Assembly: GCA_038087875.1 (NCBI GenBank)
Contig: CM075988.1
Location: 10,542,001 to 10,606,000, forward strand
Origin: Malacoraja senta
Taxonomy: Eukaryota
Direction: 5' to 3'
DNA length: 64,000 nt
Shown in pieces: positions 1-64,000 of the stretch (its first letter is position 1; each line of letters begins with the position of its first letter). A program made the position numbers and the translations under genes. Below the pieces are notes generated by a model. That model saw only the letters and a program-made list of their open reading frames with translations. It was not told the origin of the DNA and did not search any database.

Positions 1-3000
1 GGGGAAACGGAAAATCAAAATGTGACAGGAGGATCCAGAATGTGTGAAGATAAAGCTCTAGATGTAAAAGGGGCAAAAACAGAAAGGAAGGGTAGTAAAA
101 ATCATCTGAAAGTGCTGTATCTAAATGCACGGAGTATTCGAAATAAGATAAATGAATTAACGGTGCAATTAAGTACATATAGTTATGATATCGTGGCCAT
201 TACAGAGACATGGCTGCAAGGGGATCAGGATTGGGAGTTAAATATAGAGGGGTACTCGACAATTAGAAAAGATAGACAGGAAAGAAAGGGAGGAGGGGTG
301 GCCCTTTTAATAAGGGAGGGAATAACGGCAATAGAGAGGAAGGATATTGCGTTGAAGGATCAGGATAGTGAAACAGCTTGGGTACAGATAGAGAATAACA
401 AGGGGAAAAAAACACTAGTGGGTGTAATTTATAGACCTCCAAATAGCTGTGACGCTGTTAGTCAGAACATAAATCTGCAAATAGTTGACGCATGTAAAAA
501 GGGAACTGCTGTAATCATGGGGGACTTCAATTTTCATATTAATTGGGCAAACCAAACTGGGCAGGGTAGACTAGAGGAAGAGTTTATAGAATGTATTAGA
601 GACGGGTTCCTAGAACAGTATGTCACAGAACCGACAAGGAGGGAGGCAATCTTGGATCTGGTCCTGTGTAATGAAGCAGGATTAATTAAAAATGTCATAG
701 TTAGGGACTCGTTGGGAACAAGTGACCACAATATGGTCGAATTCCATATTCAAATAGAAGGAGAGCAGGTTGAAACTCAGGCTAGGGTACTTAGTCTAAA
801 TAAAGGGGATTATGAAGGTATGAGGACTGAGCTGATCAAAGTTGACTGGGATAGCAGACTCAAGAATAAGACGGTACATGAGCAGTGGTGTACGTTTAAG
901 GATCTACTGTATAACCTTCAAGAAAAATTTATTCCTATGAAGAAAAAAAGTGGTAAGGGAAAGAACAGTCAGCCATGGCTCAGTAAAACTATAAAGGATA
1001 GTATTCGGCTGAAGGCAAGGGCATATAAGGTAGCTAGAGATAGTGGGAGGGTAGAGGATTGGGAAGCATTTAAAGGTCAGCAAAAAATAACTAAGAGATT
1101 AATTAAGACGGGGAAAATAGACTATGAAAGGAATTTAGCGAACAACATAAAAACTAATAGAAAGAGTTTTTATAGCTATATAAAAAGAAAAAGGGTGGCT
1201 AAGGTGAACGTTGGTCCATTGGAGGGTGAGACTGGAGAGTTGTTGGTGGGGAACATGGAAATGGCAAAGGCATTAAACGAGTATTTTGTATAGTCTTCAC
1301 CATAGAAGACACAAAAAATATTCCAACGCTGGATAAACAGGGGGCGGTAGGAATGGAGGAGCTAAATACTATTAAGATCACCAAGGAGGTGGTATTAGGG
1401 AAATTAATGAGACTGAAGGAGGATAAATCCCCTGGGCCTGATGGATTACATCCAAGGGTCTTGAGGGAGATAGCGGTGGGGATTGTGGATGCATTGGTGA
1501 TAATTTTCCAAAACTCCCTGGAGGCAGGAACGGTCCCAGTGGATTGGAAAATGGCCAATGTAACACCTATATTTAAAAAAGGAAGTAAACAGAAGGCGGG
1601 TAACTATAGACCGGTTAGTCTAACATCGGTGGTGGGTAAAATGTTAGAGACAATTATTAAAGAAACACTAACGGGGCACTTGGATAAACATGACTTCATC
1701 GGACAGAACCAGCATGGTTTTGTGAAGGGGAAGTCCTGTTTAACGAATCTGCTCGAATTCTTTGAGGAAGTAACAACCCGGGTGGATAAAGGGGAACCAG
1801 TGGATGTGGTATACTTGGACTTCCAAAAGGCTTTTGACAAGGTGCCACATAAGAGACTATTGCTAAAAATAAAAAATTATGGGATTGGGGGTAATATATT
1901 AGCATGGGTAGAAGATAGGCTAACAAATAGGAAGCAGAGAGTGGGGATAAATGGTTCATACTCGGGATGGCAACCGGTAACTAGTGGGGTTCCGCAAGGG
2001 TCGGTGCTGGGACCCCAGTTGTTCACAATTTATATAAATGATTTGGAGGAGGGAACCAAGTGTAATATATCAAAATTTGCGGACGATACAAAAATGGGAG
2101 GAAAAGTAGGGGATGAGGAGGATAGGAAGAGTCTGCAAAAGGATATAGATAAGCTAGGTGAGTGGGCAACAACTTGGCAGATGAAATTTAATACTAATAA
2201 ATGTGAAGTCATTCACTTTGGGAAAAAAAATGATAGGGCAAGTTATTTTCTAAATGAGGTGGAGCTGCGTTGTAATGCAACGCAAAGGGATCTAGGGGTA
2301 GTAGTACATGAATCACTAAAAGTTAGTATGCAGGTGCAGCAAGCAATCAGGAAGGCCGATGGAGTTTTGGCCTTTATTGCTAGGGGGATTGAGTATAAAA
2401 ACACGGAGGTCTTGCTGCAGCTGTACACAGTATTAGTGAGACCACATTTGGAATACTGTGTACAGTTCTGGGGTCCATACTTAAGAAAGGATGTACTGGC
2501 CCTGGAGGCAGTGCAGCGAAGGTTTACAAGATTAATTCCTGCAATGAGGGGATTGACATATGAGGAAAGGTTAAGTAGGCTGGAACTCTACTCTTTGGAG
2601 TTTAGAAGAATGAGAGGCGATCTCATTGAAACATATAAGATCGTGAGGGGCCTTGATCGGGTGGATGCACCGAGGATGTTCCCAATGATCGGGGAAACTA
2701 GAACTAGGGGACATAGTTGTAGAATAAGAGGGGGCTCTTTTAAAACTGAGATGAGGAAGAACTTCTTCACCCAGAGGGTGGTTAATTTATGGAATTCACT
2801 GCCCCAGGGAGCAGTGGAAGCAGAAACATTAAATATATTTAAGTCTAAAATAGATGGTTTTTTAGCTGCCAAGGGGATAAGGGGCTACGGGGAGAGGGCA
2901 GGGATATGGACCTAGGTATGGTTAGTATAGTAAGACCTGAGTGATCTCCTGGACAAGTGTCGATCGCCTGGATTGGGGTCGGAGAGGAATTTCCCGGATT

Positions 3001-3250
3001 TTTTTCCCGAATTGGACCTGGGTTTTTATCCGGTTTTTTGCCTCCCCAGGAGATCACGCGGTTCTTGGGGTGGAGAGGGGTGATAGCGATATAAAGGGGA
3101 GGGTAGTGTCTTGTGTTCTGTGTCTTGTGTCTACTGTTTGTGGGTAAGGGTGTCTGTTTAGTGTTCAGCCATGAGCGAATGGCGGTGCGGGCTCGATGGG
3201 CCTGGTGGTCTACTCTCGCACCTACTTTCTATGTTTCTATGTTTCTATGT
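1..3250 (+). mobile_element. CR1-clade (HER1-like) LINE, young copy; 5' part lies outside the window
   Basis: APE endonuclease (YLNARS, ITETW, GGGVA, YRPP, MGDFN, LDL, SDH) followed by RT (PGPDG, YRPVSL, DFQKAFD, GVPQGSVLGP, FADD), a 3' UTR and a (TTTCTATG)3 tail at ~3225-3250. Confidence 0.95.
22..2915 (+). pseudogene. CR1 ORF2 (APE endonuclease-reverse transcriptase) split by a frameshift near 1290
   Basis: ORFs 22-1293 (APE) and 1353-2915 (RT) are in different frames; the homologous CR1 at 18971 reads ...NYFGSVFT continuously across this point. Confidence 0.9.
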
Positions 3251-4203
3251 TAAGTGCGAGGTGTTGAATTTTGGGAAGTAAACCAGGACAGTATTTTCAC
3301 AGTGAGGTCTTGCTGCAGCTGTACACAGTATTAGTGAGACCACATTTGGAATACTGTGTACAGTTCTGGGGTCCATACTTAAGAAAGGATGTACTGGCCC
3401 TGGAGGCAGTGCAGCGAAGGTTTACAAGATTAATTCCTGCAATGAGGGGATTGACATATGAGGAAAGGTTAAGTAGGCTGGAACTCTACTCTTTGGAGTT
3501 TAGAAGAATGAGAGGCGATCTCATTGAAACATATAAGATCGTGAGGGGCCTTGATCGGGTGGATGCACCGAGGATGTTCCCAATGATCGGGGAAACTAGA
3601 ACTAGGGGACATAGTTGTAGAATAAGAGGGGGCTCTTTTAAAACTGAGATGAGGAAGAACTTCTTCACCCAGAGGGTGGTTAATTTATGGAATTCACTGC
3701 CCCAGGGAGCAGTGGAAGCAGAAACATTAAATATATTTAAGTCTAAAATAGATGGTTTTTTAGCTGCCAAGGGGATAAGGGGCTACGGGGAGAGGGCAGG
3801 GATATGGACCTAGGTATGGTTAGTATAGTAAGACCTGAGTGATCTCCTGGACAAGTGTCGATCGCCTGGATTGGGGTCGGAGAGGAATTTCCCGGATTTT
3901 TTTCCCGAATTGGACCTGGGTTTTTATCCGGTTTTTTGCCTCCCCAGGAGATCACGCGGTTCTTGGGGTGGAGAGGGGTGATAGCGATATAAAGGGGAGG
4001 GTAGTGTCTTGTGTTCTGTGTCTTGTGTCTACTGTTTGTGGGTAAGAGTGTCTGTTTAGTGTTCAGCCATGAGCGAATGGCGGTGCGGGCTCGATGGGCC
4101 TGGTGGTCTACTCTCGCACCTACTTTCTATGTTTCTATGTTTCTATGTTAAGTGCGAGGTGTTGAATTTTGGGAAGTAAACCAGGACAGTATTTTCACAG
4201 TGA
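2406..4203 (+). repeat. 898-bp direct tandem duplication (2406-3305 repeated as 3304-4203)
   Basis: Near-identical copies of the CR1 3' ORF end, UTR, tail and ~55 bp of flank; a G3149/A4047 difference is visible; 'ga' microhomology at the junction. Confidence 0.95.
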
Positions 4204-5020
4204 AAGGCAGGGCCCTGGAGAGTGTTGTAAAGCAGAAGGATCTAGGAGTGCGGGCACATAGTTCCTTGAAAGTAGTATCATGTAGATAGGGTAGTCAAGA
4301 AGACTTTTGGTACATTGGCCTCTATTAGTCAGTGTTTTGATTACAGAAGTTGGGATAGACACAAAAAGTTAGAGTAACTCAGCACGATAGGCAGCATCTC
4401 TGGAGAGCAGGAATGGGTGACGTTTCAGGTCGAGGCCATTCTTCAGAAGTTAGGATGTTATATTACAGTTGTACAAGACATTGCTGAGGCCACATTTGGA
4501 GTATTGTGTTCAGTTTCGGTCACCCTGCCAGAAAAGGGATATTGTTAAGCTGGAAAGAATGCAGAGAATATTTGTGCGGATGATACCAGGACTTGAGGGC
4601 ATGAGCTATCGGGAGAGGTTGGACAGGCTAGGACTTTATTTCCTGGAGCGCAGGAGGATGAGGGGTGATCTTATAGCAATGAACAAAATCATGAGAGGAA
4701 TAGATTGGGTAGACGCACAGTGTCTTTACCCAGAGTAGGGGAATCAATAACCAGATGACATAGGGTTAAGATGAGAGAGGCAAGATTTAAAAGGAGCCTG
4801 AGAGGCAAAATTTCATGTTGAGGGTGGTGCCTCCATAGAATGAGCAGCCAGAGAAAATAGTTGAGGCAGGTAATACAACCACATTTAGTAGACATTTGGA
4901 CAGGTACATAGATAGGAACGGTTTAGAGGGATTTGTGCCACACTTGGGCAGATGGACTAGTGCAGCTGGGGCATCTTGGTCAGCATTGGCAAGTTGGGTC
5001 AAAGGGCCTGTTTCCATGGT
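4149..5020 (+). mobile_element. Older decayed CR1 3' fragment (the target of the young CR1 insertion)
   Basis: Degenerate KCEV..FG, RDLGV, LYKTLLRPHLEYCVQF, RRRMRGDLI motifs and a CR1-type 3' end. Confidence 0.85.
4357..4447 (-). mobile_element. Short Penelope-terminal/hammerhead repeat inserted with a 13-bp target-site duplication
   Basis: Flanks cagaagttgggat (4344-4356) and cagaagttaggat (4444-4456); minus strand reads tctgaagaatggcctcgacctgaaacgtcaccc. Confidence 0.7.
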
Positions 5021-5913
5021 GAAAAACTCGAGTTTAAAACCTAAGATACTGAAAATGGTCCATGGGTTAAAAACATCTCTGGTGAGCTAACAATTCAGAC
5101 TTTTGCCCTTCCAGTGGAACTCTTGCTTGTTTATATTTGGAGTCCAAGCCCAAATGAAGTAACCCAAGAGTAATTCCTGTTGGGATCAGCTAACTGTGCG
5201 AGGACTGGCTATCAAACCATGGAATTCAATCGAGATGAATATTTCCATGTCGTTCAGAGATGTGTGTTTAAAATCTCAGCCATGATTAAGTAATTATAAA
5301 ATCAGAATACTATTCAAGACCCAATAGATATTGGTTAATGACTTTATTATGCATAGAGTTTTTGTTTGTGCTGTTTACACTTATTTCACTTTAAAGATAC
5401 TGTGACTTAAACTGGCCCTGTTGCTTTTGATGAGCAGCGAAAGCAACATCCGACATTGTAGCAAGGACTGAGTTATATAAACCTGGTTCAGCATTCTGAG
5501 CACACAATCTGAAATTCTGTTTTGGTTTAGTGCAAAGCTGCGAACAGTAAGATGTTCGCAGACTGGAAAAAAACTCTTATCCAATTCCCCTCGTCCTCAT
5601 TGTTTCTAAATTAATCCACTGAGGTCATAACCATATCAATCTACTCCAATGTGCCAAATTCATTTCCTCACATGCATTGACCCAAGAATACACCAGTGAC
5701 CAAGTGAAGAGTAGATGCTTGTTAATTATAATGAAACATGACATACATATTTTATTTTGATTTTCTTCTTCAATATTTTTCAGCTGCCCCAAAGACTGAT
5801 ACTTGCCTTCTGGGTGACAACAGTACTGAGTCTTGACTGATTATTTGACGGCTCAACCAGATTTATTTCTTCTAAAGGGTCAGTTTTCACCGCTGCTACG
5901 AGGTGGTTGTTAA

Positions 5914-6518
5914 AGGCCTGTCTCACGAGTCTGCGGTGATTGGCGGCAAAACAGGAACAATCTACCGCTCCTGGGCCGCCAGAGACCGCGGGCTCAGTCA
6001 AACGCCTGCCGCCGGTGCTAAAATAAAACCAACACTGTTCAAAAATATGTTCTTACCGCACAGCCGCCGCCAGTGAGGCACGAGTGCGGTATGGCCGCCG
6101 CCACAGCCGCCGCCAGTGCGGCACGAGCGCCGTGCGCCGAACTTGCACCGCCACAGCCTCCGCCAGTGAGGCACGACCACCGCCACAGCCGCCGCCACAG
6201 CCGCCGCCACAGCCGCCGCTAGTGAGTCACGTGTGCCGCACGACCGCCTCCACAGCCACCGCCACAGCGCCGCGATCAGCACTGCCGCCGCCACAGCCCC
6301 GCAGATCCGAAATGACGTCATCGCAGTCGGCCCGCCCTTTGTTTTTACTTACCGCAAGCTCGTGGGACCAGCCGTACTTAAATCACTTGGCCCCCGCGCA
6401 GCATCCGTGCGGTGCTCCCATGGCATAGGCTCGGCGCTCTCGCCGTTGCCGTGCGGTCCCCTCTACCGGCGACGCCGCGCTTAACCGCCGATGACCGCAA
6501 CACCGTGAGACAGAGCCT
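5914..6518 (+). mobile_element. CpG-rich non-autonomous DNA transposon (PIF/Harbinger-like MITE), copy 1
   Basis: Imperfect TIRs aggcctgtctcac...gtgagacagagcct, flanked by TAA/TTA; internal ccgccacagccg tandem repeats; homologous to 44327-44908 and 49080-49673. Confidence 0.85.
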
Positions 6519-6770
6519 TTAGAAGGAGTGCAGCTGGCATTAAGCCTATCAACTGTTATGGTAGGAAGCGAATCTGAGTAATCTCCACGATTTTGGAGGG
6601 TTGTTTGCACGCTGACTCAATAGTCCTAACATAACACAGCTAATGTCATCATATCAGAATGGATAAAAGTGACAAAGCAGGACTGTTTACAAGATTTAAC
6701 ATACAGTACAAGTAGCAAGACTCGAATTGCCCTCGGCGACTTTTGCGAGGAATACATGTAGAAACAGTAT

Positions 6771-6905
6771 ATGTGGGAAGGAACTGCAGATGCTGGTTTA
6801 CATTGGATAGACACAAAATACTGGAGTAACTCAGTGGGTCAGGCAGCATCCTTAGAGAAAACAAATAGGTGATGTTTCGGGGCGAGACCCTTCTTCAGAC
6901 TGAGA
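6771..6905 (-). repeat. Penelope-terminal/hammerhead repeat copy
   Basis: ggaactgcagatgctgg...gagtaactcag...ggtgatgtttcggggcgagacccttcttcagactga. Confidence 0.75.
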
Positions 6906-8204
6906 GAAACAACATACGGTGTATTTACCATAAAACTACAGCACTTGAACAAATGTATGGAAACCCAAGACAGTACCAAATGAAGATTATATAACAAAAA
7001 GGTGCTGGAAGAGCGGCTGAGAAATCCAGCCATCTTCCATAGATTTGAACAAGTAGTCATAATCTAAATGGTAATTCATCCTGAGCCACAGAGGGTTGTA
7101 GAGTTATTTTCAGGGCAAAATTGGGCAGATAAAGTGCTTCAGAACACAACGTTTAACTGAGGATGGACCTTGATTTGCACAGATAAAGCAATTCCCATTT
7201 GATTTGAGCAGAAACGAGTAGAATATAGTGGGATTAGTGCAAATGTTTGCTTGAAGGTCAGCACGAACCTGATGGACCAAACAGCCTGCTTCTGTGCTGT
7301 TCAACTCTATGATTTCCTTATTTCAATTAAATTTACGCCTTGAATGTATTTTTGTTTTGGCAACAAGGTGGTAAGTGTGAAATACCAGCATCTGTACACA
7401 GGCCCAGGGATACAATCGGCCTCTCGGGATCAGCATTCCAGTTGTCGTCATCACCAAATCTTCTCCGCTCTCTTTCAAAGTTAATCAGAGTGCGCCAGTT
7501 TTTTGTCCAGCTGAGACCAAGAAATGTAGAAAAAGACTGCATTTGAACTTGAAGGTCCTCAAAATTACTTTGGGCAATTCTGTTAATTAAGTGTATTGTT
7601 TCATCTGGCATTGCTCCCTTTAGTGCTTTCTGATAGGCACAATGGGCATAATATTACGTTAATTAGCCATGTAACATAGACATTGATTATTGCTTCAGTG
7701 ACAGCTGTGTGTTGTGCAATGGCCAGTGTTAGAGCAGCACATATTTATCATTCCTTATACCTGGGTGCTCTTGTTCAACCTGTAAAATTGATGCTGAAAG
7801 AGGAAACAGGCTGACTGTTCTGCGGATGGCTGCTTCCTACCACCTCCACATACAGTTAGCAGTGCTGCGTCGACAACGTGATCTGGGTTAGGGATGTGGG
7901 AAAGGTGTCTGATAAGGATAGGCTTTGATTCATTATTGAAGCTCCAGTCTTTGGATCAGATTGAAAATTATGTCGGCTGCAAGGCAAATGGCACATTGTA
8001 AATTTAGAAAATGTTTGGCACCATTTCATGTCAAGGTCTCCTGTAATGCGGATTTCATGTCACACTTCAAGAAGCAGTTGGAGCTCTTCAAATTTGAGTG
8101 AGAAAAGTAGTGGCGTTTGTCATTTTGGTTAATGTTAATTTACTTCACCCCTCTCCCCTTTCTGTCTTGAACCTCTTCTTTGGTTATGATCTGTACTATC
8201 TCAG

Positions 8205-8680
8205 AAGACATAGAAAAATAGAAACATAGAAAATATGTGCAGGAGTAGGCGATTCGGCCCGTCAGGACAGCACCACCATTCTATATGATCATGGCAGACA
8301 ATTCAAAATCAGCACCCCGTTCCTGCTTTCTCCCCATATTCCCGATTCCGTTAGCCATAGGAGCAGAATTTGGCCATTTAACCCATTGAGTCTGTTCTGC
8401 ATTTGATCATGGCTGATGTATTTTTTCCTCTCAAACCCTTACCCCTGCCTTCTCCCCTTACCCTTTGACGCCCTTACTTTGAACCTATCAATCTCCGCTT
8501 TAAAAAAACCTAATGGTATTTGACCTCCACAGCCATCTGGGGCAATGAATTCCACAGATTTGCCATCCTCTGGCTAAAGAAATTCCTCATCATCTCCAAC
8601 CTAAAGGTACATCTTTTTATTCTGAGGATGTGCCCTCTGGTCCTAGACTTTCCCACTGCTGGAAACATCCTCTCTACATC
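8205..8680 (-). mobile_element. CR1 3' end fragments (two stacked tails)
   Basis: catagaaa tail repeats; minus-strand GKSRTRGH.LRI...FFSQR..NLWNSLP. Confidence 0.85.
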
Positions 8681-9619
8681 TGTCTTCCAGTATAACACTC
8701 CAGTGATATGTTTTCACGAGGAAGCCAAGTCAATGGAACTTCAACAAGTCTCAAATTTCTGTCCATTTTAACATTTGATTTTTTTTGGGGGGGTGTACTT
8801 TTGTGGAGACATGGCACCTTTCTTGCTTCTGTAGTCCATGGCTCCGATGTGTCCTGTGATTTTCAAATGTACTGTGGTTATTTTAATAGACCAGTATTCT
8901 AGAGTATGAGACCCATAATGCAAGGAAAGTTAAAGAAATGTAGATGCTGGAAATCTGACAAAAAATTACCAATAAACATTAGAAATATTCAGTCGGTCCT
9001 TTGAAAAGCCTGGGATCAGAAATGTTAACCTTCTCTTTCCACGGATGCACCCTGACCTGTTGAATGTTTCCATGATTTTCAATCCTATGAATGCATGTTC
9101 AAATCACAACATAACAGCATGTAAAATTGAATGTCATATTTTTTGTCAAATTATGCCAAGTATGAATAAAACTGTCAGAAGGTCAGAAAATCCCAATTGG
9201 TTTGGTATTCAAAAGAAAACAACCGTGCTCTTTTATCCAGAGTGGCCTTGAAGTGACTCCAGTCACATAACAAGATGATTAACACTTCACCACCCTTTTA
9301 AAAGTGGACATTGCCCTTAGTTGGATCCATGGTGCCAGTCCTGTATTGACATTGTTTTAAATTCTGCAGTGGGTGTACCTAACTGTTTGATGGAGTCCTG
9401 TGAAAACAAGCACTGCAGCGGAAGGTAAAAGGTGCTTCCCACTATCTCACCATCTTCTCAATTGCATTGATATGTGCACAATATATGCTGTTGGGGGCAG
9501 AAAGGAAATGTATAAACCGTTGCAAGTGTATTAATTTGTAAGTGTATTCCGTGTAAGTATATACCAGTTTTAAATTTGAGGTTGATATTGGTGGCGCTAC
9601 GATTGTTTGATGATGGGTT

Positions 9620-9920
9620 TGTTTAGTTTAGAGATGCAGCCTGGAAACAGGCCCTTCGGCCCACCGAGTCTGCACCGACCAGCGATCCCTGCACACTAAC
9701 CTACACACACAAGGGACAATTTACATCTACACCAAGCCAATTTACCTACATACCTGTACGTCTTTGGAGTGTGGGAGGAAACCTAAGATCTCGGAGAAAA
9801 CCCACGCAGTCATGGGGAGAACGTACAAACTCCGTACAAACAGCACCCTTAGTCGGGATCGAACCCGCGTCTGGCGCTGCAAGCGCTGTAAAGCAGCAAC
9901 TCTACCATTGTACCACCATG
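9620..9920 (-). mobile_element. tRNA-derived V-SINE (HE1-like)
   Basis: Central domain (rc) gagtttgtacgttctccccatgactgcgtgggttttctccgag...cctcccacactccaaagacgtacagg, tRNA-like head and CR1-like 3' tail. Confidence 0.8.
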
Positions 9921-10879
9921 TGAAAGACAGGATGCAAATGTGCCATTGTGTGTAAGACAGGATGCAAATGTTTTGCATTTGTTTGAGTGAATTAATTATC
10001 TGTAGTTTCCGTTACTTAGGAGATATTTACATAGGTAACTGCTTAGTAGTGCATATTGGTAGCATAAGTGGTGGGAGCAGGCATTGAAGGGGGTGATGCT
10101 GGGATGCTGGAATTAACTATTGAGCCTTCCTGAGGTGTTGTAGGCCTAACTCAATGAAATACCAGTGAAGGGAGGTGCCAACCTGACAACCCCAATGATA
10201 TAGTGGCATCTACACAATTCGTTGTTACATGCTTGTTAACATGTAGATACGTTATTATCGAATATGGAGTTAGTTATTGTCCTATAGCATAAGCATGTAT
10301 AGGCAGTTTAGATGCTACTTTGGCATCGGGCTTCGTTTTCTTGGTTGAGCACTTATCCTGGTGTTATAGCACAAATACTTTGTATTTTAGTAGTAATTTG
10401 ATTGCTCAAAAGATGCTCCTCTGATGGGAAACATAATATAGACTAGAAAACTTCTGATTAATCAACTACTGCAAACTTAATTTAAGAAGAATACAACCAG
10501 ATGGACCATTTGATTACAATCTGGATACCAGTTTCAGAAGCACCAGGGAGCATTCTGCAAAGTTCTCCTTATTAATATGCACAATATATTCATAATTGGA
10601 TTCTTTTTGCAGGGACTATTTGACTGCTGTGCCTTTTCTAATTTGTTACAACATTCAGAATATATTTGGGCATTTCGTTTTTTGGGGAGATACTAGATCG
10701 ATCTTGAATGCACATTCATTTTCAGACAGCAGTTTTATGAGGAGCTTAATTTCATTAAATAAATCTCCATCATAAACTATTGCTGGGACAAAATGCTGTG
10801 TTGTGGGTGCACTCACTCCTCAAGTATTGCAGTGGTCAACAGGCAGCTCACCACTGTCTTCTGAAGAACAATTAATGGA

Positions 10880-10979
10880 TGGCAGGGTGGCACAGCGGTA
10901 GAGTTGCTGCCTTACATTGCCAGAGACCCAGATCGATCCTAACTATGGGGGATGCTGTTTGTATGGAGTTTGTATGTTC
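10880..10979 (+). mobile_element. 5' part of a V-SINE split by the LINE at 10980-17571
   Basis: tRNA-like head ggtggcacagcggtagagttgctgcc...gtttgtatgttc; the sequence resumes at 17572. Confidence 0.8.
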
Positions 10980-11293
10980 AATTCAATTCAATTTTTTTTA
11001 TTTTTTTTCAATTTCAAAACTTTATTGGCATGATAAAAAATACATTGTTATATTGCCAAAGTACAAAACATGACATACATATTTAAAATGCATAAGTATA
11101 AATACAAGTATACAATGCATAGATAGATATGTCCCTGTACATAAACTCGCAAGAGGCCTATAGCCCTTTATTGATTTCTACACGTTCTTGCAGCTGTAAG
11201 CAGTACAACAGGATAGCAAGTTTAGCAATTCAATTTTCATTTCTTAGTGTCAGTTAATGTCAATTAGTGTGTGCGTACATATGTGCATATTGG

Positions 11294-14200
11294 TCATTCA
11301 CCGTCTCTCAGGTTATGGCATGCTGTTACGTATTGTGCACCAAGATGTGCCGTATTTCCTTCACCAAGGATTATTCTTAGTTTTGATGTATCATCTAGTT
11401 CTTTAAAATCAGGGGTTGCCTGACTGAGTTTGTCAAAGTATGTTTTCCTTGTTTTGTCAAATTTTTTGCATTTTAGGAGGAAGTGCACCTCTGTTTCAAC
11501 CTCATCTGTCAAACAGTGGCCGTATATTCTGTTTTCTCTTGGTTGCCAGAATCTCTTCTGTCTTCCTTTTTCAACTGCCAAATAGTGGTCACTTAGCCTG
11601 TATTTGGTGATGGTCTGCCTTTGTTTTATGTCTCTAACAGTTGAGAGATAGTCTGCCAATTTATAATCTCTTTTTAGGGCACGGTAGCATTCTAATCTGC
11701 TTTGGCTTTTGGTTTCTTTATCCCAATGTTCCAAATATGTTTCTTTACATTGTTTGATAATTTGGTTCACTCTAACTGGTGATTGGGGATCAGTATTGAT
11801 CTGAGGCTGGTCAGGATTTAACTGGATAGGGTTTAACTGAATGGGGGTAGTTAGTCTCAGTACCAACTGACACTGGGAACTCTTTTCTGGGCTCCCCTCT
11901 TGTGTTTTAAGGGCTTTAAACTGGAGGGTATCTGGTGAGCTAGATTTAAGGTGATTCCAAAAATTTAGTGCTCTTTTCTGGATATTTATTATCAGTGGGT
12001 ATCTGCCTAATTCTGCCCTACATGCGTTTGTTGGTGTTTTCCTTTGGATGCGGAGGATGTTCCGACAAAATTCCGCATGCAGGGCCTCCGTTGCATGTTT
12101 TTCCCATTTACTATAACTATGGTGACTGAGCGGCCCCCATACTTCACTACAATAAAGAGCAATAGGCTGGATTAAACTGTCAAATATTTTAAGCCAGATT
12201 TTAATTGGAATTTGGATGTTGTAGAATCTTCTTTTTATTGCATACAGAGCTCTTCGAGCTTTCTCTTTTAGTGCATTCACTGCCACATTGAAGCTCCCTG
12301 ATGCTGCAACAGTTAGACCAAGGTAAGTATAGCTCATAGTGCGTTCGATAATAATACCATTGATAGTAAATTTGTATTTATCTTCCTGACATCTGTTTTT
12401 TTTCCTGAAAAATCATGATGTTGGTTTTCTTTAGATTTACTGCCAGGGCCCAATTTTGGCAGTACTCATGAAGTAGGTCCAACTGTTGCTGCAGTCCCTG
12501 TTCTGTGGGGGACAGCAGAAACAAGTCCTCCGCATAAAACAGAGATTTTACCTCTCCGTCCAGAAGACAGAGGCCCGGCGCAGTGCTCTGGTCCAGCTTT
12601 ATTGCCAAATCGTTGATATATAAATTAAACAGTGTCGGGCTCAGATTGCAGCCGTGCCGGACGCCTCTTCTCTGGGTGAAGAGATCAATGCGTTTGTCCC
12701 CAATTTTAACGCCGCATTTATTATTCAGATACATTGATTTGATAAGGTCATATACCTTTCCTCCTATACCACAACAGAGGAGTTTGTAATAGAGCCCTTC
12801 ATGCCAAATAGAGTCAAATGCTTTCTCAAAGTCAATAAAACAGGCAAATATTTTTCCATTTTTTGCTTGGTGTACATGTTTTTCAATGAGAGTGTGGAGG
12901 GTGTAAATGTGGTCAGTGGTACGATGTTTTGGGAGGAAGCTAATTTGGTTTTTACTGAGAATGTTGTATTTGTTAAGGAAATCCTGCATTCTGTTATTTA
13001 TGATACTGCAGAATAACTTCCCTAGGCAGCTACTGACACAGATGCCGCGATAAATATTTGGGTCTAGTTTGTTTCCACTCTTATAAATGGGTGAAATAAG
13101 CCCTTGGCACCAAATATCAGGGAAATAACCTGAACGTAGTATGATGTTGAACAGCCTAAGCACTATGTCCTGCATCTCCGGAGTGCTGTACTTGAGCATT
13201 TCATTTTTAATGCTATCTGGACCACAGGCTTTCTTTGAGTGAAGAGATTTTATTTTTAAGGTCAGTTCTTCCAAAGTAATTGGGAAATCAAGGGGGTTTT
13301 GATAATCTTTAATTACTATTTCTAGTGTTTGGAGTTTTTCTTTGATATGAGAATGATTTGAGTTTATTTTATTTATTGGGATGTCTTTATATAGATTTTT
13401 GAAGTGTGCTCTCCAGATATCACCGTCTTGAATTGGTAATGTTTGTAGTTTTGTTGTGCTCAGGTTATTCCACATATCCCAAAATTGGTTTTGATTTATG
13501 GAATTTTCAATTTCTTCAAGTCTTTAGTGAGTGTGATTTTGTCTTTTGTTCCTAATCGTGTGTTTATACCTTTTAAGAGTTTCATTATATCTAATGCGTA
13601 AGTCTGGATTGTTTGGTTGACGGTGTTTTTGGTTCGATATTTTCCTCAGATCTTTTCTGACATTTTTACACTCGTGGTCGAACCATTTTTCATGGTTGTT
13701 TTTTTTGTTAATATTTCTCTTCTGTTTCACAAGGTCAGATTTGACAGCAGCCTTGTGAAAGATCATATTAATGTCCTTTATAGCCATGTTTACACCATCT
13801 CTAGTAGTCGCATATGGGTTAGTCTTGTATTTCAATATTTTATTTGTGAGATCAGGTGAATTCAGGGCCACGATGAATTTATCTCCACTGTCTGAAGCCC
13901 ATCTGTAAGTCTGATTTAGTTTATACAGCTTACTTGGTTCCTTTTTTACATCTTTAGTTTGAAGAGGAAATTTTAGGTACACATTGATTTGACTATGGTC
14001 TGAAAGAGGGGACTGCTGCCTAACAGTGAATGCACTGATAGTGCAGGGGTCTATGTCAGTAATTGCGTAGTCTACCACGCTAGACCCAAGAGCTGAGGAA
14101 TATGTAAACCTTCCCATCGAGTCCCCTCTGAGCCTACCATTAACTATGTACAGGCCCAAGGCTCGACAGAGATGCACTACCTCTCTACCACTTTTATTTA

Positions 14201-14796
14201 TTTCACAGTCCAGGTTGTTCCGGTTAATGATAGTTGGGTGACATACAAGGGGGTTTGACCGAACACATGGTTGTTGCCCTGTGGGTCTATGGAATCGGGT
14301 TCACATCCAGTCCTTGCATTCAGGTCTCCACATAGTAGCACATTTCCCTGGGCCTGGAAATGATTGATTTCCATGTGGAGAGTTTCAAATATATCCTCTT
14401 CAAAATATGGCGATTCTATTGGGGGTATGTAGGCGGCACATAGATATATATCTTTTCCAGTTATTCCAATTGTTTTATCTAGTTTCAACCATATATGTGA
14501 TTTCCCCTGTTTTATTGATGTAATGTGACTGTCTAGTTCTTCTTTGTACCATACCAAGACCCCCCCCCAGAGGTTCTGCCCTTACGTATATCAGTAGTTT
14601 TTACTGAGGGCACCTTGACTTCATGGCACCCTGAGGGGCAGTGAATGAACGTATCCTTTCGGTACCATGTTTCCGTTAATATCATTATATCAGTGTCTTC
14701 TATAGACTTTAGGAACTCAGGGTTCCCAGTCTTCATACCGAAGGTTGAAGAGTAGAGACCCTGGATATTCCAGCATCCTATATGAAATGAACTCAT
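11294..14796 (-). pseudogene. LINE ORF2: APE endonuclease + RT + C-terminal Cys/His motif, several frameshifts and stops
   Basis: Fragments GCWNIQG/LTETW, GDLNART, SVVDY/SDH, CGPDSI, YRGICV, DFEKAFD, GVRHGCNLSP, YAED (decayed YADD), RAELGRYPL, HC..EVETEVHFLLKC. Confidence 0.9.
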
Positions 14797-15124
14797 TTAT
14801 TTTCTATTTATATTCTTTTCTTTTTTAATTTAAATAAAACCTATTTTGTGGGACAGGTGCGAAAACACTAGTTTTTTTTCTATAATTGGGGAATGTTAGG
14901 TAAAGTTTTGTATGCTATGGTAAGGCACACTCGTACTGCCACCTAGTAATAATAACTATATCAATAATAGCAATATCAACAGTATTAATAGCAATATCAA
15001 CAATATCAACAGTACTAATTCAGTGCAAACATATCAACAATATCAACAGTACTAATTCAGTGCAATCATATGCTGTTTTTTATCAGTCACTCGGAAGGGA
15101 CTGTTTATATATTTGTATCCTTTG

Positions 15125-16844
15125 TTACCATAGGAGGTGGGAACAAAGGGTGTGCAGCAGCTGCCTGATCTCTCCCATCTCCGAGGTGATCCGCGGCTGT
15201 GGCTGGAATGATGGGCCGGGGGCAGTGGCGACCCTGGCTGGGCTGTTATGTCGCCTCGCAGTTTGGCGGGTGGTCCTGACATGGTGGGGGGAAGGGAGTC
15301 CAGATTGGCCTCTTGGGTTCCAATTGATCGTGGGGGTGGGAAGGTTACGTCCCAGGGCAGTATATTTGAGGTTCTTTGCGAAGACCCTCACCCCCTGTCT
15401 GTTTAGATGTATTCCATCATGGAGGTCCCATGTACCGATGGTCGGGTCGTGGGCCAATTGGATATTAGGGAGGGTGGCACATCCTCTGCTGATCTCTATG
15501 TTGGTATTGTGAATCACTTGGGGTGAGGTATCCATCCTGGGCAGCAGGGTAGAGATCACGATGCTCGAATCAGGGAATTCCTTGCTGGCCTTTTCTGCCA
15601 TCTTCGTTATTGCCCCCGCAGTACGATGACGTAAGGTGCGCAAATCATTCGTGCCTGTATGGATCACAATGTGTTGAGGGCTCCCGATGGTGTCTTTGCT
15701 CAGGACCCTCATTGCATGGTCTGTGGTGCTGCACGTTCTAACCAATACCTGGCGACCTGGGAACAGCCTCTGGGGATCCAGAAACTTCCCGTTGGAATCA
15801 GTCAGTAGGACTACCTGAGGGTTTTGCTCTTCAGACTGGGGGGCAGGAGGTTGGGTGAAGCTAGGGTGGGGGTTGCCTGTTGACTGTGTACCCGTGGTAA
15901 GCTGTGTGACAGAAGGGATGTCCACTAATGGTGTATTGGTGGGCTGAGTGCAGCTCAGAGGGGTCGGAGCGGCCAATGGGAAGTGAGCAGCAGCTGGAAT
16001 CTGTGTGTTTTCATGTGTCCTTTTTGGGATTTCTGGGTGATTGTCCCTGACATTCTGGAGCTGCTTGACAAGTTCATTTCCCTGTTTACTCATTTCCTCC
16101 TTTATTTTGGCTATTTGGACCCGGAGTGCACAGTTTTCTAGTCTCAACTCTTCCAGGGTTCTCTTCATCTCAGAGGTGGTAGTATCATTTTTCGTCCTCA
16201 GCTGATTGAAGTCCTCTTTCAGCTGGTAGAGTTGCTTAGCCTGCGCTTGTTTAAGTTCCGTGAACTGAAGTTCTAGCTGAGCCAGATTCTCTTTCAGCAG
16301 GCGGTTTGAATTATGAGGTGTAGGGGGGGTAGAGATGGCCATGGCAGCCATTGTCTCTAGTGGTCTATCATCTTCATAGTTATCCAGGTGGGTATTGGTC
16401 CATTTTTCATTTACTTTCTCTTTTAGCAGGGGAAAGATCCCTTCAAAAGAGTCCAAGTTTTCTGAGTTTCCTTGTATCATGATCTTGCCTTTATTATAGT
16501 AGGAAATAGTAAGGCTAGGATCATCTTTATCCAGGCTTTGATCTTTGCATATTTTTAGTCTGCCCCCATGTCCAATACCCTCACTATGGACATATGGGTA
16601 GTTTTCAAGCAGAGTGTCTCTCCATGGATAGATGTATTTAGTGAAGAATATGAGGTTACTCTTCTTCCTACACCCTTGATGTTGGGCGTAATCAGCGTAA
16701 AGGACCTCTGGGTTTTCCTGGAGAGTTTTTTCCTTATGTTTATCTTTTGCACTTTCGCTTTTGCATTTTGGTGGGTATGCTATTTCCCAGCTCTTTGTTC
16801 TGCATGCTATGCTGCTCCGATTCTATCTGATCTGCCTGCAGCAT
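15125..16844 (-). pseudogene. LINE ORF1 with coiled coil and SGNH esterase domain
   Basis: LLTDSNG, IHTGTND, ISTLLPR and DGIHLN esterase blocks; the frame is open upstream of 16480 (YPPKCK..ENPEVLYADY); probable ATG at 16844 with one frameshift near 16790. Confidence 0.8.
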
Positions 16845-17518
16845 TTTATCTGTTTGTTTATTTATTTATTTATTTATTTGTCAATTTATTTATTTATTCC
16901 CCTTTCCAAGTTTTCGTGTTTCACACCCAGTCCCACTTTAGGTATAGTTTTCAGGGGTTCATTCTAGATATGGCTATTTTGGGTAAGTTTAAGTTTAAGT
17001 TGGATAAGTTCAGTTTAATTAGGTTTTGGCCACACAGACCTTCTTGGGTTCGGGCCTTGCGTTGGGTCGACCAGCCTCAGGTTAGATTTCACGGGTCTTG
17101 TGGAGCTGCAGCAAACTCAGGGTCTCTCTCGCAGAGCACACACCCGTCTCTCTCTCTCTCTCTCACAGAGGGCTGGGCTGGGCTGGGCTGGGCAGGGCAG
17201 GGCTGGCTTCACATCCATTGCTCACTGGGAACGGGGACCCGCCCGCAGTGTGGGGACTTCACCGACTCCGGGTATCGGTGCTTCTGGTCCCGGCCTCCAG
17301 CGTCTCTCTCTCTCTCTCTCTCTCTCTCCCGCGGGTCCCGACCCGATCTCCCGTTCATGTGAAGGACGGCTATGGAGACCGCTATAAACGTAAGTTAGGG
17401 GGGATATTTCTCCCTCCCCACACGGCCCCCGAGTCCCAAACCCTCACCCTCTGTGGACGACGGCGACGATTAATAAATGATAATTGTCCCCGGGACTCAC
17501 GCAGGCATCACCGCGGGC

Positions 17519-17531
17519 GCCGCCATCTTGG
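17519..17531 (-). promoter_or_regulatory. YY1 consensus site in the LINE 5' internal promoter
   Basis: Minus strand CAAGATGGCGGC ~40-50 nt inside the element's 5' end, within a CpG-rich 5' UTR. Confidence 0.55.
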
Positions 17532-17571
17532 ATCTCTCTCTCCGTGTCTCTCTCTTTCTCTCCCTCTGTCC

Positions 17572-17785
17572 ATGTTCTCTCCATGACCACATGGGTTTTC
17601 TCCAGGTGCTCCAGTTTCCGCCCACACTCCAAAGACGTACAGGTGTGTAGGTTATTTGGCTTTGGTAAAAATTGTAAAATGTCCCCAGTGCGTATTGATA
17701 GTGCGATCGCTGGTTGGATTCGGTGGGCCGAAGGGCCTGTTTCTGCTTTGCATCTCTAAACTAAACTAAATTAAAACTAAACTAA
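17572..17785 (+). mobile_element. 3' part of the split V-SINE
   Basis: ttctctccatgaccacatgggttttctccaggtgctccagtttccgcccacactccaaagac...(ctaaa)n tail. Confidence 0.8.
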
Positions 17786-17985
17786 AGATAGACACAAAAA
17801 GCTTAAGTAAATTAGCGGGTCAGACAGCATCTCCGAAGAAAAGGAATAGGTGACGTTTCTGGTCAGACCAAACCCGAAACATCTCCTGTTGCTTTTCTCC
17901 AGAGATGCTGTCTGATCCGCCTAGTTACTCCAGCTTTTCATGTACATCTTTGTTTAAACCAACATCTGCAGTTCCTTCCCACAAC
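17786..17985. repeat. Fold-back pair of Penelope-terminal repeats
   Basis: Left arm agacacaaaa...cagcatctc...ggtgacgtttc is inverted relative to right arm gaaacatc...gagatgctg...gttactccagc. Confidence 0.7.
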
Positions 17986-18970
17986 AGAAAGATACAATTA
18001 GGTGCCAATTTATGATAATAATCTGTCTTCCATCACATTTCGTAAAACAAAACTAATGCTGGTTCTGCCTGAGAAGCCCTTGAATGGATTAAAAAAAACA
18101 TGTTAGGCAGGCAATTACTTTTCCATCCTGTTAGGATCTTTTCTTTTGACAAAAGTAGGAAAATCAGCCCATCAGATCCATGCTAGCTCCTGGGAAACTC
18201 TCCCAATTGTTCAATGGTCTCTCTCCTGATTTCCTTGTATGCCTGCAAGTTATTTTCTTTAATGGAGCCCCATCAACTCCATCTTGATTCTTTTGCTGTT
18301 AGCCTACATTAAAGGGTGATTTACAGGAACTAATTAACCTTATCTTAATGTTAATATGGGTGGAATTCCGAGCACTCAATGCAAAGCCATACGGCCACAG
18401 TGGTACCCTGCAAACGCTGCAAAAGTGGCATCCAAGATAAAAATCAAACCCGGTCTCCTGGAGTTATGAGGCAGCATGCGACCTGTGTAGGGGAGGAGAT
18501 GTGCTCAATTCAACAATAAACCTCTCAAATGTTGTGTATAAACCTATTCAATGGCACCCGAAAGGTGCTAAGATGAGGTCCTAAGGGTTGATGGAACAAT
18601 ACTGGAGTAATTTAAAGATGGACCCAGATCAATTAATGCAGAAGAAGAACAATGCTACAGAAATCTCCTTTGTCAAGCAGTTTGCATGGTAGGACAGATA
18701 AGCAGCTTGGATATATGTGCTGTGGGTATTCATAGGATGGATCATTTTATAAGGGCAAGTGCAGTGCAAAGTTAACCTGGGCTCTTTTCTTCTTTCATAT
18801 TCATGCAAGCTTCCTCAATATCTAATCTTGGATCCGCAGGTCATTTTCATTGTGACTATTCACCATCTCTTCTTCCCACTGGCCAAAAATATCATTTTGG
18901 GTCCATCCCACATTCTGCAGAGGTGCTTGAAGAAGAACACAAGAAAATAGGAGCAGGATTAAGTCATCAG

Positions 18971-21823
18971 TTGAATGTGCAGATAGCTATTAATGACTAT
19001 GATATAGTTGGGATCACGGAGACATGGCTCCAGGGTGACCAAGGCTGGGAGCTGAACATCCAGGGATATTCAATATTCAGGAGGGATAGAGAGAAAGGAA
19101 AAGGAGGTGGGGTAGCATTGATGATTAGAGAGGAGATTAACGCAATGGAAAGGAAGGACATTAGGTTCGAGGATGTGGAATCGGTATGGGTAGAGCTGCG
19201 AAACACTAAGGGGCAGAAAACGCTGGTGGGTGTTGTGTACAGGCCACCTAACCGTAGTAGTGAAGTTGGAGATGGTATCAAACAGGAAATTAGAAATGCA
19301 TGCGACAAAGGCAAAACAGTTATAATGGGTGACTTCAATCTACATATAGATTGGGTGAATCAAATTGGCAGGGGTGCTGAGGAAGAGGATTTCTTGGAAT
19401 GTATGCGGGATAGTTATCTAAATCAACATGTAGAGGAACCAACGAGAGAGCAGGCTATTTTAGACTGGGTATTGAGTAATGAGGAAGGGTTAGTTAGCAG
19501 TCTTGTTGTACGTGCCCCCTTGGGCAAGAGTGACCATAATATGGTTGAGTTCTTCATTAGGATGGAGAGTGACATTGTTAATTCAGAAACAATGGTTCTG
19601 AACTTAAAGAAAGGTAACTTTGAGGGTATGAGACATGAATTGGCCATGATTGACTGGCAATTAATTCTAAAAGGGTTGACGGTGGACATGCAATGGAAGA
19701 CATTTAAAGACTGCATGGATGAACTACAAAAATTGTTCATCCCAGTTTGGCAAAAGAATAAATCAGGGAAGGTAGTGCATCCGTGGATAACAAGGGAAAT
19801 CAGGGATGGTATCAAAGCGAAAGATGATGCGTACAAATTAGCCAGAAAAAGCAGCATACCAGAGGACTGGGAGAAATTCAGAGACCAGCAGAGGAGGACA
19901 AAGGGCTTAATTAGGAAAGGAAAAATAGATTATGAAAGAAAACTGGCAGGGAACATAAAAACTGACTGCAAAAGTTTTTATAAATATGTAAAAAGAAAGA
20001 GATTAGTTAAAACAAATGTAGGTCCCTTGCAGTCAGAAACAGGTGAGTTGATCATGGGGAGCAAGGATATGGCGGACCAATTGAATAACTACTTTGGTTC
20101 CGTCTTCACTAAGGAAGACATAAATAATCTGCCGGAAATAGCAGGGGACCGCGGGTCAAAGGAGTTGGAGGAATTGAGTGAAATCCAGGTTAGTCGGGAA
20201 GTGGTTTTGGGTAAATTGAATGGATTAAAGGCCGATAAATCCCCAGGGCCAGATAGGCTGCATCCCAGAGTACTTAAGTAAGTAGCTCCAGAAATAGTGG
20301 ATGCATTAGTAATAATCTTTCAAAATTCTTTAGATTCTGGAGTAGTTCCTGAGGATTGGCGGGTAGCAAACGTAACCCCACTTTTTAAGAAGGGAGGGAG
20401 AGAGAAAACGGGGAATTATAGACCAGTTAGTCTAACATCGGTAGTGGGGAAACTGCTAGAGTCAGTTATTAAAGATGGGATAGCAGCACATTTGGAAAGT
20501 GGTGAAATCATTGGACAAAGTCAGCATGGATTTACGAAAGGTAAATCATGTCTGACGAATCTTATAGAATTTTTCGAGGATGTAACTAGTAGCGTGGATA
20601 GGGGAGAACCAGTGGATGTGGTGTATCTGGACTTCCAGAAGGCTTTCGACAAGGTCCCACATAAGAGATTAGTATACAAACTTAAAGCACATGGCATTGG
20701 GGGTTCAGTATTGATGTGGATAGAGAACTGGCTGGCAAACAGGAAGCAAAGAGTAGGAGTAAACGGATCCTTTTCACAATGGCAGGCGGTGACTAGTGGG
20801 GTACCGCAAGGCTCAGTGCTGGGACCCCTGCTATTTACAATATATATTAATGACCTGGATGAGGGAATTGAAGGCAATATCTCCAAGTTTGCGGATGACA
20901 CTAAGCTGGGGGGCAGTGTTAGCTGTGAGGAGGATGCTAGGAGACTGCAAGGTGACTTGGATAGGCTGGGTGAGTGGGCAAATGTTTGGCAGATGCAGTA
21001 TAATGTGGATAAATGTGAGGTTATCCATTTTGGTGGCAAAAACAGGAAAGCAGACTATTTTCTAAATGGTGGCCGACTAGGAAAAGGGGAGATGCAGCGA
21101 GACCTGGGTGTCATGGTACACCAGTCATTGAAAGTAGGCATGCAGGTGCAGCAGGCAGTGAAGAAAGCGAATGGTATGTTAGCTTTCATAGCAAAAGGAT
21201 TTGAGTATAGGAGCAGGGAGGTTCTACTGCAGTTGTACAGAGTCTTGGTGAGACCACACCTGGAGTATTGCGTACAGTTTTGGTCTCCAAATCTGAGGAA
21301 GGACATTATTGCCATAGAGGGAGTGCAGAGAAGGTTCACCAGACTGATTCCTGGGATGTCAGGACTGTCTTATGAAGAAAGACTGGATAGACTTGGTTTA
21401 TACTCTCTAGAATTTAGGAGATTGAGAGGGGATCTTATAGAAACTTACAAAATTCTTAAGGGGTTGGACAGGCTAGATGCAGGAAGATTGCTCCCGATGT
21501 TGGGGAAGTCCAGGACAAGGGGTCACAGCTTAAGGATAAGGGGGAAATCCTTTAAAACCGAGATGAGAAGAACTTTTTTCACACAGGGAGTGGTGAATCT
21601 CTGGAACTCTCTGCCACAGAGGGTAGTCAAGGCCAGTTCATTGGCTATATTTAAGAGGGAGCTAGATGTGGCCCTTGTGGCTAATGGGATCAGAGGGTAT
21701 GGAGAGAAGGCAGGTACGGGATACTGAGTTGGATGATCAGCCATGATCATATTGAATGGCGGTGCAGGCTCGAAGGGCCGAATGGCATACTCCTGCACCT
21801 AATTTCTATGTTTCTATGTTTCT
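18971..21823 (+). mobile_element. 5'-truncated young CR1 LINE; ORF2 with a single premature TAA at 20279-20281
   Basis: APE (ITETW, YRPP, GDFN, SDH) and RT (FADD) in one frame apart from the stop; (TTTCTATG)n tail; ATCAG duplicated at 18966-18970 and 21824-21828 inside an older minus-strand CR1 tail. Confidence 0.95.
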
Positions 21824-22199
21824 ATCAGGTCCCTCAAGCATTCTTGCCATTCAATCTTATCATGGCTGATCGATACTGGCCTCAAATCCTCTTCTGTGCC
21901 AATTTCTCGTAACCGTCAATACCTAGATCTTTCCAATAGTTATCTATATCCACCCTAGGCATATGTAATGATCTGGCCACCACCAGCCTTTGGGAGAGAT
22001 ATGATCAGATATTCTTTGAAGGGAGAAATTTCAACACACCTCAATGCTAAATGACCAGACCCTTGTTTAGAAGCTTTGTTCCCTTCTTCACATCTCTCCC
22101 ACTAGTTAAACATCTGGAGAATTGATCGAAGATCGAGAGCCCAGCATGAAGTTTTGGTTGATGCGTGTGTAGAAGGAATGCAGAGCAAACAGGTGGAGC

Positions 22200-22360
22200 A
22201 GTTTAGTTTAGTTTAGTTTAGAGATACAGCACGGAAACAGACCCTTCATGTCCGTGCCGACCAGCGATCCCTGCATATTAACACCATCCTACACACACCA
22301 GGGACAATTTGTACATTTACCAAGCCAATTAACCTACAAACCTATACGTCTTTGGACACG
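22200..22360 (-). mobile_element. V-SINE 3' fragment
   Basis: (tttag)n tail, gatacagcacggaaacag, ccaattaacctacaaacc. Confidence 0.7.
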
Positions 22361-23499
22361 TTACACAACTGAGCTCCAAGGCAAAGGTAGAAAGATGTGG
22401 CGAAAGGGAGGCAATGTGGGTGTGGCACAGGAACAGTTTAGTTCTATTCCCGGGGAAAACAGAATTAAAAGGTGTAATTGCCTCTGCTTGCATTCACTTT
22501 CTTCAGCAGGCTATTCAATTTTGCTCAGGCATTGTAGCCTGGTCTTCTGAATTGGAACCATTAGCCTAGCCAGCCATATGCTGCCAGAGTTGTTATTTAT
22601 CTGATTTGCTAACATTGCAGCTCGAGTGGAGTATACAATTGCAATCTCAAATTGCTGCAAGATCACTGCTTCTTCATCTGATGCTGCCTGCCATCTTCCC
22701 ATTGTAATACATAGCCTGTATCTGAACAACCAGGGTAAAATCAACTGAAGGTAAGGATACAATTGCCCCCCTACAAACTGGAGAGGTACCGGAAAGTCAC
22801 AGAGATTAACCTTTAAATAATGGAATAACTATGATATGATACGATACGACAACATTTTATTCTGCCCCAGAGGGAAATTGGTCTTGAATGTTAGTTTTGA
22901 GTGTAAAATAGAACAAACATTAAAGCTTTCTTTGACATTAAGGGTTTGAAGGTTAATTGGCCCCTATAAAATTGCCCCTAATGTGTAGGGGGTGGATAAG
23001 AAAAGTGGGATAACAAAGTACTAGTGAGAATATGAGATCAATGATCCATGTAGACTCGGTGGGCTGAAAGGCCTGTTTCTATGCTGTATCTCTAAACTGA
23101 AACTAAACATTTTCTGTTAAACTCCACAATGTCCCTCAAATGTTTCTTTGAACTGCTTTGCAAGCCTGTCCCATAGCAATTCCATGCCTTTGAGATATTT
23201 AACATTTTGAAAATAGGATCAAAGTGAATGAAAACATGTAAACAGTGAGGTCCTGAAGGTGTATGAAGGAACAGCAGATGCTGGTTTAAACCAAAGATAG
23301 ATACAAAATGCTGGATTAACTCAGCGGTACCTGAAGGTGGTTATTCAAGATGAAGAATAAGTGCAAATGTTTGAGCCACCAGAATAGGTTGAAGCAAATA
23401 AAATTACTTTATCACAGCTTCCAATCCTTTAAATGTGTGTTGCCAAAATTTTGGTCCAAATAGTTATTGCACTGAAATTAGTTTCTCCTTTTGACTAAA

Positions 23500-23615
23500 T
23501 GTGTAGGAAGGAACTGCAGCTGCTGGTTTACACTGAAGATAGATACAAAATGTTGCCTTCCATCCATAGATGCTGCCTGTCCCGCTGAATTACTCCAGCA
23601 TTTTGTGTCTATATT
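23500..23615. repeat. Fold-back Penelope-terminal repeat remnant
   Basis: gtaggaaggaactgcag...gatagatacaaaatg followed by the inverted cattttgtgtcta. Confidence 0.6.
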
Positions 23616-25076
23616 CCGTTGACTAATTCAGCCAAGATGTGCCGGCCTATTTTTGTTACTTGCATTAAAGAGTGTAGAGACATTTTTTACAAAAGTACAC
23701 TGTGCTCATGAACGATATCAAACGCATTCTTTTCTAGACTATGATTTTAACTATGGTGGATTTCTTCATGGCAATCGGTGAAAGAAGATAATTCTGCAGC
23801 TAACATTTAATTACAAACTCTCTTATCAGCTAGCACTACATGGTTGAGTTGTTCTGCAAACGCTGATCTTGCAGTTGTTTGGACAGCTCGCCACACGCCC
23901 AGGGACCTTTTATGAAATCAATAACATTCCAGCACTAAACTTCCCCATTAATAATGAGCGGTATCAGTAGTCAGAATATTAATGCGCATATTAAAAGCTC
24001 TGGAGCCATATTATTTTAGCAGGCGAGCATAGGGGATGGTAATGATCTGGCAGATCAGAGCACAAGTGCTGCTGCAATGTGAGGTAATCATTATAAGGTC
24101 TGGTTGGTTTTAATGGGAGTAGGAATATTAAGAAATGTATAAAAGGCTCTATTTCAAATAACATCTTATGGGTGGCTGGGGAACCTATATGATATATTCG
24201 TCTGCAAACTCAAACTGTTTTAATTCCAGCCTCTTATTTACGATCTTTCTCTGAAAGATTTCCTACCTAAAGCTGGTGGGAATGCATAATGAGCTGATGG
24301 AATGACACTGGGAAATTAGGAGAGAGTTTGACTGCTCCTGAAACACTGGAACAATATCCAGATAAAGGTAAGCAAAGAGCTCAAGGTGTCTGGGCATTCA
24401 GACTTACTGCAAATGGAACAGGAATGTACAAGGGAGAGTAGACCTCCTCATTTTCAAACAAAATAACTCGCATTCCACCAATTATCCAACATCCATTTCT
24501 TCACAATTTTCCATGCATCCATCCATCCATACCTGTTCTGCCATGTGCGTTTCCTCCAGGTGCTCCAGTTTTCCCCCCACGTTAATTAGCCACTGTAAAC
24601 TTCCCCTAATGTGTAAAGTGTGGATATAGAAGTGGGATAGCATAGAACCTGTGTGAACGTGTGATCAATGGTCAACTTAGAAGAAAGGGCCAAAGGGTGT
24701 TTCCAAGCTGTATATTTCAATCAATCGATCGATCAATTCACCCCTGATGTTTTTCCATCTCCCCAAATTCTCCCAATTATCTCATCCTCCATTCTACACA
24801 TCTTGTACTCCACTCAATTCACCCAATTCCTAACCACAAACAACCTTAAGGAAAGGTTTCAGGATTGCCACTTGGCGTTTGTTCTTGAAGTTTTTGCTGG
24901 TAATATGTGAGTCTTTCGGTTCTGGAGGTTATAAGGGTGCATGATTAGTATATGGCAAACATTTAAATCATGTCTCTAAGAGAGGTAGGTTGTGGTGATG
25001 CTGAGACAGGGAGTGTTGGGAACATACTGTACATGAATCTCCATCCTTCCCACTCAGACATACAAACACCTTTTCC

Positions 25077-25290
25077 TTGATCATCGTCCCCTTTGATCTG
25101 TGTTTTCACACCTTACTCTTCCATATCTCTATGTCTCCCTCTCCCCTGACACTCAGTCTGAAGAAGGGTCTTGACCTGAAACATCACCCATTCCTTCTCT
25201 CCAGAGGTGCTGCCTGTCCCGTTGATTTACTCCAGCATTTTGTGTCTGTCTTCAGTGTATACCAGCATCTGCAGTTCCTTCCTACACCTT
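25077..25290 (+). repeat. Longer Penelope-terminal repeat with a decayed hammerhead core
   Basis: ctcagtctgaagaagggtcttgacctgaaacatcaccc...cagcatctgcagttccttcctacac. Confidence 0.75.
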
Positions 25291-25562
25291 CCCATGCTAC
25301 CTTAACTTTATTTCCCCACAGGATGTAGGAGGTTAAAGCACACCTTTAGATTCATTAATCAAAATAAAGAAACACTATATTTTGAATCACATTAATCCAG
25401 ATAAATGAAAGTGTAAAATAGATTGAAAAGAAATGTGCTTCAACTTGTAGGCATTTACATGTTACATGGTTTAAAACGATAGACAGTGGGACAAAACATT
25501 CATTCCATTCACCTACAGCAGTGCAGAAAGTACACAGTGAAAATAATGTTGCAAATAATGTT

Positions 25563-25900
25563 AGGGTGGCGCAGTTGTGAAGCTGGTAGAGCCACTGCCT
25601 CACAACAGCGGAGAGCTGGGTTCAATCCAGACCCTGGTGCTGTCTATGTTGAGTTTCCACATTCTCCCTGTGACCGTGTGGGTTTCTTCCGGGTGCTCGG
25701 GTTTCAGTCCCATATTCCAAACAAATGCATGGTTTGTATGTGAATTGGTCTCTGTAAACTGCCTCTAATATGCAGAGAGTGGACGAGAAAGTGGGAAAAC
25801 ATAGAACTAATGTGAATGGGTGATCTATGGGCAGCGTGGACTCGGTGATCAGAAGGGATTTGTTTCTATGCTGTATATCAAATCTAAACTAAACTACACT
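25563..25900 (+). mobile_element. V-SINE (HE1-like), near full length
   Basis: tRNA-like head, central V-domain-like block, (ctaaa)n tail. Confidence 0.75.
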
Positions 25901-26224
25901 GTGTGCTGGCTGATGATCAAACCCACCCAATATTGATTAATTAAAGTGCATAATCGCATAGTTATTGTGACAACAAGGAGTTTGCTGCAGTGAGATTAAA
26001 ACACTAGAAAACATCTGCTTCTTTAAATGTCTGTGCAATGTCGACAATAATTCTTGCCAATATTCCTACACCGCCTAGTGCAATAACTAATGCAAGCAGA
26101 ATAAAGATTCCTGGTTTCTTCTTCATAAATTATATGTGAAAATTAGCTACAAAATGGGCAAACAATTGTATGTTCTGTTGAACAAGCCTCCTTCCAATAT
26201 CTATTGTTGCAGTCACCTGCACTT

Positions 26225-26870
26225 AGGTTTAAGGTGAGAGGAGAAAAGATTTAATAGGAACCTGAGGGGCAACTTTTTCACACAGATGGTGGTGTGTCTA
26301 TAGAACGGGCTACCAGAGGAGGTTGTTGCGGCAGCTACTATAACAACATTTAAAATACATTTGGATGCATGGATAGAACCTGAGGGGCAACTTTTTTACT
26401 CAGACGGTGGTGAGTTTATGGTACAAGCTGCCAGAGCAGGCAGTTGAGGCAGGTACTAAAATAACATTAAAATCACATTTGGACAGGTACACAGATAGGA
26501 AAAGCTTAGAGGGATATGGGCCAAATGCAACCAGATGGGCCTAGCATAGATGGGGCATCTTGGTCAGCATGGACAAGTTGGGCTGAAGGGCCTGTTTCTG
26601 CATTCTATGACTCTAGATCTGCCAAGGAAGCTAAACAGAAGAAACAAGGAACTCTGTGGAATTCTTTCCCACAGAAGGCTGAGGAGGTCAGGTTTTTTTT
26701 AAGGCAGAGGCAGATAGAGTCTTGATTAGTACAGGTGTCAGGGGTTATGGGGAGAAGGCAGGAGAATGGGGTTAGGAGGGAGAGGTAGATCAGCCCTGAT
26801 TGAATGGCGGATTACACTTGATGGGCCGAATGGCCTAATTCTACTACGATCATTTATGGCGTTATGACAT
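26225..26870 (+). mobile_element. Stacked CR1 3' fragments
   Basis: aacctgaggggcaacttttt present twice; two CR1 3' UTR ends. Confidence 0.75.
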
Positions 26871-27081
26871 GAACTGCAAATGCTGGTTTACGCAAAAGGA
26901 CACAAAGTGCTGGAGTAACTCAGTGGGTCAGGCAGCATCTCTGGAGAACATGGATAGGAGACATTTCTCGTTGAGACAATCATTCAGATTTATTGTGTAA
27001 GGCAGTTGCTTAATCTACAATGAAATACTTGTGTTCTGATTCATTCCCATGCCTCAGCTCTCTTGACTCACCAGATTATAC

Positions 27082-27131
27082 TCATCTGCATTTGCACTGT
27101 GGGATAAATACCACAGTGCAAATGCAGATGA
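27082..27131. repeat. Perfect 21-bp inverted repeat with an 8-nt loop
   Basis: tcatctgcatttgcactgtgg-gataaata-ccacagtgcaaatgcagatga. Confidence 0.95.
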
Positions 27132-29364
27132 TTCTTTTGATCTTATTTTAAGTCCAGATCTCTTATTCATATGCATTGGGTGCATCTCCATATATTTCTT
27201 GCAAGAAGCAACATATAACTACTTTTTTGAATGATCTGAAAGCAAAAGCATTTGTATATCAAAGTTACCACTGAGTTAGCCCCACCTTTAATTCAGAGGT
27301 TCTGAGACAAATTATAGCACGCCTCACTGTTACCCCTAAATGTGACTAGATCATCATAGAAACCGACAGAGGTAAAAGTGAAGCATGTCTCTGGGTGTGT
27401 GTAACTCAGTGTGAAGCCTCTGCAATCAAAAATTAACCTCTCCACATGACACTGTGGTGGCTACATGGAATTTCTTTCAATTCATAGATTCGGTTTCTTG
27501 TTTCCTATTGTATTTTCTACAATGGAATGTCTGTTTCTTTTGCCGCTGAGTATTACCAGTGCAATAAATAGAGGTTTGCAATGACTCATTAAGTATGAGC
27601 TCCAATTCATTACTGGGAAATTAACTTAGACTCCTCAGCAAACTGATTTAATGAGAGGCCTTATTAGCTCCCAATCTTAGGACTGCAGTATATACTTTAT
27701 TGAGCCAGAAAGCATTTGGGTTTCCAGAAATTGTCTGTTATACTCTACACATCTTGAAAATGTACGATCCACTGCGCTGTTCTTACTTAAGTTTTATTGA
27801 GTTCTTATGGGAAAAAAAATACAAACCGCAGTAGTGCAGAGACACCTGCACATATGATTTCCTGAAGTACTTTTGCTCCATCTTGCCAGTCGCTAGCAAT
27901 CAGCCAAATCCCCACTTGTGCTCCTTGGCAGGTTTATAAAGCCCCTGTTAAAATATGACATTTTCTCATTATTTAATTAGTGCTCATTTGTCCAATTACC
28001 TGTCACCCCAATCGCACAAACCACCAGATTTGAATACGATGATATCTCTGATCTTCGTCCTCATTTTAATAAGAGAGTACAGATTCAGTAGAATTTTTAA
28101 TAGCCAAGCAAATTAGGCCCTGAGAGAGGGAAGAGTGTGTTATGGTTGGATCAGTCCCTTCCAAATTTAACTGCAGGGCTGGATTATCACATTTTCTATC
28201 TCCATTTCCCAATTACCGTTGGGTTAATTGTTTTTTGAGCAGGCGGGCAGCATGGTCAGTGTGGTTCAGATAATGAGAGGAATATTATATAGAAAATAAC
28301 TGAGCAGAATGATAAATGTAAGAGAAGGGAGAATCAGAGGTGAAGGTCATGGAAGATTTGCTTCAAGGTTTTCAGGATTCCCTTCAAGATGGCGGCAGGA
28401 GCGGCAGACGGAAGAAACGATCGTGGCCAGTGAATGTTCTGAGAGCTTAACTTCCGCACCCTTGGGGTCACTCTGGGTCAGAGGGGGAGTCATCCCAGGG
28501 CATGGAGGTTGAACAATGGCCATGGCTAGGGCCACTGGCGAGCAATGGCGAGGGACGGAGAGTTCACGGGCTGATGTCGAGGAGGCTTGGGAGTGGCCAA
28601 GTCAGCAGAGTGGGCAGCTGGAGGCCTTGAAGCAGCCTGAAGCTCCTTTAGATCAGATGCCCCTCTGGGTGGCCAAAGGAGCAGAAAGGATGTGGCCTGC
28701 AGCGGCACAGAACGGTGGAGTGACAGTGGGGAACATCGACATATTCCCTAGCAAGGCCGATCCCAGTATCTCCGACCCAGTGCCGCTGCCAGGACCATGG
28801 GCCCTTCTGGCCAAGTTAACACTCTAACGTTTTCACAAATAAAATCAGACTTGAAGGGTACAAGATGATGCCTAAAATGTGGCGACTCTTGTGTACGGTC
28901 TCAGCGTGGTCTATTGTCTTTATACTCTTGGTATAATTGTGCCTAATGTATAGTAGGAACGTCATTGAATTACACGCAAAAAGAGTATTTCACTGTACTT
29001 GGGTACATGTGACTATTGAACCATTCATGTTGGAGAGATATCTCAAGGATGGGAGATGTGTGGCATTGGATTGTACCTAAAAAGGGAGATACAGATTATG
29101 CTGGGAGGTATTTTTGGCTGATACGAACATGTTGACGTAGGATCTCTGTACTACTACCAACACATATTGATATCATTCTGCTCAATAACGACTCAAGTTA
29201 TCTAGAACATTTTCAGATGGTCATGCAGCATGAAAACAGGACCTCTGACCCAGAGGTCCACTACAACCATCGACTACCATTTGTACTAATCTAATAACTC
29301 AATTTTATTCTCACCACATTGCCATCAAATCACCCTGATTCGGCCACGCATCAGGGCTAATTGA

Positions 29365-29665
29365 TATTAGTTTCTTCCCAACTGTTATTAGTCAACTGAA
29401 CCATTCTACCAACAACTAGAGAGCAGTCCTGAACTACTTTCCACCTCATGGGAGACTCTCAGACTATCTTTGATCGGACTTTACTGGATGTTATCTTGCA
29501 CTAAATATTATTCACGTTATTCCCTTTATCATGTATCTGTACACTTTGGAAGGCTCGATTGTAATCATCTATTATCTTTCTGCTGTCTGATTAGCACGCA
29601 ACAAAAGTTTCTCACTGTACCTCGGTACACATGACAATAAACTAAACTCAAGCTCAAACTCAATA
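29365..29665 (+). mobile_element. Rex1/Babar-like LINE 3' end nested in a SINE
   Basis: SFFP-like end, ...ctgtacctcggtacacatgacaataaactaaactcaa tail; the same tail occurs at ~58030-58180. Confidence 0.55.
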
Positions 29666-30314
29666 AGCCTATCATGACTGCAGGAAGTTGTAACAAACTC
29701 AAACGTATGGGAGAAACCTACATGGTCATTGGGAGAAATCAAACTGCACACAGGTAACACCAGAAGCCAGGGTCAAACCCAAATTACTGGGGTTTTGAAA
29801 CAGCAACTGTACTAGCAATATCATTATGCCCCTGGGTTTGTTTCTAACAAAATGCAAACTAGCCAAAGACTTTGAAGCAATTTGTATGCTTACATAATTG
29901 CACAAAAGTTCTGCAGAAAGGAATAGATAACTTCTGCGAATTCAAATTAATACGATACCTTCAAATCAGTTTAGATAGGTCCGAGTGTTCTGCATTAAAA
30001 TAATCAATTAAATGGACTTTGCCAATGACATTTTAATATCATTAACATAGATTACTTGCAGGGTAGCCTCTTTCAAAAGACTGATTATTTTAATTTAAAG
30101 GAGAATTGCAATTGTGCAGTTTTACAGGCACTAATCTCTATTTTATATGTCTGTCACATATCTTTGTCAACAAATATGAGTCTTTTGTAACTTCTACTGA
30201 AAGGCTCGATATTAATTTTCAAAAATACATTAGAGACAGGAGTAAACTATTTGGCCACTTGACTGTGTCCTGCCACCAAATAAGATTCTAACTCGGTGCC
30301 CCAACCTCTTTGCT

Positions 30315-30445
30315 GCTGAAGAAGGGTCTCAACCCAAAATGTCCCCCATTCATTCTCTCCCGAGATGCTGCTTCCTGCTGAGTTACTCCAGCATTTTGTG
30401 TCTATCTTTGGTGCAAACCAGCACCTGTGGTTCCTTCCTACCCAA
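30315..30445 (+). repeat. Penelope-terminal/hammerhead repeat copy (decayed)
   Basis: ctgaagaagggtctcaacccaaaatgtcc...gagttactccagcattttgtgtc. Confidence 0.7.
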
Positions 30446-30734
30446 TTAATCTAGTGGGCAAATATCTAATATTCTCAGCCTTGAATATCTAAAGCCCATG
30501 AAGGTGGAGTATTCGCAAAAAAATTACAGATCTTGGCATGGAATTTCTTCTCATCTCAATCAGAAACACCCTTTTGAACTATGCAGACTGAGGAATCATC
30601 AATTCCCTACGTTGTGAATTTCTTCAGAACTTTCCAGGTGAGGTTCTCTTCCTGCTCACTCAGCATCTTTAAGAGATGCAGGATAGATCTAATCAACACA
30701 TGAAATATGCTGGTCTTCACTATAATGTTCCATC

Positions 30735-31020
30735 AGTGATACATCACATCGCATCCTATCCAAACCAATCCAATCCCATCCCATCCAAACTCTTCCACAC
30801 TAATCTCATCCCACCCCATCCCATCCCATTGAATCCCATCCAATCTCATCCAATTCAATCCCATACAATCCAATCCCATCCTTCATCATGCCTTCCAATC
30901 CAATCATCATGGCTTCCCATCCAATCCCATCTAATCTCATCCATCGCATCCCATCGCACCCAATCCCATTCAATGCCATCCCATCATATCCCTTTCCATC
31001 CAATTCAATCACATCCATGT
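30735..31020 (+). repeat. Degenerate (CCCAT/CCAAT)n pentanucleotide microsatellite
   Basis: ccaatcccatcccatcc... over ~280 bp. Confidence 0.9.
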
Positions 31021-31499
31021 TGGTTGCTTGCAGAAATCATAAAGCAGGCAGCACAAGGCAAGGTTGTTGATGTTGCAATCAACAGGCACTCAGGGATGAC
31101 ATGTTGCATCAGTCCTGTCGCAGGGCTGAGTGAATGAATGCTATTATATAATAAGGCTCGCAGTATATGAAGTCTTGTCCTCAGATATGCAGATAGTATA
31201 TGCAGTCCCTTCAGATTGAGGACTTGCTGCCCTTCCAGTTTTGTGGGCCATGAGGTCCAGGTGAGGCGGATGTAGACAGGAACTATACATTCTTCCACAG
31301 ATGTCCACTTTCTTTGTGAGGCGACCTGCTTCTTCTACCTGCTGCACTGGGCTTCCGTGAATAGATCAAAACTCTCAAATCCAAATTCTCCTTCTCCACT
31401 TTGAGTGGCCACAATCTGAGGATTCCCAAGGGTCAGTGGGAATGTTTTATTCATACAAGAATTGAGAGGTGGAACCGACACTGGTTTTAAGTTCACCAT

Positions 31500-31990
31500 T
31501 TTGCCAGCCGTCAACTATACTGCACAAAACAAAGTATCGGAAGTCAACGGATCAGGAACCATCTGTTCAGGGAATGGACAGATGCCATTTTGGGTTCGGA
31601 CACTTCTCAGACCCTGGTTTGGCCCTGGCAGAATTGCTGGGTAGATTTGTTTTTTCCCCCATATTGTATATAATGTTTAATCTCTGCTTTAATCACTGAC
31701 CTTTGTTTCAACTATCTGCCTCTCAATTCTCCATTCCCCTCCCTTATCTGTGTCCATCTATTACCTGCCATGCTTGGTCCTGCCTCTCTCCTCTCCCAGC
31801 TTTCACTTCACCCTCCCTCTACCATCGGTCTGAAGAAGGTCCCCAACCTGAAACATCACCTATCCATGTTCTCCAGAGACGCTGGCTGACCCACTGAGTT
31901 ACTCCAGCACTTTGTGTCCTTTTGTGCTGGAGGAACTCAGTAGTTCAGGCAGCATTGATTGTGGGAATGTTTAGATGACACTTCAGGTTA
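31500..31990. repeat. Cluster of Penelope-terminal repeats in both orientations
   Basis: ggtctgaagaaggtccccaacctgaaacatcacc at ~31827 with inverted partners on either side. Confidence 0.6.
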
Positions 31991-33879
31991 GGAATATTCC
32001 TCTGGCCTTGGTCGGACCCAATCTGAACTGCTGGCTAGAATCTTTATTTTAATCATTTTTTACACAGGATGTGGGCGAGCATAGTGCATAGGTTTATTGA
32101 TCCAACTTTAAATGAACAACTGCCTGCCCTGTACAAAATCAGAATGGGACATCATATTTCCCTTGGCATATAGAGTTTATAGGTTGTGTCCCTGGCTTAT
32201 CTGGAGTGCAATCACTCTGTAGCAGTATTTGCCCTGGTGTCACCGAGGAGAATTCTGCATTGTTCGTTTGCTGCTGACATTCACAATAAATTTGAATAAA
32301 AAGCAACTTTCCCAGTTTGTTTTCAGAAACCACTGGGTAGATTTATTTTGTTCTTTTTTTGTTCAGGATGTGAACATTACAGGTAAGCCATACATTTATT
32401 GTTTATCTTTGAATGCCCTTGGACAGTGTGGCTTGCTGGGTGACTTCAGAGGATGCTCAATGATCAATCACTTCATTGCCCATCTGGATCAGCACATACT
32501 CCAGACTGGGTAAGAATGACAATTGTCTTTGACAATGAAGTGTTTTTTTTGTGTGAAGCATTTCTAGATTATTAGCTGAATTTATATCATGGTGGGATTT
32601 GAACGCAGGTCTTCTGAGACTGTTAGCCTCGGCCTCAAAATTACTGGTCCAATAAATGAACCTCTTTTCTGGTGGGGCTCATCAAGTCCTGCATAGATTA
32701 AATCCCGATTAAATAGCCAATAACAGATTGAAGAGGTGGGCGGAGGAAAGCGAGAGAATGGAAGATGGGATACAAAGAAGAGGAAGACAGGGAGTGCAGG
32801 GAGAGGGATGGAGAGGGAGGGAGGATGTGAGGAGCAAGGAGAAGGAAAGTGGGAGGAAGGATAGGAATGGTTGCTTTAACGTACCGGCCTGTACATCTTT
32901 GTGATGGGAGAAGGAAACAGAAGAACCAAGGAAAAACCAATGCAAACACAGGGAGAGCCTGCAAACTCCACACATATCAGTATTGAGGCAGGATCACCTG
33001 AGCTGTGAAGCAGCACCTCCATTAGCCGCACTAATGTGCTGCCAAAACATGCCCCTCTTTGAATTCAAGCTCAGCCTTAATTGCAGTTCACAATTTGTTG
33101 AATTTCCTGTTAAAAACGGTGCTCATCAGTCGAAACAATTACCACTTAGATTTGCAAAATGGAGTGCTGATTTATATTGGCCTCCACTGAAAAGTGTTTC
33201 ATTTGCTGTGGTGTAGAAACTGAGAGAGTTAGCAATATGAGACTCTGTCAGGCAACACAAAGGTTTGACAGAGAAAGAGAGAGAAAAATGTGTCCAGAAT
33301 ATTTCATTGATTATCGAATATATGAGACATTTACTTGAAATAAGCACACCTGCTTCAATTTTCTTTGCCGTATTATTTTCTAAATATTTTTTTTACAATC
33401 TTAGGAATCTTCCTAGATTGCAATGTTGTGAGCCTTCGGGAACTTGACAACTATGCAAGGCACTTGATCTGTGGATGACATTACAATTCTCTCTCTTGCA
33501 AGTTGTCAAGTGTCTGTTTAGTATTGGTTAAACTTGGTGAAGGGAGTTGATAGACTTCAGCTCAATTGAAGCATATCAGAACGTGCGATGCATTACCTGA
33601 CAATTGTTTTCCTTCAGTGACTCCAATACAGTATTTATTCTGGACCAGCCACACTGAAGGTTGTGGAACGATTGTTGCTTTGTTAATGTGAATGATGCAA
33701 TTGTTATTCTAAATGTATTCCTCCCATCTTTACAAAGCATAGTTTAACTTTGAGATTCCTAGATCATGCTTTCTTATTTGAAGCAGTTATTTAAAGATAA
33801 ATCATTGATGATACAGTGACTCTAAAATTCTAATACAATTAATGAATCTCCCACAGCCTTTGTTAGTCTCAAATTCCCT

Positions 33880-34195
33880 CCGCACCTCCCCCAACCTAGA
33901 CGTCCTGCCCGTTCGACTGTTCGCATCAATATATCCCTTCATTATCACCTCTTCCACAACCAACAATGGACCATTGTGGTCTCCACCTTTCCTTGGTCTT
34001 CAGTGCTGGCTCTGATTTGCTCTGAACCTTTTTAAACTAGTTTCCCTCCCCCCTGACTCTCAGTCTGAAGAAGGGTTTCGACCCAAAACATAATCTATTT
34101 GTTTTCTTCAGCGATGCTACCTAACTGCTGAGTTACCCAAGCATTTTGTGTCTATCTTCAGTGTAATCCAGCATTTGTAGTTCCTTCCTACACAT
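33880..34195 (+). repeat. Long Penelope-terminal repeat copy
   Basis: aacaatggaccattgtgg...ctgactctcagtctgaagaagggtttcgacccaaaac...gttccttcctacac. Confidence 0.7.
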
Positions 34196-34456
34196 TCATC
34201 CCCTCACTTGTGCATGTTTGTCATGCATAAAATTGTATGAAGTTACTTTAGCCTTCTTTCAACACAATCGTTTCTCTGCCTTCTTTAAGTCTTATCCATT
34301 GAGAAATGGTAGAGGCACTTGTGGGAACAATTCACTGGATTGCAAATTTCACTCGCCAGCTCCATGTCATTTCAATATAGAATGGCATTATCAATGCCCC
34401 CATCATTGGTTTCCTCAAAATAGCCTAAAGTTGATGGGAAAACTGTAACCTACAAC

Positions 34457-34660
34457 TTGTGTAGGAAGGAACTGCAGATGCTGGTTTAACCCAGATAGAC
34501 ACAAAATGCTGGAGTAACTCAGTGGGACAGGCAGCATCTCTGCAGAGAAGGAATAGGTTACTAGTGTGAAGAAGGGTCTCGACCTGAAATGTCACCCATT
34601 CCTTCTCTCTGGAGATGCTGCCTGTCCCGTTGAGTTACTCCAGCATTTTATGTCAACCTA
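34457..34660. repeat. Fold-back (head-to-head) Penelope-terminal repeat pair
   Basis: acaaaatgctggagtaactcagtgggacaggcagcatctc...gagatgctgcctgtcccgttgagttactccagcatttt. Confidence 0.85.
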
Positions 34661-34819
34661 CAACCTGTGTTTGTCACTCGCTGAAAATCATGCACCGCTG
34701 CAATTCATACATGAATTAAAATGTTTAAGAAGGAACTGCAGATGCTGGAAAATCAAAGGTAGACAAAAATGCTGGAGAAACTCAGCGGGTGAGGCAGCAT
34801 CTATGGAGCGAAGGAAATA

Positions 34820-34855
34820 GGTGACGTTTCGGGTCGAAACCCTTCTTCAGACTGA
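34820..34855 (-). ncRNA. Minimal type-I hammerhead ribozyme motif (best-preserved copy)
   Basis: Minus strand UCAGU-CUGAAGA-A-GGGU(UUCG)ACCC-GAAAC-GUC-ACC: conserved core boxes, UUCG-capped stem II, palindromic ACGU stem III, GUC cleavage triplet. Confidence 0.75.
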
Positions 34856-35104
34856 TGAATTAAAGAGTGCCAGCTAGGACAAGTATATTCTACCCTCCCA
34901 ATGCACCTATGTTGATGATGACTGGTTTGCTTCAGTAGCCTAACAACACAACATGTCTTTAAGCTTGCAGTGAATTTAAACCACAGGAGTTAGTGCTTCT
35001 GATTTCTGCCTGTGTTAAAAACCTGTGCTTGGCGGCAGCTTGTCTGTGTGCAATTGTGATAGATAGGGGGTGGAACATGTGGCCAGATGCCCAAAAGCAT
35101 CCTA

Positions 35105-35715
35105 GTTCCCTAATCAGGGTATTGAATATAGAATTGGAGCATTATGTGACTGTTTATACAAGATGTAGGTGAGGCTGCATTTTTGGAGGATTGTGTTCAT
35201 TTTTGGTCACTGCTATACGAAGGCTGTTATTAAGCTGGAATAAATGCAGGGAAGATTTTTTGATTATGTTCTGAAGACTCAATGGCCTGAGCTATAGGGA
35301 GGGGTTCGGTAGGCTGGGACTTTACTCCTTAAGTGCACAGGAGGCTGAGGGGTGATCTTGTAGAGATGTATTAAGTTATGAGGGGGAAATATATTAGGGT
35401 GAATGCACAGTCAGCTACCCAGAGTAGGGGAATCAAGAACCAGAGGGCACAGGATAAAATTGAGAGGGGAAAGACTTAATAGAACCTGAGAGGCAAACTT
35501 TTCAAACAGATGGTAGTAGGTGCATAGAATGAGCTGCCAGAGGAGATAGTTGAGGCAGCTACTACAACAGCATTTACTGTAAAAGGCACTTGGACAGGTA
35601 CATGGACAGGAAAGATTTAGGATATGGGCTAAACAGTGGCAAATGGGACTAGTTTAGATGGGCCATGGACGATTTGTGCAGAAGGACCTGTTTCCCTCTA
35701 TATAACTTTATGACT
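35105..35715 (+). mobile_element. Old CR1 3' fragment
   Basis: Degenerate RT C-terminus and CR1 3' UTR. Confidence 0.75.
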
Positions 35716-36759
35716 CCTTAACTAGTATTAATCATGTCTGTTTTATTTACTTTGCACGTGTTTTATTCAGATACTGAAAAACGATTACAATAAAAGCAAG
35801 GATTAGTTAAAATAATGGAAATATTTTGCAGTGCAGAGAGTTCTCCCTGGATATTTTTCAGAAAAAGTTACGTACAGACACAAAACCTTCATCACAAGGG
35901 AGACCATTAAAATCTTGAAAATAAACCTTCTTAAGAAAGTTGATATGAACCTGAGGACTATTACCAAGTAGAAAGGCTGAAAATATTTTGTGGGAGTTCG
36001 GCGTGGTCAACATGGCGGCCGCATTTCCGACGTTATGATTGTGACCACACTTGGAAAATAGATCAGAGTTATTAAACTAAATGACAATCTTACTAAAATC
36101 CCCATTCAGTCTGAAGAAGGGTCCTGACCTGAAATGCCATTCTCTTCACAGTTGTTGTCTGACTCACTAAGTTCTCCAGCACTTTATGTTTTATTAAAAT
36201 TCCCCTTGGACTTAGTAGATTGTGAATGCAAGACCTACTGCAAAGAAATCTATATGATCCAGTCCGGTACTGAGGGGTGCTGCACTGTCAGGTGTTGATC
36301 TGATAATCAACATTGTAACAAAGCCTTGTCAGTTATATGAACATTGCATGGCACTATTCTGTAGGAGAGTGGAGGATTTATTTCCAATTTGCTGGAGAAT
36401 ATTTGTTAAAAAATTTTGAGCAACATTACGGAAATAGGTTGTTTGGTAATAACCATTATGTCATAATTATTTTTGCATTTGTCAGAGTTTGCTACAATCA
36501 ACATGGCTGCCTTCTTGTAGTTACAAGGAACTGCAGATGCTGGTTTACCAAGGAAAGACAACATGCTGGAGTAATTCAGTGGGTCAGGCAGCATCCCTAG
36601 ATAATATGGATAGGTGGCATTTCTGGGCGGTACCCTTCTTCGGAAAGATCTGAAACACCACCTATCCATGTTGTACAGTGATAGCTGCCTTATTTCCAGC
36701 ACTACATTTGTGATCATGCACGAAAATATATCATCATCTCTAACGTGCTGATTCATCTG

Positions 36760-36995
36760 TTGTCAAAGGGTGGTGAATCTTTGGAATTCATTGTTATAGA
36801 AGGCTGTGGAAGCCAAGTCAATGGATATTTTAAGGTGGAGAGTGATAGGTTCTTGATTAGTAAGGGTGTCAAGGGATATGGGGAGGGCAGGAGAATCGGG
36901 TTGAGAGGGAAAGATAGATCAGCCTTGATTGAATGGCAGAGTAGACTTGATGGGCCGAATGGCCTAATTCTGCTCCTACAACTTATGAACGAAGA
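36760..36995 (+). mobile_element. CR1 3' end
   Basis: gtggtgaatctttggaattc...gatgggccgaatggcctaattctgctcc. Confidence 0.75.
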
Positions 36996-37857
36996 ATAAA
37001 GGTATTGTGTATCTTATTGTTTTTTACTTAGAATTGTTTATGATTAATATAGAAATGAAAGATTTGTCAAGTAAAAGTTGGCTGAAAGGAAAAACTATGA
37101 GTGCTGTTGGAAATAGTTTGGCATTTGATCAAGGTTAAATCAAACAAGTACCTTCAGCTGTAATATGTTTGCCTTTCATGATTAACATCCAAAGGGTTTT
37201 GTTTTAAGTGTTGCTGTTCAGTGTAAACTTACATATTTGGTCCTTAATGTTCTTGGGCAGAAATCCAGAGACGTGATTTAACAATGTGGAAACATGAGTC
37301 TAAATTCATCACAGCAGGTAGGGAATTTAAATTCAAACATTTGAATAAATCTGGAATAATAAAAATTTAGGGAAAATGATTTATTCGTGAAACGTTTGGA
37401 CATGGAGCTACCAAATTGTCAGTAAATATTATCTGATTAATTGAAATGGGCAGGGAAGGAAACCTTATGCAATTTAGCTTAAACTTGATGTCAGACCCTT
37501 TGCAATATAATTGAGTGTTAACTCTTCAGTTCAGGACCAGTGTGGAGTGGGATATGAAGTCTAGGCTTGCATCAAATTTTGGATGCTTTTATGTGGAGAA
37601 GTGATATATATATATATTTTTTTGAGATGTTGGTATCAATTGCTGCTCAGAAAATGATTATGAGCTGAAAGTCTAATGTCAGCAACAGGGTAGAAGTGGG
37701 TCAGAAAGTTTTCAAGTTAATGGAAGGACTGTTCAGAAAACTGATAACAAAGGTAACAAAGCTGTTTAATTTAGTTCAGCATAGTTTGGAGATACAGCGT
37801 GGAATCAGGGCCATTGGCCCACTGAGTTAGCGCTGATCAGCGATTCACACACACTAA

Positions 37858-39895
37858 AACCCCTGTCTCACGGTGCGAGCTGACCCACGAGGTACCCCGA
37901 GCTTAAAACAAAGTTAACTCGTGGTAATCACGTATGATTAACCTAGCGGGAACGTCGGAACTCGTGGACGCAACTTAGCGACTCTTGGCGCTAACGGCAG
38001 GTACCCGTGACACTTGTTAACTCTTGGAAAAATTCAAACATGTTTAAACTTTTCCACGAGTAAAATGTACTCTTCAGTTTAAAAATTGAAACATTTAAAC
38101 ATGTTGTAAGAACGCAGTGGCCCGTGCGTTTACCTTAGTGACTCGTGAGTCTACCGTGGGAACTCTTTAACTCAGCGGGCAGGCAGCATCTCTGGAGAGA
38201 AGGAATGGGTGATGGGATGACATTTCCAAATTGGGGGGAGTGGGGGGTTGGAGCAGGGGGGGGGGGGTGGAGGAGAGAGGGTGGAGAGTGGAGGGAGAGG
38301 AGGGGGAGACAGATGAGGGTGTCTTCATTCACTAGCGGCGGGTGCCGGTCACTGAAACAGGCAGGTGAGATTTCACATCCACCTTGTGTGTGTGTGTCTC
38401 TCTCTCCCTCCCTGCCTCTCACACAGGATGAGAGACTCTGCCTCTGTGAGTGTACGTCTCTTTCTCCCCCTCTCCCACACACAGTAAGACCAAGGTAAGT
38501 CCATCTGTGTAAGTCCATCTGTGTCTCCCACATACACAGTAAAACTCTGCTTTGTGTGTATATACGTCTCCCCCCATTTTTCTCTTTCTCCCCCCCACCA
38601 CCTCTCTCTTTCTCCCCCCCACCTCTCTCTTTCTCCCCCCAAACACAATAAGACCAATGTATTCTGCTTCGTCTCTCTTCGCTCCCACACACACAGATAG
38701 ACCGAGGTCCTGTGCGCTCTTTCTCTCTCCCCCACAGTCACGCTGAAGTACACCACACTGCCTCTGTGCCTCTCTCTCTCTGTCCCTCTCCCCTCTCTCC
38801 TTCATACACAGTCAGAGGTCCACACTGTCTCTGTGTCTCTCTCTCCCCTACACACACACACACACACAGACTGAGGTACACACTGCCCGTTGTGTGTGTG
38901 TGTCTGCCTCTGTTTCTCTCTCTCCCACACACACAGTTAAAGGTACTCCACGCTGCCTGTGTGTGTGTGTCTCTCTCTCTCTCTCTGTCCCACCCCCCAC
39001 ACCCACACACAGTCAGTCAGTCAGAGGAACTCCACACTGTGTGTGTGTGTGTGCGCCTCTGTCTCTCCCTATCACAGTCAGAGTGAGGTACTCCCCCCGC
39101 AGTCTCTCCGGGCAGGGTGCATCTGCCTCCCTCAGGCTGCCCAGGCAGTCAGACATGACTCCGGTGGCGGGCTCCATGCACAGCTCCTGCCGGCCGGCTG
39201 GGAGCGGCGACGGAGGACAGGGGGAAGTTGGCCACCAGCGGGGCAGTCTCAGCTCCCCATGCAGTCCAAGTCTCGCTGGATCCTCGTAATCCTCTGCCTC
39301 TGTCAAATGGGTGAGTTTAACCTGAACCCCCCCCCCCCAACCTCCCTCCACCTCAACTCACGCCTGGGCACCAAAGCAGCTCAGGAGGCGAACCCTGAGC
39401 TCCGTCTCCCAACAATCTGATGTGCGCATCCGTGCACATTCAAAGATTTCATCTCCAGTCTCCCCGCAGTGTGTAGACCTGGCAGTAAATGCAATTAAAA
39501 TATAGCAAACCTCCGCCTGTTGGTCTTCTAACTACATGATGTGTGTTTCAAACAAATCATCAGTATAACTGCTCTGGCACATTTTCCCTTTGTAGGTCAC
39601 ATCAATAGATGCGGCTGCGCTGAATTCTATCTTTAATTCAAAGCCGCAGGATGGAGATGTTGCTTATTAAAACAGACCTTCATTCACGTTTGGCTCAAGA
39701 GTAACTCGGGAAAGGAACTTGTTAACTCGGGAGACGAACTTGGAACATCGCAGAAATGACAGTTAACGGCAAACTTGAGTCATACCCGTGGGAACTCGGT
39801 TAAACTCTTGATCATACACTTGGAATCTCGTGCACAACCACGAGTCTTTCACTCGGGGTACCTCGTTGGTCAACTCGCACCGCGAGACAGGGCTT
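37858..39895. mobile_element. Non-autonomous PIF/Harbinger-like transposon, ~2 kb, with cargo
   Basis: ~45-bp TIRs (aacccctgtctcacggtgcgagctgacccacgaggtaccccgag / ctcggggtacctcgttggtcaactcgcaccgcgagacagggctt); exact TAA TSD at 37855-37857 and 39896-39898; subterminal aactcg(t/g) repeats. Confidence 0.85.
38380..39090 (+). repeat. Complex (CT)n/(CA)n/(GT)n minisatellite inside the transposon
   Basis: Recurrent unit ...tctctccccacacacagt.agaggt.ccacactg.gtgtg... Confidence 0.8.
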
Positions 39896-41334
39896 TAACA
39901 CCATCCTACACACACTAGGGACAATTTACAATTTTACCAAGTCAATTAACCTACAAACCTGTACATCTTTGGAGTGGGGGAGGAAACCCACGCAGGTCAT
40001 GGGGAGAATGTACAAACTCCATACAGACAGCACCCATAGTCAGGTTTGAAATCGGGTCTCTGGCGCTCTAAGGAAGCAACTCTGCCACTGCACCACCATT
40101 TCTGAATCTAGTGGTGTGAGGAGCTTCTATATCTTCTGTCGGACAAGAGCGATGAGAAGAAGGAATGATGGGCTGGGACAAGTCAAATTATGTTGGCTGC
40201 TTTACCAAGCCACATGAAGTGTAGAGGGAGACCAATGGCCTTGATTGAATCCAGTGCTTTCAGGCCATTTCTAGAAAACACGTGCAGTGAATTGAATTAG
40301 CTGAAGGCTGTGAGGGTTGTTGTGATGGTTGTTATTAAAAGTACCCTTCCTCTAACACAATGAGATCTTTTATGTCTCCTTCATCATGAGCCTTTGGATT
40401 AATACGACATCCACAAGGCAGCAAGTGAGTAATTGGCAACGTCTCCAAAATTCAAATCCTCACAATGGGATTAAAACCCTCAATAAAACGAGAGAACTAG
40501 CTGAATGGTTTATAAGGAAGGACAGAGATGGAGACAAAGAGTGCTTAAAAATAAGGAATGGTCAGAGAATTTGTGGAGGAACAGAAATGATTAAGCAGCA
40601 GAGGTGATAATTCTTCATGCCTGAAGGACATTCTTTAACAGATGCTGACAGATTTACTACATTTGTGACTGTATATTTTTTTCAATTTCCAACATCAGCA
40701 GAATATTTTTTCTTCTAACTTTAACTAAAGAATTACTAGTTTCTCTATCACGGATGTAACTCGGCTGTTCTCGAATATCCATTAAAAAAAAACGTTTCCA
40801 CATTGCAGTGTCAATAGGTTGCAATATATCTGGACCTAATGTTTACAAAGGATTGAATTATCAGATTTGACGGAATGACAAAATGCCTTGTCACAATTCT
40901 CCTTGCGCATGCTAATATGCAGCAGATGTAGTGCAGGAAGAAAATAATGCAGAACACCCTCATTACCTCCAATTATTCAATTCTTGTTTTAATTATAAAA
41001 CTCAGATTCATTATAATGCAATCATCTGAGGTTTAGGTTTATTTGACTTGCTGATAAATGCATTAGTCAGTCAGGGAGTTGAGTTTAATTTACAGAAAGC
41101 AATGCTTCAAAACAAAACTATTCCACTTGCTTCATTAAGACTTCTTGATAATACTATACTTCAGCACTGGGCTTAATCTCCTGATGTGCAGAGACTTTCT
41201 GTCATTGAGACCTGGAGAGATGTGTGGAGGAATGATGTCTTAATTCTTTGGCTCACAATACACTGGCCACCCTTATGACACGGAATCAATGTCAATTGTA
41301 CTATTGTCTTCATATTATATTTTAGCAAAAAAAG

Positions 41335-42905
41335 ACCAAAGTGCTGCAGCATTTCAGTGGATCAGCCAGCATTTCTGGTGAATGTGGATCAGTGACATTT
41401 CGGGTTGGGACCCTTCTTCAGACTGATAGTGGTGGGGGCGGGGGGGTGAGAAGAAAGCTGGAAGAGAGGAGAGGAAGGACAAAGCCCGGCAAGTAATAGG
41501 TTGATACAAGTGAGAGGAGGTGGGTTAGGAACATAGAAACATAGAAATATAGAAAGATAGATGCAGGAGTAGGCCATTCAGCCCTTTGAGCCAATGTGAT
41601 TCAATATGATCATGGCTGATCATCTAAAATCAGTACCCAGATCCTGCTTATTCCCCATATCCCTTGAATCCTTTAACGCTAAGAGCTAAATCTAACTCTC
41701 TCTTGAAAACATCCAGTGAATTGGCCTCCACTGCCTTCTGTGGCAGAGAATTCCACAGATTCACAACTCTCTGGGTGATTTTTTTTCCTCATCTCAGTCC
41801 TAAATGGCCTTCCCCTTATTCATAAACTGTGACGCCTGGTTCTGGACTCCCTCAACATCAGGAACATTTTTCCTGCATATAGCCCGTCCAATCCTTTAAT
41901 AATTTTATATGTTTCTATAAGATACCCTCTCATCCTTCTAAATTCCGGTGAATACAAGTCCAGTCGACCCATTCATTCATTATATGTCACTCCCACCATC
42001 CCGGGAATTAACCTGGTGAAGCTACGCTGCACTCCCTCAATAGCAATAATGTCCTTCCTCAAATTAGGAGACCAAAATCGCACACAATACTCCAAGTGCG
42101 GACTCACCAGGGCCCTGTACAATGGCAGTAGGACCTCGGTCGATACAAAATACTGGAGTAATTTAGCAGGTGAGGCACTCCTTGCTCCTGAACTCAAATC
42201 CTCTCGTAATGAAGGCCAACATGCCATTAGCTTTCCTAACTGCTTGCTGTACCTGCATACTTACTTTCAGTGACTGATATACAAGCACACCCAGGTCTCG
42301 ATGCACCTCCCCTTTTCCTAATCTGACATAATTCAGACACCACTCAATCTGCTTTCCTGTTCTTGCCACCAAAGTGGATAACCCCACATTTATCCACATT
42401 ATACTGCATCTGCCATGCATCTGCCCACTCACCCAACCTACCCAAGTCACCCTGCAGCCTCAGCATCCTCATCGCAGCTCACGCTGTCACCCAGCTTTGT
42501 GTCATCCGCAAACTTGGAGATGTCACATTTAATCACCTCGTCTAAATCTTTAATATATATTGTAAATAACTGGGGTTCCAGCACCGAGCCTTGCGGCATC
42601 CCACCAGCCACTGCTATGGTTGATACTCAGATGATTAGACAAGGCCGAGGGATGAAAAGACAGAAGGTGTGAGACAAAAGGATTGTTAATTGTAAATCTA
42701 AAGGAAGTAATGTCAGTGGAGTGGGTCGGGGAGGGGAGATATAGATGCAAGTCCAGGTGAGGCCTGCTGGAGAGCACGGGTGGAAGATGGAGGAAGGATG
42801 GGGAGAATGAGGAGGAGGAAATTGGAGAATTCAATATTGGTACTGCTGGGTTGTACGTTAACCAGGCGGAACACGAGATGCTGTTCTTCCAGTTTGCGTT
42901 TCACC
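41335..42905 (-). mobile_element. Penelope-like element 3' remnant (GIY-YIG C-terminus + terminal repeat + hammerhead), interrupted by a CR1
   Basis: 42904-42820 encodes KRKLEEQHLVFRLVNVQPSSTNIEFSNF, resembling the PLE endonuclease C-terminus; purine-rich terminal repeat on both sides of the CR1; ctgaagaagggtcccaacccgaaatgtc at 41391-41426. Confidence 0.7.
41530..42612 (-). mobile_element. CR1 RT 3' fragment
   Basis: (catagaaa)n tail; decayed GMPQGSVL, FADD, HLEYCV motifs. Confidence 0.9.
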
Positions 42906-43764
42906 TCATTAACTTTTATTTGTTACCATAGAAAAAATGTTAACATTTCTTCAATGTGTGTTCCAACTTGAAGTTCTCTCCAAAATAATGAGAAGTATCT
43001 TTTTCTGAATATTTATGGAAGACATCTTACAATTCTAATGTCACACAATTTAACGTGAAAAAATGTGTTCAACTTCAAGTTTGAGTTTTGTTAGTATGCC
43101 GTCTTGAGGCATTTAAACTTACCCCTTGTGATTTCCAATTTGTTAAAATGGAGTAAACCATCAATATGTACCTTATGCATCATCTTTTAGTTATTTGATT
43201 CTGTTAGGTCACTTTGAATCAAGTAGAAGGTATAGAGACCAAGGTGTTTAATCTATCTGGGTAGATTTTTTTTTTAAGCACATATTCATTCCACTACTCT
43301 GCCAGACTATGTTCATGGGTCTGTGTATCAACTATCATGTGGGAAATAGGAGGGTGGGGATCAAAACTCGGCAATCTTTACTAACATGTGTCTGGGTAAC
43401 GATCTCTGGCGTGATTCGATCTGGGGAAGTAATCCAATATTAACTGCAATCCTGCAGAGAAAAGGTTTAGATTTCAAAGCCTTTTTAAAAATTCACAGAA
43501 ATAATGTTGATAATACTTTTCTCATCTGTATGACCTCCTCAAAAAATGTAAATAATTTAAAGAATAGATTGACTTTTGATAGAGTCAGATGTGCTGTTAC
43601 CACACCCAGTTGCTTCATGGTGTTATCGCTCTAATGTCTAAGAATTTTTCATGGTTTGAGTACAACAAACATTTTTCTTCATTTGATCGCTTTTTGTATG
43701 GTTTCTTCTAATCAATATTGTCCACCAAATATGCATTATCAGATTTATCTATTTCAAAGGGCAA

Positions 43765-43950
43765 ACGGATACAAAGTGCAGGAGGTCAGGCAACATCTCT
43801 GGGAAATGTGAATAGGTGCAGTTTCAGGATGAGACCTGACCTGAAATGTCACCTATCCATGTTCTCCAGTGATGCTGCCTGACCTGCTGAGTTACTCCAG
43901 AATTGTGTGTCCTTTTGCATATTAGTCAGCATCTGCAGTTCCTAGTTTCT
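43765..43950. repeat. Fold-back Penelope-terminal repeat pair (decayed)
   Basis: ggtcaggcaacatctctgg...gtttcagg / cctgaaatgtcacc...gatgctgcctgacc. Confidence 0.65.
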
Positions 43951-44326
43951 ATAATTTTAAAGGGTATTTTAAAGGGTCCATTCCTCTAATTTGTGCTGGA
44001 TGTGATTGTTCCACTTCAACATGTGACACTTGGCAGTGTGTTATCTGCTAATTTAGTTCCATGCTCCCAGAACTGCTGTCAGTTCAATAATGAAGACCGC
44101 GAGGTGTAGTAAGAGACTTGATCCTTCGAACTACTGTACGTCATTAGTGGCATCTTTCCAAACTGAACCACACATCAATGTGAACTTTTCTTGGCTGCAT
44201 GATTGAAGCTAATTCACAATCCATCATTTCAAATTTCCACAGATATTGCTAGATTCCATCTTGGGGAGTATCTAGTAGTAGCTCAAATCCTGCAGAGAAA
44301 AAATTCAAAGTTCATAGGCTCTGTAA

Positions 44327-44908
44327 AGGCTCTGTCTTACCTGTTTGCGGTCATCGGCGGTGAAGCGCGGCGTTGCCAGTAGCGGGGACCGCGCGGCAAC
44401 GGCGAGAGCGCCGAGCCTATCCACGGGAGTGCCGCACGGATGCTGCGCGGGGGCCGAGTAATTCAAACACGGCGGGTCACACGTGCTTGCGGTATGTAAA
44501 AAAAAGGGCGGGCCGACTGCGATGACGTCGGCCCGCCGCACGTGACTCACGAGCGGCGGCTGTGGCGGCGGCCATCCTGATCGCGGCGCTGTAGCGGTGG
44601 CTGTGACTGCGGCCGTGCCGCACACGTGCCTCACTAGCGGAGGCTGTGGCAGTGGAAGTTTGATGCACGGCGCTCGAGCCACACTGGCGGCGGCCCGTGC
44701 GAGCGGCCGTGCCGCACTTGTGCATCACTGGTGGAGGTTGAGCGGTGAGTATATAGTTTTCGACATTGTCGATTTTATTTTAGCACCGTGCGGTGTTGGG
44801 AACACCGCCGCACGGCCCTGGAATTGTACGTTCTCACGAGTGCGCGGTCTATGGCGGCAGATTCTTCCCGTTTCGCCGCCAATGACCGCAGACTCGTGAG
44901 ACAGGCCT
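44327..44908 (-). mobile_element. CpG-rich Harbinger-like MITE, copy 2 (inverted)
   Basis: aggctctgtcttac...gtgagacaggcct with TAA/TTA flanks; reverse complement of copies 1 and 3. Confidence 0.9.
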
Positions 44909-45094
44909 TTAAATGTTCACTAAAATAATGTCGAGAATGAATTCCTCATCTGTGTGACCTCTTCAAATATAACTTGTAAATTATTTTAAAATATGATCCC
45001 TTTGTTGTAAGATGTGATGTGGAGTTATATTTGCATCTTCCCTCCTCTGAGTTAACCTCAGGGACTTTTCAAATGATCCTTTCTAGTAACTTAT

Positions 45095-45285
45095 AAGACT
45101 GTGGAGGCCAAGTCAATGGATATTTTAAGGCAGAGATAGAGATTCTTGATTAGTATGGGTGTCAGGGGTTATGGGCAGAAGACAGGAGAATGTGGTTTGG
45201 AGGGAGAGATAGATCAGCTATGATTGAATGGCGGAGTAGATTTGATGGGCCAAATGGCCTAATTCTCCTCCTATCACTTATGAAA
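45095..45285 (+). mobile_element. CR1 3' end
   Basis: gtggaggccaagtcaatggatattttaagg...gatgggccaaatggcctaattctcctcc. Confidence 0.7.
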
Positions 45286-45819
45286 TGAAGTTTGCGGTAA
45301 TGGAGATGAATTTGATTGTATGGATTTAAAAGAATAGCATCTGAACCTGAAGCCTTATCAAATTTGAGCTTCCTTATTCTATCCAATATAATAAATAATC
45401 TGCTTTAAAATGAACAATTTCATTCTTCTGCATTGTCCCGCTCTGGTGATGGAGACCCAGGAGACTGGAGATGCTGCAGTCATCACCACTCTGGTGATGT
45501 CTCTGTTCTAAAGCACCATTCTTCTTTTCATATCCATGTGAGACCTCGTCCCTCTTTAAAATCTCTCCTGTTCTAGTCCTTTGTAACTTCAGCACTATTC
45601 AGATTTTGACCTCTCGTGCAACCTTGGTTTTAATGAAATAATTGCTCTAAGCCTCAGCAGATTTGCCCCCGATTATTTCTCCACCTTCGTTCCAGAGTCC
45701 CTGTACACCTATTTCTTTGAACAAGCTTTTGGTCATCTGTCTTTGCTTATTTTTGTGGAGGGCCTTGGACTGTTATACTATTGTAAAAAGATTAACTAAA
45801 TTAACGTTGTTGTCACATT

Positions 45820-46185
45820 TGGGCAGCATCTGTGGAGAGAAAGGATGTGTCTTGTTTCAGTTCGGGACCTTTCTTCAGTCTCTGAAGAAGGTTCCCGACC
45901 CAAAACGCTACCCATCCTTTTTCTGCAGAGATGCTGCCTGATCCGCTGAGTTACTCCAGCACTTTGTGTCTATCTTTGGTCTAAACCAGCATCTGATTTG
46001 TTCTTTTCATGCTTTTTAATCTTTTTTTCTTTGTACCTTTTCATACCTCTAGTTTCCCTCCCCTGACTCTCAGTCTGAAGAAGGGTCTGGACCCAAAATC
46101 TCACCTATTCCTTTTCTCCAGAGATGCTACCTCACCTACTTTGTCACTCCAGCATTTTCTGTCTATCTGCAGTTCCTCTGTACAC
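45820..46185 (+). repeat. Two tandem Penelope-terminal/hammerhead repeats preceded by an inverted arm
   Basis: ctgaagaaggttcccgacccaaaacgc (~45882) and ctgaagaagggtctggacccaaaatc (~46075). Confidence 0.7.
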
Positions 46186-46732
46186 ACTTGTCACATTTGT
46201 AGCTTGGGAATTCAAATGAACTCCAGTAACGGAGCATTAGCATATGAAGTTCCTCTTAACATATGCAGCTCAGAGTTGTGTAATGCAAAGGGATGGATTC
46301 TGTCTCCCAATGTTACCTTATTTGCAAGGTCTACATTGGATTGTTGCCTTGGAGAAGAATGTGAATATGCTAGACTTTCATAACAGTGAAAGAGGCAAAA
46401 TCCTTGGGCATCTCATCCTTGGCTGTTGTTACACACCTTCTGTTTGTTGGTAATGGTGCAAAACTGGCAAAGAACAGAGAACAGATGTATGTCATTTTAC
46501 TTCGGAGTCACGTGAGTGACTACGTGAAGAAGACCCCGTCCAGCCACACATGCATCATTATCGATCAGACGCATAGCATTCATGACCGTGTGTGGAGGAG
46601 CAGCAGCTCCTCCAGGCAGTGAGTAAAGCAAATTTAAAGTAAAAATCGGACAAGGTAAGTGGTTTCGTTTTTACTTACAGGGCGCTTTTCTTCCCGCTCA
46701 GACGTGTTGGCAAAGGTTCACACAAACTCAGA

Positions 46733-48200
46733 ATGGAGAAAGGGCGTAGGGGAAGGAGAGGCCAGGGACGCACCGCAGGTAAACCCCCCGATGCTAAGGG
46801 TAGCGGGCGTCAGGAAGAGGAGGCAGTGGCATCAAAGCCATCAACTCCCGTTACGGTCGAATGTGTCGTTAAACCGCTGGCGGCGGGGCGCAAGGCAGGA
46901 CAAACGTCGGCCCGACCTGTAGACTCGGATGAGTCAGACCCGGAGGTATACCCTCCTGCAGCAGAAAACGTTATGGCTGCAAGGGTCGCCAGTTTAGACC
47001 TCCTGAAGGGGAATGATTTACAAAGAACCCCACAGGAGGAATCAGGTCGGTGTTGGCCAATGGAGGATACAGCACAGGGTGTGCCTTGGTTGGGACAGGC
47101 ACAAGGGTGGCCCACAGGAGAGCCATCAGAAATGACTGTGCAAAGTTATTACAGTGGTTGGCCTACAGGAGAGCCAGTGCCAGAACTGCCTGAAAAAAGG
47201 CAGTATATGTGCTGGCCTACTGAAGAGCCAGTACCAGAAATGTCTCAAAAAAGACAGTCCAAACGTACTTATGTGCCAGCACCGAAAGTTCCTAAAAGGG
47301 AAAAATATGAAGCGTTGGCCTAGAGTTGAGCCAGCGCCAGCAGCACCTGAAACAGGGCTGCTTATCCGTGGGCCTATAAGAGAGCCCGCGCAGGGGGAAT
47401 CTGGCATAGACTTACCTGAAACAGGGGAGCCAGAATTTACCCAACCTGAAGAGGAACATCTAGATTCAGAAGATGAATTCTATGAGGATGAGAGCCCATT
47501 ATCAGAGCTGAAAGTTCCTGGACTAGCACAAAAGTTTGCTGTTCCTAGAATAAAAGGGGAACCTTTGAGGGATGAAATAGCAATGACTATAAATTATCTA
47601 CTCTCCCATCAGCTCCAGGAAGTAACTATGGATGAGACTATGAAACAGTATGAGCCTCGGAGAATTGTGAATTGCTGACAGTTCCAGCAGTGAATAACTT
47701 GATATGGGGTTATTTGAGCTTTGGTTTACGCTCACAAGAGTTGAAATTGCAACATGTATTGAAATTGCTGGGGTCAGGCATCACGGCATTTGCCAGAGGA
47801 TTGGATGATGAGTTTGTATCAGATTCACAACAAGATGCTTTAGCACTGATGTGTGGTGCGCACTTTGAAATAAATTGTATTCGTAAAAATGCAATAAGAC
47901 CAAATATTCATCCTAAGTATGCAGGGCTCTGCAAACCAACCAACATACAAATGCCTAAATCTACTGTTTGGAGAGTTTAAAAAAAAAAAAAAAAAAAAAA
48001 AACCTGAGTGGTATGATGATGCGACCACCAATGCTGAGCAGAGCAGTGCGAAGGCAGTATCCCTACAGGCGGAATGCTGGTGCTGGAGAAGGAACAAGTC
48101 GATCATTCTCATATACACGTTGGCGTGATGCACCGGGGATACGTGGAGGTTACAATATGCCTACCAGAAGGGGACAACAATGGCCGGTGGCAAACCCCGA
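46733..48200 (+). pseudogene. DIRS gag-like ORF1 (frameshifted)
   Basis: WPTGEP repeats; GEPL...IA..INY...HQLQE.TMDET; AHFEINC.RK blocks, all shared with the second DIRS. Confidence 0.7.
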
Positions 48201-50520
48201 GGTAGGGGGTCCTGGTCTGGTCAGGAAGACAAATGATTTATTTATTCTAAACAGCATTGTAGGATTCAAAATTGAGTTCTACCACATTTGGATCCTCCAA
48301 GGCAAGAAAATTCAAACTGGTCACAAATTTTCTCAAAAGAAGAGAATAAGTTGATCAAAGGAGAATTAGAAACTTTAACCAAAAAGGGGGTAATAGAGAA
48401 GTCAGTAGAACAACACCATCAGTTTGTATCAAATATTTTTCCAAGAACAAAAATGGATGGTGTGGCAATGCATGGTAATGATCAAAGATATTTGACATTT
48501 AGATGGATGAGTCAGTTATGGCAATTTAAAGCATTGCCCAATGGTCTGACTTCAGCACCAAGATTATTCACTAAATTGCTCAAACCAATTTTAGCTCTGT
48601 TAAGAGCTGACGGCCATGTATTAATGGCTTATTTAGATGATATCCTCATTGTAGGGGACACTTTGGCTGCTGCAAAATTGTCAGTATCAAGAGTCAAATA
48701 CATTTTGAGAAATTAGGTTTCATTATTCACCTACAAAAATCTAAATTGTTACCAAGCAAAAAGATTGATTACCTAGGGGTCACAATTAACTCCAAACACA
48801 TGGTAATCACTTTGCCAAAAGATAAAAAAGCTGCAGTTAATTGAAGGTTGCATAAAACTCATTAACGAGGACACACCTTCAATTAGAGAAGTGGCAAGGT
48901 TGCTTGGCAAATTAATTGCAGGGTTTCCAGCGGTCACGTTTGGACCATTGCATTATCAATGTTTACAGAGAGCTAAGGTACAAGCGTTAAAAATGAATAG
49001 AGGGCATTTTGACAGGCCCATGAAATTAACAATTCAATCCATTACAGAAATAGAATGGTGGATTAACAATGTTTCTAAAAGGCCTGTCTCAAGAGTCTGC
49101 GGTCTATGGCGGCGAAACGGGAGGAATCTGCCGCCGTAGACCGCGCACTCGTGAGAAAGTACAATTCCCAGGCCGTGCGGCGGTGTTCCCAACACCGCGC
49201 GGTGCTAAAATAAAGGCGACAATGTCCAAAACTAAATACTCACCGCACAACCTCCACCAGTGATGCGCGAGTGCGGCACGGCCGCTCGCACGGGCCGCCG
49301 CCAGTGTGGCTCGAGCGCCGTGCGTCAAACCTCCACTGCCACAGGCTCCGCCAGTGACGCACGTGCCGCTGCCAGTGAGGCACGTGTGCTGCACGGCCGC
49401 AGGCACAGCCACCACTACAGCGCCGCGATCAGGATGGCCGCCGCCGCTGGTGAGTCACGTGCGGCGGGCCGACGTCATCGCAGTCGGCCCGCCCTTTTTT
49501 TACTTACCGCAAGCACGTGGGACCCGCCGTGTTTGAATTACCTCGGCCCCCGCGCAACATCCGTGCGGCGCTCCGGTGGATAGGCTCAACGCTCTCGCCG
49601 TTGCCGCGCGGTCCTCTCTACCGGCGCCGCCGCGCTTCACCGCCGATGACCGCAAACAGGTAAGACAGAGCCTTAATGCTTCCAGAAAAGTTCTGGTAGA
49701 AACACCTTCCGTCACTCAACAGACTGATGTAAGTGCGCTGGGTTGGGGCGCTACTAACATGATTTCCAGATGTGGAGGTAGGTGGAATGTGAATGAAGTA
49801 CCTTTGCTGGAAAATCTGGGAATCAATTACCTAGAGCTATTAGGCGCATTGTACGGCCTTAGAGCTTATTGCACTGATATGGGAAATGTGCATGTTCAGG
49901 TACAGGTTGACAATACTACAGCTGTAGCATACATAAATCACATGGGTGGTATAAAATCAGAATCATGTGATAAATTGGCAAATGAAATTTGGACCTGGGG
50001 TATTACCAGAAAAATTTGGCTGTCAGCAATATATTTACCAGGTAAAAATTAATACAATTGCAGACAAAAGATCACGTAAATTTAATGATAACAGAGAATG
50101 GATGTTAAATCGTAAAATATTCACACAAATTATCACACAATTTGGAATGCCAGAAATTGATTTGTTTGCATCAAGATTGAACCACCAGTTGCCTAAGTAT
50201 GTGTCATGGGAACCTGATCCTGGAGCAGTAGCGGTGGATGCTTTCTCGCTACATTGGGGTGGTATGTTTCTGTATGCGTTTCCGCCATTTTGTTTAATCC
50301 ACAGATGCATACAGAAAATTAAACAAGATTCAGCCTCAGGGATTTTGGTAGTACCAGGTTGGCCTAAACAGCTATGGTACCCACTGGTGTTAAAAATAAA
50401 AAAATAAAAAAAATAAACCCTTATGGTTATTCCAAAGCAGATTAAACTGCTTGTACACCCTGTGACTGATGAACCACATCCTTTACATGATCGTATTGGT
50501 TTGTTGATTTGCAGATTCTA
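48200..50520 (+). pseudogene. DIRS pol: RT, RNase H (split by MITE copy 3), Dam-like methyltransferase domain
   Basis: FVSNIF, QFKALPNGLTSAPRLFTK, AYLDD; TDVS..GWG, INYLEL, DNTTAVAYINHMGG; DLFASRLN, YAFPP. Confidence 0.85.
49080..49673 (+). mobile_element. CpG-rich Harbinger-like MITE, copy 3, inserted into DIRS pol
   Basis: Same TIRs and TAA target; removal restores ...WWINNVSNASRKVLVE... Confidence 0.9.
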
Positions 50521-51510
50521 AGAGGCCATTTCTTGGAAAGGATTATCAGACCGTACGGTGGATGTTATGACAGCAGCCTGGAGGAATAGTACCCAGAAGC
50601 AGTACATCTCCTATATAAAGAAATGGGAGGAGTTTTGTTCAGGGAAACATATTGCATATAACCCAGCAGAAATTTCAGATGTAATAGTTCCTTTCTACTC
50701 TATACTATGAATTAAAATTAAGTTATAGTGCAATTAATACTGCACAAAGTGCACTCTCTGCATATTTAAGCAGTGAATCAGAACAAACTCCAATAGGAGC
50801 ACATCCTTGGGTCTGTAGGTTTATGAAAGGAATTTTCAACTCTAATCCTCCCAGACCTAGGTATACAGAAATTTGGAATGTAAAAGATGTACTGATGTTG
50901 CTAAGGAATTGGAATCCAGTTGAAACTCTGTCATTATCCAAAATCACCATGAAATTGGTTATGCTCATGGCATTAGTTTCAGCTTAGAGAGTTCAAACAT
51001 TACAGAAACTCAGAATTGATAGAATGAAAGTAGGGCCAAATGCCGTGACATTCTATGTCTATGATTTACTGAAGCAAAGTAGACCTGGGTTCACAGGATG
51101 CAAGTTGGAATTTTTAGCATATCCTACAGATCCACGACTGTGTGTAGTAACATATGTGAAATGTTACATAGAAAAAACAAAAGTTTTAAGAGGCATAGAA
51201 AAAACAAAAGTTTTAATTGGCATTTTTTTATTAGTCATAAAAAGCCTCATAAGAAAGTGTCAACACAAACAATTTCACGATGGTTGAAATAGGTGTTGAG
51301 ATATTCAGGTATTGATACTGATAAAATTAAATCTCATTCCACCAGGGCGGCATCAACATCAGCGGCCAGGGATTCAGACGTGCAATAGACCTTATTCTCG
51401 CGGCCGCAGGATGGGCAAGTGAACAGATGTTTCACAAGTATTACCATAAGGAGATTAAATATCTCAGAGGGTTTGGTGATGCCGTGCTGGATACAGTATT
51501 AAATCCCCCA
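50520..51510 (+). pseudogene. DIRS tyrosine recombinase remnant
   Basis: YS.INTA.SALS, HPWV.RFMKGIF...PPRPRY, KL..LMALVSA.RV, QTISRWL, HSTRAASTS, AAGW....F.KYY. Confidence 0.8.
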
Positions 51511-54500
51511 TTATAATAAATGGGCCTAATTTTGTTACTTTTATTAAAATAAATAAAACCATTAACTGATTACATTCAAATGTTGTGGTTATGCGTTGTT
51601 GATTGTGCTTACTCAAATAGAGTCAATCGATGCAGTGAACACCTGGATGTGAATCCACGGTGTGAAATCACAGAGCTTTGAAATCTTCACGTAGTCACTC
51701 ACGTGACTCCGAAGTAAAATAGTAAAATAGTAAAAAGTAAAATAGTAAGATTAAACGAGAACATACCAGTTTGAAGTTTGATCTTTATTTTATGAGGAGT
51801 AACGTTGAGGGATTACGTGCCCTCCGCTCCCACACTCATAAAAGGATCAAGCTGGTAGTTCTAAGTCTTTATGCATACTTCAGTAATTATCGTCTGTGAT
51901 TGGCACTCCACTGCTTTGAAAGATTGACGCGTGTGCGGCTGGACGGGGTCTTCTTCACGTAATCCCTCAACGTTACTCCTCATAAAATAAAGATCAAACT
52001 TCAAACTGGTAAGTTCTCGTTTAATCTTACTGTTAATTTGCTTAAGGGACTATTTCCTAAAAATATCAATGAGCCTTAAGGCCTGGAGCCCTCTTTTAAA
52101 TTAAATGAAACATTTACTAGCTGTCTTCCCATTTTGATATTTCCGCAACTTAATTTTCAATTCATAAATTCATAATCAGCAAAAGCGTAGTCATTTGAAA
52201 ATACTTAGCTGTTTTTACAAAACTGATCAATTATGCATAATTTTAGAATGATTATCACAATTTCAACTAACTACAATTTAGGTACATACTGCTTTTTAGT
52301 TATTTGAATAATATAAAAATAGTGAAAAATAGTATTAACTTTTTGCAGTGTTTAAACTAATCTGATATTTAAATCCCTCAGCTTGGATTCACAAGGCAAC
52401 TGCTTATATTATCCCCGGCCTTTTCAGTTTGATACATTCTGTGACTCAATTCTTTACTAATTCATAAAGCAACAAAGAATATCAAATGTTTAAAGCAAAG
52501 CCATCCTGATGTTTTACAAGCAACAGGAGATTGAAAGCCATAAATAAGATCAATGAATTACTCATTCATTCCAAATTCCAACCTGTGTAAGACGTGAAAA
52601 CAGAGACTTCTCTTGGCTATTATCACGCTCTGCACCAGGATATAAAAGATCCCATGGTGATATATAAAGAAGAGTTAATGAGTTCCCTTGAGTATCCAGA
52701 CCAATATTTGTGCCTCTTCCACCATCCTTGAAACAAACCAGATCATTGATATTGCGGGAGTTTTTCTGTCTAAGTATTGGCTCCAATATTACGGCAGTGG
52801 CTAAACTAGAACAGGTATGACCAAATTGTCAAAGATAGTGTAAATGATACATATCCATTGTTTAATAGCATAACATTTCATGCTGTAGCCTGGACTACAG
52901 TTAGCCAAGTGAGCAATGGAATAGTAAGATTAAACGAGAACTTACCAGTTTGAAGTTTGATCTTTATTTTATGAGGAGTTACGTTGGTGATTACGTGAAG
53001 AACCCCGTCAGGGCGCATGCGCGTCAATCTTCAAAGCAGCGGTATGAAATCACAGACAAAACCATAATTGAAGTAACATATTAAGATGATCAACATGAGA
53101 ACAACCATTATGACCTTTTTTCTATGAGAGAGGGTTGGGCGTGGCGGGCACGTAATCACCAACGTAACTCCTCATAAAATAAAGATCAAACTTCAAACTG
53201 GTAAGTTCTCGTTTAATCTTACTATTTTACTTCGGAGTCACGTGAGTGACTACGTGAAGATTTTAAAGCTCTGTGATTTTTATGCCGCAGATCAAAATCC
53301 TGGCTTCTCACTGCATCGATTGACTGAGTATCATCAATAATGCTGTAAACATGACATTGCATATCATGCAAAAACAAAACAGTTTTATTTTTGGTCATAA
53401 AACAACCAATAAACCCTCTTAATGTAGGGCAACAAACGAAACAGAATGAAACAGTATTGAAAACAGACTTTAAACAATAGCAACAGCACTCAATATTGAG
53501 TTAGCAAACAGCCCTCCATCGGCAATCGGCCGATGGTAGTATTGCTGAAACACAAGTTCATTTTTCCAACTTGCGGCTTTTAATATATGGTCGATGGGAA
53601 CGTCCATCGCCCTGGCCGCGGATGTTGCTACTGCGCTAGTGGAATGAGATGTAAACACATAAATGTTAATTCCTGCCTGAACCAACTCTTGCTTTAACCA
53701 CCTTGAGATAGTCTGAACTGCCACTCTTTTATGTTGGCTTTTTGTAACTGACAAATAATCCTGTTTCTTCTTGTCTTAAAGCCCATGTGGCTTCAATGTA
53801 ATGTAACAAATGTGTCCTTACACATAAACATGGAGCTGTAGGATATGCTGAGAACACAATCTTAAAACCTGTCACACCTGGCCTGCTTTGTTTGAGCAGG
53901 TCAGAAATATAAAACAGAACATTCTCTGTATTCACTTCCATTCTCTCGAACTGAAGTTTTTTGGAAAGTCTGCACTCTCTGTACTGACACCAATGCCATT
54001 AGCATAGCCAATTTCATGGTTAATTTTAACAAAGTTATAGCCGTGACAGGGACCCAATGACGAAGTATGTTACGAACAACGCTTACCTCGCAGATTACCA
54101 TATACCTAGGCTTAGGCGGTTTGGAATTAGATTCCTTTCATCAACCTAGATATGAGAGGGTGAGAACCTATACTTTGTGTCCGTGTACCTATTACAAGAT
54201 ATGCGGACAAAGCACTTCTAGCTGTATTGATAGCAGTATAGCTAAGACCTTCATCATAATAAAGTGTAGATAAACTCTAACACATTTTCAATAACTACAG
54301 TATCATATTGAATATTCTTTTGAACACAATATTGTTCCTTTTTTTTTTTTTTTCATAAGTCATATACTGTTTTTGAGTACTCTTTCTCCAGACTGCAGCG
54401 AGTATATACACCGTTGGCCTAGAAAGTCCTCGACCAATGTAAGGCATTCTTGAAACCTGCAAACTAACAGATCCATACCGTCACATAACGGATGAACTTA

Positions 54501-55263
54501 ATGCGTTACTGGATGCTCCAGCAAATTCCTACTGTTTGGAATCAGCAAAAAGAGGTTGGATCGCTATCTGTAACATCAAAGGGAACCATGGTTGAATCAG
54601 GCAATTTGGTATCACCAAAACCCCTGAAGCGGCATCCTGCTTGATTTTCTCAAACACCGACCTATGAGGCAGAATGGTGGGAAAATGTACACAAACATAT
54701 CATCCCAATTTAGTGAAAACGCATCAATTGCCACTGCCCCTGGATCTGGTGCCTATGAAACATATTTTGGCCTTCCATATAGAAGTACTATGTTCTTGAA
54801 CACATCCTGGTTCCACATCCACTCTGTGTTATGATGGAATTTTCGTGAGCTGCCATCTGGTACTACATTAAGTTTCCCTGGCAGATAGATAGCTCCAATC
54901 CAAATCTCTTTATCCCTACTCCAGGTCCAATTGTATTTGCCAACCTGTCACATGATAACGATTTGATTCCACCCATGTGATTCATATCAGCAACTGCTGC
55001 AGTGTTGTCTATTTTGCACTGCACTTGCAAACTAGTTTAGTTAGTGCCATAAGCCTTGAGTCCATAAAATACTCTTGGTTAATTCCCCATGTATGCAGAA
55101 GCAATGTTCATCTGTCTCCACCGCTGGATCTTGTATCAGTAGCACCCTACCGAAGTGCTCTGACATCTGTCTGCAAATCATGGAAGCTTGGTCCAATAAC
55201 ACTTTGGAACTACTAGTGGACACATGCTGAATCCACCATTGTACATCAGCAACAGCCTCTATT

Positions 55264-55329
55264 CTTCTTCTTCTTCTTCTTCTTCTTCTTCTTCTTCTTC
55301 TTCTTCTTCTTCTTCTTGTAGGATTCCGG
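55264..55329 (-). mobile_element. Ultra-short retro-insertion: ~12-nt head + (GAA)n tail with a 13-bp TSD
   Basis: aacagcctctatt at 55251-55263 and 55330-55342 flanks (ctt)n-gtaggattccgg. Confidence 0.8.
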
Positions 55330-57059
55330 AACAGCCTCTATTGATAGAAGCATAGGTCTATTATAATGACCCCAATGTATCCTCAATGCTTGTTCCTTTG
55401 ACCTTTGTAATTGTAGATAATAAAGTGGCCATATTGAACTGCTGGAAATGCTGCCAGCCATTACCACAGCAGTCTTGTCACCTGGCTAATTGAAGGCTGT
55501 GTGTTAGCAATTAACTTGATATAGCTCTTAATTAGCTGTACCCTTTTTTGCCTGGGCAAGGTCACAATGATGTTGATTAAGTCCATTGTGAACCCAACTA
55601 GTCAATTTGTGTCACAGGTATAAATTTAGATTCCTCAGAATAGCTTATAAAGCCCAATTAAAAATTGGTTTTTACCAACTGCCACTGATGCTTCAGCTGT
55701 TTCCTTTGATTGTCCTACAATCAAGATATTATCTAGCTAAACCATGATCACATGACCTTGACTTCTCTTCATGCCTAGAATAGGTTTTAACAACTTTGTA
55801 ATCCCTCTAGGAGCTGAAGACAAACCATTAGGCAGTGGATTGTATTGGCATAATTCCCATCCAGCTGAATTTTAAATCTTCTATCCTGCAAATGAACAGA
55901 CACTGAATCCGCATCTTTAAGATCTCCTTCACAAACGTTTCCATCTTAAAATGTCTATACCGTACAAAAGGGTTAAGCCTATTCAGGTCTGTATAATTCT
56001 GCTTCCTCCCATCCTTTTTGGTCTGGGAAAGATATTGGACACAACCTGATGGCTTTGGTAAACTGCTTTAGCAATTACACCTTTATTACATAAGGTTGCA
56101 AGTTCCAGCTGAACTTCCAATTATTCAGTGATACTGAAGTCAAACTCCTTTTTTGGAACATGTTGCATGGGTAAATCAGAATTTGCATTTAAGCTTTATT
56201 CGATGCCCTTCAATAACCTTCAGTATAAACATATCTGAGGTAAACATTTAATTGTATCACATTAGATCTGTCTACATGAGAACCAGACCCTCTTACCTCC
56301 TTACCACCTGGCATTCTTCCCCGGCCTTGAGCTGGATATCTCACCTCCGTGGCGGTGCTACAGCCGAACGCCAACTGCGCTGCATCGTAGCTGGACTCGT
56401 CCCTTGCCCGGACCAGTCTACTCCCTTATAGGGATACTTCCGCTTTGGTGAATATGTGGCTGGCTTCTTAGCCTCCTCCTCCAGCTCCTTCACCTGCTGT
56501 GCGAAATCCTCGCCAAACAGCTGTGCCGGTTGCACTGTGCCAGGCTGGCAGAGTGAAGCATATTTATCATTGATGGTTGGTCTAATCGCATCTTGCGGAG
56601 GCAGTTGATCTCAAAGTGGGCACTCCACAATAGCGCCTTTTGTTGTAATTTGTCATGGCCTCTCCATCTACCATCCTGGCAAAGCTCGTTATACCAGATG
56701 CCAGCAACTTTAAAATATGCTGGAGCTTCACATGCTCCTGGGCTTTCATTAGTATGCCCATCTTGCCCCAATTCTTCCTGTTCCCAACAGGAACTTTTAA
56801 CTGTCCTCAGTTGATTGGGGCTTCATACTTCGTTACTGTCTCATCCATTGTCAGCTCCTGTAGCTGATGTGAGACTTGGTAATTTATGCTGGTGGCAAGT
56901 TCCTCACCCAGAGGCTCACCAGCATCCGACGACATGGCAAACCGTGCTGCACACGGTGTCAGCTCTGGCAGCTGCCTGCCCTCCCTTTGGATGTCGTCGG
57001 ACTCAGGGTCAGAGCGTATCTGCCCTTCTGCACTCACCTCTTGCAAAGAGGGTGCTTTC

Positions 57060-57300
57060 AAGCAGGCCTCTACTAGGCACTGCCAGCGGAGCCGTCCCCA
57101 CGGCCTCCCGCCTGCACAACTCCTCCTGGAGTATGGCTTTATGAAGCAGGCCTCTCCTAGGCACTGCCAGCGGAGCCTTCCCTAAGGCTTCCCGCCTGCA
57201 CTACCCCTCCTGGAGTGTGGCTTTATGAAACAGAACCTCTCCTAGGCACTGCCAGTGGAGCCTTCTCTATGGCTTCCCACCTGCACTACTCCTCCTGGAG
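57060..57300 (-). repeat. Three 84-bp tandem units inside DIRS gag
   Basis: aagcaggcctct.ctaggcactgccagcggagcc starting at ~57060, 57144 and 57228. Confidence 0.85.
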
Positions 57301-57869
57301 CGTCTCTGTGGAGCAGCCCCTATATGAGCTGCTCCTTTTGGATAACCGCTGGGGAACGGTATCCTGTCCCCGACGGGACTCTCGTGGCCCGACTCTGCGG
57401 AGTCTATAGCCCTGACAGACTTGGCTTATGCCGACCGCCCGACTGGCGTTGGCTGTGTACCCGGCTGGGCACTTTGCCAAGTCTGTCGCCGCACCGCTAC
57501 CGGCTTGCGACTCCCCCGAGGTGACAGGCTGCCTTTCAGAGACTGCGTCCCGCAGCTCTCTCTCTCCTTGTCGGCAGCAGCCTGCACCTTTTACTTGTTC
57601 CTGTCTATGGGGGGGAAAAAAACCCAGCAGAAACAATTTATTTACTTTTTCCTAACTCCTCCAAAGTCTCCCCGACTTTGGTGGAGCTGTATTTACTCAC
57701 ATTGCAGAAGGAGCTCCGAGCTCCCGCTGCCGTTGTCGCCAATGCGTCCGACGTAATGACGCGCATGCGCCCTGTCGGGGTTCTTCACGTAGTCACTCAC
57801 GTGACTCCGAAGTAAAATCAGAATTATACACTTTACTGTCAGTTCATGTTATGAACTCCCAGGGACGAA

Positions 57870-58460
57870 GGAGACTAGAGACTGGTAGACACTGCCTGGG
57901 CCATCACGGGTTCTGACCTTCAAACCATCCAAGGGACCTATCGGAGAAGCTGCCTCAAAAAGGCAGCCAATATTATGAAAAACCCGCACTGTACTGCCGT
58001 GCTTTCATTCTGCTCCAACCTCAGGGAAGGATTATTCCCTTTATCATGTATCTGTACACCTGTGGATGACTCAATTGTAATCATGAATTGCCTTTCCTCT
58101 AACTGGTTAAAAAGCAACAAAAGCTCTTCACTGCACCTTGGCGGTACTCGTGACAATAAACTAACCTCAAACTCAAACACAAGGTTTATGGTTGAAAACC
58201 ATGATCACCAGATTCAAGATAACTTTTTCCCAGCAACCATCAGCCTCTTGAACGCAACACAAAACTCAACAATGAACCATTGAGGACAGTGTCTTTGGTG
58301 GCACGATGGGCCTTTTTTTTGCACTAATTTTACTGTTATGAATGTATTGAATTGTAATTATTTATCAGTGTATTGCATTTACAGGCCGGCTAACCTGCTG
58401 CAAGTAGGAATTTAATTATCCATTATTGGTACACATGACAATTGAATATTCTGGACTCTT
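57870..58460 (+). mobile_element. Rex1/Babar-like LINE 3' fragments
   Basis: Decayed LVD.A.AITG..L..I...Y.RSCLKKA.NI.KNP-like text and a gacaataaactaacctcaaactc tail. Confidence 0.55.
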
Positions 58461-59744
58461 GATTGACTTGAATGTTCTGACAACACAGGTTGGAATAAAG
58501 TCAGAACAAAATCCTGTTGCGCCACCTTCCTTCTTTGCGATCCTTCAAAACCCCAGTACGAGGCTTTACTGGAGTGAGTTCATACCTCTGCAATGGAAAA
58601 AAAAAGACTCACAGTGCTAGAGTAACACAAGAGGCCAGCCAGCATCTCTGGAGAACATGGAATGGTGACATTACGGGACAAGACCCTTCCAACCTATCTA
58701 CGCTTTCTAGAGATGCTGCCTGACCAAATGAGTTACTTCAGCATTTTGCGTCTTTATTTTTGTAAATCAACATCTGCAATTCCTTGTATCTTGTCTGCAG
58801 TGGAAAAGGCTGACATTTCCAACCCCGTGATCCCCTCAAACCTGTGGTCTGGACCTTGATCAGATCCTCACTCCTAATGTATAGGTATTTGATATTGCTG
58901 ATAGATAAGAACATTTTCAAAAGAGCACTAACTCTATTCTTAACAGATCCCCTGATACTAAATGCTGTTATGTCGTGAAAGATAAAATGTGCTTATCAAA
59001 AACATAAACTTAAAGATTCCCAAGGCGTGCAATAAACAGTGGAATATATTAACATACAATATTCTTGAACAGAAAATGTATGCACTTCATTTAATGGGGC
59101 TTTAATGTAAGAGTTGAGGCAGGTGCAATATTTGATATTTAAAAGTTATGTGGAAAGGTACATGGATAGGAAAGGGTCTGAGGGAAATAGTGGGAAATGG
59201 GATTGGCTTAGATGGGGTATCTTAGTCAGCATGGTCTGAAGAAGGGTCTCGACCAGAAATGTCACCCATTCCTCTCCAGAGATGCTGCCTGTCCTGCTGA
59301 GTTACTTCAGCTTTTTGTGTCTATCTTCAGCATGGATGAGATGGGTGGAAAAGCCTTTATCCATGCTGCATGCCTCGATTACTCCAAGCTGCATGCTTCT
59401 GTCATTCCATGACTAATTTGAATTTTGCTTCATTAAAATTTCAATCATAATTTCAATCAAGATGTCAATCCCCATCTTCAATTTAGATTTAATCCTTATC
59501 AAATAAAATGGAACTAATTAAGAGTCACGGAGAGGGGAACAAAATTTTGTTTTTTCACCTCAATTGGCTTCTTTAAATTATGTTCTCATGATATTCACAT
59601 ATCAAACGTAGAAATATACTGCACAGGAACAGGCCCTTCAACCCACAATGTATGTTTGAACATGATGCCAAGATAAACTAATCTCATCTGCCTGCACATG
59701 ATCCATAATCCTATTCATAAATATCCATAACCATGTGCCTAAGA

Positions 59745-59910
59745 AACCTTTTAAAAGTGTGGGAGGAAACTGAAGATTTTGGAGAAAACCCACGCAGGTC
59801 ACGGGGAGAACGTACAAACTCTGTACAGACAGGCACCCGTAGTCAGGTTCGAACCCGGGTCTCTGGCGCTGTAAGGCGGTAGCTCCACTGCTACACCACC
59901 GTGCCGCCCT
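59745..59910 (-). mobile_element. V-SINE 5' fragment
   Basis: rc gggcggcacggtggtgtagcagtggagc...cccgggttcgaacc head (A/B-box like) and V-domain. Confidence 0.75.
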
Positions 59911-60397
59911 TAAATCCTCAAATGACGACCTGACTGTTGGAGTAATTCATCCTTTTACTGCCTGTGTGTAAAATAAAAGCTATGGTTTCACAAAGATGCG
60001 CACTGAAATGCTGCAAGGAACAGACTTGCCAGCCTTTGTGAGCCACATTGGTACTGCAGAGTCAACTAATTACAGCATGTTAGCTATCCTGTTTCTGCAA
60101 GCTGTTCCAACATGCCAGCTGTTCCTCAATTATTCCTAGGTCAAACTCCATTGCCGTAATCCTTTGTACCTTTAAGATGTAAGTAATGAGCTGGCTATTC
60201 GGAGCTAACCACGACAAGGCATATTTTGAATGACACAATCACCCACTGAGGGGCTAGAGCTCATTCAACTGTTACAAATCAATTTGTCTGATATTTGTCT
60301 GCTCTGCTTGTTAAGTTGGCAGTTCACCCTGCCTTGAAGAGAACCACCAACAGGGCATTGAGTGATTCATGTGGAGAAGAATGAAGGTTTAATCTTA

Positions 60398-60528
60398 TAG
60401 GAAGGAACTGCAGATGCTGGTTTTAACTGAAGGTAGACACAAAATGCTGGAGTAACTCAGCGGGACAGGCAGCATCTCTGGATAGACAGAATGGGTGGTG
60501 TTTCGGGTCAAGACCCTTCTTCAGACTG
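60398..60528 (-). repeat. Penelope-terminal/hammerhead repeat copy (cleavage triplet mutated)
   Basis: rc tcagtctgaagaagggtcttgacccgaaacacc. Confidence 0.75.
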
Positions 60529-61065
60529 AACCTTGCTCCTAAACTCAAATCCTCTCGCAATGTAGGCTAACATGCCATTAGCTTTCTTCACTGCCTGCCA
60601 AACCTGCATGCTTACTTTCAGTGACTGATGTACAAACACACCCAGGTCTCGATGCACCTCCCTTTTTCCTAATCTGACACCATTCAGATAATAATATGCC
60701 TTTGTGTTCTTGCCACCAAAGTGGATAACCTCACATTTATCCACATTATACTGCATCTGCCATGCATCTGCCCACTCACCCAACCTATCCAAGTCACCCT
60801 GCAGCCTCATAGCATCCTCCTCACAGCTCACACTTCCAACCAGCTTTGTGTCATCCTCAAACTTGGAGATGTCACATTTTATTCCCTCGTCTAAATCGTG
60901 AATATATATTGTAAATAGCTGGGGTCCCAGCACCGAGCCTTGCGGCACCCCACTAGTCACTGCCTGCCATTCTGAAAAGGATCCGTTAATTTCTACTCTT
61001 TGCTTCCTGTCTGCCATCCAATTCTCTGTCCATGTCAATACCCTATCCCTAATACCATGTGCTCT
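60529..61065 (-). mobile_element. CR1 RT internal fragment
   Basis: SGVPQGSVLGPQLF, FEDDTKL, KCEVIHFG. Confidence 0.9.
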
Positions 61066-61734
61066 GTGCTCTTGTGTACTCCCAGAGTAATCTACCATTC
61101 CTACACACTGGTACTTAAGTACAATTGTGACAATGTATAATAAGTTTATTCCTGAAATGTATGCAAGAAATGGAATTTCAGTGCTTCTGGGTACAATAAA
61201 GCACGATACCTTCAAACCATTGAACCATTTCAGACCAATTAGTTTCAATTGAAATAGCCATTCTTGGTGTGTGACTGACAAATGCCTAAACCTCTTTTAG
61301 TCCCACACCAGAGGATTGTGTTTAGCCTGCTTCTGTTGCTGTCAGCAGTGTCTGTTCTTTGAATTACCTGCACAGTGCCGCATCTGTCTGCGCGTGTTCT
61401 GCTGTCTTAATGCAGCCCTGTATCCGTGGCATCTTGTCCAAGAGTGAGTGATGTGAGGCAGACAAACACAGACGGGAAGAAGCAATCTCTCTCTTTCATC
61501 CAAAGTGTTATCAGCTTGAAAACAATGATCAGACATCAGGTTGTAATCAGCGAAATGCGAGTTCAGATTCAGAAGGGTTGGGGGACTTCTGAGATTTGTG
61601 ACAATTCAAGATGAATGTTGTTGCAGTTTGGAAACTCACCTCCAGTGCATTTTGAGCGGGGTGGCCACGATCAGTATGTGTGGCATATTCCCAACAGGGA
61701 AGATGCACAGGAAATACTCAAACAGTGTGAACAG

Positions 61735-61880
61735 AAGATAGACACAAATTGCTGGAGTAACTCAGCGGGATAGGCAGCATCTCTGGAGAGAAGGAATGGG
61801 TGATGGTTCGGGTTGAGACCCCTCTTCAGACTGTGTCTATCTTCAAATTAAACCAGCATCTGCAGTTTTTTCCTACACAG
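61735..61880 (-). repeat. Penelope-terminal repeat copy with an inverted tail
   Basis: gatagacacaaattgctggagtaactcag...gagacccctcttcagact-gtgtctatc. Confidence 0.7.
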
Positions 61881-62634
61881 TGTGAACTGGGTGGGTTATA
61901 TTTTATGCAATCACACTATTCCCCTGTTTTCACCATTTGCCTTTGCTGCATAAAATAGCCGTTAAATAGATTTACGAAACACAGCTTGGGAAATTCCAAA
62001 ATGCAATCTTAAAAATTGAAATGTATTGAACACAGAACAATACAGCACAGAAACAGATGGCCCACAATTTCTGTTCTGAACATGATGCCAAGGTAAACTA
62101 ATCTTATCTGCCTGCACACGATCTATATCCCAACATTACCTGCATATCCATGTGTCTAGCCTCTTAAATGCCACCATCGATCGTATCTGCTTCCACCACA
62201 AACCCTGGCAGCATGATCTAGGCACCCACTATCCTCTGTGTAAAAAATAAACATGCGCGCACATCCCCAGTAAATATCTCAAAAAATATAAAAAATATAT
62301 ATATTCAATTGCCAGCATATTTCACTCATTGGATGAGCCACTTAAGAGAGCCCATCAGTGCTGTTTGTTGCCTCTCTTAATATTCTGAAAATTAAGTAAT
62401 GTTGTGACATATCTGACAGTGCAAATCAGTGAATAAAGTATTGGGATGGACCTTGCAACTTCTGGACCTCAACATCTATCAGATGCTCTCTATCAATTAT
62501 CCCATGTATTCATTGTGCAATTTAAAAGCTTCTGTTGCAATCCACCCTGCTGTTCTCCTCCAGTTTCTGTGCCAGGGTTTAGCCATATAACCAGAGGGAC
62601 AGGAGAATTTCAGATAAGTGAGTTTAGTATTTTT

Positions 62635-62930
62635 TTGTTTAGTTCAGCTTAGAGATACAGTGTGGAAACAGATCCTGCAGCCCACCAAGTCCGCACCGAC
62701 CAGTGATCCCTGTACACTAGCACGATCCCACATGGACAATTTATAATTTTTACCGAAGCCAAATTAACCCACAAACCAGTATGTCTTTGGAGTGTGGAAG
62801 GAAACCGGAGCACCCAAGGAAAACCCACACGGTCACAGGGGGAACGTACAAACTGTGTGCAGACAGCACTGGTAATCTGGATCGACCTGTAAGGCAGCTC
62901 CTCTACCGCTGCTCCACCGTGCCATACCCG
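62635..62930 (-). mobile_element. V-SINE (HE1-like)
   Basis: Same consensus as 9620-9920. Confidence 0.75.
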
Positions 62931-63419
62931 GTGCTGTATTCTATTTATCATCCACCTATATTTGTGACAATGTGTGCTGTATCATTTTTCACATTCATTC
63001 ATTCTTTGCAAACATTCTTTTAATCTTCTCTGACTTCAGTGTTTCCAGTTATTTCCTGCACTTCTTCAACCTCGTATGTCCTTTATCTCCTTGATAAGTC
63101 AGAATGATTTGGTTTAGGAAATTTATTCATTTCGCTTTGTAATTACTGTGGTTTCTTATTGATGATTTTCAGAACTCAGATTTAAAGGGCAGGTTATGCT
63201 TGACTAATTTAATCGAATTTTTTCTCCAGCAAGCTGCTCAGTGAATAGACTGAAAGGAGTGAAGTAGATAAGGTACGCATGGACTTACAGAAAGACCTTG
63301 TAGAATCATAACAGAGGCCACCTGCTGCAAAACGTAAAATCCACGTGAATAAAAAAGAAAAAGATGCCCGATGGCAGTAACCCTGAACAAATGGGGATTT
63401 AGAAGGAGGAGAAGGTAGG

Positions 63420-63725
63420 TGATGATTTAGTTCAGTTTAGAGATACAGCAGACAAGCAGTGCCTTTGGCTCATCGGGTCCGCACCGACAAGCGATCCCCA
63501 TACACTATCCTACACACTAGGGACAATTTACAATTGTTGATTTTTTAAAATTAACCTAGAAACCTGTATGTCTTTGTAGTGTGGGAGGAAACCAGAGTTC
63601 CCTGAGAAAACCCACACGGTCATTGGGAGAACGTATAAACTCCGTGCAGATGGCACCCATAGTCAGGATCGAACCTGGGTCTCTCGTGCTATTAAGCAAC
63701 AACTCTGCTGCTGTGCCGCCATGCT
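63420..63725 (-). mobile_element. V-SINE (HE1-like)
   Basis: Same consensus as 9620-9920. Confidence 0.75.
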
Positions 63726-64000
63726 GTGATGTGTTCAGATATTTAATTGGAAGTTTATTGGGTGTGGTGACGTGTATTGTGACAACTTTGAATGCACTGT
63801 CTTCTAGTTTCAATGCTTTAAAAGCAACGTTGCTGATTTTCCCCATTCACAGAGTGTTGATCACCTTTCCTCTGCTAATCCTCTTCCACCAACAAACAGT
63901 AACTGCTTGACTATGAGGTTTTTCAGGGACCCCAGGCACAACAGAAACTTGAAAGGTATAGAACATAGAACAACAACATGGGAACGTATCCGTAGGCATA

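Follow-up and report, generated by a model that had tools for sequence, protein, structure and literature searches.

Introduction

Minimal hammerhead ribozymes were described in 2014 in the pseudo-LTRs (pLTRs) of metazoan Penelope-like elements (PLEs) (Cervera and De la Pena, PMC4209133). In the available text of that paper, monomers were without activity, dimers had low activity, and the extra nucleotide of the motif was itself linked to canonical hammerheads. Non-LTR retrozymes, for which canonical hammerheads and circular RNAs are given as features in the available part of PMC7229834, are another described system close to the repeat analysed here.

The repeat is dispersed in a 64-kb stretch of DNA (hereafter the window) from a presumed cartilaginous fish, and a sequence-only reading had taken it for a SINE-like or retrozyme-like non-autonomous family mobilised by Penelope machinery. 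The second half of that proposal stands; the first is not supported, as the copies have no lineage of their own and are ends of autonomous PLEs. It is very probable that the repeat is the 5'-truncated 3' pLTR of such elements, with a predicted hammerhead that probably works solely in parental RNA longer than one unit and is likely inert when dispersed. This reading rests on the identity to an intact element, a truncation ladder, two 3' ends, target duplications and inverted partners.

Results

Repeat copies in the window

A profile built from 47 natural copies located 31 copies in the window, one per 2.1 kb (Table 1). About 20 copies at roughly one per 3 kb had been read by eye; the high number and density were borne out and the two figures were not, and all 17 positions then named lie in or beside a copy found by the profile, which confirms a dispersed repeat with a common core. 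The core pattern matched 16 times in the window at ≤3 mismatches and never in 100 shuffles. The CpG-type decay suspected earlier was also found (differences in 127 of 518 CpG cells of the core, compared with 136 of 2097 core cells outside CpG). A minimal-hammerhead descriptor that asks for the two boxes, four base pairs in stem II and two in stem I was passed by only one of the 31 copies, 34850(-), which is thus the single full minimal hammerhead, and gave no match in a reversed-sequence control of 80 genome stretches. The check with Rfam hammerhead models that had been proposed returned no hammerhead family at E≤1 in the window, a scan that is uninformative for minimal motifs. No tandem array of the repeat was found in the window.

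Table 1 Features of the repeat family in the window (window coordinates; pLTR, pseudo-LTR)
Feature	Position	Strand	Basis
Decayed pLTR end	4353..4447	-	profile
Decayed pLTR end	6775..6904	-	profile
Inverted pair of pLTR ends	17778..17980	17778-17865 minus, 17872-17980 plus	profile
Two partial pLTR ends	23262..23625	23262-23331 minus, 23534-23625 plus	profile
pLTR end with ~84 nt of parent 3' UTR	25068..25284	+	profile
Old decayed pLTR end	26868..26989	-	profile
Decayed pLTR end	30316..30440	+	profile
Three old pLTR ends	31540..32002	31540-31612 minus, 31824-31925 plus, 31925-32002 minus	profile
Longer copy with ~184 nt of parent 3' UTR; relatives extend into GIY-YIG coding sequence	33875..34190	+	
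Inverted copy without core, head-to-head against 34563-34664	34462..34561	-	sequence + profile
Decayed copy, core broken, partner of inverted pair	34563..34664	+	sequence + profile
Target-site duplication, 3' copy, 10 bp	34711..34720	-	
5'-truncated PLE insertion: 3' pLTR, hammerhead to long 3' end, 134 bp	34721..34854	-	
Optional ~35-nt PLE 'tail' between two preferred 3' ends	34721..34755	-	end counts in young copies
Minimal type-I hammerhead motif, the window's only intact one	34821..34852	-	sequence
Stem I 5' strand GU	34852-34851	-	sequence
CUGAAGA box	34850-34844	-	sequence
Extra A	34843	-	sequence
Stem II + loop GGGU/UUCG/ACCC	34842-34831	-	sequence
GAAACGU	34830-34824	-	sequence
C17	34823	-	sequence
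Stem I 3' strand AC	34822-34821	-	sequence
Target-site duplication, 5' copy, 10 bp; last 3 bases match parent too	34855..34864	-	
Decayed pLTR end	36106..36190	+	profile
Closest upstream same-strand copy relative to the intact one; core not intact	36522..36648	-	profile
pLTR fragment	38168..38213	-	profile
Old-subfamily pLTR end with ~96 nt of parent 3' UTR	41324..41523	-	profile
pLTR fragment within a LINE	42124..42177	-	profile
Last 31 codons of PLE endonuclease (61% identity), then old-subfamily 3' UTR	42818..42910	-	tblastn
Inverted pair of pLTR ends	43779..43945	both	profile
Inverted pair + extra copy	45822..46176	45822-45881 minus, 45881-45997 plus, 46069-46176 plus	profile
Inverted pair of pLTR ends	58609..58786	both	profile
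Decayed pLTR end	59234..59333	+	profile
pLTR end with decayed GUC triplet	60398..60529	-	core pattern + profile
Decayed pLTR end	61710..61833	-	profile

Some features outside the repeat family were also recorded in the window. A LINE reverse-transcriptase-like fragment at 42000-42600, which we take to be CR1-like, abuts the PLE endonuclease/3' UTR remnant and contains a pLTR fragment. A near-perfect 60-nt hairpin at 27075-27138 has a weak mir-3012 score (43.6 bits, gathering 90) and is more likely an inverted repeat than mir-3012. CpG-rich patches amid AT-rich DNA (44496-44561 and 36000-36035) are possibly promoter-like and had no RNA support in the runs examined, and a tandem repeat with an 84-bp unit (2.9 copies, 89% matches) lies at 57060-57300.

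The intact copy

The copy at 34721-34854 (minus) is identical at 126 of 133 positions (95%) to the 3' pLTR of an intact element, L384, described below. The sequence-only reading had called its motif complete, and the CUGAAGA box, extra A, GGGU-UUCG-ACCC stem II, GAAA, ACGU and GUC could indeed all be read on the minus strand; the predicted cut site also came out at the same position, 34823/34822. Stem I had been given as 2-3 bp, which is right in being short and is 2 bp long, not 3. The sequence features used to recognise PLE minimal hammerheads are present (CUGANGA, GAAA, U16.1, H17, the extra nucleotide and G10.1-C11.1), which supports a PLE-type minimal type-I hammerhead with an extra nucleotide and an ACGU palindrome. 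The palindrome, at 34827-34824, could allow a dimer helix III (positions 15-16). No intact hammerhead partner for this copy exists within the window, and no reads of an RNA run of a related species fell on the unique flanks of the locus. The predicted hammerhead of this lone copy is likely inert.

The parent element

Longer copies of the repeat extend upstream into GIY-YIG endonuclease (EN) coding sequence, and a genomic fragment carrying both reverse transcriptase (RT) and endonuclease has, at its end, sequence that matches the window copy at 93%. All 30 RT-EN bodies fetched terminate in the repeat (88-94% identity), and their staggered 5' starts form a truncation ladder. L384 (G000:C8, 47.64 Mb) is an intact PLE with a single 1,238-aa ORF, RT then GIY-YIG, containing YIDD, a CX4CX2C linker and the endonuclease motif YIGET; its 165-nt direct repeats (the pLTRs) hold two intact hammerhead motifs 3,996 nt apart, both with these sequence features of PLE minimal hammerheads. 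Another element, L385, encodes 1,212 aa in the same domain order. The linker CNRKRCNTC of both matches the CX2-5CxxC zinc-finger criterion of the Neptune clade, which by this motif alone points to Neptune as the clade of the host element, although Nematis has the same linker. The Pfam GIY-YIG domain was found on the protein P0001 (E 2.9e-6), with a further GIY-YIG match under the cut-off, and Atlas neighbours carry RVT_1/HTH_animal/GIY-YIG (0.97). The RT-GIY-YIG ORF, direct pLTRs, optional tail, 5' truncation and inverted partners together are the features by which EN+ PLEs are recognised, and each was found here.

The family has many further members, including a near-complete, frameshifted PLE with pLTRs at both ends (L092), a PLE in partial tandem (L095), several uninterrupted frames, 1,222-1,302 codons long, from 69 matches that were scored, and 39 more hammerhead-to-ORF junctions at 98-99% identity among 40 scored candidates. 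The 5' hammerhead is intact in 18 of 20 young full-length elements, and all 20 have 28 to over 1,400 nt upstream of it, in a set whose query favoured copies with such upstream sequence. Four of the 20 (L386, L390, L395 and L402) start 314-320 nt upstream of the 5' hammerhead, within endonuclease coding sequence; they may mark another hotspot or a start site, or may simply be copies related to one another. At the start of the PLE body in L092 (4848-5135), RNA reads of the related species are strand-skewed (e.g. 48 vs 2), unlike at the pLTR, in a library whose direction is not known.

The PLE returned first by the Pfam GIY-YIG search belongs to a different, telomere-associated family without match to the repeat and was rejected as the parent. 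This second, very young PLE family was seen at G000:C14:18.24-18.41 Mb, at C17:5.8-11.6 kb and on many small contigs (L051-L056, L059). It has an intact 759-aa RT + GIY-YIG frame after a ~590-aa frame (weak GDSL-like Pfam match, E 0.004) and forms tandem arrays at contig ends, with units of up to ~7.5 kb and runs translating as PN repeats (telomere-like hexamer).

Abundance and subfamilies

The genome was sampled in 140 evenly spaced 10-kb stretches of large contigs (1,398,600 bases), which held 606 matches (4.33 +/- 0.30 per 10 kb, 4.2% of bases). Extrapolated from this sample, about 0.84 million repeat ends are present genome-wide, and the 50 of 606 matches with an intact core correspond to about 69,000. 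The copies fall into several subfamilies and lie 5% to 19% from the majority letters of these. A link to an upstream endonuclease was found in three of five subfamily clusters within the sample and, for the old subfamily, in four of 25 loci fetched with a window copy; the oldest cluster (36 copies) had none in the sample. Target duplications of at least 7 bp flank 28 of 125 copies, compared with a shuffled mean of 2.6.

Ends of the copies

The ends were counted in 62 young copies, namely those of 125 copies passing a looser filter whose identity to a young natural reference was 88% or more. Relative to C3, 35 of the 3' ends lie at +86 to +101, 27 at +123 to +133 and none between; these two ends, about 35 nt apart, are the optional tail of PLEs. 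At the other side, 38 of 62 copies end between +10 and -7, the 5' edge of the hammerhead (14 of 53 at +10 to +2, 2.9% per nt; 24 of 39 at +1 to -7, 6.8% per nt), with one copy broken at a poly-C run assigned to the long class. Other zones have 0.07-0.5% per nt. Around the cleavage site the rate was 3 of 60 (1% per nt), without a peak, and none appeared there in a wider set either (11 of 346). The group at +10 consists of fold-backs at a near-palindrome in stem II. Among copies of all ages that reach the core (n=198), 94 stop within 20 nt, 54 meet an inverted neighbour and 50 extend further. Families from metagenomes have a softer 5' pile-up (19 of 80 within 9 nt).

With the ends of young copies gathered at the 5' edge of the hammerhead (38 of 62) and no peak at the cleavage site, uncleaved RNA was likely the template of most inserts. 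The 5' stop may be due to the folded motif, to the TCAG-T-CTGA palindrome or to a transcript start at TCAGT. Two candidate signatures at the 5' junction were rejected. A fixed 9-base start common to short copies proved to be target-site sequence combined with ranking bias, and an extra, cap-derived G was not replicated (4/11, 7/11 and 2/7; background 0.32).

Short and long copies

After 41 copies with inverted neighbours had been set aside, 105 short or long copies with good scores remained. In 48 of them the nearest neighbour belonged to the same length class, compared with 54.6 +/- 5.9 on shuffling. Because the short copies are mixed with long ones in the same subfamilies, they are by-products and not a SINE or retrozyme lineage, and the amplifying lineage separate from a coding partner that defines a SINE was thus not seen in the nearest-neighbour test. 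ARAGORN found no tRNA-derived Pol III head in the window, though it can miss decayed heads, and the short copies begin at the hammerhead. Consecutive tandem units each with a complete hammerhead, as retrozymes have, occurred neither in the window nor in the 140 stretches, where a same-strand pair of intact motifs was found once, 6.9 kb apart. Among 89 neighbours within 60 nt in the first 80 stretches, 56 were head-to-head, 28 direct and five tail-to-tail. Head-to-tail duplications of the hammerhead core ~40 nt apart were noted at L007:1620-1720 and L102:8290-8380, both examples without two intact cores, and a back-joint resembling them is present in a DNA run.

Evidence on the ribozyme

A search of metagenome contigs with the core gave 123 scorable matches with 66 distinct flank sets, from other organisms. 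Position 17 was H in all 66 (never G) and stem I averaged 2.9 bp against 1.2 when shuffled, neither being part of the query, which shows the architecture to be that of a real type of hammerhead. In these contigs (L178-L298) the core sits in many unrelated repeat families, several with upstream GIY-YIG coding sequence.

Greater conservation of the core boxes than of the flanks had been set as a test of the ribozyme; the direction was as expected and the significance borderline (variable columns between subfamilies, 1 of 14 in the core vs 21 of 63 in the flanks, p=0.057). The covariation sought in stem II did not rise above shuffles (score 0.178, 51 of 500 shuffles as high, 17 aligned window copies), and stem changes between subfamilies were one-sided compatible only. 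Mismatches per copy outside CpG were 6.5% in the core vs 10.8% in the flank, which was not counted as selection because the core had guided both the choice and the alignment of the copies. For this lineage, selection acting on the ribozyme is suggested, not proven.

PolyA reads of the related species cover the repeat alike on both strands, and 95% continue into unlike flanks. In Drosophila Penelope, splicing swaps stem I; no GT-AG splice joint at the AG before the core was among the joints listed for these reads, nor was an RNA-only back-joint among those listed for this polyA library of another species. In this one polyA run, read starts and ends piled up neither at the cleavage site, a weak test, nor elsewhere on the repeat. 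Self-cleavage by lone dispersed copies appears unlikely.

Discussion

Alternative explanations

The short form could be a true non-autonomous SINE- or retrozyme-like element, transcribed, cleaving as a dimer, perhaps circularising, and moved in trans by PLE protein. A very high copy number of one size class with a similar 5' end, as in 94 of the 198 core-reaching copies, is what such a family would give and speaks against our own reading, as do the direct repeats among close neighbours (28 of 89), the ~40-nt core duplications, the softer 5' pile-up in the metagenome families, the borderline core conservation, the absence of covariation above shuffles and the oldest cluster without an endonuclease link in the sample; small direct tandems occur, and retrozymes tied to PLE pLTRs are described for one chondrichthyan in the available part of a preprint (bioRxiv 10.64898/2026.07.22.740005). 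This is nevertheless very improbable, given that the short copies form no separate lineage, the single same-strand intact pair in the 140 stretches is 6.9 kb apart, the window has neither a tandem array of the repeat nor a tRNA head, the 5' ends spread over ~18 nt away from the cleavage site, and RNA reads of the related species are equal on both strands, run into unlike flanks and do not pile up at the ends. A variant of the preferred explanation, differing only in the cause of the 5' hotspot, would make the short copies run-off products: the PLE mRNA would start at the initiator-like TCAGT directly preceding the hammerhead, and copying primed within the 5' pLTR would run off that end. The hotspot coincides with the TCAGT motif, and promoters inside the pLTR (PMC2377424) and internal priming (PMC11167929, available part) are known from PLEs. 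We consider it unlikely, since the 5' ends are spread and not fixed, the cap-derived G failed to replicate, sequence lies upstream of the 5' hammerhead in every young full-length element of the biased set, and read starts do not pile up.

The hammerhead might also be a dead vestige even in the parent, its sequence being kept as a protein-binding or priming structure. Of the genome's 62 copies with an intact core, 47 have a stem I of only 2 bp, but the same is true of 16 of the 66 flank sets from metagenomes. For the window copy, a 6-bp rival hairpin burying GAAA has a predicted pairing probability of ~0.78 vs ~0.07 for stem II, and the core conservation is no more than borderline. Hammerhead mutants of the Anolis PLE had no effect on insertion in vitro, yet the motif was cut only with protein present (PMC11167929, available part). 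Moreover, differences inside the motif between subfamilies are confined to loop 2, position 17 (C/U), U-A to U-G and one CpG decay. A vestige is possible but doubtful, and a hammerhead confined in its function to the more-than-unit RNA of the parent remains the preferred reading.

Proposed mechanism and meaning

By analogy to the Anolis PLE in vitro, the element protein would nick DNA and copy uncleaved RNA, with reverse transcription beginning inside the RNA at either of two points, which lie downstream of the hammerhead by about 95 and 130 nt. Copying would mostly stop or switch template at the 5' edge of the hammerhead, leaving SINE-like pieces of 100-135 bp. In the parent, the two hammerheads 4 kb apart may pair via ACGU, probably assisted by protein, and cut after position 17. 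A further and decidedly unlikely idea is that the uncleaved hammerhead acts as a stop or template-switch signal for PLE RT which has produced ~0.8 million SINE-sized inserts (4% of the genome), among them ~70,000 intact half-ribozymes able to pair via ACGU with PLE RNA or each other and cut transcripts in trans.

These results correct the annotation of a common short repeat, about 4% of sampled bases, as a PLE end and not a SINE or retrozyme. As the family is young and intact (full-length copies 98-99% identical), it is usable as a vertebrate model for the role of PLE hammerheads.

Comparison with known systems

In retrozymes, units stand in head-to-tail tandems with a ribozyme each, whereas the copies here lie scattered, singly or in inverted pairs, and grade into a coding parent; what the two have in common is a short repeat without coding sequence, akin to PLE pLTRs, that contains a type I hammerhead (available parts of PMC7229834 and bioRxiv 10.64898/2026.07.22.740005). 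The single ORF with RT then GIY-YIG, the CX2-5CxxC linker, pLTRs from partial tandems, inverted 5' copies, a 30-40-bp optional tail and heavy 5' truncation are as in Neptune-clade EN+ PLEs, unlike which the element here has a long proline-rich N-terminal region with internal repeats (PMC8557442, available part).

Poseidon_Ac of Anolis (Frangieh et al. 2024, PMC11167929, available part) likewise has two 3' ends, or internal RT start sites giving a tail, with the hammerhead upstream of the RT start sites, and uses uncleaved RNA as template without reads at the cleavage site. The genomic pile-up of 5' ends at the hammerhead edge supports that in vitro result on the template. Poseidon_Ac belongs to the Poseidon clade and has its ATG inside the hammerhead, whereas the ATG here lies ~165 nt downstream. 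The 5'-end pile-up is a feature of the present repeat that the available part of that paper does not describe for Poseidon_Ac, and no description of such a hotspot was found in open-access literature text.

The closest agreement is with the minimal hammerheads of Cervera and De la Pena (PMC4209133, available text), which share the type I form without helix III, the extra nucleotide between 9 and 10.1, the G10.1-C11.1 pair, the palindrome at 15-16 and a motif in both pLTRs, and which mostly occur genome-wide as single motifs tied to truncated PLEs, with nearby opposite-strand pairs. Stem I is 2 bp here vs 4-5 bp in the Schistosoma families, and about 69,000 intact motifs compare with ~4,000 in coelacanth and ~9,000 in Xenopus tropicalis, counted there with another descriptor. 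No shark or skate is named in that text or in two of its supplements. By the features tested, the element belongs to the PLE pLTR minimal hammerheads known since 2014; what is new is their scale here, an intact young parent and the 5'-end hotspot.
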